DNA of 64,000 nucleotides from Amoeboaphelidium protococcarum X5 (Eukaryota > Fungi > Aphelidiomycota), in contig JALDTO010000251.1 of NCBI GenBank assembly GCA_023515725.1, forward strand, positions 310,001 to 374,000, written 5' to 3'. How positions within the stretch are numbered: position 1 is the stretch's first letter; each line of letters begins with the position of its first letter. Below, piece after piece: positions 1-64,000 of this stretch. Position numbers and translations under genes: made by a program. The notes under the pieces were generated by a model. That model had not been told where the DNA came from. It did no database searches and was given only the letters and a program-made list of their open reading frames with translations.

Positions 1-399
1 TTCTTTCAACGTTAAAACGAAGTGCCGTAGACTATGATACTAAATGGATATATAGATGAGCAATCGATAATTCTGCCGACCTGTGCTCTGTAATGTCTCT
101 CTCCTCTGAGCGAAAGAACAAAAAAAATTCTTAGAAAACATTCTACAGAAAAGAGCCAAGCGAGCGTCGCCCTTTCAGTCAGTCAGTTGTTCAAACCATC
201 TGCTTCTTCTTCTCCTCGTTAGAACAGTGAGCGATCGTTGTTTCTCTCATTCAGCGGCGTTGTTGTTGTTGGTGCCTCTTGAAACTTGTCCCTTCTCTCT
301 TATAGTTTTATTAGCGTTCTTACCTCTTAAGTTCCTACCAACTGCTTATTTCTCGCTGTATTCTTTACGCTAGTTTAAGCAACCTGAATAAGACTCAAA

Positions 400-1362
400 A
401 TGGCGATTGTTGATACTGTAACTTCAAAGGCACCGGGGGAGCGAAAGCCCATCTCATTCAGTAACTTGGCGCTAGGTGCCGGGTTGAATATATTTGAAAT
501 CTCTACTCTGGGTCAGCCGTTCGAAGTGCTCAAAACTTATATGGCCGCAAATAGGGGCATCTCTATGGTGGAATCTATGAAGTAGGTTTACAGTCGTGGT
601 GGTGTTGTCGGTTTCTACCAAGGCCTGATTCCGTGGGCATGGGTGGAAGCAAGTACTAAGGGCGCAGTGTTGCTCTTCACTGCCAGCGAGATGGAGTATA
701 TATTCTCATCCAAGTTTAAGTTCAGTCCTGGAACTGCTGGCATTCTCGCCGGATGTTGTGGTGGTATTGCATAGGCGTATACTACCATGGGCTTTTGTAC
801 GTTCATGAAGACGGTGGAGATTACCCGTCACAAGAGTCCGCCTGGTACCGCGGATGTTGGCTCCATCCAGATCGCAAGGGATATTCTGAGGCGGGAAGGT
901 ATCCGCGGTATCAACAAGGGTGTCAATGCCGTCGCTCTGAGACAATGTACCAACTGGGGTAGTCGTCTCGGTCTGTCGAGAATTGCTGAGAACACCATCA
1001 GGTCGCTGAGAGGTGACAGTGAAGATGAGATTAGAATGAAGAAGGCGCTCACTCCAGGGCAGAAGATTTTGGCTTCCACCATTGGAGGAGGTTTATCCTG
1101 TTGGAATCAGCCGATCGAGGTGATCCGAGTTGAGATGTAGTCTCAGGTGGCAACAGAAGGTCGCCCTAAGAAGATGACTATTGCTAATGCTGCCAAATGG
1201 ATATATCAGAATAATGGCTTGAAAGGATTCTTCAGAGGCGCAGTTCCAAGAGTTGGACTAGGTGCTTGGTAGACAACCTGTATGGTTGCATTAGGTGACA
1301 CTCTGAAAGAGAAGGTGGAACACTGGAAAAAGTCTAAGATTGTTGCCCCTATTAAAAAGTGA
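400..1362 (+). CDS. YHM2: Mitochondrial carrier, citrate/oxoglutarate carrier (Yhm2-like), 320 aa
   Basis: One frame from ATG400 to TGA1360 when TAG=Gln. Carrier motifs QPFEVLKT and [12 protein letters not shown]; Yhm2-typical [11 protein letters not shown]. Confidence 0.9.
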
Positions 1363-1871
1363 TTTACTACACTATTTTCGTCGATAAAGATCTTGTTATA
1401 TATTGTCCAATTTAACAATTATTGCCTTATGAAGCGTGTTGGGTTTGAAGTTGGTCAGATAGATCTTCTACTTTTATTTATACCGAATAAAACTAATGTT
1501 ACCAGCGCTAAACTGAGCTTTGATGAGACTTCTTCAGGAAATGCCAAGACTTTTTCGGTCAGACGCGCCACACTGTTCCTCGCTCGTTTCACTTGACCAA
1601 ATTCATCTCTTACTTCCTCGTGTTCCTAGTAGAGAGTTGTCATCAGTCCAAGTGTTCATTTCTGTAAAGACGCTCCAGACGTGGCTTGACTTCAAGAAGA
1701 GAAAGAGAGATTTGATTCATTCACGAACTCTTCTTCACCTAAAACTTCGTGTTGTTGAAGCTATTGATTTTGCACTTTACATTTGACCTTCTGAAGTTAA
1801 AGTCTTGGCTGTTATTAAATTAGTTTCAAGGATTGTCACACTAAGATTTGTAAAGTTCTGTAGTGGTAATA

Positions 1872-4583
1872 ATGTCTGAGAATAGTTTGGACGCGAGAGA
1901 TAGTACGGCTGATCTGCTGGCGACTGGCTCATAATAAAGTGCGTCTGTTGGATGGAGGCCTTTGGAGCAATTGTCCTCGTCAACGTAGAATTTGAATATG
2001 TAAAGTCATCGCCCTTCCATAAGTTCTTAGTAGACCGTAACTACTGCTACGGGCCAGGATGGTGGCGGTGGTGTTATGAAACCACCCAGACGACACACAA
2101 GTCGTCCAGTGTCGGCAGTGTACTCTAATGCAGACACGGTGTTGGAGATGTAAGATTTGGGTCAGAATGGGAATAGAGAGAAGCTGGAGGTTAGTATGCC
2201 TAAGTCACCACTTTTGTCGGCACAAATTGATCAAGATGCATACCGTAAAGCTGATCAGCCTAAACGTATCGGATGTCATACCTTCCAACTTCCTTAGAGC
2301 AGAGATGTGAGGAAGGCGTAAGAGCCTGCGTACAGAGAGTCGGATGAGTTCTCATCGTGTTATTACACGCCTATTGTGCACGATCCAGAAGACTTTTCAG
2401 TGCCAGAGTTCAAGTACACCATGCGGCAGTGTATGATGTAGAGACGTACTGAGCTGCTTATCGCTATTACAATGTACAATGAATCGGATGAGTTTCTTAT
2501 ACGGACACTTGATGGCGTTCTGGCTAACATTAGGTACATTTATGATTTGTACCGTAATAATCGCAGTGTTGCCGCAGTGAATATGATGAAGGATCCGCTA
2601 GGTTCGACGTTTATTAGTCCATAGACATCATCTGCTACCAATGTTGCAGTGGTTCGCGGTGATGTAGTGTGGCGTGACGATCCGTGGCAGAAGATTGTCC
2701 TAATGATCATCAGTGATGGTAGATAAAAGTGTCATTAGCGAGTACTGGAAATGCTTCAACTTATGGGCGCCTACCATCCAGATTCTGTGATTACTAAACG
2801 TGCAGACCCGACTGATGACAATCAAGTTAAGGATGTGACTTGCCACCTGTTTGAGACCACCACAATGGCTGTGATTGACCAAGATATGTATATGAAAGGG
2901 TATTAGAAGCGAACTGTACCTATCCAAGTCGTATTTGCCTTGAAAGAGAAGAATTAGAAGAAGCTTAATAGTCATAAATGGCTCTTTAGATCATTCGCAC
3001 CTATGCTGAATCCATTCGCATGTATTCTAATTGATGTGGGAACGAGGCCCAAGACTGATGATTCCATCTATAATCTGTGGAAAGCATTCGATCGGAACTT
3101 GACTGTGGCTGGTGCGTGCGGAGAAATCACTGTTCTGATGGGTAGAGGTGGTGAATATGCTTGTAATCTTTTGAATCCACTTGTGGCTGCGTAGAATTTT
3201 GAGTACAAAATGAGCAATATTCTGGACAAGACTCTGGAATCCTGCTTTGGGTACATTAGCGTATTGCCTGGTGCTTTTTCTGCCTATAGATGGGAGGCAT
3301 TGTAGGATATTGATGCTGATGAAGGTCCGCTGTTTAGTTACTTCAAAGGCGAGGATCCTCGAGGTGCGGCTGCTTAGAAGGGGAATGTGTTTGAAAGTAA
3401 TATGTACTTGGCAGAGGATAGAATTTTGTGCTTAGAGTTGGTGGCCAAACGTAACAGCTAATGGATTCTGACGTATATAAAGGATGCAATTGCAGAGACT
3501 GATGTCCCACCTACAGCTCATGAGTTTATATCCCAACGTCGTAGGTGGAATAATGGCTCAATGTTCTGCTCAGCGTATGCCATTTTTAATTTGGGCAGAT
3601 TCTACAGCACCAACCACTCGATTATGCGTAAATTGTGTTTGACGTTTGAAATGTTTTACAGTTTTATTAATCTGCTTTTTGGCTGGTTTGGTATTGGCAA
3701 CTTTTATCTATCCTTCTATCTGTTGACGCAGTAGACATTCCGACAGTAGTACGTAATTGTGTTTGAACTGCTGAGATATGCGTACTGGGCCGTGATTATC
3801 TCAATTTTTGTGTGCGGGCTTGGTAATCGGCCACAAGGTGCAAAAGTGATCTACATTGGATCAATGGTGGTGTTTGCATTGGTGATGTGTTACCTATTGA
3901 CTATATCTGTCCTGCTGATTATTTAATCATGGCCCACTTCAGGAACGTCATGGATCGTCAATGGAGGCACTAGTAGAGATATAGTTTTAGCAGTGGCGAG
4001 CACGTATGGTGTGTACTTTTTAAGTTCTCTTATGTATGGAGAACTGATACACATTGTCACTTGTATATTACAATACTTATTGCTCCTACCGAGCTACATA
4101 AACACTGTATCTGTATACGCGTACTGTAACATTAATGATATTAGCTGGGGAACTAAAGGCGCCACTGAGATGAGCACGACGGAGAAGAAGAAGATCACCT
4201 AGGAAATCATGAACATTGACCAGCACGAGTGTATGGCGCCTCCTGCAGTCTCTTAGAACACACTTGATGATAATTACAAATAAATCGCTACTAAGTTTGC
4301 CGTCCGTCCTCCCAAGCAGCATATTCCTCGGGATGCCAATAGCAAGAAGGAGGATTATTATAAGAACTTTCGCACATGGCTGGTACTGGCGTGGATTTTG
4401 AGTAACGGTCTGTTAATAGCTATTATAAGCAGTCCGCTCGTGACTAATGATCTAGCTGGAGGTGGAGCTAATCAGTAAAATCCATACGTTGCATTTCTGA
4501 TGTATTTCATTGCTGTGCAGTCTTTAGTGCGACTATGCGGTTGTATTGTCTACCTCATTAATCGCAAGCGTCGCGGATTTTGA
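1872..4583 (+). CDS. CHS: Chitin synthase (division 1 / class I-III type), ~903 aa
   Basis: Motifs [37 protein letters not shown] (Q=TAG), [29 protein letters not shown]; C-terminal TM helices. Confidence 0.95.
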
Positions 4584-5201
4584 CAATGAGTGACGACTAT
4601 GCTTACTGTAAAAATTTCCAAATGGTCATTCTACAGTACATGCGCGTTATGTTATACCACAGTTTTTTCATAATTACTCTCTTTAATTCTTATTCAACTT
4701 TCTTTTACCACAATGTTCTTAATAAAGGTAGAGAGATGCGATTACTTGGTCTGATAGACGATTTACTTATTTCTCGGGTTCTAAAATAAATGGCGTTTAT
4801 TGATGCTGACTATAGGATTTACCGCGGTTTGCCGCCGTTTTTTTTATAGATGACTTAGTTAGGACTTACAGTGTATTTTACTCTCCCATCTCTCTATGTC
4901 CGAAATGTTGGGGAAAGACGACGGACTATAAGTTACCAGCACTGTATATCACTATTAAAGATTAGTTCAGCTAAAGGCTCAATTCAACTTGGGTCAATTT
5001 TGTAAATTAAATGATCACTGTATATTACATTAGTTAAATGACGTAAATTGCGTTGCTAATCGAATTTAATTATGGAATGATCCACAAGATATCGCTAATC
5101 TGATTTTGGTATAAATATACCTGACGATCATCTTATCTCTTATCTGAATCTAAATTGAACAAAAAAATAAATTAAACTAATTTCTCACTAGTGCTGATTC
5201 A

Positions 5202-5789
5202 ATGCCTGCTGTAATCATTACGAACAAAGCTACTGTTGTCACGGTGAATTTCGAGCAAGAATTGGGGAAGCTGTCATTAACGGATGATGCTGCAGTATCT
5301 CCGCAGTAAAATGGCGTGGCTTCTGAATAATCCACCGTTGACGCCGTTGAAAATTTTTCTGCCAATGCGTTTGAAGCTGACGGTGCTTCCGCTCATAGTG
5401 ATGAGGAATCAGTTGGTGACAATGATTTCTATTTGCACATTGATCTAAAGACTGTAGGTGGAGCAATCAGAGCGGACACCGGTCTGGCAGGTCGTCGTAT
5501 CAACCGTTATATGCTCTTAAATGACGCATTTGATCCTCGCAGAGCCCAGGATTTTCCTAGTGATCGTCTGGACGAAGATGAGGTTGGCAATCTTACGGCA
5601 AGACGTTAACTGGATGAGATTGGCCAATCTTATTACGAGTTGTGGAAAGTTCGTCACACCTTTTCTTTTGAAGATTTTGATAACGCGGTGGTACAAGCGT
5701 AAGATTTTCCTTTGAATGTTGAAGTGAAAGTTTTGGCGATCAGGGATGGAGAGCATGAAAATTTGAAGTTTACGAAAAAAGCTGCATGA
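5202..5789 (+). CDS. Hypothetical acidic protein, 195 aa
   Basis: TGA-free frame ATG5202-TGA5787 under table 6; no family recognised. Confidence 0.65.
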
Positions 5790-6461
5790 TGAATATAGGA
5801 GAAATTGGTCGAATTTCTGGGTGAATGTAATAAACAATTCAATGTAATGCATTATGTTTTCTTTTAGTTGTTTTATGGCGACGCGCATTCAAAGACCAAC
5901 GGCTCTAACCTACCTAATCTGTTAGATATATAATCTTTATTCAAAGCGGCGTCGTAAATCTATCATGAGAGCTTGCCTTTAACAGATTAATAACAATGAC
6001 AGCCATGCATCCTCCTGATTAATAAGTTAGAATTGTGCTGCATATTTATGATTATTGCATTGATTCATTACATTAACCTTACTGGTGAGAATTTTTTGGT
6101 GATTTTACGTCCACAGAATTATATCTTTACACCTTAAAGCATACTCTAACTCTTAAAGCTTCCTTAATCCTCTTTACTAACAGAATCAATTTTATTGCGG
6201 AAATGGTGAATTTTAGGCGCCCGCATCTTTAACGGACAGCGCCACTTTTCCTCCAAGTCGATGTTTTGTTGAACAAATCGACCGACCGTTTCAGGATTCT
6301 TTATTCGGCAAATTATATGGTTATACGCCTAGTCGGGAAAAAATTATATCGCTGCCGACCGCAGGTCGGTTGCGATATTTTATACGGATTTCAAGGGATG
6401 AGTAAGAAGAAACCGAAGATCTGCGATCATATCCACTCAATTACTCAATCAGTTCATAAAA

Positions 6462-9400
6462 TCACGTCTATTTCAACTTTCTCTCTCTTTCTACACGCTT
6501 TCTGAACTTTTTATAGAGACTTGTACGCATTTACAACAAAGAATCGTCTAACTAACTTGATGCATCGCATCTTTTGGAAGAATGGCCTTCAGTACATTAA
6601 TTGGAATCAGCCATCAATCTTGGCTTCCAGCAGATTTTGCAGACTTGTTTCACTGATTCGCTTCTCAAATTACTGTCCAACTCTTCTTCATTGACAAATC
6701 CGTTTTCAGGTGTCAACACGTCGTCGCCGAATCTCTAACGCAGCAGTTCAGTCAAATTGACAGCCTCAGTCATTGTGACAGGCCCAGTATCAGCTTAAAT
6801 GATATCGACGGTATGATAAGTTAATTAGTTAAAGGTCGGCTGTTCGTTGATGTCTACATTCTCTCCAAAATTGTCAACTCTAGGAATATCATCACCATCA
6901 GGCAGACCCAAAACTGGATTGAACAAAGTGTCCATATCCAGATTGGTGAAGTAAGCATCGTCTATACTATCAACTAATCTCTAAATATCCTAATCTGCAG
7001 TAGCAAGCAAATCATTGACACTCTAAACAGACTGAGTAGCAGGACAGATGCAGCTCAAATTGTTCAATGAAGTCTGTGTTTCTACAGATACATGTTCAAC
7101 TACTTAGACAGTTTACTCAGTAGACACCTAATGCAACTACGGAATTTCGAACGGAATATGCAATGCTGTTGGGTCAGTCAAATGATTTTATAGCTGTCTG
7201 AACTGGGCCTTAAATGGATCAATCGCGTATTTGCATGCCAACTTACGTTCCACAATATCTTCAAAACTCTTCAAATGGCTTGGTGCTTTAAAAGAGTATT
7301 CTGATAACAAATCATCAACTTCAGACTAATTTGAGCAGGCGGCAATCTTGTTATAAACCAGAAAATTCCATCGATCAGCCATTTACTCATAATCTACTTA
7401 CTTATCATCACCGTTTTTCTTGGTGCAATATTGTTCAAACAGTGACATGAATAAGATGAGCTCTTTTTGGGAGGAGACGGGACGTGATATGACATTGAAT
7501 GCAAACTTAGAGATCATATCATCGGAGTTCAGCTTGATGGGCTCAGTAGATATATCACTCTAATCCATATCAATAACAGTCAAATCAACTTCAACTGGAT
7601 CGGCCAGTGCATCAATCAGTTCTTCATCAAAGCCACCTTCGCATTCCATCATCAGCTACTAGTCAGAAATGTTCTTTAGATCAAGAGATTTGCCCAAATA
7701 CTTACTACAGCCAAATTTAACAGATTTTGAGAATTCAGATACCTGTGGAATGGTCAGATTCTCAAAAACAGGACACTTGAAGTATTTCGCATTGTCGACA
7801 TACAACTGCTTAATTTAGCTCAGCACTAGTGGGTTGTAAATATGAAAATCCGGAGTCAGCCCACAGGTCAGTGCCGCATCTTGATTTCTTCTGTAGACAA
7901 AGTCCATGAGCATAACATTATATAGCTCAGGAGAGATAGACTTTGCTTAAAACGCATTGTACAACATCATGTGATATCCTTCTTATTGGCTGGTACCTCT
8001 AAAACACTTGAACTACTTAAAAGATCCATCATCTCCAGGCTTTAATTGCAAGTACATGTCAACACCAGGAGGATCTGATAAACAGCCATCTTTGGCGTGC
8101 TTCAGATTACGCTCGTGATGTTTCATTACTTGATCATCAATGAACTCACTGTTAACCGCTCTGAACATTTAGACCACCTGATCAATTCTATTCGACAAAA
8201 TATCCGCAGGTGGAACAAATCTTCTCACTTTACCATTACGCAATAGATAGCTTCTCTTGATCTGATCCATTTACTTATCTGATACTCCACGCTGCTGTAA
8301 TACTGACTTCACATCTTGCATGTCTTCTTCAGAACAGATGAATATCGCGTCGCGGAGGTTGGAGGCAAAGAGAGAGTATAGAGGATGTTTCTTCTTAACA
8401 GGATACCGCTCCATGAAATGAAATATATCCAAGAGTACTCGCTATCCTTATCCAGTAGCTGACAGAGATTCAAACATATCAGAGAGAAATGCTCTTTCAG
8501 TGCAGCAGAGATCTGTGAAGAAAGCCTGAGGACCCTCTTCATCTTTGGCCGCATAGCGCTGCTTCAAGACTTCAAATTCACCAGTCAACTCTTTCAGACT
8601 TTTGTTTGGCACAAGCCAGAATCCAGCTACTTGGCCATACTCATTCACCAAGGAGTATAATCCCTCAAATATCTACTGAGACTTAGACACAGGCACCTTG
8701 GCTGCTTTGAAAGTGTGATCACCGCTCAAAACTTTGCCAGTAACTTGCGCGACAGCGGCGTTCTTCAGATCATACACATCCATTTGGCTCTTATAATAGA
8801 ATTTCTTTAAAACAGTAGTGGATGGAATGGATACGTTATACTAATCTTTGTCGCTGAATTCTGGAAATGGGTCAATCAGTGCAGGCAAAGCTTAAAACAT
8901 TAAAGTCTTCTATGGGTTCCTTCTAACAAATGTTGATGCGGACAGATAGGCAAGATGTCTTGATTAATGCTAGTTGTTGAACAGCTCATCCAACATCTTT
9001 ACAAACTCATTAAAAGAGACTCCTCGCATGATCATCCTATCCATTAATTAAATCAATTAGTTGTCCAGGATCGTGTTGTCAATCACCGTACACGGCAACT
9101 ATTGCTAAACATGAGGAGGAAGATGCTGCAAAGTATCTGGATCTATTCCACGAAACTCCTTACCAGTCCTGCCACCAGTACCACAGTGACACAGATTGCA
9201 TTTGTACCTCTTGAACATGATGTAATACGACTGACCAATGCCTATTACTTTTCGAGGCCCTACTGCTGACCAGCCTGCTACCTTAACGTGACCATCCACA
9301 ACGCCATGAACTGGACAAGGCATGTGGCGAACACCAAGATGATGGAAAAACACTTCTGGCGTCCAGAATATAACTTTCTCCTTCACAAAATCCTAGCTCT

Positions 9401-10025
9401 CCATATAATCTGAGACTAATAAAGGATTAGGCGGATAAATCCAGATATCACGCCAGGACAGAGGATTCAGCGGCTTGCAATCGCAGACACCATGACACCT
9501 TGACGACGTTGCATTGCATTGATAGCCGCGCGAACCTGTTCCTTTAATGGCGTAGTCAATCTCATCAGTGTACTTGACTATAAATGCGGTGGAGGGATGA
9601 CTTCTCCAATTCTAATCTTTCTACTCAATCACTAACGTGGCATTAACTTGATCATCATTTTCGACTGAGGAGGTAGTATCATGATGAGCATTAATATCAT
9701 TTGTTTCAGGCGTCTGATCAGACGCGGATTGATGAACTGGTACATCAGCGAAAGAGTCCACTGATTGTTAGGATGCTCCAGTCAGCCAACTTGACAAAGT
9801 ATTCGCGGAACCTGCAATACTGTTGTTCTTCTTTTACTATTCCAAACAAAATTTAGTGTGCGGCTTCTTATTAGATGGGAAATGAAGATTTTTACATATC
9901 GGGCACTTCCAAGTCTTACCAGGATGGATCGGTGCATTTTCTGCGTCTTCTCTCTGCCTCTTGATCTTCCTTGCACCAGGAGGAGGGACATAATTGCTGA
10001 TGGACATTCCATTGGTAGTGTTCAT
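6462..10025 (-). mobile_element. Large DDE-type DNA transposase ORF (~1187 aa; DxxH-class, DUF6729-like N-terminal Cys/His domain)
   Basis: Same frame throughout the segments translated. Motifs CPVHG..RYKCNLC, LSGDHTFK, VNEYGQV, FFTDLCC, LDIFHFMERY, CLSDPPGVDMY, CFRGTSQQEGYH; N- and C-terminal CxxC knuckles. Element ends not defined. Confidence 0.8.
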
Positions 10026-10478
10026 TCTCAAAATCTCTCTTAACAGTGAAGTTCGCTCTACAAAAGTAATGAAATAAGTATTGAGATTGGAAATTAAATC
10101 ATACTATATTTTGACTACGACTTTCTTTTAGGCTTCTCACGGCACTTTTTATTTTGAATGCTGATATCAGAGTCAGATATAGGCAACTGTATATCTGATA
10201 CTGAAGCTGATATTTCTGAAACAGTGTTGGTCGCACGCGCAGTTTATGTAGCGACATTGTCAACAACATTGTCAGCGACATTCGTTTGATCGTGTTAGCG
10301 ACAATTTTGTAGCGACTTTATTCTAAAGAGACAGAACTGCGCGAGTATTACATTCATTCAGTCAGTCATTCTCTTGTTGTATTTATTATTCATTGCAATA
10401 GGTGGCTTAGACTGGTCAATTATTGTTCGCTCTATTTTAATTTTTCTAAATTCAAGCCTTTTGTAAAGTTGAATAAGA

Positions 10479-11519
10479 ATGTCTGAAGATTAGGCTAAAG
10501 CTTACGGTGCGCTGATGGGCAATGCAGCGAAAGAATAGTAGTATTAGGAGGAGAGAGTGAGACTGCATGGAATTCGTTGTCTCATCTCAGCCAGGGATGC
10601 AGGCCTCATTATTGGTGTTGGTGGTAAGACTGCTCAAGAGATTAGAGACTCCTGCCAAGTAAAGTTGAGAATGAGCGAAGCAGTTGAAGGCGCCAAGGAG
10701 AGAGTGTTGTTTATCAGTGCGGAGAAGGCTGAGTAGATTGGCAATGCCGTGCAATTCGTGAGCCGCAAACTGTTACAACACCGTCTCGAAATGGCCAAGA
10801 GTGCAGAAGAGCAAGGTAGACGGGTGTATACACCTAGATCTGTACTATCTGGTTAACCATTGTCTGATTCCGAGGTTGAGGTTAATTTGCTGATCCCTAA
10901 TTTCTATGTCGGCGCCGTCATTGGTAAAGGTGGATCCACTATAAAGTCGTTGTAAGAAGATTTTGGCATAAAGATGATGGTGTCTGATAGCATGTTAGGA
11001 CACAGCGACGATAGAAGTGTCAGTTTTATAGGTGCATCTGATAAAGTTGGCTTGGCTGTGGGTAGAACCGTCGGGATTGTTCGCGATGCTGAGAGTGAGA
11101 AGAAGGTTCTAGGTAATACGTACTATTAGCCTGGGGTGGACTCGTCTCAGTATAGTTAGTCGTCTTCATCTACTCCGCGAAGAGGTCGTATGTCTTCTGG
11201 AGCACCGTAGACGAGAGGTGGACCTGAGGAGACTAGAGATATAAGTGTCGACTCTGTGTACGTTGGATGTATTATTGGTCGTGGAGGTAAGAATATACAG
11301 CATCTTCGTCGAAAGTCTGGCTGCCAAATACATGTTGAGAATGCTCAAGATGGCAATGATATGGTGGATGGTGCAGCCTCAACTTCCCAAAAGAGAGTCA
11401 TAACTATTGGTGGATCACCTGCACAAATCGATGTGGCTATTCAATTGATTAATCAGAAGATTGAGTAGGAGAAGGAGCGTTTAGCTACGATCAACGCTGA
11501 AGGTGGTGAAGGTAATTGA
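10479..11519 (+). CDS. Triple KH-domain RNA-binding protein (hnRNP K/PCBP, Hek2/Pbp2-like), 346 aa
   Basis: Three KH loops: IIGVGGKT, VIGKGGST, IIGRGGKN. Confidence 0.9.
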
Positions 11520-11764
11520 TTGTTGTATGGATTCCCTGTTCAAGAATTTATTTAGCAGTATAAATGAATTGGCAGGCCGGATGGTTATAATAACAAGAGT
11601 GTATGGCTGGAGTGATTAAAGCCAGAGTTTTTTGCTTTGTGTGTCCTACGAATAAAAGGTTTAGGTCCAATTACCTTTCTAAAAGCTTTAGCATATACAG
11701 TAGTTAATCATGCGCAACATAATTAGAAAATGAGTATATTACAACAGCAATCCATAAAATTTAA

Positions 11765-12502
11765 TCATTCGAGCGATGAGAGTAATTTCTTGCGCTTAAA
11801 ATCGACGAGGAAGCTTTAGACTTGATCTTGGGTGGGCAGATCGGCGGGCCATTCAAAGTTTGGTTCTACAACGTCGACACCCATTTACTATTATGTGGCA
11901 TTTTCAGCTTCCGATAATTGTAGATATGATTAATCATCTTTCAAATCTTATTACCGCGCATAGCCATAGTATACATCCTTTTGTATAGCCTTCATCCACG
12001 CCTCTCTGTCTTGGGGATAACCAGCCCTTAATCGCTTTTATTGGTCCTCCTCTTTGAATAGATCGCGCACTTCAGGTAGCTCTACCGAACGGCCATAATA
12101 CTTATAATCCATTCTACCATCAGCAATCGCTCGCCCCTAATCTAGATTAGCTATAGGATTTGTGGCTTAAAGCACATTCTTTTTATAATCGTGTCCACCT
12201 CTAGCCACAATATCATCTTCAATCTAATTCTTCTCACGCATCAGATCATTAATCTCGTCATTTAGCTAACGCAGCTCATCCTCTGACATTTTCTTCTACT
12301 TTATATCATCTACTATGGCAGTAATCTTTTAGCTGATCTATTCCAGCAGTTGCAATCTGCGTATCTCCAACTGAGTAGTCTTTACAGGACCATCTCTTCT
12401 CTTCACTGGCTTTGAGCGCGGCACAATCAAACCCAGCTCTGCCAGCTGAGTCTCCCTCCATCTATACAGCATAGACTTGGACTTTTCTGCATTCTTTGCC
12501 AT
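11765..12502 (-). CDS. ISY1: Pre-mRNA splicing factor Isy1, 245 aa
   Basis: N-terminus MAKNAEKSKSMLYRW; LNDEINDLMREK; YKLYGRSVELPEVRDLF. Confidence 0.85.
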
Positions 12503-12618
12503 TCTGCTTATTTACAAGTAATTAGCGATAAAGTATTTCCTGTGAATGAATAATAATACGGCTCAATGTGAATGAAAGGGGAATGAAAAAAGTCAAAATG
12601 ATAAATTTTCTATTGAGA

Positions 12619-14382
12619 TCAAGCAGCGGCGACATTATTCGGTTTAGTCACCTAGTTCCCTTGATACGCTTTAACTGCAGCAGATATTTCTTAATTCTCC
12701 TTAATAACTCCATACTGGCTGTGATAGGCAAATTTAATCGCCTCACTGACATCAACGGGGTTGATTAAGGCGTCCAACTATGAGATCATTGACTGCAGAG
12801 CATCAGCAGAGAGATCTGACTCATGCTTCACTTGCTACTAGATCGTAGCTAAAATTAATGACAAATGAGTTTAAGCTTCAACTGCTGGGTTGGTTGCTTC
12901 ACTTGGATAAGCCTGTTAAAGCTTTCTGGCCAAAAACTCAAGGAATCTGTCCATACCTTCACCGGTGGTCAGACTGACTGCAAACGCGTCCATGCATCCC
13001 ACACCACTTAGACCAGATTTAATACGCTGCTCAAATTCTTCAATAGTCTCATCCGACGGAGCAGTCACCACTTCAGTCTTACCTGGAACTTTAGCACCGG
13101 CGATCTTGAGCGCATTCAATGCAATATCTTCCCTGACTCCTCCTCCAATTTCGCAGACAATCTATTTATTACACACCTTGGCTTCCCAGTGATCAAGTGC
13201 ACCTTTTCCCTTACCCATACGCACACCCAGCGGCTTGGAAGACATTGGATGTGTTGGCAGCACACGCAACCAGAACCTGCCACCCTTCACCTACTTGACG
13301 TGACGATGCAGAGTGGCACGTACTTCTTGCAGGCACTTCTCAGTCAGGCGAACGTCTTCCAACACCCTCAAGCCGTAATCGCCATACTTCACGTCATTAC
13401 CATCCGTGTTGCCGTCTAGTCTCAATGGAATTCTACCTCGGAAAGCAGTTCGCTTCACATCATCGCCTTATGGACTAAGAGGTGCCTACTTGTATCTCAA
13501 CTTGGCAGGTCCCAAAGGTGTTCTGATACTAACCTGATCTCGCTTAGTTAACAGGAGCACGGTATCTTGATCAATCTGATCCTGAATAATCTGAGGAATC
13601 AGCAGCTTATTCTTGGACTTGTACAACTGAGGCATATCAAGCAACATCAGTTTCATGTTAGGCTTCTGATCTTATTTTGCGACTTGCGATAACTCCACAG
13701 GATACCCAGCAATCCTAGTTCTCACCATGTCACTTTAGCCATTGTTGGGACTGATTAGATCTAACAATGCCGACTTACCAGAGCTGTCAGTTCCAGATAA
13801 ACTAATGCTATAAAGCGAATTCACATGACCACTCAGAAAATCTATATCACTGCAAAAACGCGATACAATATCCTTCACCAGAGCATCAACTTTTCCCTTC
13901 ACTTCAGTACTTTCAGTATGACATTCGCGTAAATCTTTCGCTTTTTGAATAGCTTCTTTGATAAGTTGCAGCTAACACGAAAGACCATACTGAATAAATT
14001 GATTCTAATTAGGGAAGTCTGAAAGTCTTAATCGGTCTTTGTTGTATCTCATAACGTCATCTGTGGCAGCTAAGCGAATATCAGCATCATTGTCGCTTTA
14101 CACGCGTAATTATTTTTAGATTGTATTTAAATTCTACTCATTATCAGCAAAGACAGATATTGTTCTATTATCCAGGATAGCTAGACAATTCTCGCTTTAA
14201 GACACCAGTGCAGCACTTGCCACCTTGCCGTTCTATGAAGACTACATCTGCCCGGTTAACTTCTAGAACGCAGATACGCGTTTAGGGCCATAAATCTCCA
14301 TCACTGGACCTTTAACTAAAGCCAGTGAATTCTAAAGATTCTACACCTATGGCTTCCTGAATATCGAAGTAATTTGGCTCAT
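12619..14382 (-). CDS. Degenerate MnmE/GTPBP3-like protein with a mitochondrial ribosomal uL16 domain inserted in its G domain, 587 aa
   Basis: Single TGA-free frame. G1 [17 protein letters not shown]4 LLTKRD, then uL16 ([29 protein letters not shown]), then G5 [11 protein letters not shown] and a helical C-terminus. Confidence 0.85.
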
Positions 14383-14610
14383 TATGATGTATATCTCTGT
14401 GGTCTTTTGCCCAGAATTCTATCGCTGATCACAATAAAATCAGAAAGTCTCGCGTTTACAAAGCAGAGCGGTTCCTATATTACGGTTTTACGCGACGTCG
14501 CTCTGAGGGAGGATGTTGCTTAGGACTTTTCACGGAAAGCTCTCAAATGGGCGCGAGAACACCCTCTTTGTCAAAGAAACGTTTCAATAAAATCTTACCA
14601 GGTAGTGCAA

Positions 14611-15102
14611 ATGTCCAAGTATAAAAATCCAGCCTGTACTGTTGATGCTCTACTTCTTAGAAAGCGTGATAAAGTTTTTGACTTGCTGGTGATTAAAAGG
14701 AAGAAAGATCCATTCGCTGGTCAATATGCTCTACCCGGTGGATTTGTAGATTATGGAGAGGATCCGGAGAAGGCGGTGTTGAGAGAGTTAACAGAAGAGA
14801 CAGGACTGAACACTGATGGTGCTCAAGTTACACTGTCTTCAGTCCACGGTAGTGCTGAACGTGATCCGCGCGGGCATACTATTTCAATCGCTTACGCTGT
14901 TAAACTCACACACAATGACTATGACAAGATTCAAGGCTCTGATGATGCCGAGTCTGCTGAATGGATAGAAGTGAAAAAGTTCTAAAACAAGACTGAACAA
15001 CTTGCCTTTGATCATCAAAGTATCGTTGATCATTTTATGTCGTGGTTCTAGAACGGTTCCCCATCAGGTCAAGATCAAGGATACTTTATGACATCGAAAT
15101 GA
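14611..15102 (+). CDS. Nudix hydrolase (ADP-ribose pyrophosphatase-like), 163 aa
   Basis: Nudix box PGGFVDYGEDPEKAVLRELTEETGL; RDPRG; LAFDH. Confidence 0.92.
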
Positions 15103-15320
15103 TATTTATTACTATTGCCGATATGAATTATATGACAGTGCACAGTCTGGCGTTTGAACTATGAAGACCACGCTCTGGTGGTGTGCTATAAATAAATCCT
15201 GTTTCACTCGCTGCTTGGAGATCACCAATTTTCAACTAATCAACTCCATTTAGTCCAGTCCAGTTCTTTATCGCCTCGTATTTCCATATTAGAGACATTT
15301 AAAAAATTAATTGTAAAATC

Positions 15321-18300
15321 ATGTCTGATATTATAGAAAAATTGAGACGTGAGAGGGAAGAAAGATAGAAAAAATAGGCTGAGGAGATGGCTAAATTCGA
15401 AGCTGATTTGAAGAGTAAGAGGGAATAGAGGCTGAGAGATAAGATGCTGTCAAGTGAAAATAAAATCACAGCTGCTCCCATCTCGTAGCAGGTGAGCAAG
15501 ACTGCAAAAATAGACACCACCACAAGTATCCTAAAATAGATAAATAGCTCCTTATCCCAAGTGGAGGCCAGTTAGAATATGGCCAGTCAGTCCATCATGA
15601 ACTTGAACAAGGACTTGCAGAGAAAGCAGCAGCACAGAGAAGACGAGCAGCAGAAATGGTCAGATCTGAAACGGCAAGATCGCCTGAAACATTTGGAACG
15701 GACAATGAAGCTCGACTCTCTCGCCGCGTCGTTCAAGTTTGGACGAACAAGGCCGAAGCGTTTCGAGGTGAATCCCAAAGAATTCTATGATTTGGATTTC
15801 TCATATGATGCCAATGGTAGAGATTAGTCTGATTCTGCGAATAATGCTTTGAAGAATATCTCTGAGCGTGAATAAGAGCTGCTCGCAATGGTGTAATCCA
15901 GGGAGGATGAGTTGCTTCAAGATCCTGATGCTTTGCACAGTCTTATATCCAAGGGTGAGCTGATTGTAAAGGGAATGAAAGACACTGCGACTTTTGGATT
16001 GTTTGGTAAAGATTAATAGGAATCCCTCATAAAAGCATAGATATAAAACAATCGCGTTGATAATTATAGTGTTAGTGATACTGCACAAGATGATCATCTT
16101 TTAGCTTCTCCTCTAGCAGGTGATGATGATCAGCCTCAGCTTCGTGAAAATAGATTCAAAGAGAGAATGAAAAGCTCAATCCAGAAGGTGGACTATTCAG
16201 AGTATTTCCCGTCTAACATTGGTTTGGTTGAAGGCGTCTTTGTGTTTAGAATTGAGGACATGTAGCCGGCTCAGCTGATGTTGTCAAAAGATTCTGTTTA
16301 GCTCAGTGTTGGAGATTGTTACATTGTGCTGAAAGTATTTGAGAACTAAAATAGTCAGCTGGATTGGAGGATATTTTAGTTTGTAGGCAAGTAGGCTTCA
16401 ATGGATAAGTAAGCTTGTAGCGCTATTTATGCAGTTGGCCTTCGAGATTTATTGCCGCAATCGTCATCATTAGGAGTGAGATCTGATATTTAACGCGAAT
16501 AGTCCGGAGAAGAAAGTGAAGAGTTTCTTAATGTCTTTAGAGCTCTTGGTTTGGATTATCATCTATCTGATGCATCCCAGGCAGCTTCTGGTGGTTTGTA
16601 TAGAGTACTTGAACGTGAATATCCTTTACTCTGCTATCAGGGACGTGTTTCTTCTTAACGTCACAGAAGATTAGTATTTCGTTTGGTTGAGTCTAATTTT
16701 CTAGCATTCTCTTCCAAATATAGTTACATTGTTGATGCTGGTAAGTCAGTCTATGTTTGGTATGGTGCTGAGTCTCTTTTAAATGACAGAGCCAAAGTTC
16801 ATCTGCAAGCTCAACTTATAGTCAGTAATGAGCGCTCCTCAATAATGACATCCGCAGTGCAAGAAGTCCATCAGGGGAGAGAGTTTGAAAACGAAGACTT
16901 TATGGAATTATTTTCTGATTGTCAATTGTAATCTATATCAGAAGAAGAAGAATCCGAGACTGATGAAGTATCTTAAGGCATCATTGACGTTATATTGCGA
17001 GAGATCAGCGCTGAGACTTTGCGAGATGTCAAAAAGACAAAGTCGCTGGATATTGCTAATCTCTAGATTAGATCGTTAGACTTTATTTCTCTAAGTGAGG
17101 AATGTTGCTACTTGCTTGATTGCGTCAGTCAGATATTCTTATGGGTCGGTCATCAATGTAGTGACTAAGTCAGAACGATTGCTGAATAGCTTGCTTTGCC
17201 ATTGTTAGTGGAATCTTAAACACGGCCTGGTTATATGTAAATAGTTAAACTTTATTAAAAGACAGAGACGGAGATTTTTAAATCTTATTTCAACAATTGG
17301 CCATAAATTTAAGCTGGTAGCCAGTAGAGTCGCGATAATCAGGCAAATGGTGAGTAAAAGTCGGCTTTCTAGACAAGAATTGATATCAGAGCCATCTACG
17401 ATTAGAGTCCTGGTGGAAGGCTTACGCGTAAAGAAGAGGAATTTTATCAAGAGTTATTTACGAGAGCCAATAATCTACTCCTCAGTTTTAAAGTATTCAG
17501 ATATAGCGAGGATAGGAGAAATTTTGTTGCAGCTCAAGATTGGAATGTTGATCTTCCAATATCATCATCCTCACCCACAGCTGATGGTTCAGATTTTGGC
17601 CACTTTTGCAGTGATCAAATGTACATATTTCTCTGTGTCTACCGAAAAGTATAGAAATAAGAAGATGTTGAGGGTGGCGATGTATCTGGCGACCCTGACA
17701 ACGTCCCTTTGGATATGCAAGAGTGTGTCACTTATGTCTGGACTGGGAGACATCTTCAGACGCCATCCATTGCGTACTTGAAATTCCAACATCACTTTAA
17801 GGATTAAATTAAAGCACTGATCTTATAATTAAGTGGTGGTAAGTCGGATGTTCGTTTCGTTTACATGAACTAGGAGAAAGAGTCTTTAGCTCTATGCGCT
17901 CACTTAAGAAAAAGTATTATTGTACATTGGGGATCTTCGTCAGCTTCAGGTAATGTTTCTGACGAAGGCTTAGCTCGGCTATACCATATACGAACTGATA
18001 TCAAATACAAGGTGACTAGATGTATTTAAACGACACCCATGGTGAAGTCTCTGTGTACCAGGGATGTGTTTTTATTGATAGGACGTCAATAGAAACCATA
18101 TCTTTGGATAGGCAATGGTGCTAGTAAAGAGGAAGAGAAATTGGCTAAGCTTGTCGCATTGAAATGTCTTCGATTGGATCAAGAGGCGGACATTAACAAG
18201 CATGTGCAAGTTTTCAAAGAGAAACTGGAGCCTGATGAGTTTTGGCATCAGCTCGGGCCCGACTTTGAGAAAGTTAAACTGGCCCCAGGAGCTAAAAGTA

Positions 18301-18902
18301 TCGTATCGCTTGGTCAAGGATATTATTATTCATTGCCACCACCGCGACTTTTTAAATGCTCCACCGCATCAGGATCATTTGTTGTCACAGAGCTCACAGC
18401 TGGAAATAATGCTATACTATATGCTGATATATTAGGTTCAGGCTAGAATGGCGACTAATCGGTGTTCTGGTTAGATTCTTGTCCTGGTCGCGGTAAGCCA
18501 TATCTGGTATATGTTTGGATCGGCGCGCAAGTTTCTGATGTTGTTGTGAAATTGGCAAAGAAAGCTTTAGATTCGTATCTATAACATTTGGCTGACGGAA
18601 GATCTTTAAATTTCAGTGAATGGGATGAAGATGCGCGACGCCTGGAGACTTCTAAACGGAGTGCTGCGGTAGTCAGGCACGATGTGGTCATTGTCAGATA
18701 AGGCTCAGAGCCTGACGAATTTCGTGCATTCTTTCATGGCTGGGGATCAGATTTTAGCATTAGTACTTAAGGAATGACCAATTTATAGATTATTTCACAG
18801 CAGCGGCAGAAGTTGATTGATTAGTATATCATTGGTAGATAGATGTAAGAGCCACAAAGCGCGTTTTAAAGGGGTGAACTGAAGGAAGGTCAATTAGTAT
18901 GA
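15321..18902 (+). CDS. Gelsolin-repeat protein, flightless-I-like C-terminal part with coiled-coil N-terminus, ~1193 aa
   Basis: DYSEYFPSNIGLVEGVFVFRIE (FliI-like), GDCYIVL, YIVDAGKSVYVWYG, PRLFKCS, QGSEPDEFRAFFHGW. Confidence 0.85.
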
Positions 18903-18977
18903 TGAAATACCTAAAAATTTAATAGAAAATTCATGCATATTTTATTTTATCAGCAAATCATCATGTCACTCTCTAAA

Positions 18978-19457
18978 TCAATGCATCTGAACGTGAGCCT
19001 CGCGAATCGGGGAGAGGAAACTTGGACGTCTCATGATGGATGAATTATTGTAAGGCATACCATTATATAGAGTGACAATAGAACTAGCAGGAGAATTTGG
19101 TGGCGTAGGCGCGTACATCAGCGTCTTATTCGGTGAAGGTAGCTACATGATGCGCGACCACGATGATAGAGGAGATGCGTATAAAATTGTACGCGTCAGA
19201 TCAGAGTCTTTTCCATTGATCGCATCCAAAGCAGACGAAACTCTTCGCTTACAGCTAATATATGGTGTGCCGGCTGGAGGAGCAGAATAGGCCGTCTATC
19301 TCTGATTATTAATTTCCGCAGCCGCAGCTACAGACTTGCGACGATTGTGTCCAATAGAAAACGCAGTTGTTTGATCTTTAGCCTCCAAGTGCAGCATTCT
19401 CGGAAATGTCATCACCTACAAAGTGGATCGCTTATCAACTGACGCAGATTTAATCAT
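18978..19457 (-). CDS. Hypothetical Ser/Pro-rich protein, 159 aa
   Basis: TGA-free frame MIKSASVDKRS...RRPSFLSPIREAHVQMH; no recognisable domain. Confidence 0.55.
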
Positions 19458-19704
19458 TTTTATATGTATTATCTATTTCTATGCTTCAGGATTAAATGTG
19501 TTTAGAGAGTAAAAGATGGATAACCTGCTTTTTCTGACATTGTTGTAACGTATGCTGCAGCGTGACCATTTTTAGCCAATGATTCGCGCAACGATGTTAC
19601 ACCATCACACGTTTCGATCAGCTACGACGTGAATCTTTTAACAACCGCTAGTGCACCTGTAGCTGTTATATGTTTTTGAGTCAGCTTCAAATTTAGCTCG
19701 ATAT

Positions 19705-20244
19705 TAGGGACTTTGCGAAGCGACTTTTCCTTCGTTAGTTTTCCTTCCCAAAACAAACAAGTTAAGGAAATTTGACGAAGGAATTCTAATGCATTTTGCG
19801 AAAAGATTACCTTCAAAAAAAATTTGTATTTTATTGTTTTCAAACCATGTAAAATGGTTTATCGATACTATATCACTTACTGAAAGTTACTTCCTTGCGC
19901 CCCACATACTTGCCTTCTAGTTCATTAATACTGCGTTGTCGCTGTTAGAACTGTTCTATAATTTTTAGCTGGAATCGAAATCCTGCATAAAAGGGGTGCA
20001 AGACACATTTTCAGCAAAAATACTATTGATTTTCGTTGTCAACGATGTTATAAACCTATATGAAGAGTTAATCAGATCTCAATATTAAAATTTCAACGAA
20101 GGAAAAGTGGCCTTTAGAATTCCTTCCCGGAAGGAAATTTGGAGCCAGTTTTCCTTCGTCGCGCGCGCTTTTCCTTCGTCGCTTTGTTTGATCCGTCAAA
20201 CGAAGGAAAACTAACGAAGGAAAAGTCGCTTCGCAAAGTCCCTA
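19705..20244. mobile_element. Non-autonomous DNA transposon (MITE), 540 bp
   Basis: 43-bp perfect terminal inverted repeats TAGGGACTTTGCGAAGCGACTTTTCCTTCGTTAGTTTTCCTTC; repeated subterminal CGAAGGAAAA motifs; no convincing internal ORF. Confidence 0.9.
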
Positions 20245-20374
20245 TTTACATGCTTTAACATCTTTACTCTGTTCAAGATAAGAATTCTTTCAAACGCTAA
20301 ATGTCGCTGTCAAAGAGAAATACTTAATTACGCATATCATACTTTCAATACATTAGCAACGCAAGTCAAAATCA

Positions 20375-22018
20375 TCAATTCTTTTACTGCTGAGTCTTTT
20401 TACGCGCCTTCTCGACGCTTTTAACGTACTCACTGACGGCCTTTTCCAACTTCTTGGCGCGGTTCACTTCGCCATGTCGCTCGTCACTAAGCTTCGATTT
20501 CAGTACTTCATACTTCTCAGCCAGTTGTTGATACTTCTGATCCTGTTGCGATTTCAACACATTCGCTTCAGTTTCCAGTTTATTAATCAGATTTTGACTT
20601 GATTCCAGTTGATTAGTCAGGTATTCCACTTGAGACTTTAACGATAGTTCAGAATCGCTGACGAATTTCTAAAATTTAAGGATATCAACTCTTCCATTTT
20701 CATCAATTTCATACTGACTTCCAGTCTTGTCAAGTAAATCTTACAGTGAGCGCTTCAATTCCTTATTTTGTTACTCCAGCTCTAACAGACCATTTTGATG
20801 AGCCGGATGTGGCTAATCAGCTGATGCACTTTTGTGCTTTTACAACTAAGGAGATTTTGAATTAGATCTTGAATAACTCTGATGGTGATCTGATGAGCCA
20901 GCAGCTTATAATTTCTATAGCAGAATAGATATTTACTACTGAGAAGACTCTCTCTCTTGAGAATACTCAGCTTCTTGCTATAGCAGACGCTTCTCAGCTA
21001 TCTTGCGCCTGCTTATTTGTACTTTAAGTTGCTTTTTCAATTGCTAAACTGTCTCTTACGCATCAACATTCTCAATATCATCCTCTTACTCCACATCAGA
21101 GCTGGCAGATTACGAAGGTGTTCGCCTTTATGAAGTCCTTAGAATACTTTTCATAGATTGCCTGAGATCATCATTCTTATCCTCTTAGGCTTCTAGAACA
21201 CCCTAATTAGATGTAGCTAATCCGGCATTTCGTTACAAAGCGAGTCTGATACTCTATTAAATATCATCCGGCACTTCAGAGCCATCAACTTGCAACTGCA
21301 GCAGAGTATAATTATGATGAAACATTTTCACCAATTATTTACCACCATTTAGACCAATGTTATTCCAACGAAGATCCAGATTAACCAATGATTTATTACT
21401 CTTCATGGCTTCATACAATGCCAGACATCCATCAGGTCCAATTTTGTTATTGCTCAAATTCAGGTACTGGATGGAGCGATTAATAGCAATACCATCAGCC
21501 AGACTTTACATGGCAGTTTCCCATAGACCAATTTGATTCCATTCCAACGACAACCAAGTCAGAGTATTACTCAACTTTAAATACTGCGCCAGAGCTAGAG
21601 CCCCATCAGTCCGGATATTGTTACCTTTGAGATCTAGCTTTTATACATTAACACTATGCTTAAGTGCCTGGCAGAGCACTATGCAACCATCATCGCCCAT
21701 TTAACAATCAGATAGACTGACAACTTGAAACAATTAATCATTCGATAAAGCTTCACTCAGTGCCTTGGCCATCTTGAGATCAAGCGATTAGCCAGACAGA
21801 TCAAGTATCCGGCTATATCGCTGCTATTTAGTTGATGGAGTTGCATCAATGCTATCATTAATATCAACGATGGCTTCTTATAAGGAAGACGGCTTAACAT
21901 AAGCAGCATCAGGCCCTTCGCCTGCATTCTAAAGCGTTAAACTGTTCACTAATGTCGCCAGCGGCTCAATCCCCAGCTCTCTACAACTCTACTCGTATGC
22001 CTCCCTAAATGCAATCAT
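20375..22018 (-). CDS. RNI-like LRR + coiled-coil protein (LRRC45-like), 547 aa
   Basis: LDLKGNNIRTDGA, LSLEWNQIG, LDLRWNNIG repeats followed by a long coiled coil. Confidence 0.8.
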
Positions 22019-22367
22019 AATTCTATTAAAATACTATCCAGGTGGTTGTTTTCAATTTCCAAAACCAGCGCAAGAGAAACCGTTTCAGCTTATGATATGC
22101 AGATGATTCTTCAACAGCTGTGAAACAACTCGCGCAGAAGATCACTTGATGCCAACAGTAGAAGCGAAACCGTTTCAGGGGCTTCATCATTTCTCCATCG
22201 CTGTAGTAAGTCGTTCATTTAAAACGGCAGCGCCACAAATTGTCTAAGCCACTCTAGAATTTATTGATTGTTTAATTATTAGGTAGTTAGATCCTCTATT
22301 CTCTTTATCATCTAAATTCTGATCCGTGGGAATACAGCGCGTTCTTATTAATATTGATTGCAGTAGT

Positions 22368-23522
22368 ATGGGTGATCTAATGATTAGCATGGAGAATGAC
22401 TTTCTGGACTTGTCTTAGTATGAGACATAATAACACGTTTCTGGCTTGGAGTAATTACAGTAAATTTAGAGCGGATAAGTGACTAGTACCAAGAAAAAAG
22501 GACCTCTAGTTCCCAAGATTTAGACAAGTTTTGATCATTATGAGCAGTCGCTTAATTCGCTGTCTGCTTTAAACATTAGTGGCATAGATTTTTATAATCA
22601 ATTCCTGAAGGTATCCGCTCAGTCCCCTCGATCCGCGCGGACACCCAAGACACCGCTATTTGTAAAGTAATTCGGCGCACATAACTCTGCTTTTGCTGCC
22701 AATAATTATCTCAATAACGGAGAATCTTCGAGTTTGTAATCTGGTGGACGCGTCAAGCTTCTCTCTCCAACTACTCCCGCAGTGGCTGGTGGTATCGGAG
22801 GTGCGAATGCTAATTCTATTGGCATCTTTGTGGATAATGGTATTCTTACTCCGATATTTGATCAATTTCAGTAGAGAAATGCCTTTTAGAATTAAGCTAA
22901 TAGTGGTGGCTTTTTGAGTAGAAATAGTTAGGATAGTTTGCCAGACTTAAGTTCTCAGTTGAGTCAACACTAGCAAACATATGAACCATCGCATCAAGTT
23001 GACACTGTTCAAAATTTTGGATTGATACAGTAGAATTTACCTATTGGCGCTGTAGATTTTGATCAGTACGTGTAAGATTAACATTTGCAGTAGACTTTGC
23101 AAGTACCTGCTTAGAATAAGAATTTGGTCAAGTACTTGAAGAGTCCCAATGGAGGCCTTTATTAGAAAGTCTGGTCTCCGTCTGTTGTTGATACGAGTCA
23201 GGTTAATGGTAGCGATTCTGACTTTGATATGCATCATCTTGGTGGTGCGTATAACAACAACTGGTAAAATCAATCCAATGAAAATGCGAATATGAAAAAG
23301 TATCATTGTCCACATGCTCCTGAGTGCCCGCATACGTTTTCAAGGCGACATGACCTCCTGAGGCATATGCGTCTTCATTCTAATGACGCTTAATATCAGT
23401 GCTCTAAATGTGGAAAGCGATTCACACGTAAAGACTCGCTTAAAAGACATATGGACGTGAGTGATAGATATGGTGGCAAATGCAGATAGTCTCGCGGACG
23501 TGTCCCAAAGAACATGGCGTGA
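22368..23522 (+). CDS. C2H2 zinc-finger transcription factor, 384 aa
   Basis: Q/N/S-rich N-terminus; CPHAPECPHTFSRRHDLLRHMRLH and CSKCGKRFTRKDSLKRH. Confidence 0.88.
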
Positions 23523-23667
23523 GATTTGCAATTTATTGTTTTACTTAAAGGTGAAGACTACAATAAAAGTATCATACTTGGTTATTGCGTTGATTATATA
23601 TTTTTTAACTTCTGTATTCACTTCATTAATACTTTAAACTGAGTTGAGCATAAAGACATCCACCTAA

Positions 23668-25329
23668 TCAGTTACCAGTACGCGTCTTCTTGCGATTTCT
23701 TCCATGTTGCATTCCACCTGAAGCACCTCTCTTTCCAGAGTGGCGATCTGACTGTGATGGAACATACACATTTGCAGACCAATACTCTTCCTCTTCTGCG
23801 CCAGATACAAGAGACAGATCAAACTTGCACTCCAACTGCTTGTCGGCGGCGTCAGATCCTGATGGTGTAGCAATGTACTTCAAAGACTCCAAATCACTGC
23901 TATGCTATTCCAACAGCTCTTTAGCCTTGGCATCATACAGTCTAACTAGACCAGACAGCTTATTCTCTGCAGCCTCCGTCTCCAAAGGAAAATCAATGTA
24001 CTTGATCACGCCGAACTTGGCTGCAAAATAATCCTTCAACTCATGACGCGTAGGCAATTAAATCTTATCACTACCAGCACTCAAATCAACTTCAACTCCA
24101 TCAGAGTCAACAATCTACTTCACCTAAAACTTAACCAGCTTGTTGTGGTCAACAAAAGTGTTGACTACCTCCATTTCTGGAACCAAATACAATTTACCTT
24201 TAATAACAACAGATTCCTACTATTCACTTTCACCATCAGCCTTCTTCGTATCCAATGACAGTTTGAAGAATGTAAACTTCTCCACAACCTTCTTGGTGTT
24301 ATTGGATGCAAACTTGACAATAAATTTCACTTTCTTCAAGATGCTTTTAGCAGCGCCTTCAGACTACTCCTACTACTATTACTCCTATTCCGGCTGATTC
24401 TCCTAGCTCTGCTCATCAACCTTCTCAGCCTTAACATGTTACAACGACACGACGTAATTACTGTCAACAGAGTTCAACTCCTTGCGCAATGACAGAATCA
24501 GCTTGAAAAGTAACTCCTAATCAGCATCAACATCCAAACTCTCTGGCAAAAATAGCTTCACCTTTGCACAGGTGGTCACCTTCAACTTGGCCTATTCTTC
24601 AAGATACGACTTTTTATCCAAAGCAGTAATGGTGCGATTAGATCCATCAGCGACAGGATATTACAACAGCTTCTTGGCAGACAGATCAGTCAGCAACTTG
24701 ACGTCCTCAACACGCTTCATCTCAACCCAAGCCTATCCGTTGAAGCTGCGCTACTTATTAGCACCCTCTGCAGATTCACCATCAGTCTTTTTAGCACTGT
24801 GATTTCCCGGAGTAATACGATGCTACATCTTGATCAGAGCAACTCCGGCATAGGAACTCTTCGCATCACCTTCGGCAGAGGATTCAATAACCTTCAACAC
24901 TTCGGTATTAAGAAAATTCATCAAATCATCCAGCGAGGCAGTGAAAGGGAAATTAGTCATGTGCATAGTCACCGCGTCAGACTTCTCTTGCATAGCTTGA
25001 GGATCAGCAGTGAGATCGTAAGGAGTCAGTCTGCCCACAGTCTTTGCATCGCTATCAACCTTCAGCTCCGAAGACTTGCCCAATGCTTCGATAAGCACAC
25101 TGATCTGCGTATCCTAATCAAATGCATCGCTTTCCACATTCTCGGATTCTTGTTGATATTACTACAGCAGAGATTGGACGCGCTTAAAGGTCAACAACGT
25201 GGCCAGAGGAATCTGCTCACTTTTAGCCAATTCGATACGCATGAAATTGTCCCTCTTCAGATTGCTATCGCTAAAGTAAAACTCAATCTACTACTACAAT
25301 TTACTATTTATCAATTCAGCGGCAGTCAT
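23668..25329 (-). CDS. La-motif RNA-binding protein (La/LARP7 type: LaM + RRM + C-terminal xRRM), 553 aa
   Basis: QQIEFYFSDSNL (La motif); RRM1 MTNFPFTASLDDL; C-terminal VIKYIDF...LVSGAEEEEYW. Confidence 0.88.
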
Positions 25330-25548
25330 TATGATTACTATTGATATCACGTTGTTCACTAAGAATTCAGTTTGATTGATTAGAGAAAAGAAGCCAGTGT
25401 GCTTTAGCTGAGTGAAGAGAGAAAAACGCGCAAATTTCTGCTTGAAGATTTCTCCTTGATATGTGAACAAAGTCACAGCGGAATTCCTTTGCTATCACAG
25501 AGCAGTATATATTTTAATTGAAAGAATCCTATATTTTGAGTTTTCATT

Positions 25549-26898
25549 ATGGTTAATCTAGGCAAGACTCTGAAGCGAGCGGCTGGGTATGAAATGCAGT
25601 ATGATTCTGATATGAACTTGGATGGTGGCTCGTCATCTTCTGATGGTAGTGAAATCTATGATGGTGTTAGTGACCGGGATGAAAATGACACGCTGATAAA
25701 CCAGGTATCGTAAGGGAAACCAAGTTCATTGAGAGCAAGTCTTGCTTTAGACGATCTTGCATAGATGGAAGGCTACAAATCCGCCAAAGTGAATCGCGAA
25801 GATTTATATTCTGATGAAGATCTAGACTCCTAGGATGCCTACAGTCATAGCGATGTTAGTGAAGATGAATAGCTGTAATACAGTGGCGGCAATAGTGAAG
25901 ATGATTATTCAGAATCTAACTACGAAGATGATGATAATGACTTGGGTAAAGTGGTGCAGAATCTCCAGGCTGAGTAAAGCGCGTTCATCCAGCAAGTGTA
26001 AAAGAGTTAGAAGAATGATCATTTGAAGGGTCTTCATGTACGTAACCAGCTCAAAATACAGGATAGTCTTCTGGATATGAGAATCAGGATGCAAAAGTTA
26101 TTCACTGTCGCTAATCAGTTGCCAGATGCTTAAGTAGCGCCTTTGTATTATCAGACTAAAGGATAGGATGAGACTGGAGCTGCAACTCTGGTGGCCCGCA
26201 CTGCTGCGTAATCGGAGTTGAAAGTTCTGGTAAAGTAATTAATGGGATTGCAATTTTAGTCATTAAATAAGTCAGCTAATGTGCTTGGAGTAAAGGACAA
26301 AGTTAGTCTTGAAGGCGGTAAAGATTAGACTATTGAAGACGCGTATTAGACTTATGTTCAGTTTCAAGCAAAGTATTTACAATAGGCTATTGCTAGTACC
26401 ATACCAAAGTGGTAGAATAAACTTGCCAATCCATCGCAGAAGGGAATGAAAGTTTTGAACTAGCCTATGCACTAGCAAGTTGATAGTATTATGAAAAATG
26501 ACTATGAACGCTTAATCAAACGGGCCAGAGTTAACACTGTTGCACAATAGAATAAGATTGGATCTTAGCTGATGAGGGATGTACAAGTATTTGATGATTT
26601 TGACTTTTACTCTCAGCAACTCAAGGATTTAATAAGTTCAAAATCATCCATAAATGGAACTGCTGATACTGTTGCATTATCTGAGCATATGGTGAAATTG
26701 AAGCAGCTTAACAAGAAGAAAAAGAAGCGTGAGATCCAGGATAGAAAGTTGAATAAGGATCGTACCATCAAGTACGTGCCTATGGATTAGTTGGTCAACT
26801 TTATGGTATCTCGATCTGATCCTCTTATTTCATCCGACTTTAAATGGCACGAATCCATGGTTGATGAGCTGTGCAAGTCACTTTCTAATCAGAAATGA
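25549..26898 (+). CDS. BFR2: Bfr2/AATF ribosome biogenesis protein, 449 aa
   Basis: Acidic N-terminus; VRNQLKIQDSLLDMRIRMQK; FDDFDFYSQQLKDLI; RTIKYVPMDQLVNFM. Confidence 0.85.
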
Positions 26899-26956
26899 AT
26901 TTATTGGAATTATACATAATAAACCTTATTAAATCGTAATAAATCTAATTATAATA

Positions 26957-27910
26957 TCAATTCTATTTAAGCAATTCGTCAAACATTAAAAGCATCCTTT
27001 AAGCATAATTTCGAGGCTCAATGAAGCGCGGGAAATACCAATACGCGGCTGGTATGAAATACCGACCCATATCACGCAGTCTTGAATAGTCACCCAGAAT
27101 ATCAATGATGGCGAGGTAAAAGTATCCGTCATTGTACACATCCAGAAGAAAACTATAGTCATTTACATTGATACTGATGAGAAACTTCACATCTTCTTCC
27201 ACTATTAATCTCAAATTATTGACTCTCGCAGGATCTCTATTAATCACCGGCTTGTCATTAAGATATTTTTTATAATCGCGAATATCACGTCCATGAAGTA
27301 AATCTTTCGCCTTAATATCGTAAGAGTTGACTTTCTATCTCTACACTCGTACCATCTAATCATCATCAATTCCGCTCATAGGATCGACGTTAGACATTAG
27401 AACAAGGTAAATCTTCTTTCTCTGTCGCTGTCCATCTGCACCTTCACTTACGCGATATGCTCCCAAGAACTTGCATAAAATACTATTAGGATTCCGTGCT
27501 AGATGCTACTCATACTTTGGCAGTTATCTAAGCAGGTATTACATCTCATGATGAGTCAGCGATTTAATCAGAAACTGATCGTCGTGACTGAAGAAGAATG
27601 TCGATCCTGAATGAGCCAACTGCCCGGCAGAGTTTAGTGGTTGTGACATTGATTACAAGATCTATTCCAGATTGACGTTAAGCGTCTTTCGGATTTTGTC
27701 AAATACCAGAGGATTATACTTTTTGACATTTATTTACTTATAATCCAGATTAGATATTTTTATTCCATACTTTTCGCTGACTATTTCAACATGATCATTA
27801 TTATTGTCTGCAAAGTGGTTTTCGTGAGGCTCATGACTTCGTTACAATCCAGACAGAAGGGCGACTCTTAGCACCTCATTAGAGAGTCCGCTATTTACAA
27901 AACAGCTCAT
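26957..27910 (-). CDS. Compact phosphatidylinositol-phosphate kinase (PIP5K family), 317 aa
   Basis: SGSTFFFSHDDQFLIKS, LCKFLGAYR, YDIK, NDYSFLL, YLAIIDIL, IEPRNYAQR. Confidence 0.85.
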
Positions 27911-28138
27911 TCTTCTAATAAAGCTTCAAGTTTAGATTTTGGGCACACCTTTCAGTGCAAAGTGATGGAGTAACTAAAATGAGAGGGAAAAAGTCAAATG
28001 CGATCAACGTAGTCATCACACCAATGACGCGATCATACTCCTTTTGATTGTATCACTAAACTCTGCGATCAATAAGATGGAAGTACGATAAAACAAATTC
28101 AATGTGCATATTTAAGTACTTTGTATCTTTCAAATTTA

Positions 28139-29131
28139 TCACTCATTCCGCAAATTATCGTTAGATGATGATCCGGAACCAAACTTGGCATTGGCCTGGC
28201 TCAGATACTCACTCTCATAGATGGTCCATTCGAAAAAGAATATTCTCTTAATCAACAGAGGCAGACGCTTATAGATGAACGGTGGCATCAAGATCAATGG
28301 AGATGTACGCTGTCTGTAATCGTAATAATTTTTCTAAAGATCTGCATTGTCCGAGCCAAGATATCTCTTCTGTGAGCCTTTCTCAGCAAGCGGAATACCA
28401 CTGAGGAAGAGCAGGAGGAGCGTGATGAAGATTGGCGAGATTATTGCAATGTAGCTTGTGGAAAGATACGCTTAGCTCAGACACATGACGAAAATGCCCC
28501 ACCACAGGAAAATCTCTCCGAAATAGTTAGGCTGACGACTGAATCTCCACATGCCAGTCTAGATAATAGGAGGAGGCTGACCATCGTGTTCTTGCTTGTA
28601 CTTGGCGGTGTAATTGAAGCGATGGTAAAACTTGTGCTAATCAGCGACTGCTTCAATCACGAAACCAATGATAAAAATCACCAAGCCAGCAATATCAGTA
28701 GCACTGCCAAACTGCGGCTGCTCATCAAGACTGTTCATCAGCACCACACTCAGTCCGACAATATACACCCATAGCATTTGGAATACCCAGAATCCTAGAA
28801 AGGAGAAGAATTTCTCTCTCATCTCATCAAATCGCTTGTCATCACCAGCCTTGAGGACTCTTGTCAGTAGAAATAAACCTAATCTCACAGCCCAGACGAC
28901 AACACATAGCGATGCCACAATCTTTTTCGATCCGACAAAGGTGCCCAAATTTTAAGCATTCGATGCGGCAAATCCTAGCGATACAACAGCATTAATAAGA
29001 AAATTCGAGGCACCAGCAAAATCAGTCACTTTATCAATCTGGGCAAAGTATGCAATGAAAAAGTATGTCAGCTAATAGCACACAGTAATGATGGCCGTTA
29101 CATACAGCGGTCTATCGTCAAAGGAAGCCAT
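28139..29131 (-). CDS. DUF1295 / steroid 5-alpha-reductase-like membrane protein, 330 aa
   Basis: DKVTDFAG, WAVRLG, DKRFDEMR, GMWRFSRQPNYFGEI, SGIPLAE. Confidence 0.88.
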
Positions 29132-29727
29132 TTCAATCAAAATTCTTGATTGTATTGTTTAATTGATACAGAGTAGAAAAGGCGTTGAAGGGGCCGAGCG
29201 TTTGGCCAGCCGAAAATCCCATAGATGACGTAATTGCACACGGTTTCGTTGATTATAGATTTGCTGCAGTAACTTCAATAGCCATGTAGGATTGAATAAA
29301 TTCGAAAATGTGTGTTCTAATACTTAACGCTGTAGCGGACTAAGAACAGTCGTTATTTAGAGGAAATTTTTTGGAGTGTCTAATGAAATGACTATGCTCA
29401 TTTACTTCACCCACAGGGGATAGAATGATGGGTCTTATACAGAATATTTCAAGCAAAAGTATCACTTATTTATTTTATCGCAAGTCTAAAACATGACGTA
29501 CTGCGTTAATGGACATTAACGTTGAACTTAGATTATCTCATAGACTATAAAGGGCAACTCAATGTAGCCACTGCTGTCCAAGTAAAAAGACGCGTGATCA
29601 CAATCCACATGGTTAAAACAGTGTGATCGGAGTTGAAATCACACGTCGACAATTTTATCATGTCACGTTTTTATTCCATATACGACATCTCGTCAATATA
29701 AAGTACCTAATATATAATAAATATAAT

Positions 29728-30306
29728 ATGAATCCCGTATCATTTAGTATTAGTCTCGCTTTATTGGCATCAGCTATACTGGGCGATTCTTTCACCATGA
29801 TCTAATCTGAGGGTGTATCTAGCAAGGATTTCTTCTTCAAGTACTGCAGCAATCATGCATTTGGTAAAGAAGGAAACGTTGTTTTTGGATTACTTAATGA
29901 CAAGAATTCCATTGTATCAGATGGCTTTGGTATGCCTCTAATCCCCGTCGTTTAGTACCATTACAGAAATGGTGGCGATCTATAATCACAATCTAAATTC
30001 TAAAAAGTCAAGTAATATGTAAATGAAAAGATTGGCAGGAGCAATTGCAAGATAATGTCCATGGCACTTCCTGATATGGAGACTGGAAAATATCGCATCG
30101 TATCTGTTGAGAATCCAGATTTAGAGGATCCGTAGATTAAGCTGATTGCCAAGACGCGTCTGTTTAAAGTGCATCAACTGCCCACCAGTGAGTTTATTGG
30201 TGCCCAGCTCCAACACAACAGTTATCGCGATGTTCACGACACAATCGCGGAAAAGTATAATACAAAGAAGAAGGGTCCCTAACGTGGCGCGTACATGAGA
30301 TTTTGA
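29728..30306 (+). CDS. Hypothetical secreted protein, 192 aa
   Basis: Signal-peptide-like MNPVSFSISLALLASAILG; TGA-free frame to 30306. Confidence 0.7.
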
Positions 30307-31078
30307 TCAGCGCGTGCTTTTCCATATTGGAATGAAAGATGAATAAGTAATAGAATTGAGAATGGGTCGAAACTATTTTTCTATGTATTACCATCAAACT
30401 TTTTTAGAACTATAGACTTGCCTTTTGACTAGCAAATTACCTAAGTTTTCCTGGATAAATGTAGTATAATCAGTGCTAGACGCCGCAACCGTCCGACTGT
30501 ACCGTAACTTTTGTTCACCGTTAATCAGATCAGTTTTAACGTCTTGAATTTTGAGGCTAGTCCTATGTTACAACTTGATTGGTCCAAATTTAACAATTTA
30601 ATTTCGATGCTAGGAAGTAATGAACACGATGAACTGTCAGACGTACCTCAACACGGACTATGATGTTCCAACAAAGAGATGAAAATTTGAAGTGTTTTAC
30701 ATTGCCCGATCAGCATAGCAACGCTGCACAGATTGATGTGGCATACAAAACTCCAATGAAACAGCTGCAAACATAATTTATCTTAACTGTCCATTGTTCT
30801 TTCAACTTATTCTCCAAGAATTCTGATATCAATAAAGAAACACTGTGGAAGTAATTATACATATGATGTCAACACCGGGAAAAGGTTACAATTCAGGTGG
30901 ACCGAATACTGATCTCCAATCAAAGAGAATGACGATGCCTCCCACGGTTGATACAGCAATCATGGATACAACTAATCAGGATTAATAAAAAGATAGTGAC
31001 CGCTCAAGAGCATAATCCGCATAATCAGATGCAAATTGGCTTAATTTTCTCTTGTCAAATAGGGAAGGATAAGGAAGA

Positions 31079-33874
31079 ATGGTGGTAGGATCGCAGAATC
31101 AGTTGGATTAGCAGGTGCAACAAGCCTCAGTTAAACACTAAAGACAGAACACTGCGCCACCGACAGAAATTACATAGAATATGCGGCGCCAAGTTGTATC
31201 AATGCAAGAGCGGCCTATAGGAAAATTGATGAAGACTTTCGATATGGAGTTGAGGAAATTAGACTAGGCACTGGATCCGTCAGTAGATTTATAAACTCAT
31301 CGGACAGAAGATGGAACTTTGACTGATAGCAATGAGCATTTAGCTTCCATAGCAAAAGATTTGAAAATGCCTTAAAATGCTCCCGGATGGAATGTTAAGG
31401 TGTACGATTCTGATAACAATGACTCCACGGACGTTACCCAGCATGAGTATAAAACATTCTTCATCCACCCAGACTCTACAATCTATGAGGTTCTGGCGCA
31501 GATTCTGAAAAAATGGCGAATCATTGATCCGATGCAGTTGGACATTGTGTCAAAAGGAACACGGTTGATAATGTCGCAGGCTGGTAAAAAATACATTAAA
31601 TCATAGGGATGGCAATTTCTGCTGGTTGAGAATGATGAAGTGGAGTTTGCTTACCAGCGGAAGCCATTTCAGCACGACATGAAGTTTAGCGAAATTATGC
31701 GTGCTGCGCCTCCTTTCTGGAAACCGATCTTTACCTTCAAGAAAATGTTGTCATCATCATCAGCAGCAAACAATCAGTAGGCAGAAGGCGGTGCTGGAGC
31801 TGGAGCCAGTGAAGAGCTATCGTATTTTACACCGTGCTATGCGTTTAAATTAGACTCGAATTATCCTGACACATTCCTCAATGATTCTCCATCGGTGGAG
31901 GTGGATTTCAGCTACTGGCAGAAGAAGTATGTCACGATGTCCGTTGAGAGGAAGACTGAGAATGTGAGCAAGCAATACGTACTGAAATGCTTTAAGAATG
32001 AAACTCAGGCTAGGTGGGCTAATAACAAGGCGTCGAATACTATTCTGGTGTTGAAAATTGTCAGCATTGAGCCATTCAATAAATTGTCAATCAGCCAGAA
32101 CGGCTCTCCGCGTCTGGGCTTCTGTGTGAAAATCGCGACAAGAACGAAAAATATTTATTTCAGCCTGAATTCTGAAACGGAGCGTCAGCGGATGATCAAC
32201 GAGATCCAGTTGATTAAGCGGTCACACGCGGAGGATTAGATTACAAGTCGTCAAATTCATTTGCTGAAGTAGGATGCGCGGTAGAGCTCTGTTGCTAGTA
32301 ACGTGTCTTATGATTAGGCGTTTGCTGACCTGAGTCCTTTGCAGAAGTTGATGGTTCGCTTGGAGGAGACGCAGCGCGTTAATGACATTGATCTTCCACC
32401 ATTTGACATGAACAGTGTCAGTGAGGAGCAGTTGTCGTCTGAATTATCTTCTTGGGCAACGGCTACTAATCAGAAGATGCTTAATAATTTTCGCGATTTG
32501 ATTTAAGCTAGGATTAAGCGAGCAGTGGGTTTGAATAATCTGACTGATGTGGCTCTAAGTTTGGGTCCAGTTTACGACTCTGTCCGCGTCTTGGATCGTG
32601 GTCATGAGAACTTTCAATCCAACTCAAATGATGGCGAGTCTGGCAATAACGTGGTTTCTGCGTTTAAGAAGTTGTTTAAACTTAATGAGGCTGGCAAAGA
32701 GAAGGAGAAGATCTCCCCTAATATGTCCATTTCAAGTAACATGTAAGGTATTGGCAGTGGTAACATAGGGTCAACTCCTATTTCTGGCTCGCTATTTGGC
32801 ACCAATCTGGAAGATTTATCTGAGCGTTATGACACGTCTTGTTTGGGCATTCCCGCCGTTCCTCACGTTATCATTCGCAGTATTGATTACATCTTGGAGA
32901 AGGGGCTTCATGTTAATGGTATCTTCAGAATTGCTGGCAGTGTGAAAAGAATGGATGCTTTGAAGAAGGCCTTCGAGAGAGTTGATCTGGTGTATAGTCA
33001 GAAAGCTGCTAATCCTCATTTTCAAGTTTCGTAGAATGCAACAGCGAATGTGTCTTAGAAATCCACCATCAATGATCTTGAAGTTGATTTCAGTCAGTAC
33101 AATGTTCACGATGTTGCTGGTGTGCTGAAATGGTTCCTCAGAGACTTGCCTGAGCCTCTTCTTCATAGTAAGATGTACCGCGCCTTTCTGCAGCTGGATA
33201 AAATTAAAGATTTCAAGATTAAAGTTGAGCTTCTCGGCTACTTTGTCATGATATTGCCACCTACTCACAGGCATTTGTTGGAGAAACTGCTGTCCTTTCT
33301 GCATGAAGTTTCTCTGCATAGCGAAGATTAGACAGTGGAACATGAGGGATAATCAGAACCGGAAGTCATTAAAGGTAACTTGATGACTTCAATGAATCTC
33401 GCAGTGTGTCTCGGACCAAATATTCTTAGAGATGTCACGGTGAGTTCTGGTGGTAGTAAAGGATCTGAAATGGGGTAACCTGGTCAAGGAGGTGGATATT
33501 CACCTCAACTGCCTGCATCCAAGATTTAGTCGGGTAAGAGTGGTGTTCTACCTCCAGGTACAGAGGCAGGAGATTCGATGAGTGATGATCAGCGCGAGAT
33601 TAACGATTCATCCGCTGTTGTAAATATTGTGAAATTACTCATTGATAACTACGAGGAGATATTCAAGATTCCTCAGGATCTCATTGTTGAATTGAAGACT
33701 TTTGTCCAGGCGCCTAATGTATATCGTCAATGGTCGTCGACATAGTCGCAGGCTCCAACTGAAGTTATTGCTGGCAGTAGCTTGGCCTATGATAGTATGA
33801 AAACTAGCGTGCCTGGCACTGGCGCTCCCCTGGCTTTAAAGAATCCTATCAGACAGGTTGGTCAGCCAAGTTGA
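31079..33874 (+). CDS. RhoGAP with PH domain, ~931 aa (start uncertain)
   Basis: PH-like WQKKYV...IYFSLNSETERQRMI; RhoGAP GIFRIAGS, HDVAGVLKWFLRDLPEPL, NLMTSMNLAVCLGPNIL. Confidence 0.88.
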
Positions 33875-34015
33875 ATTGATTTGTTTTAAAAAGAAATTAT
33901 CTAATTTAGAGCGCTGCTTATATTATACTGTACTACTATACTTTTTCCAGCTAAACGCGCGTCGATTTTGTTATTCATTTGATTTTCATCGGCACTTTTT
34001 ATCATCATAGCTATC

Positions 34016-35167
34016 ATGCTTCGGATGAATCTAAGATTGATATTGCATAGCAGGCCTAGTTCTGCGCTAGTAGCCGCCGCGACAGTGAGGAAGGAAGTTA
34101 GAGTATTTGCAAGACCACAAGATGTAATGCCTAGTCGGTAGAAGAGACCAGAAGACGCGTTAATCAGATGGAATCCTGATCAGCCACACAGACTGAATAC
34201 GATATTTGAAGATCCTGCTTAGATTGTCCCCAATGAAGGAACACCTCCTATGACCGGAAAATCTTGGGATCTGTAGACTTTGCGCAAGAAATCTTGGGAA
34301 GATCTGCAGGAGATATATTTCACGCTGCTGCTAGAGCGTAATCGTTTGCTGACGCGACAAGTCGAGGGCAAGAAATATGAAGTTGAGCCTTGGTCTGCAA
34401 CCTGGTCACCGTATGGTGGCATAAATTCTGTCGAGAATAAAGCAATGCTCCAATACACTGATAATCACTAGAGATTCCTATATAAAGCCCATGGAACTGG
34501 ACGCGATGAAGGTGCAGTTTATGGAGTTGGTCGTAAAGGCGTGATTGGAGGCGACTTTGGCATTAGATTCCGCAAAGTGAAAACTTCAATGAGAAATGTG
34601 AAGATTGCCATTTTCGAAAGATAGGATGCATATCTTAAGGCACTGAAATTACATTTTGCAAAGTACTATCAAGGATTGCAAGTTAATGTCAACCCCAAAT
34701 TGCTGGAGCAGAAAACACCAGAGGATGATTATGATGAAGAGGTGAATTTTGCTGCATTTGGAGCCAAGGGTGAGCATTTGTCTCTAAAAGACTTTGACGC
34801 TGAGAGCCAGAAGAATATCAAGAAATTTGATCAGGCTGAGCGCGACAAGAAATTATTGTTCTAGATTGTAAAGAGAGGGAGATTTTTGCCACAGCGAGGT
34901 AAGGAGATTGCAGTGTAAATTAAAACTGCTGAAATTAGAGATGCCGCTTTTGAGATTGTCACTAAGAAGTATTTCAGAAGATAGCCAAAGGTTCTAGTAA
35001 AGAAGGATTTCGCGCACTATGACCCAGATGCCGGTAGACTTGTGGACTCTAGTAAGCAGTCACAGGGAGATGACTCTAATGTCATTGATATGCGTCCTCT
35101 GCACGATCGTAGACATAGGAGCAGGCGTAGAGTGGGTAAATTTAGATTGAAAAGAGGAGTAGTTTGA
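34016..35167 (+). CDS. MRPL4: Mitochondrial ribosomal protein uL29m (MRP-L47/Mrpl4), 383 aa
   Basis: Presequence-like N-terminus; TGKSWDLQTLRKKSWEDLQEIYFTLLLERNRLLT; RKVKTSMRNVKIAIFER. Confidence 0.85.
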
Positions 35168-35209
35168 ATAAAGACGCTAGTTACTAGGTATATATATTTT
35201 TTATTATTT

Positions 35210-36037
35210 TCAGTTCTTTGGTGGTTTAAAGTTGTTCTTGGCCTCTCTCAGTTTGCCCATAACCGTGATCAAATCGTCTGATGTGCCACCAACAGCCTTT
35301 TGGATCGCCTCATGATCAACGCGCATGAATGGATTAGTCAACTTCTCCTCTCCAATGGTACTAGGCACACTAAAATAATCGCCAGTCTTTCCGCGCAATA
35401 GCTCCAACTTTCTCTTCATATCCTCATTGGATGGTTCAATGTGGATGGCAAACTTCAAATTACTCACGGTATACTCATGACCGACATAAACCTTGGTAGT
35501 GTCAGGTAGCGCGTGCAACTTCTTCATCAATGACTCATACATCTCCGCGGGAGTTCCCTCGTTAATATAGCCACTGCCTGCCACAAATAGACAATCTCCG
35601 GTGAACACGGCACCTTCGCCATCATCAAAGTAGTAGCAGATATGACCGGATGTGTGTGGAGGAGTATGCAGAGCTTTGAACTTTAATGGACAGTTGGACA
35701 GTTGCACTAATTCGCCATCTTTCAATGGGCAATTCAGCGCCGGTATTCTACCACCTTCTTTATGGAAACCGTAAACCTTGAGCGCATCGCCTAGCAGAGA
35801 CTTGAATGGTTCATTGCCACTGGAATGATCATCGTGGTGATGCGTAGTCAATATCACGGTATTCTGATCTCTGAGTGTTTGATGCACAGCGCTGATATCA
35901 GAAATGTTCAACTTTTGAGCGATAGACTAGCACACAGCATCAGGATCAATAGGATCGACGAGAGCAACTGGCTTATTCGAGTGATATACAACGTACGCGT
36001 AATTATCCACCCAACATCTAACTGGCTATACCTCCAT
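35210..36037 (-). CDS. GLO2: Hydroxyacylglutathione hydrolase (glyoxalase II), 275 aa
   Basis: DNYAY, THHHDDHSSGN, HTSGH, FTGDCLF, GHEYT, STIGEEKLTNPFMR. Confidence 0.95.
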
Positions 36038-36201
36038 CTTTACAGAATACTTCTTCTTAGGAACTAAATGAGCAATATTCTAACTGAAATAAGCAGAAAA
36101 AGGCGACAAAGCTCGCGAAATCTTTAGCGATCGAAGAAGCATTTCCGACATTCATTAATCTAAAGAAGAGAGAAGTAAATCAGCATACAGCCATCTAAAT
36201 A

Positions 36202-36840
36202 ATGACTTCGCTGCATAGTCAAACTAGATTATTTGTCAGAAATATAAGTGGAAATGTAACAAGACGGCATTTGGAAGAGATTTTTGGATATTATGGCTCA
36301 CTGAAAGATATCTATCATCCTGCATATTATCCGAAACACCAAACATCACCCATTAATAATGGCCTATTCAAACCATTTGCATTCGTAGAATATAAACTCG
36401 CTCAAGATGCAGCGAAGGCTATTGAAAGTATGAATGGCGCCTAGTTGGACGGAGTTAAACTTGATGTAACTTTTGCATTTGCTAAAGAGCGCGATCAGTA
36501 ACAGTAAGATGGAGGATATTCTAATAGTAGTCAGATTCAATAGGCTGACATTAGTCAACGGCGGCGAGGGAGAACAAGATCGCCTAAACTTGTCACAGCC
36601 TCCAGTATCATTGTGGATGACTCTATAATACAAGAGCGGCGCTGGTTAAATTCGCCCTTAATATAAATGGATGGTAATACTCCGTCAATTCATGACAGAT
36701 TGCGGTACAGTTCGCATCAGAAGAGACGGCGATCTACTCAGAGTATTTGGAAAGTTGACGAAGACGATGTCTATATCGATCATGACAAGAAGTCTAAACG
36801 ACACAGACAAGCATACACTGATAGTAAAAGGAGATCATGA
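36202..36840 (+). CDS. RRM + Arg/Ser-rich splicing factor (RNPS1-like), 212 aa
   Basis: NVTRRHLEEIFGYYG...AIESMNGAQLDG followed by an R/S-rich tail. Confidence 0.8.
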
Positions 36841-36905
36841 TGGTGATGATGATGAAAAGTATTTGCATACATTAATACTATATAATTATGGTTACAAAAA
36901 TCAAG

Positions 36906-37598
36906 TCATTATTGCAGAAGACTTCTTAGATGTTTGACCTCCTCTTGACGCGATTCAATTTAATAATCTATGGACGCCAATTTCTATTAAAGACTTTAGA
37001 TGAGTTCTTACTACTCTTAAATTTAAGCTGAGAGATTGAGCTTATCCATGATCTCTGCGAATGGACGTAACTTGGTTGGCATGACGCGTACCTTATGCAA
37101 AGTTTTTATAGATCTCTAAGACGGTCCAGGTATTCCGCTAGAAGGTAGATTATAATCATTATTGTTGTTGAATAAGGTGCCCTTTCTAATTTACTCATTC
37201 TCCCACTCTTACACTTCACTGTCTCGATCAGACTCATCTACCCTGCTTTATTAATCATTTAATGCATCATTATCTTCTAAATCCATCTCGTCAAGTTCAT
37301 CCAAATTCAGTATCCTATCGCTCGATTCAGATGTATCTGCTTATCTTTATCGCTCAGAATTATCATCATTATTAATTAACACATCATTCCGACTAGCATT
37401 ATGACTGTTAAATGTCAACCCGAGCCTCTTTTCAACAGACAAGGATTTCAGTTTGATCCTTGTGATGACTTGTTACTCCGTCTATTAGGACTAGGTGGAA
37501 TCAATATCATCTGCACCAATGGGAGCTTCTGGTTACAGCAAATCGCCGCCAGCAGTCTTCTTCCTGATATTACCTTTAGACTTTCTAGCTTTGAACAT
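36906..37598 (-). CDS. Ntr2/GCFC2-PAXBP1-related small protein, 230 aa
   Basis: MFKARKSKGNIRKK start; acidic middle; EWENEQIRKG motif; C-terminal coiled coil. Confidence 0.6.
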
Positions 37599-37656
37599 TA
37601 ATTGTCAGAGAGAAGTGCTCTATTGTCATTAGAATAAACGCGGCGCCTTTAAAAGA

Positions 37657-38499
37657 ATGGAAACTGAGATTAGTTTCGCTTCAATTAAATGCTTTGTTCA
37701 GTTTCTGTGGATCAAGCGCAGTAAGAGTAACTAACTTTAAGTAAGAGGCATTAATTACAAGGCAAAGAGAAAAAGGAACGAGTAGTAGCTGTGCCTTTCA
37801 TTCAACGCTGTGTCTACTAAAGGCGCAAAGCTGACTAAGAAATTACCCAGTCTAACAGAATGTAAAGAATGTGGAATGTTATACAGTGAGGTGGGCAGTG
37901 TGGACAAGTCTAATCACTTGAAGTATCACCAAATGTTTTTTGATGGTGTTCCGTTATGGAAGATGGATTTAAATCAAGATAATAATGATAATTTTCGCAT
38001 AGTGGAGCTGTCAAATAGCAAAAGGGACAGTATGATTATCATTTTACATGATGTGCTCAAGTATAAGGCTAAGCTGAAACATTTGCTTGATTTGATTCAG
38101 CGGGATTTGGGCGCCGTTGAGCTTTCTGATGAAGAACTTCGCCGTGCCAAGGTGTATTTATATGTTTAAGAGTGTACGAATGATGACAAAGCTAAGAGTA
38201 GTCGCCGAATCATAGGATGTTGTGTAGTGGAGCCAATACTGGAAGCTTACAAGTATAATGATGATAAGACACAAACGCGTACCGTAACTAAAGCAGTGTG
38301 TGGAATATCGCGGATATGGACTTCTGCTGGACATAGGCGTAAAGGTATAGCTTCATAGTTATTAAATGTTGTCAAGATAACGTTCGCTTTCGCACAAGTT
38401 CTAACGATGAAAGATGTGGCATTTAGTCAGCCTACCGCACTTGGGAAGAAGCTAGCAGAATCTTTTGATCAAGACTTTTTAGTTTACCAACTAGACTGA
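37657..38499 (+). CDS. ECO1: Cohesion establishment acetyltransferase Eco1/ESCO, ~280 aa
   Basis: Zn finger CKECGMLY..HLKYH; CGISRIWT..HRRKGIA; VAFSQPT. Confidence 0.92.
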
Positions 38500-38597
38500 A
38501 TATGACATATGATGGCATGTAGAATTAAGCACTAATGATGATAATAAAATTCCTATAATAGTCATTCGCGCTTTTCTGCAATCAGCGAGCGAGTAGT

Positions 38598-38924
38598 TCA
38601 CTTTTTATTCTTGGTGGCATTCTTAATCACCTCTTCAGTGTGATCGTCCAACTCCTTCTAGGCCTTCTTCAACTTGTCTCTCAACTGCTGCAGCTTTTCC
38701 AAGTCTCTCTGATGACTGTACGCTTCTTCCTATGCGCGCCCTCTTTTGCCAAAACTACAATGATGATTCTAATTCATTTATGAGAGCATTTAAGAACCAA
38801 GTAAATTAGTTGCTATATCTTACGATGTGTTGGATGAAGAAATTGCTCCATCATCAGTATAAGCACGACGTGCCATAGGCATTCTTAATGCACGGGAAAC
38901 TATAGTGCGAACTTGGTTGTTCAT
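38598..38924 (-). CDS. INH1: Mitochondrial ATPase inhibitor IF1 (probable intron 38755-38823)
   Basis: Presequence; SFGKRGRAQEEAYSHQRDLEKLQQLRDKL; GTAAGA...TAG intron. Confidence 0.8.
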
Positions 38925-39456
38925 TTTGTCTTTTGTTATTCAAAGATTGTTTAAAAGGAAAAAAGTTTGGGAGTTGGTCGCCTTGAAGGAAATGTAAAAA
39001 GCTCGTCTATTTTGCTATGTTGGAAAATTTCTCACTTTAGAGAGTAATTGTTGAAAGTGAAAAGCATACGAATGCTTCATAATGTGTTTACTTTGTTCAT
39101 TTGCATTCATTTCATATTTTCATTCGGGCCAACTTTTTCATAAATCTCTTAAATTCTGGTGTAACACTCTCAGCGATCAAGCTTTTAATCTAAGGATCCA
39201 CTGTGACCTTTTCAACGTTACATTTGAAGTAATACAATTTCTCGTGATCACGGCTTGACCAATCAAAGATCGCACGCGTGTTACGGGGATTGTTTGAACC
39301 AATAATTGGGCATAGATCACGTTATATTTCATTCACATTTTAGTTCGTCTGCTGTAGTAGCAATTAACGTAGTAGTTTAAAATAATCCTTTCGCTGTCTT
39401 TATCTTCCTAAGTATTAATCCTTTAAGGCTAGATAAAACTAATAGACTGTACGAAA

Positions 39457-41076
39457 ATGAGATTTAATCGCGCAATTGAGATATGTTCATTACTGATTTT
39501 GAATTCTGCAGCTTTGCTGATTGATGCTCAATAATTCAACGAGTATCCTAATAGCGCCGTCTGTGTGCTGACTAACGCCATTCGTTATGACATGGGTGGC
39601 TATCAGAGCTACTTCTCCAATAGAGGTAATGGTTATTTTCAGTTTGGATGCTCCTCCACTGGATCGCTCAATTCTTTGTATCCCAGCGATGGATTGACCT
39701 CTGCGAGCTAGGTGCACTCTGTAGATCAGGCGAATTTTAATCAGATGACTCACGACACGCTGGACCCGAATTTGATTTCGAGTTATGGTGGTAGAGCAGA
39801 CTTTGCCGCCCGTATTGGTGCTTATTACAAGGCTAGCAGTGTCGTTGCTGAGAATGTCGCCAATGGTTACTCCCAATTTAATCCTATCGAGGTGGTGAAC
39901 GCCTGGGCCATGTCTGCCGGTCACTGTGTCAATATGGTTGGCTCTTATGATCGCCATGGCTATTCCTCCGTGAGAACAGGCAACACTTTCATGACTTAGA
40001 CTTTTGGCTATGAGGGCACGCGTCCAAGTAATGCCATTGCCTGTGGAAGTCACTTGGCCACTGGAGGCAACGAAGCAGAGTTCATTGTCGCCGTCGACAG
40101 TGGTGCAGTGTCCAGAGTTGATGTCATCGTCGGCAATCAAAGAATTTAGATGCAGACTGTGGTTGGTCACTCCCAGAAAGGTGTATACTCTGCCAAGTCT
40201 TCCGTGTCTTCTGGCTGTACTGATTATCAATTCCAAGCTTATGATGGTAGCGGTCAAGTTATTGGCACCTATCCTCAAAGCGGCTCTCTTTAAACTGCTG
40301 CAGTCGGAAGCTGTCCAGCTAATGCCGGTGCCACTGGAAATCAAGTTAATGCTCCAAACTCTCCTCCTACTGCTGGCGGTGCACCTTCCACCCCGTCAAC
40401 TCAATAGAAAGGTGGTGGTGGTGACAGTAAGCCAGTTGTATTGGATGCTCCATCTGGTCAACCTCAGGCTCCTCGTCCTCCATCCGATAACAAGGCTGAA
40501 CAGGTTCTCAATGCTCCGGGTGCTCCATCCTAGAACAAAACCTCTCCTCAATCCAACTCCTCGTTCCCTCGTCCGCCAACTAACTTCACCAATCAGTTTC
40601 CAGAACAATACTACTCTGCTCCTTCTCCTAATGACAAGGTTGGTAACGCCGCCTCTACCGTCTAGTTTCAGACCAACTCTATAGACCTCAAAAGTCCATC
40701 CACAGTTAGTGGTATTGTGGTTCCTTGTATCATAGTCGCTGCCGTTGTCGCAGCAATGGCCATATATGTGGCAAGGAATGTGAAGCAAGGATAGAAATGG
40801 AATGATCCTGAGACTTTCAGACGTGATGGTGCTACATTGGTGCGAACTCTCACTCGAGGTGGTGGTCGCGGTACATCGCGTCCTAAGCAGCTGCTCAGAT
40901 AGAATAGTAGCCATCTTGATGGTGCCTCTTTCCCACGCGTTGCTGTCTATAAAACGCCAAGCATGCTATCTCGAGTCTCGTCTGACTCTCCCTTGAACTC
41001 TCCTATAGACTCGGCTTTCCCAATGCCGACACCTGCCATTTTGGGCGATGAAACTGATTCAAGATTTAATTATTGA
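39457..41076 (+). CDS. CAP/SCP-domain type I membrane protein with low-complexity stalk, 539 aa
   Basis: Signal peptide; AENVANG..VVNAWAMSAGHCVNM..TQTFG; P/S/N/G-rich stalk; TM SGIVVPCIIVAAVVAAMAIYV. Confidence 0.85.
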
Positions 41077-41135
41077 AGATAGTGAAGTAAAATAAAAATT
41101 TTAGTATTGATATGTTTTTCTCATATTACACCTTC

Positions 41136-42933
41136 TCATTTTGACTAAAATACGATAGCACCGGTGCCGGCTGTGGTCCAAAATATCACCTTTTCCATTT
41201 AATTTCGTTACTGCTAAACCGCAGCGGAAATGTCACTTACACCATACGGAAGTGTTTGAGCAAAATAATACTCTTTTTCAACGCCAGAAATGAAAGACTC
41301 GAGGTTTGGTTTCTTGACCAAGGACACGCAGCATCCACCCCACCCAGCACCGGTCAATCTACTACCAAGAGCACCATTCTTTCTGCATACCGATATCAAA
41401 TAATCCAAATTGGGATGACTGCAATTGAATAAATTTTAGCAGGACTCTTAGCTCTGATTCATCAGTTGCCCCATCTAATGCCACACAGTATCTAGCGCAT
41501 TGTCACCACCGCTCTAACTCTAAGTGTCACAACATTCGCGCATTAGATAAACACGCAATGCTTCACTGAATACATGCTATGAGCGCTTCCATAACTAGAA
41601 CCTTCCCTTTCCCGGTCCATAATCATGGTCAACATCAATAGGAAATTTCTTGTTATCCAGAAATGTTTCCTCCACCTCAGCAACGGACATTTCCAAGATG
41701 TCGGCAATCTCTTACAAAGACAGTCCGTCATTTTAAGAATTCATCATAGCGCCGAATATCTCTGCCGTTATTTTAAGCATGGCCTGCAGTTCAGACTTCA
41801 TCTAAGCAGCGTCAACAAAATCAATCATCTTCTAATCTTATGACGGGGAACCGCCATCTCTAGCCAACATTCGACCGTTAAAAAGTTCCTGGACACTTCT
41901 CAGGGTAGTAACTCCTCGTGTCAAGACATTCTTTTCTCTATGAACAGATGGCTGCATTAGACCCAACTTCTTGGCAAGGACAGCAGCGGCAAGTCTACAC
42001 TCGGCCACACGAAGATTGTAACAATAAGGTGCAGAGACATGTTTGTTAGCTGTTACTAGAGAGTGAGCAATAACAAAGGCATATTCTGTAGCATCCGATG
42101 GAAATTGAACAGTTGTCGGTCTTAGATGCGGGTAGAAGTCAATGAGCAGTGCGTGATCCTTAACGCCAAATATTGAGCACGACTAATCCATACCACCAGA
42201 ATTCACACCCACGAATCTTTCGCTGCGTATAGCGATCTCGGTCAACTTTAGTTTATCAATCTACTTAATACCATTCTGAAGTTAAGTACTGCTGGAACAC
42301 GATTTATATAGTTGATAACAGGCAAGCGCCGAACAGCACACAAAAGCAGATGAAGAAGATACACCAGCTCCATCCGGCACTGTGCCATCAACAAGACAGT
42401 TGAATCCAATTACATCGCCATCACCAACCTTGAGATGCATCAAAATACCCTTCAAACCAGCCAGGAAGTAATTGCTCCATTCATGCTTAGACGCGTCAAT
42501 AGCTAAGTAATCTTGACTACTAGACTAGATGCTGAACTGTCTTGATGGAAACTTTTCAGAGTTCATGTTGGAGACTCGAATACATTTACCATAAGCACCG
42601 GTATCTTAAGTGCCTGAATTCAAACCGACAGCAATGAGAATATCCTTGTCAGCCAGAGCCATTGGAAGCACAGAGTAGTCGCTGTAATCAATGTGCTCAC
42701 CAATTAAATTAACACGACCAGGACTTCTCGCAATGAACATAGGAACCTGTCCATCATAGCGCTTAGCAAACTATTCCTTAAGAGTCTAAAACCTTAATCT
42801 ACACATATGTTATTAAATTTAAATCCTATTCCAACAAACAGTATAGTCAATATTACTTTTGAGCTTCAACGCTATCTTGCGGATAGATATCAGACAACTC
42901 CGATACAACTTGAAATGTGGCACTATCACTCAT
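41136..42933 (-). CDS. GAL1: Galactokinase / GalNAc kinase (GHMP), intron 42799-42856
   Basis: [40 protein letters not shown]. Confidence 0.93.
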
Positions 42934-43376
42934 AACAGCAAAGTTAAATATTATAACGGGATAGGATGTTAAAATAACGAAGTCTAAAGCTCGTGTTTGC
43001 TGAAAAAGATTTAAACAAGAGAGCGATGATTGTGGGAAAGCAGTTCACTCACTCAATCACTTAATGCTCAGCCAGCGCCAGTGCTCTTAGGCTATTATCT
43101 CTCACTCGACACCACAAAGCGCCTCCTTGATCGCGTTTAACTTTTCTGTGCCTGCTCGGCTTAAAGAGTTGCTATCTCGCTCGCTCGGTTTCTCCGTTTT
43201 TGCACTTTCTCGCGCTCGCTCTCTCAAAGCCGCCTCCTTGCCGCACTTTCTCTCTCGCTCTCTCTCTCTTTGCTCTGCTCTGTGATCGGAAAGAACAACA
43301 ACAACAGCAGCAATAGCAAGAAGAAAAGTCGTCAAACATTGACACCTGCTTGCTGAAACAACAACACCACTCTAAA

Positions 43377-45284
43377 ATGACCAACAGTCCTAATGTGTAT
43401 GGTGCAGTATACTCTGGCGTTCATGTGTATGAATTTATATGCCGCGGCATTGCGGTCATGAGAAGACGCTGTGATAATTTCCTGAATGCAACGCAGATTC
43501 TGAAAGTGGCTCAAATTGAAAAGGGTCGCCGCACTAAGATACTGGAGCGTGAGATTCAAGTGCCCAATGCAGTCTTTGAGAAAGTGCAGGGCGGATACGG
43601 CAAGTATTAAGGTACATGGGTGCCGTTCGAGCGCGGTGTCGGCGTGGCCCGTCAGTATGGCGTGGAGGGAATTCTGGCTGACCTGCTCGAGTTTGTGCCG
43701 CCCGAAGGAGAGGAAGATCGCGCCATGTTTGAAGTGACGCCCAGCAAGAAGCGAAAGCTGTCCAATGCCAGTCAGACTGCTGCTGATCGTCCAAGCAACC
43801 CTCAATCCTCCGTATCCAACAGCTAGAATTCACATGTGCAGTCTAACAATAATACCAACAGCAACAATGGTGGCCTTTATGCAAATGCCGCTCCCCCGTC
43901 TAATGCTGAAAAGTACCGCGCCATTTTGATGTCTGTTTTCCTCAACCATGAATCTCATAAAGTGCCTCCGCTATTGACGAATCCCAGTCCACCTGCTGAC
44001 ATGGATGCAGATATGATCATCGATGACCAAGGTCATACTGCTATTCATTGGGCGAGTGCATTGGCTCGGATTACGGCGTTGAGAATGCTTATCGGCAATC
44101 TTGGTGCTGACGTGACTCGCTAGAATTTTAATGGGGAATCTGCGCTTGTTAGAGCTGTGCTGGTGACCAATTGCTTTGAATCTGACTGCTTTGGTGATCT
44201 GCTGGCAACGCTTGGTCCGCGAGTTATCGGTCTTAGAGATAAGAAGGGACGCACTGTGCTGCATCACATAGTCCTAACTGCCGGTATCAAGGGAAGAGCT
44301 TAAGCGGCAAAGTACTACTTGGACACTCTTTTGTAATTTATGCGTGAACCATCTGCCATGCTAGCACCAACTCTGCCGAATGATTCTTCTCAGACATCAG
44401 CTGCCGTATCTCCCGACTTTGTATATATCGAGTCTCTTATTGACATTCAGGACAAGAATGGTGACACGGCGTTGAATATTGCATCCCGCTTGAGTAATCG
44501 CAACCTGGTGGAGATGCTGATCGAGACTTGTAATGCTGACATCTCGCTGCCTAATAGATGTGGACTGAGACCGGTGGATTTTGGTATGGATGATGTTATG
44601 CTCAAGCCAGTGTTTGAGAGATGCCTTGAGCAGTTATAGTCTGGCGATTCATCTTCCTAATTGCCTAGACTTCCATCTACCGTGTCTGCATTCTCTAGTA
44701 TATTGCCACATAATAATAGTAACAATGCAAGCCAACAGACCTTGGTGTCTCATGGTAGTGGCATTGACGGTAATAACAACAATAATTAGATGAAGTCTCG
44801 ACAGTTATCGCAATAATTTGAAGGTGTTATGTCTACTCTGGAACATGATCTGGGTGAGAAGGAGAAGTTATATTTTGATGCTGTTAGTCAGGTGCATTCG
44901 TTGGGTCAAGAGTTGGCGCAGAGTCGAAAGATTATTAGTCTCCTGTCTCAGAAGCTGTCTGAACACGTAAAAGATTAGAATCTATTACAGCTATTGGCGC
45001 AACAGGATTCTGGCAATGTATAGAATAGTAGTATGACTCAGGAGTAGATTTGGGAGACGCGCTGTATGCAGATGGCTGCTATTCTTAAAGCCCACGATAT
45101 TGCTATCACTCCAGATTAGCTTTCATTGTTGTCTGACGCATAAACTGATTAACAGCCATAACAGAATAAGAGTCAAGTGAACGGTGGTGAATAACCATCT
45201 TTGATGCAAGTTGATAACATGTCTGGATTGGAGAATTAAGACAGAGATCTCATGCTGCAAAGGCTACTCAGTATGGACCATTGA
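43377..45284 (+). CDS. SBF/MBF G1/S transcription factor (APSES/KilA-N + ankyrin; Mbp1/Swi4/Res family), 635 aa
   Basis: [25 protein letters not shown] (Q=TAA); ankyrins [31 protein letters not shown]. Confidence 0.93.
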
Positions 45285-45441
45285 AAGGATTTTATAATCG
45301 AGCTTGCGCTTGTATTTTGTTGTTGAATGAACAGTTGTGGAAAGTTGTGGTTTAATTTTATGAATTTATATATTCTCTCCTTATGCTGTATTGATCTATT
45401 TAACAATATTACAAAAAATGCCATATGGTTTACGGAAACAC

Positions 45442-47493
45442 TCAGTGAGTTAGACATGGACCATTTATACAGACTTCCCGTGAACAGTGAGATACGGATG
45501 AGCCACAGTAGCCGAATCTGGAGCAACAAGCGCTAGGATCCTGACATACACCATAACCAACTATACCATTGCCGCAATACTCAAACTCCGGTCCTAGACG
45601 CACTGGCAATGTACGTGACTGAAAACAGAAACCACCCTGACATCCAATACCACAGTGATCGATAGAATTGTCGCACCATCCAGATGATGAACAACACAGT
45701 GATAAATCGCGACACTCACCATTTCCAATATTACCTTGCCCACAGTACTGAGCATTACCTGAGCCAGGTCCACCTAGATCATAGTACTTATCTTCGAACC
45801 ATGCAAAGCTACCATTTGCATAACTGACCCACGGTTCAAGAATGGAGCGGTAAGAATCCACAGCTTTTTATGCACCTAACGCATCGACAACAGCATATGA
45901 GGTGTCAATAGAAACAGTCTGAATGGAGTAATCAAAGCACGGATTATTTAAAACTTCCTACCCCATACCTCCTTCCTCGAGTGGACGCTCTGGTCCTCCT
46001 TGATACTCATAAGTAACAGGATAACCGGAGATGATGCGAAGTTGATCAGTTCCATTTACAGGTGTGATCTGAGTAGGGTCTTGTGGTTGTAAATACTTGA
46101 TACTTTCCCAAGTGTTACCACGCTTGATCGCATTAGCAGACTTCATAGCATTGGCGTGCACAAACATCAACTTTCCATCAGGGCCAAATTGAACCATAGA
46201 ATGACCACAAAATCTTCCTTATCTGACTCTACCAGCCATAGCGGGTGGATTTTCAATGTAATGATACGGTTGATTCAACACTTTCCATGCCAGACGGAAT
46301 GTATCTTTATCACCAAGAAGTATGGTGAAGTAGAACTTGTGCTCCATCTACAGGTACGTTGCGAGAAGCAGCGACTACCAAGATCTTTGCTTATCAATGA
46401 CCAACTGACCAGACTCTTGTTCAAACTCATCATGACACTCCTAGCGAATAATCTTCCATATCGGATTATCATATGGAAATTTCCAGAAATCCTTCCAAAA
46501 GATGGCTCCAGTGGCCTTATAAGCCTCGTGTTGGAATAAAATGGCTGGATCGCGGAGAGCATTATTGTCCGAGTCCATATAGATGACGTGCTAAAACTTG
46601 GTAAGCAGTAGAATCATACTTTTGATCTGGTAATTCCTACTAGAGCCGTACGAGTGAGATATTTGAAAATTCAGTTCAGGGAATTTTGCCGCCTCTACCA
46701 CCACATCTCTAGGCTCAGCTCCAGCCTTGACTAAGAGATCCAGCTGCTCTCTGTCCAGTTCGCCACTAATGTACCACACTTCAATTGGCAGGGAGGTGCG
46801 GTGGTGCTGCTTCAACAAATTCACACTGACAAGACATCGCTTCAGCGAGCCACCACTGGCTGCAAATACAATACCGTATCCGCTATAACCGTATTAATCA
46901 TAATTAAAGCGAGGAAGCTCATCTTTAATATATCGCTCAAGTTCATCAGATTTCTTAGCCAGATCGGACGCGCTCAGAGATTACCACAGCTCTCGATTGA
47001 CAAAATGGGAATTTCTCTCCAAGTGCACTCCACAAGGCTTCCTTATGTTGTTCATATATTCATAATTAACAGTATCGCCTTTCACAATATCAGCACTATC
47101 TTAACCAGACTAATCCATTAAACATTGCCCATCTGAACAATCTCTGCCAACTTCTCCCCACTATCTTAGAGGCATGACCGTATCGCCTTCTTTTCCGTTA
47201 TTGGACAATGCAGCCTGTTACTATTATTCAGTAATACTTACGCGATTAGTTGACAATCTCTCATGCTCATCTTCCTCCTTATTACTATCAGAGTCAGAGG
47301 CCACAGATTGAGTATCTGCTGAAAGAATCAGTGAACTAAAGCCGTTCAATGAACTTTACGATGACTTCGTGTCCATTGGTCGTTGAACCATGAACGAGTA
47401 ATGTATCACTTGATGGAGACCAAATAATATTAACGCGACGAGTGCTACTCTTACCAGCAACTTTTACTTGCTCATAGGCACCATCATTGACAT
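45442..47493 (-). CDS. GT71 (Mnn2-like) alpha-mannosyltransferase with two C-terminal hevein/CBM18 domains, 683 aa
   Basis: Type II anchor; LPIEVW, QIKSM, YMDSDN, FWKDFWK, ESGQLVIDK, GDKDTF, FVHAN; CCSSSGWC and CCSRFGYCG repeats. Confidence 0.88.
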
Positions 47494-47951
47494 AATTATA
47501 TAAATGTACACGGGAGTAAAAGTTTATTAAAGAGAGATAATCAAAGTAAAAAGCCAGAGTTGAGGGTAGGTGATTGATTAACTTTAAAGGGAAATCGATT
47601 TGATCAATAGCTCAAGTGCCTGATTGGACACTGACAGCTATCTAATATATCAGTCAATCAAGTGGGATGTACCAGAATAGTAACACCGAGTTGATGGAAG
47701 GCCATCTAGGGTAGTAACTTTTTATACAATGATAGTGCTTGGAACTTTGGAAGTAGGTTGTTTAAGAAAGCACATGGCGTAACATAAGCGTTTTGCGATA
47801 TGTCATATTTACCCCTGAGTGGAGTAAAATAACCAAGGTCTCTGAATGAATTATAGATCCTCCCCACTCATCCACCTTAGCATTAGCGCAAATCTCTTAA
47901 TTTCTGTCTGATTGTTATCAAGAAATTTAGAACGAAAGTCGCAAATTTAAT

Positions 47952-49344
47952 ATGGCTAATATTAAGAAGCAAGTATCTCAATTAGATCCTCATGCTCCAT
48001 CATTGCCTGTCAAATTTCTGGGTATAAATGTGCAATTTCACGCGTTCTATCTGATCAGTGCTCTTGTCATGACTCTTATCGTAAGCACTACTGCGCTATC
48101 ACGCCGTGAAGGACAGTCTTGGTTAGATGACCTTTTTAATGGATCTCCTAAACCCGGTCAATTGGGACTGGGTATATTTGACATGTAAGCTTGTAGTGTT
48201 ATCTAAAGATTGTTCATTTAAGACGTCATTCATATCTGTGTAATTTATACTATGTGTGTTGTGTAGTGTTGGATATACGTTCCCATTCATGTACCCATTT
48301 AGATAGATCAACCCTTCCGTACTCAGCATCATGATACCTTGGGCGTGTTTTATCACACATCTGAGTGGTTAATGGTATTTGATCTATCAGGCGCGTGCAG
48401 CTAAACTGCGCGGCGAGATTGATTGGTCTGATGGTCCTGAGTGGAATCCTTACGCACGCGAGATGCTGCGCTGGAACGTGTTCTTTACCATTGTTCACTT
48501 CTTCTAGACTCACATGTATTATGACGGCCTATCTGCAGTTTTCCCGTCGATTAGTGCTCTGTTTTCTGGTGTCACCTCGCTGGCAGTTGTCTACATATTC
48601 AGATGCAGAACCAGAGGTTTTATTCTTAATTGGACTCCATAGTCTTTCAAATAGGAGATTGATGAATTTGGACTTTTTCTGAAGGAGTATCATGGCTACA
48701 TTTCCATATTCGGTATAACTGTAAACTTCTGGCATCATCCGATGGAAGTCACCCTCAGTCATGCCACCGGGTTCTTTCACACCTTTCTATTATACTATCA
48801 GAGCTCTCTGTTGTACCAGCGCGGTCATTCTTAAAAGTATTGGACATTCTTTCTAGAGATTATGATCTGGGTCCATGGAGCTACGGTGGCATATTGCTAG
48901 AATCTGTTTGATGGCATCTTATTTAAGATGTTCTTTAGCAGTTTCTTGTTACTGGTCTGCCTGGGTCCGATGTGGAGTTTACCTGTCGTGTAAAAGTATC
49001 TGGAGGGTGATAAGTAGAATGTCAAGTATCGTCGTCTGCTCGTTGCTGTCTTTGTACCGTTGACTGTTCTTGTTGTGCTTCTATACACCAATCCGATTTC
49101 ACATTTGAGTTGGATCTGGCAGGTGACTAATCAGCCAATGCTGTACTATCTCCTGTTTGCTTTCTATTACGCGTTTTATAGATTTGGAAAGTGGGTGAAT
49201 TCTGTGGTATTGTAGGGGAAGTTCAAGATGAGTCCCACTTCCAATTTGTATTACTCAGTGTTGGCATTTTTGACTGCATTACCGCTTGCCGTCCTGATGA
49301 CGTCCAGTGCTTTGATTTATGGCAAGATTGCACCGAAACATTGA
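47952..49344 (+). CDS. Uncharacterised His-rich polytopic membrane protein, intron 48185-48266
   Basis: Spliced frame gives HFFQTHMYYDGL, YHGY, FWHHPME, HATGFF, QSSL..H, LEIMIWVHG and many TM segments. Confidence 0.75.
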
Positions 49345-49428
49345 TAATGATAATAATGCTCATAAAATTGAATAATAATAGTCAAACTTTGATATGTCAA
49401 GTTTACATCTAAATCACTCGGTATTCTT

Positions 49429-50913
49429 TCAATTAGAGGATAAATTCAGACACTTGGCAATGTACTCAATTCCCTGATCCATTGCCAACTTAGAATCTTT
49501 ACCAGGAACTAACATGGCATAATCGTGTACTCCAGCAGCAATAGATACCACTTGAATTGACTCATCCCCAGGAGTGCTTAATTCATTGATTCTCTCATGA
49601 AATCTCTTAATGTCAGGGTACAATAGCTCACCATTTCCACAGATAATCATTGATCTGGGTGGCAGATATCGCTTCATCAACTATGGATCAACCATCGCAG
49701 GGGCAACCTGATTAATATTCTCCTTCAGTGGACTCGGAACATCCCGCAGCATAATCTCAACCTCCACCTATTCACGCGAGGATTCCATGTCAGCACGAGT
49801 GGCATCTTCACCCTCAGTTGACTGAAAACTCTCAAAAATACCATAAATGGCCTTTGAATAATAACCATGACTGAACGGATGGATCCACTTGCCACTTATG
49901 AACGCTGCCGAGAAGGCTTTCAAATGGATGGGATGCAGGAAATCATAATTTATGTTGGTAGAATAATAGCGCAATAGACGGGGAAAAGAGAATGGATGCA
50001 CAGATGGACTTATAGTGAGAACTCCAGCAGCTCTACTGATGGAATCTGGTGCAACTGGCTAAGCACTATCGGAGACTGCGAAATCAGTAGACTTCATCAA
50101 AAGATCATCACGCAGTATTCCATCATGGATCAAGACGCTATAAGCCAAATGACCGCCAGCAGAATCGCCCATAATGATAACTTTATGACCAGCACGATGA
50201 AAGTAATTGAAAGCCGAGTAAGCCTACAGCAGAGCATTCGGATAAGTGTGCTCGGGAGCCAAATCATACTCCACACAAACAATTCGTATATTAGTGTACT
50301 TATATCGCTTCTTCATCTGTATCATAATATTGCGCAGGGCCCAAAATGATTATAAAGCTGTCCCTGCACAGAATCCACCACCATGACAGAACAATATCAC
50401 AGCTTCTGGCTCATCAACCTAACGATTATGCATCGGAAGCACAGAGTCGCTACTACCATTAGATCGCTAAAGAGGACCAAAATCACGGCCATTCTTCTTC
50501 CAGTACATCTGTATACCAGTCCAGGCGGCATCATCTTCATCGCCATTAGATTGGACAGCGATACGCGCCAGTCCGATGCGGACAAAAGGCAGAAAATGTA
50601 CAAATCGAGCAAGATAATGACTGAGTTTAGTACCACATCTGATAACATCCAAATCCTGTCTCATGACATGCTCCAAAATATTAATAGTGACAAATTAGCC
50701 AAAAGACCATTGCGGATGCCGTTTATGATGTATATACATCTCTGAACAATGCCCTGATGGCATGGATCGATCTTGTTCATGCGATTTCAAGGTACGAAGC
50801 CAGTCAAACGAACACATACAGAATACCTTAATTGCAACACATGCCATGATAATCACCGTCCAAAGCGGTAAGATAAAGTGCCATAACTTGGTCTTGATAC
50901 TCGAATTGGTCAT
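49429..50913 (-). CDS. Alpha/beta hydrolase, HSL/steryl acetyl hydrolase-like, 494 aa
   Basis: N-terminal TM; HGGGF oxyanion loop; GDSAGG nucleophile; GVHD His. Confidence 0.88.
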
Positions 50914-51225
50914 CCTATGAGCTAAGCGTGAATTTTCAACAACAATAGATGATAAAGAACAAGATCAAAATTCTTTAATCACCATTAGTTTGTCTGATTG
51001 GCTGCTGATTCATTCCGTTTCAGATCGTTCAATCATTAAAAAAGTCAAATTCATCCCTGACTGATTGACTGACTGACTGAAGATTGTTTAATTTATCTCC
51101 GCGTTGAAAGTCGTCTAAAATGTCTGGCATGCAAAAGTTAGATGATATGAAAAATTTCATTACATTACAGCATCATTAAACTAAAAAATATCACCAAATT
51201 TCTCTGTACCGGGTCAGCTTTATCA

Positions 51226-53043
<1,818 letters not shown>

Positions 53044-53663
53044 AATTGATAAATGGGCTGAAACAAAATTTTATATTTACGGAAACAAGCAGGTGACTTG
53101 TTTCAGCGAAAAGGAGCTTACGTGATTTATAAACAACAAGTCAGCGACCCGTTTCAAGTTTGTGCCGTTTTTGCCGAAACGGGAGACTCGCGACGCTAGA
53201 TCTTTAAGCCACTCTCTGGGGATTGCATGAATAAGTCACGCACTCACAGGTGGAAATTCATATACTGAAAGTACGATGATTTTCTATCTCTGAGCTTAAA
53301 CCACTCTAAATGATTGTCAACTCTATCGTTGTGATTTGAGGTTTTGCATACAATAACTGATAAATCACTTCAAGCCATAAGCTAAAAATGTCCGTTCCGA
53401 AATAAATATCAGTCCCAGAATATTGCCATACATTGCAACTCAACATTGTACCCACGCCGATCCGAAATTATCGAGTTAAATAACCAAAGTCGGCCGAGGC
53501 TTTGGGTCTCGGCTCGGTTGGAAAGTCCGCGGCTGTCATTAACAATTTTGTTGATCTCGCGATTAAACTGATTCACACGATCGGCATTGAACTATCAAGT
53601 AAATCTCTTTTACATTCAGCTTATTAACTCCAAGTAAGACATTAAACATTTCACTTTATAGTT

Positions 53664-54383
53664 ATGACTGTTGCAGATCCAACTTGCGAATCTATTGACG
53701 CTAAACGCTTGTACACTGACGTTGTCTACCGTTTTCAGTATCTAGCAAAGTTTGCAGAATTTGGTGAAGATGATATCAAGGCTATCCATGAATCTGCACC
53801 ATTGGTTGAACCTCTGGTACCTGCAATTGTTGATGCGGTGTACGTTAAACTATTCTCTTTTGATTTGACAAAGGCTGTTTTCACTCAAAGAAACGCCTCT
53901 TTCAAGGGGTAAGTGGCTCATAACTTGAAGGATCTGCATCTGGATAATGATTAGATCAAATTTCGGAAAGACTTTCTGGGCAAGTACCTGAAGAAGCTGG
54001 TGACTGGCAAATATGATGACAACTTTGTTAGATACCTGGACTATGTTGGCAAGATCCACACTGACTACTCTGGCAAGGCGTCTAAAATCCAGGTTGAGTA
54101 TATCCATTGCTCCGCTCTGTTCACGTATGTTTCATCGTTCATTGTCCAAGCTCTGATGAACGCGAATCTGCCCAAGGACGTTGAACAGCGCACTGTACTG
54201 GCTTTTAACAAGTTGTTGTGGATACAAAACGATTTCTTTGCCAAGTATTACGTAAAGGATCCAGAACGTCATGGTCTGGGGCTGACTTTTGTGCAAAAGA
54301 ATGACCAAGTGCTGAAAATGGCTGGCGTTACGGCTGTTATTGCAGCCATCGCTGTTGGTGCATTGAAGTTCTTAAAAGATTGA
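53664..54383 (+). CDS. Protoglobin/globin-sensor domain protein with C-terminal TM, 239 aa
   Basis: IVDAVYVKLF, YLDYVGKIH, VEYIHC, AFNKLLWIQND; hydrophobic tail. Confidence 0.88.
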
Positions 54384-54546
54384 AAGATTTTTTCTGTTTG
54401 ATCTTTTGTAAAAGATAATCCGCCATACTTGACTTTAATTATGAGCTTCATCGCCTCTTTTACTGATTTTATTTTTCATTCATCTTGTGCATTTTCGGTG
54501 ATCAATAGGGACCAGCTTATAAATTTTGTGAAATCTTTTTTGCTGT

Positions 54547-55290
54547 ATGAAGGTAATACTAAGTTTTGCCACAAATTAGAATGGCTATCTGAACCAAGTA
54601 GATCCTTAAGATACAAGTAAGAAGCTCCCTCTGAGCATCTCCTGTGCAGAAACTTATAAAATGGTCCACGCTTTGCGGTCACAATGTGATGGTATATTGG
54701 TGGGAAGTAATACTGTGCTCTGCGACAATCCACAACTAACAGCAAGGATCGATTAAAGTGATTTGGACGCGTTTCTAGAGCGGAATTAGGCATTAAGTTA
54801 AGCACTTTCTATATCATGTTCGCGGAACCTTGATTGCTTAGTAGATTCACCCGTTCCAGTCATCTTAGACTCTAGACTTGGAATACCACTAGATGCAAGA
54901 CTATTGAAACATCCTCACCCGCCGATTATATTCGCGTCAAATGGCGTTAATTTATAATAGTAGATTGAACGTATCCGCGCAATACGACCAGATGTTCGAA
55001 TTGAAACTATCTCATACGATACGAATGGCGGCGGCTTGAATCTGAAGGACGTATACCAAGTTCTGTTTAATAAGTATAAAATGAATTCACTCATGGTGGA
55101 GGGAGGACTGAAGGTACTGTATTCATTCTTAACATCTGGCATAGTGACGTAAGTTGTGCACACAATCTCTTAATCTGTGACATCATCACAAGGTGACAAG
55201 TTTGAATATGATTTCTCTTAATGGAAGTGCCAAGAGTTTAAGTGCTCAGAAGATATTGTCAAAGTGTATTGTCCGAAGACTAAATTATGA
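54547..55290 (+). CDS. RIB7: RibD_C pyrimidine reductase (Rib7-like), 247 aa
   Basis: [27 protein letters not shown]; PVILDSRL; SLMVEGG. Confidence 0.85.
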
Positions 55291-55479
55291 TAATTTCTAT
55301 TTAAATAGACGCGTGTATATTCTGTTTGAGTTCTGCTCACCTGCGGTATCGATATGCTTTGTTGACGTTTGAATATCGTTCTTTTATTGCTGCGAACTCG
55401 CGCCGTTTCTTTCCTTCTTGACTTTGTTCCATTTCAAACTGATTTATATAACGTTGACATTAGAGATACACCTTAAAAT

Positions 55480-56284
55480 ATGGCTACTAGAGGAGCATTG
55501 AATGACGATGAAGTTGCATCGGAAATGAAGGTAGATATTTAGCATTTACCATTATAATCTCATAACTTCTCATCTATTCACCTTAAGTGTATACATAGTA
55601 TGAATGCAGAAAATGACAGAATTCATTCGCCAGGAGGCCATGGAGAAGGCTAGAGAGATTTAGGTGAAAGCGGATGAGGAGCACAACATTGAGAAGGCCA
55701 AGTTGGTCAGGGCAGAGACGCTGAACATTGAGGCATCGTATGAAAAGAAGAAGAAGACTGCGGTGCTGTAGCGAAAGATCTAGGCAAGTGCCGCCGCCAA
55801 CAAGATCAGATTGAAGGTGCTGGAGGCTAGAGAAGCGGCATTGAACGACCTGTTGAATGAGTGCAGGAAGCGTCTAGGTCCGGCTGTGTAAAAGAACGGT
55901 AATCAGAGCCAGTTGACAGTGCAGATAATCTTACAAGGACTCCTGCAGTTGCTGCCTAGTGCTGATGAAGTCACCAGCGACCCAGTGATGATCGTGTGTA
56001 AGAAATCCGATGTCTCCATGGTGGAGGAGGCATCCAAACAGGCAGTGTCCGAGTACTTAAAGATTATTAAATTAGATCAAGGCAAGTCTCTGTTTATCCA
56101 AGTGGACAAGAATAGAAATTTGCCGGATAGCACGTCTGGTGGTGTGGTTCTAGTGACTGCCGGTGGCAAGATTGTGTGTTAGAATACTCTTGAGGCTAGA
56201 TTGGACCTTGCCGCAGAGAAGATGCTTCCATACCTTCGCATGGCTCTTTACGGGGCACCACCATCCAGAAGATTTTTCGATTGA
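55480..56284 (+). CDS. VMA4: V-ATPase subunit E, intron 55531-55609
   Basis: [22 protein letters not shown]; GGVVL; NTLEARL; ALYG..RRFFD. Confidence 0.95.
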
Positions 56285-56410
56285 TCATCATCAAGTTAAA
56301 TATATAGTGTCTCCCTGTAAGATTTCTAATTAAGATGTAAGCCTTATTTCCAAATTCTATAGCTATTATTCATAAATTCAATTGTTATACCTTTATATAA
56401 ACTACATTAT

Positions 56411-56770
56411 TCATGCCTGCGCTGAAGTGTCGGCCCATTTATGTCCACATTCTTAATTACAGCAGACGTAATACAGTGTCATTGTGGCATCGGCTCGTCT
56501 AGCTCTAGTTTGAAAATACACCACTTCTTTCTATTCACATCGTGGACACTGTACATCTCTTGTCCGCGGTAGAGTAGGATCTTTGGCGACATCTGAGATC
56601 AGTTACTGCATTTAATCGCCGGCATGGTGCATAACCTAGTGCTTATATATGCAGTTGGATTCTGCAATCTCGTAATGATTACAATTTCTGCATGCATATA
56701 GCAGCCGCTTCTCCTGCCTATTCTCTTTAGGATAGAGCATATTATTGCAATCTGGACAGAAATTGACCAT
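56411..56770 (-). CDS. RPB9: RNA polymerase II subunit Rpb9, 119 aa
   Basis: [43 protein letters not shown]; missing from the ORF track because of in-frame TAR. Confidence 0.93.
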
Positions 56771-57094
56771 ACTATTCCCGAACTGTATATCTACCTCCTT
56801 AATAGTTCTGATAATAAAGATTAAATCAATCTTGGACTGTTCGCAATGTTTTCGCTACCAGCACAGTACAAAAACGGCAAGGAGAGAGCACGATTGAACG
56901 ATCAACGCAGCGCGAAAGAGTCCAACAATTTCTTCAACACTAAAGAACACAATTCGCTATTCTCTCCTTGATCTACTGAATTGTTAAAGAAATCAAAAAG
57001 CATTTAGCCATGACTGTTGTTAATCCAGCCTCATAACCAGGAAGTTTATTCATATTTTGAATTTCATAAATATTATTATTATCGATGCGTCGTG

Positions 57095-57478
57095 ATGTAG
57101 ATCAATTCTGGAAATGAATCGATGCAATAGCAATAGCAGCAGTAATAGTAATCATAATAAAAGATGGTTGAATAGGAGGAGCAGAGACATACTATTCTTA
57201 ATTCTATATTGTCAAGAGAGGCCAAGGAGCGTCTGAATACTCTGTCTCTGGTAAAACCATAGAAAGCTAGAGCTGTCCAGGATTTGATACTGAGATTGGC
57301 GCGTACCAAATAGATTCCATTCGGTCAAGATGGTAAGGTGAGCGAGTAGACAGTGAGATAACTGTTGGAGTAAATATAGTAAGAGGGAGAGCAGGCGGAG
57401 ACGCGTCAATCCTCTGTAGTAATTCAAAGACGCAGAGCCCTGGACAGTGAAAGCGAAGATGAAGATTACGGATTCTGA
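57095..57478 (+). CDS. PDCD5: PDCD5/Sdd2 family protein, ~127 aa (start uncertain)
   Basis: ILSREAKERLNTLSLVKPQKARAV, KVSE, IQRRR..DSESEDED. Confidence 0.85.
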
Positions 57479-57585
57479 TGATAGATACTTTATAGTTATA
57501 TCCTCAGAAATTTATGAGTGAGTGAGAGGGTGATAGTACATTTGTTTATTCATATTACAATCGGTCACTTTTCTTAGAATCAAGA

Positions 57586-59802
57586 TCAGGTAATAATGCT
57601 GTGTGGATTTATTTCATATGATAGCAGCACCTTTGCAATGTCATGCTAGTCTTTAAGAAGCCAGTGAGATAACTTTAACCTTTGCTGATCGAATTACAGA
57701 TAGACAGACGCCTGATTCTACTTTCGCGTTTTATCAGCTATTGAACCATCATTGTTTGTTAATGCTTAACAATATTAATCAGCCAGAGACATTATATTCA
57801 AAACGGCCGAGATGCCTTCAATGTCTTTACCAGCGCTAAATAAAACTGTCTTCTGCATTACGATCAACTCAGACTTGTGTAAAGTAATCAGAGAATCTAA
57901 ATCCCGGCAACTTTTAATCTTGTCATTGATAGTAAGCCAGTACCGCTCAACGCCTTCATTAAATATATAATTACACAAACTCTTCACCACGCATTTAATT
58001 TGACCGATTTCTAGCATAACAGTGCCCATATCACTTGCTTATTATTTACTAGCAAATCTTACATGATCAAAGGCCTATTCCAAATCCGCAATTAGTCTCT
58101 AGAATTTCAGTATGAATTGAAACAATTTATGATAAATAGCCAGGCATTATTCATCAATCACAACACTCAGAGGCCCATCAACTAGATATGTCAGTGTGAA
58201 TATATCCCAGCCAGAGGCAGCACCAGGTATGGCGAGCAATTTCACATCTAATCTAGGATGGAAGTCAATCATTTACACGGCGACACTATCCATAATCGCA
58301 TCCTCCAAATTGGATATTAAACGATGCCTCTCTATGGAATCTGCAGACTAATGCAACACTCGGTCAAAATGATCAATAATGCTGCGCATGAAGTCACCAG
58401 CTTTTCCCAACAGGAGAAATCTCAAGGCACTCAAAGTGTCCACAAGGTGAACTTGATTCAAAACAATATCCAGAGCGTGAGATTGTACTCGATCAAACTC
58501 TTGTTAAATGTACTGACTAATATGCGCCAGTTATTCCAACTTGAGATTATGTCTACTTGGCATATAATTAAAATTTTTGCACTTCCCTTGGAGAAATTAC
58601 AACGTTTTGCCAATACTAAGTATTCTTTAAACCGTTTATCGATCCAGTAAATGTCCAGGCACCCAATCCTCTATCATCACATTATTCTGAATAAAAAACT
58701 CTCCGTGCACATCCACCACAGAACCATTACTTATCCAATCACTGATCATACTAAGCAGGAGAGAGTTCATCGCATTCTAAAGACTGGTGAACAACTCATC
58801 TTTCAATGAGACTCCGTACTAAAGTTCATGCAATGCGTGGACTCGATTCAACAACTATACTCCTTCCATGTCTTTGCACTATATACTGATATGGTTTAAC
58901 TCTTAGAGTAATCTCATCCAAGGTCGTAGTTGTACATAGATGAGTTGAACATTAATACTCCTCTGCATTTATAATTCAATCACAAAATTCTCATAAAGGT
59001 CCAACTACTACTTCACAATGGAATTAAAAGACTGACGAAATACTCCAATTTTAGAATCAGAACCAGACACCACAGCGGCAGATTTCAACTCCAAATAAGC
59101 CCACAGAACTTCATCAGCAATCAAGTTGATCAATTATTACATGTTTTCATTTACATCACGATCGATCGTTAAACTCTTCGACTTTACATTTATAGTAATA
59201 TTCTTACCATCTAACCCCATTAATATCTTGAACAAATCCTCCAAAACATCAGCATTAGATACAAATTGAGCAAAACTATTACTAGCACTGGGAACTTTAA
59301 ACATTGTAGTGCCATAACCGCTCCGTTACTGGGTCAATAAACTATTACCAATAGCAGAATCACTGTTACCTTGAAGAATAAGAGTACTCTGACTTCCAAA
59401 CTTCTACTAAGCCTTACCACTGCGAGGCCTGGGTGGAGAAGAGTTAAATAAGTCTGAAGATGACATTGAAGGCCCCATGAATCCTCGACTACCCCTCACA
59501 GGAGACTTGTATGAATTAGACCCCATCCGATTATCTTAGGAGACTGACGCAAGAAAATATAGAACATTCTACGGATTCATCACCTCTTTGCATGTCTTCA
59601 GCTATTGGTATATCTAATCCAAAGCTTCCCCATCTTCTCTATTTTAGCACTTACTCTTGGCATACTAAACGATGATTTTATCACCTTAACCAATGCCGAG
59701 ATCGACTACAGGCATCATACTGCTGGATAAAATGCGAGACAGAAATGGCAACTCTGATTCCTTTTCGTACAACTTGCATAGTTCTTACAGCAAGTTATTC
59801 AT
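57586..59802 (-). CDS. SPC98: Gamma-tubulin complex component, GCP3/Spc98-like, 738 aa
   Basis: KILMGQDGKNI, GVFRQSF, DVHGEFFI, AGDFM, GWDIFTLTYLVDGPL. Confidence 0.82.
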
Positions 59803-59874
59803 TCTTAGATGGATATAGTAACTCCTCCGTAATTAGATGTCGTCACAGTAGATTGTAACAAGAAGTGAATCAAG

Positions 59875-59990
59875 TCAACTTCTGTTCTTTGGCGGTAAAA
59901 GAAGACAACTTGCTCTGTTTCACAGCGCTTGTCTTAGCCGCTTGTTTCGAAGCGGCACCAGTCCGTTTCACTCCTGAACTCCTAACCGTG
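59875..59990 (-). pseudogene. Remnant of the POL32 3' end
   Basis: Translates KRTGAASKQAAKTSAVKQSKLS, matching KRTGAASKQAPKSSGAKQSKLS of the intact gene at 61165-61290. Confidence 0.8.
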
Positions 59991-60105
59991 ACGTGGCATT
60001 TACAGAGCTACAGTAAGTAAATAAAATAGTAGGAACATCGTATGCTAAGATATAATTCTATTTAGGATGATCATCAGAGTTTGCAACTTCTTTATTTTCG
60101 ACAAA

Positions 60106-60822
60106 TCACTAAATCAGCAATTTAGGAACTCCCTCTGGAGCATTTTAAAAAAAGCTATTTACTAAAGATAGCGACAGAACGCGAGTTTAATCGTGGTGAT
60201 GGCCATAATGACCCTGTACCACCCCTATAAGACATTATGCATATTAATCAACACATGGTCCGCCTGAAATACCACTATCTGTCACATTTGTCACTATAAT
60301 GGTCGACAAATTTGGAACATTTGATATAAATCCAGTAGTAAATTAGAAACTGCCGCTGAATGCATATCCAGCGCAAGAAACAGAATCTCCTATTTATGGC
60401 ATTTTTACGGATCCAATGTAATGGCGGTCATGTCGATATCCATGAGGAGCCTCTTCTATCTTCACAATTGCCAAATCGATTTATTTAATCTCATGTTGAG
60501 GTGGCAAATATGCCACACTGCCATTAAAAACAAACTGGCCATTATCAAAAGTTACGCGGATAGAATCGCAACCGTAAACAACATGTGCGGATGCCAGCAA
60601 ATATGCCTGATCACTGTATAGAAAAGCACTGCCAGATTGTGGACTCCTGTTCTTATCTGCATATGTAACATCTATCTTTGCCACGCACGACTACAATGCT
60701 CTTGCAGCGGTACGTCGGACTTCATCTTGAGTCATTAACATGATATTATTCAACGCATCCCTGTCAATGGAAGCCGCAACACCAAAGTCACGGAATTAAA
60801 TGGAAATGTTACTACCTGTCAT
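60106..60822 (-). CDS. Trypsin-like (Trypsin_2/S1) serine protease, no signal peptide, 238 aa
   Basis: GSAF, catalytic triad motifs SAHVV, DLAIV, GISGGP; TTGFIS. Confidence 0.85.
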
Positions 60823-60914
60823 GCTGCCAATGTGGACTAGATAACGCGTTTGAAAGAGAACGGGATTAGCGACTGAAAATTGAACACGATTAAGTCAGAA
60901 TAACGCTGTCATCG

Positions 60915-61082
60915 TCTCAGTTCTAACATTTACGCGGGAAATTATACACAATGATCCCATCACTTTAACCAAACCGCGATCAACTATTGGCGTGATACTG
61001 CTGCATAAAAGTCGGAAAAGAACTCGAATCACGGATTCCGTATCATACAACATAAATACTGTAATTCTGACAGGTGATTCAT
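60915..61082 (-). pseudogene. Frameshifted remnant of the GCP3 5' end
   Basis: TTATGCAGCAGTATCACGCCAATAGTTGATCGCGG aligns with TTATCCAGCAGTATGATGCCTGTAGTCGATCTCGG of the intact gene near 59700-59730. Confidence 0.7.
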
Positions 61083-61164
61083 TTAGAGATAAAAATAGTG
61101 ACTCCGCCTTACTTACTGTAGATGTTGTGACAGCAAACAGTCACAATCAGAGAAGCAATCAAAT

Positions 61165-62328
61165 TCAACTCTTGTTCTTGGGTGGTTTCGCGGCAAAGAA
61201 AGAGAGTTTGCTCTGTTTCGCACCGCTCGACTTGGGCGCTTGTTTGGACGCGGCACCAGTTCGTTTCATCCCAGAATTCTTCTCAGTAGACGCTGACTCT
61301 GTTTTGGCCTTCTTCGTCACTCTACTCGACGCGCCAGAGATTCCAACTCTTCTCTCGTCATCGCCATCGTTGTCGTTGTTATCGTCGTCTGTGATGTACT
61401 CAGTGGTCGTTTCAGTAACGATTTTACCTTGATCATTGACAAACGTGTTTTTTTTCGTGATGGCCTTCTTTCTTTTAGCATTAGTGACTACTACAGTATC
61501 TAGATTAGACTATACCGCGCTGGGCTTTCTATCTTGGTGATCCTCTGCATTGTCGTCCAATTCCAAGTTACTGACGTTTAACTCGCCATCTTTGCCTTCA
61601 TTCTTTTAAGATACTGATTATACGGATTACTGACTGTTTGCAGAACTTTTCGCATCAAAATCAAATATATTATCCAGTTCTTCCTAGCTAAATGACGCAG
61701 CTGAATACATCAAGGCATCATTCTGTTGCTCTGCGTCAGCTTCATCATTATCATCATCTGATAACACCATTTTTGGCTTCTTTTTCTTCAATATGGCATC
61801 AGGTACTGACTTCTTCTCTGTCGGTGATTTCTTCACAGGAGCAGCATCCCGATTATTAGCCTTCTTAATTGAAGAATTGTCACCTACTTGCTTAAATTAA
61901 TTGTTCTTTTATGCAAAAGAGGCAGAATGGTGAACCTTGGACGTGTTGCTTGATGCTTAAACAGCTTTGACTTCCTGGTGTGCCAATAAATTCAAATTGG
62001 ATAGCAGAACTTTATAATCTTGAGCCAGATCATTGACTAATGCATAAACTGAGCATTATGAATCTAATCCGGCAGAGTTTTCAAGACTGTTCAAAAGAGA
62101 TAAACTAAACTTGCAATGTGAGATACCACCTGCATCAAGAGTCTGCTCCTTTCGCAATACCAATGTTCCCAGAGATGGATATGCACTCTGACATTAGGCA
62201 AAATCAGCCAGAAACTGACCACCCTGCTAGTTATTCAGACTAGCTTTCTATTCCAAATACTTGGCAGTCACAATGCCATTTTTAGCAAGACAATCTTAAA
62301 TTAAATCTTAATACTAAGTCTAAGTCAT
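61165..62328 (-). CDS. POL32: DNA polymerase delta subunit 3 (Pol32/Cdc27), 387 aa
   Basis: GIVTAKYL N-terminus; KKTFVNDQGKIVTE; C-terminal PIP box QSKLSFF. Confidence 0.8.
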
Positions 62329-62515
62329 ATTCTACAGAGTGAACGTTTATGAGGATGAATTTGCCCAAATGATGGAAGAAAACGCGTGGGCTTTACGTGT
62401 GAAACTGAACTCGCAATTAGACTTTTGACAAGGCGCGATTACAGTATAATAAGGGAGCACAATAGCGAATTGAACTAGATAAGTTGGACAAAGACATCTT
62501 AAACTATATATTTAT

Positions 62516-63137
62516 TCAAGAAGATATCAACACGCCTTTTAGTGGTTCAAGATCTGTGAGTATATCTTTGCCAGCAGCAACGGCAGCACCTACATTTAGT
62601 CAATGAAATTTGAGTACACTTAACTAAATCATGTAAAGTATACCTATGGATCCTTTTGTATCAATTCTTAAAACGAAGCAATCACTATCGCAAAATTGAA
62701 CGACAGCAGACTGCCCGCGATCGTCACCAGAACTGGCCACCATGCGAACAGTGCCAAGTGAAAGCCTTTCCGCATTATCATTCAATCCACCAAGCGCGCG
62801 TGAGTATTCGTCCACAATGTCCTCGTTATTATCGTATGATTCTTCCGACTACTCTTCAACGCTGCCATTGTCTTCATCGTTAGTGTTTCTTGTAGATTAT
62901 GCCGCCCTTTCAGCCGTTTCAGATTATTTAGTCGACGCAATCAAAACTCCTTCCATGTCTGTAAGTCTAATCTCTTCGCACCCCTCAATGCTACACAGAT
63001 AAGTCAAATCAAACTGACACCCTATGTTTACATTTGAAAATGTTCTAAATTACTCTGTTTTATAATCATTTAACAGATTAAGCACATTCTACACAAGTTT
63101 CTATTATTCAAATGCAAATTTATAAACAACATACCAT
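62516..63137 (-). CDS. LAMTOR3/MP1-like roadblock protein (intron 62590-62643 and a probable 5' intron after the ATG)
   Basis: SIEGCEEIRLTDMEGV, AERLSLG, AVVQF, DLEPLKGV resemble LAMTOR3; ATG|GTATGT donor. Confidence 0.55.
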
Positions 63138-63222
63138 GATTTCAACGGTCCACGATGTAAATTTAACGTGTAGAATCTTCTCTCTTTTTCTGGTGATTGA
63201 CGCAGGACAGGAGGAGTGAAAA

Positions 63223-64000
63223 ATGTTGAAAAGAATATCACCAAGATTGGTAATTAAGAGATACACGTCATAGTCTTAAAGGATTATTAATAGGCTGGAT
63301 TAAAATACTCTTGATGGTCTGAAAGAAGATAGAATTGCACAGGTACAGAGGAAATTATCGCTGATCGAGGCCTGTCTTCGTACTAACCAGATGGAGCGGG
63401 CGCAGATTCTCTTCAATGCTGTGATATAGTAGAATAAGAATGCCATCTAAGAAGGTCTGGTTAATACAAGTCTGCTCAATCTCTTCATCCGTACTTCATC
63501 TGCTGGCTTGGTATCTGATGCATCGCGTAACGCGTCACTTGCGGCTGATGGGATGAAGCAGAGCTTGTTATGGTATCAGCGGCTAAAGTCTCTTTAATTA
63601 TAGCCAAATGTAACCACCTATGCTCTTCTATTAAAAGCTGCAATCAACTTTAGGAACTGCTCCACTTAGAATGGAAGTAAATCAACTGATTTTGTCAAGA
63701 TTATATTATCTGACTACAAGAAGAATATGATGTCATATCGTGATAATGTTGGTGATGGTGATAAAGATTTGACAAGTTTGCTCAAACATTATGAATTTAC
63801 AGAGAGTGAAGTTAAGATACTTAATGAATATCTCTCCTAAAAGTCACAATAGTAATAAGCTGATAGTGGTGTTACTTATGTTCAGAATGAGAATAATCTA
63901 CCGCAAATCAGTGCCGTTAATACCCCTAACATGGCCTTTGTGCAATAAAATTTGAAAGCTTTGGACGCAAATTTTGAGAATCTTGTGGATTTGTAAATTC
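63223..64000 (+). CDS. PPR-containing mitochondrial protein, probably the N-terminus of mtRNA polymerase (partial)
   Basis: Presequence; IEACLRTNQMERA; PPR-like QPNVTTYALLLKA; runs off the window. Confidence 0.6.

Follow-up and report, generated by a model that had tools for sequence, protein, structure and literature searches.

A mitochondrial-type ribosomal protein uL16 lies within the G domain of an MnmE-derived protein in Amoeboaphelidium protococcarum

During assembly of the large ribosomal subunit, the loading of uL16 is gated by GTPases: RbgA and ObgE in bacteria, Mtg1 and Mtg2 in mitochondria, and the Lsg1-Nmd3-Sqt1 system for cytosolic uL16 (Rpl10). Nucleotide-binding folds are also found as fixed parts of mitochondrial ribosomes, where mS29 (DAP3) is a P-loop GTP-binding protein and a permanent subunit, and other enzyme-derived mitoribosome-specific proteins exist. 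Known mitochondrial uL16 (uL16m; MRPL16 in yeast and human) is free-standing, with terminal extensions at most. To our knowledge, it is very rare for a universal ribosomal protein to form an internal part of another protein, and we know of none within a GTPase domain. The literature searched likewise gave no description of a uL16-in-MnmE fusion, nor of a universal ribosomal protein nested in a GTPase domain. MnmE itself comprises an N-terminal domain and a helical domain whose helices enclose a nested G domain; its reaction depends critically on the Cys of the FC(V/I/L)GK motif, and the last Lys contacts the FAD of MnmG (PMC12397908). Here we describe a gene that joins the two families in a new domain architecture.

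The window, a stretch of 64,000 nucleotides from contig JALDTO010000251.1 of Amoeboaphelidium protococcarum, contains on its minus strand (12619–14382) a single frame of 587 sense codons followed by a TGA stop (12619–12621). Within the frame there are 26 TAA or TAG codons, read as Gln, and no TGA, which bears out the TGA-free frame of 587 residues, running from 14382 to 12619, that the first-pass annotation had claimed. The translation is identical to the database protein P0011, and the near-identical NCBI entries are labelled 'hypothetical protein' of Amoeboaphelidium protococcarum. The features of the gene are as follows.

12619–14382, minus strand: whole coding sequence, identical to P0011 (dN/dS 0.081 overall against the copy on contig C98)
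14008–14382, minus strand: N-terminus and strongly degenerate TrmE_N-like domain, residues 1–125 (family-profile alignment)
13813–14007, minus strand: MnmE helical domain, first half, residues 126–190, two long helices (AF2, VIA, hhalign)
13531–13812, minus strand: G domain part 1, residues 191–284, with G1, a G2 remnant and G4 (motif alignment, fold)
13060–13530, minus strand: uL16, residues 285–441, directly after G4 (Pfam PF00252, Foldseek, VIA)
12913–13059, minus strand: G domain part 2, residues 442–490, with α4, β6, G5 SLTTGEG and α5 (alignment, model)
12622–12912, minus strand: MnmE helical domain, second half, residues 491–587 (hhalign, alignment)
12602–12618, minus strand: short 3′ UTR, with a polyadenylation site at ~12602 (ends of RNA-like contigs)

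The motifs lie where they had been reported, with GTDSSGKS at residues 197–204 (13771–13794), GYPVEL at 226–231, LLTKRD at 277–282 (13537–13554) and AVSLTTGEG at 468–476; the uL16 limits (residues ~285–441, 13060–13530) also hold.

A second genomic copy, on contig C98, has the same 587 codons with no indels and 90% nucleotide identity, and the same 587 codons recur in three further database alleles. Differences between the genomic copies are biased to third codon positions (64 of 100 in the N-terminal flank, 33 of 46 in the C-terminal flank and 26 of 29 in uL16) and the second copy is free of indels; therefore, the frame is not open by chance. Immediately outside the frame the copies are only 74% identical, with indels on the upstream side. 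The ORF is under purifying selection along its entire length, with the constraint strongest in uL16: against the C98 copy, dN/dS is 0.096 for the N-terminal flank, 0.019 for uL16 and 0.087 for the C-terminal flank, with a dS of ~0.42. Over codons 1–137 the ratio is 0.092, codons 1–27 differ at 0, 1 and 6 sites by codon position, and over codons 441–488 the two homeologs encode identical residues.

The gene is transcribed into a single unspliced RNA that is polyadenylated. RNA-like contigs, free of splice joints and with a poly(A) tail, cover 12602–14061 and 14140–14358. A search for joints in four runs across 10800–16300 found none, and the contigs pass straight through both uL16 boundaries. 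A contig starts at 12602 in all four runs, and in run X4 one contig has a loose end of 22 T followed by AATGAT before 12602 on the plus strand. These contigs come from one study with runs that their records do not describe as RNA, and rare isoforms drop out of contigs.

The insert is a complete uL16 of the bacterial/mitochondrial type by Pfam and by predicted fold, in line with the clear uL16 domain noted in the first-pass annotation. Pfam Ribosomal_L16 (PF00252) matches residues 324–439 with an E-value of 1.7e-32 and 112.6 bits, against a cut-off of 27.9, and covers profile positions 17–132 of 132; three stop-free pieces match the uL16 profile in order. A basic N-terminal tail (PAKLRYK...), kept across the fusion family, precedes the α/β core, which contains RMGKGKG..HW, and the RMGKGKG..W loop is conserved. 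When the predicted uL16 part was compared with known structures, Foldseek aligned it with bacterial uL16 (E-value of 1.7e-10, target TM of 0.64, 39–40% identity) and VIA with chloroplast, plant-mitochondrial and yeast-mitochondrial uL16 (Z-scores of 13.2–13.9). Domain and predicted fold match those of bacterial uL16 and MRPL16 (Z-scores of 13–15 to 3j6b_K, 6ywe_K and bacterial chains). Unlike the free-standing forms, however, both termini of this uL16 run into the G domain of another protein. A 5-residue-word search with the uL16 domain alone (P0003, residues 272–426) returned only two fragments of the fusion family and no close free-standing uL16, a result that is weakly informative.

The flanks could be identified only once the complete database protein had been recovered together with its orthologues. 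An early Pfam search of stop-free flank pieces gave weak P-loop and HflX_C hints only, PDB sequence searches with such pieces gave nothing useful for the flanks, and all 50 matches listed by Foldseek for the whole P0011 model were uL16 chains, the MnmE match emerging only via VIA-wide. Profile and fold comparisons support the MnmE origin that had been claimed for these regions. With uL16 deleted, the A. protococcarum protein aligned by hhalign to 60 canonical MnmE sequences with a probability of 98.2% and an E-value of 4.7e-14 across 186 columns, which span the G and C-terminal helical parts. The fusion-family profile, with the uL16 columns removed, aligned with an E-value of 1.9e-50 across 360 columns (MnmE 25–467 of 473). 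An MnmE HMM scored the uL16-deleted protein at 32 bits as one domain crossing the deletion joint, while 300 shuffles scored 4.8 bits or less. The nearest non-fusion relatives, with P0003 as the query, were all named MnmE, TrmE, GTPBP3 or MSS1, the best of them being fungal MnmE proteins.

The predicted structures are in keeping with these alignments. In the P0011 model, VIA aligned the G-domain folds over residues 188–495, across the insert, and gave a Z-score of 15.0 to MnmE 3gee (241 residues aligned over model residues 119–542); the alignments to 3gee and 9hip both begin at residue 119, and the AF2 helices 126–153 and 159–184 have a pLDDT of 70–86. The model of the orthologue P0015 (pLDDT of 83.5) aligned with the MnmE G domain 2gj8 across the insert with a Z-score of 16.5 and an rmsd of 2.6 (151 of 161 residues), and with full MnmE 9hip over 43–668 (272 residues).

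Of the TrmE_N, MnmE_helical and G domains expected from the first-pass annotation, the G and helical domains were matched, but TrmE_N (PF10396) had no Pfam match in the window protein and none genome-wide at E≤1. Residues 1–122 have an AF2 pLDDT below 50 and no Pfam match. Starting at query residue 27, the family profile gives a faint colinear alignment to the MnmE N-terminal domain in which VMEIYGP of A. protococcarum faces IRISGP of MnmE, and P0015 retains a weak TrmE_N match and a confidently folded N-terminal domain. The short acid-free N-terminus is possibly a mitochondrial presequence.

The uL16-removed family profile and the models display the colinear three-domain architecture of MnmE. 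With MnmE, TrmE, MSS1 and GTPBP3 the protein shares the domain order, the G(Y/I/F)PV strand and the G1, G4 and G5 motifs; it differs in the 157 residues of uL16 inserted after G4. Alignment and fold place uL16 between G4 and helix α4 of the G domain, in agreement with the earlier description of an insertion rather than an end-to-end fusion. Since the MnmE G domain is already nested in the helical domain, the insertion gives a three-level nested architecture, with uL16 in the G domain and the G domain in the helical domain.

Several features on which MnmE catalysis depends are missing. A potassium-activated GTPase of this kind has a complete G1–G5 set (GxPNxGKS, GTTRD, DTAGLRE, NKxD and SA/SxxTG), which the A. 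protococcarum protein lacks: its G1 is GTDSSGKS, with the P-loop Asn gone, its G2 is a GQSD remnant, G3 (DxxG) is absent, with QVAK in its place together with a switch II deletion, G4 is TKRD and G5 is SLTTGEG. At the position of the catalytic Cys in FC(V/I/L)GK, 10 of 10 aligned fusion proteins have Gly, where 59 of 60 canonical MnmE sequences have Cys. The loss of G2, G3 and the C-terminal CxGK noted in the first-pass annotation holds for G3 and the Cys motif and very nearly for G2, of which the remnant survives. Fusion-protein chains run 3 to ~40 residues beyond the normal end of MnmE and carry, in the place of FC(V/I/L)GK, a new family-specific C-terminal motif, HxxYG(V/I)LxxN, which in A. 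protococcarum takes the form H-x-x-Y-G-V-I-K-x-N and is followed by a 24-residue extension. From these sequence changes, we infer that the MnmE-derived part is catalytically dead and no longer modifies tRNA.

The genome contains four PF00252 loci, namely the window gene, its homeolog on C98, and the loci on C158 and C200, which match the full profile at 124 bits and are taken as the cytosolic type. No other mitochondrial-type uL16 was found in the PF00252 search, so that the separate uL16m sought at the outset is absent from the loci recovered, and the window gene and its homeolog are the only ones of that type. Nor did a search for canonical MnmE give a TrmE_N or MnmE_helical match, or any match with a fungal MnmE query. 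The first-pass annotation had called the gene a dead MnmE paralogue, but it does not sit beside a working MSS1: the genome has no other MnmE-derived gene and carries this one as two homeologs. Six-frame Pfam searches of the 346-contig assembly found no MnmG/GidA/MTO1 or MTU1 gene. The best PF01134 (GIDA) matches (33 bits, profile positions 1–150 only) read as dihydrolipoamide dehydrogenase, and the best PF03054 (tRNA_Me_trans/MnmA) match reads as CTU1/NCS6-like; both were rejected.

The architecture is not private to A. protococcarum: about 10 environmental holomycotan proteins, from fungus-like eukaryotes, carry the uL16 insert at the same site. Independent single ORFs with the same junctions lie on contigs of 8–27 kb in ENA and Logan assemblies, and the insert is in frame in all orthologues despite differing nucleotide sequences. 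Databases label the fusion proteins 'hypothetical' or plain 'ribosomal protein L16'. P0003, P0015, P0007 and P0016 keep G1 as GPPNAGKS or a close variant (GAANSGKS in P0007), G2 as GST, G3 as DTVG, G4 as NKxD, and G5. The host of P0015 is a deep holomycotan, and not necessarily an aphelid, because the DPH6 gene beside P0015 matches Fungi at only 35–41% identity. A tree of the MnmE part groups the fusion proteins in a single clade with a long branch, which could not be placed relative to fungal, oomycete and alphaproteobacterial MnmE; the tree includes top matches only, is midpoint-rooted with partial sequences left out, and supports no claim about a donor.

An artefact, whether an assembly chimera, a mis-joining of neighbouring genes or a frame open by chance, can be given practically no weight and was rejected. 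A TGA-free frame does arise more easily by chance under a one-stop code, and nothing else was found in favour of this explanation; against it are the two genomic copies and three database alleles, the coding-type substitutions, the RNA-like contigs covering the gene and the independent assemblies. Neither separate transcripts nor an assembly chimera, which had been raised as ways in which the annotation might fail, came to light, as the contigs are unspliced and the same ORF is present in independent assemblies of other organisms. We also rejected the proposal that the uL16 block (~13027–13533) is intron-like, an exitron through which one gene would yield both uL16-containing and plain MnmE-like forms. 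The GT at 13533, in CAG/GTTAGT, does make an in-frame pair with a downstream AG, but the joint-free contigs crossing both boundaries, the orthologues with the insert in frame and the constraint on uL16 make this exceedingly improbable, and such a splice would also delete the start of helix α4.

Two further explanations accept the gene as it stands. Mitochondrial proteases might cut on both sides of uL16 and free a small uL16m, with the flanks left only to carry it during import or folding, or to form a protein of their own, and the linkers around the uL16 core are indeed predicted to be flexible (pLDDT below 50 at 289–322, and at 394–418 in P0015). The low-confidence segment is, however, the basic N-terminal tail of uL16 itself, conserved in the family and also extended in solved ribosomes. 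Two cuts would moreover split a G fold whose halves are predicted to close around the insert and which, with the helical domain, is under purifying selection (dN/dS 0.09), and we regard such processing as unlikely. The retention of G1–G5 in P0003, P0015, P0007 and P0016, and the confidently folded N-terminal domain of P0015, would suit a bifunctional enzyme, tethered to the ribosome and still modifying the wobble uridine with another partner or independently of the Cys. Against this, the Cys that is crucial in MnmE (PMC12397908) is Gly in every aligned fusion protein, the chain extends past its normal end, and A. protococcarum lacks G3 and switch II as well as any detectable MTO1 or MTU1; activity of this kind is hence very unlikely.

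We consider it probable that the gene encodes a mitochondrial uL16m that permanently carries an MnmE-derived module no longer modifying tRNA, with a role that would be structural or in assembly. On this account, the fusion protein would be imported into mitochondria and its well-conserved uL16 moiety would occupy the usual uL16 site of the large subunit. The MnmE-derived moiety would survive as a folded accessory module of roughly 430 residues on the mitoribosome, serving structurally or as a built-in chaperone or checkpoint for the late loading of uL16. In relatives that keep G1–G5 the module may still bind GTP, while in A. protococcarum it would be a nucleotide-binding remnant at most. mS29/DAP3 and the other enzyme-derived proteins provide a precedent for nucleotide-binding or enzyme-like folds as fixed mitoribosome parts. 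Those are separate polypeptides held by protein–protein and protein–RNA contacts, whereas here the module covalently wraps a core ribosomal protein and, unlike mS29/DAP3, derives from a tRNA-modification enzyme.

The uL16-loading systems offer a second parallel. RbgA/ObgE, Mtg1/Mtg2 and Lsg1-Nmd3-Sqt1 each involve a TRAFAC GTPase functionally linked to late uL16 insertion, and by analogy fusion members whose G domain is intact could conceivably act as an assembly checkpoint, although those GTPases are separate, transient and of other families. A more specific possibility, which we hold only tentatively and think rather doubtful, is that in the G1–G5-intact members the nucleotide state of the G domain, where uL16 adjoins the guanine-binding G4 and G5 elements, gates the seating of uL16m, or that the module remains on the mature ribosome and handles tRNA beside the A-site corridor, with A. 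protococcarum representing a later stage whose switch has decayed into a fixed structural block. Were the self-gated reading true, a core ribosomal protein would for the first time be seen to contain its own GTPase, and the family would document a route from tRNA-modification enzyme to ribosome component.

For annotation, the proteins now called 'hypothetical' or 'ribosomal protein L16' should be corrected. The insertion is a clear shared-derived character that could help to resolve where aphelid-like environmental lineages branch close to the fungal root. The family also forms a sequence-dated series, from relatives with intact G motifs and no catalytic Cys to A. protococcarum with the switch deleted and no detectable genes of the mitochondrial U34 pathway, and would show how an enzyme can become a ribosome-bound module, a conversion that is usually inferred only from cryo-EM of odd mitoribosomes.

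The fusion gene occupies one frame on the reverse strand and lies between two other genes:

14605-14985, forward strand: Nudix-type ORF, divergently oriented; the start codon of the fusion gene is ~220 nt away
14382 to 12619, reverse strand: fusion gene, with an ATG start, 587 sense codons and a TGA end
12306-12502 and beyond, reverse strand: next gene downstream, beginning MAKNAEKSKSMLYRWRE, which we take to be ISY1-like, a splicing factor

The frame contains 26 in-frame TAA/TAG codons and no TGA. Read with TAA/TAG as Gln, its translation is identical to database protein P0011, which clusters at 90% identity with three NCBI entries titled 'hypothetical protein [Amoeboaphelidium protococcarum]', and every motif quoted in the first-pass annotation was found in place. 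The Pfam Ribosomal_L16 profile matches the stop-free pieces colinearly (profile positions 17-56, 59-96 and 101-132) and the whole protein at 1.7e-32 (residues 324-439); the uL16 part displays every uL16 feature tested. Across the genome assembly (23.6 Mb, 346 contigs) there are four Ribosomal_L16 loci: the fusion gene, its homeologous copy on contig C98, and two others, taken for the cytosolic type, with full-profile matches of 124 bits, leaving the fusion gene and the C98 copy alone as uL16m.

With an 81-residue query covering G5 and the end of uL16, a HMMER search of 1.84 billion representatives recovered the fusion protein itself and seven environmental proteins, matched across the same junction. 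Searching with one of these, P0003, added four more fusion proteins, beyond which all matches were named MnmE, TrmE, GTPBP3 or MSS1, with Mucoromycota at the top (6.8e-44, 32% identity). We then scored proteins against an HMM trained on 60 canonical MnmE sequences.

Scores against the MnmE HMM
P0003 (environmental): 186 bits
P0015 (environmental): 174 bits
P0007 (environmental): 170 bits
Fusion protein, uL16 deleted: 32 bits, one domain over the deletion joint
Shuffles, best of 300: 4.8 bits

The proposal that the flanks are MnmE is thus borne out by the uL16-deleted score, by hhalign (A. protococcarum protein alone, probability 98.2%, E 4.7e-14; fusion family, end-to-end alignment of 360 columns with E 1.9e-50) and by the match of MnmE structure 3gee to the AF2 model of the fusion protein (Z 15.0, 241 residues aligned, span 119..542). 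This model has a mean pLDDT of 66.5, with 70-96 for the helical and G parts, 79-94 for the uL16 core and <50 for residues 1-122. G-domain structures align over 188..495, so the G fold is predicted to close around the uL16 insert, to which uL16 chains align over 321..442 (Z 13-14); Foldseek gave only uL16 among the matches listed. The model of P0015, the best-preserved orthologue, has a pLDDT of 83.5, a pTM of 0.78 and a confident N-terminal domain, and is matched by the E. coli MnmE G domain across the insert (2gj8, 151/161 residues, rmsd 2.6, Z 16.5), full-length MnmE in its complex with MnmG (9hip, 272 residues aligned, span 43..668) and yeast uL16m (3j6b_K, Z 15.2).

The orthologues come from ENA and Logan assemblies, where each is a single ORF on a eukaryotic contig (8-27 kb, standard code); genes nearby include F-box/WD40, kinase, RasGEF and DPH6. 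The DPH6 neighbour of P0015 is closest to Fungi yet at only 35-41% identity, which makes the hosts deep holomycotans. [quoted passage not shown] The MnmE parts of the fusion proteins group in a tree as a single long-branched clade; this, and the fact that the insertion point is identical, speaks for one origin. A. protococcarum and its environmental relatives are 56-72% identical in uL16 and 11-40% in the flanks.

In MnmE, the N-terminus is a dimerisation domain binding 5,10-CH2-THF, the G domain is characteristically nested in the helical domain, and the C-terminal FC(V/I/L)GK motif contains a crucial Cys and a last Lys that contacts the FAD of MnmG (PMC12397908). The Cys position, Cys in 59/60 canonical MnmE, is Gly in 10/10 aligned fusion proteins; the motif Gly is Leu in 8/10 and Ile in the A. 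protococcarum proteins. The fusion proteins also extend beyond the normal MnmE end, where a new H-x-x-Y-G-(V/I)-L-x-x-N is conserved. P0003, P0015, P0007 and P0016 retain GPPNAGKS or a close variant, GST.., DTVG, NKxD and G5. In A. protococcarum, P0018 and P0005, DxxG is absent and switch II deleted; the A. protococcarum P-loop is without the K+-binding Asn, and its G4 is TKRD. The first-pass annotation had correctly seen the loss of G3 and the C-terminal Cys; G2, also recorded as lost, is reduced to a GQSD remnant. Its term 'paralogue' does not hold: apart from the fusion gene, Pfam TrmE_N and MnmE_helical searches of the genome gave noise only and fungal MnmE found nothing above 19-bit P-loop matches, so the fusion gene is the sole MSS1 descendant detected. 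The best GIDA-family and MnmA-family matches, judged by sequence, are a dihydrolipoamide dehydrogenase and a CTU1/NCS6-like protein, respectively. As the genome yielded none of the mitochondrial xm5s2U34 pathway genes (MnmE, MTO1/GidA, MTU1/MnmA), this wobble-uridine pathway may be absent from A. protococcarum. Lacking the N-domain signature, the full G motif set, the Cys motif and a detected partner enzyme, the protein is MnmE-derived and not an MnmE.

The C98 copy also has 587 codons, with no indels and 90% nucleotide identity, and was compared by Nei-Gojobori.

Divergence between the fusion gene and the C98 copy
N flank, codons 1-290: dS 0.48, dN/dS 0.096
uL16, codons 291-440: dS 0.30, dN/dS 0.019
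C flank, codons 441-587: dS 0.44, dN/dS 0.087

Differences in codons 1-27 fall 0/1/6 by codon position, and identity drops to 74% on either side (220 nt upstream, with 10 gap columns; 120 nt downstream), so coding runs from M1 to the TGA. The homeologous copy covers the entire locus, including the downstream ISY1-like gene (C98:1292452-1295799, dS ~0.42), and NCBI holds further alleles (P0001, P0010, P0012).

Transcription was assessed from assembled contigs of four runs of one 2021 study, whose records carry no RNA label; the contigs show RNA-like depth shifts per gene and missing intergenic DNA. A T22 tail on one contig at 12602, 17 nt beyond the stop codon, is a poly(A) tail. In 3/4 runs a single contig covers 12602-14061 (C-terminal helices, G5, all uL16, G4 and G1), in run X4 two contigs cover 12602-12915 and 12944-14061, and a further contig covers 14140-14358. 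At 4.3% of sites the long contig departs from the window sequence, so it represents another allele with the same frame; with the C98 copy and NCBI alleles, this suggests a genome that is polyploid or hybrid, or the presence of several strains. Listed contigs of all four runs end at 14061 and restart at 14140, with no joint or loose end; shorter unlisted contigs probably span this gap because bin depth is undiminished there, and the break most likely reflects an allelic bubble where the N-terminal region varies most, rather than an intron. In 3/4 runs the Nudix-type ORF has 5-8 times the contig depth of the fusion gene. About half of the depth over the downstream gene carries a 1-nt insertion (12328) and a 1-nt deletion (12335), an allelic, self-compensating frameshift pair.

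Separate transcripts had been named as a way for the fusion to fail, but the contigs pass continuously through uL16, G4 and G5, with no indels inside the gene and no joints within 10800-16300. An exitron, by which an alternative isoform would skip the uL16 block, gains no support from these contigs and is very improbable; that the fusion is an artefact is scarcely credible. The data establish a single polypeptide that is expressed, is constrained along its whole length and is the only uL16m, with an MnmE fold lacking the catalytic residues. Cleavage into separate proteins is unlikely, and residual tRNA-modification activity more unlikely still. We favour, with some confidence, a uL16m carrying an MnmE-derived accessory module in the mitoribosome. 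Mitochondrial import would fit the acid-free N-termini, which are rich in basic and hydroxylated residues (clearest in P0015, P0018, P0007 and restored P0003). The highly conserved uL16 moiety would take its usual large-subunit place, with the MnmE-derived moiety riding along on two linkers adjoining the guanine-binding side of the G domain.

Full-text literature searches gave no fusion of uL16m/L16 with MnmE/TrmE/MSS1/GTPBP3, and databases name these proteins 'hypothetical' or 'ribosomal protein L16'; both families are well known, their combination is not. Large-subunit assembly in bacteria, mitochondria and the cytosol takes up uL16 late, under GTPase supervision, which makes an origin as an assembly checkpoint attractive for members with an intact G domain. 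The A. protococcarum module could hardly switch, and a structural role is more likely.
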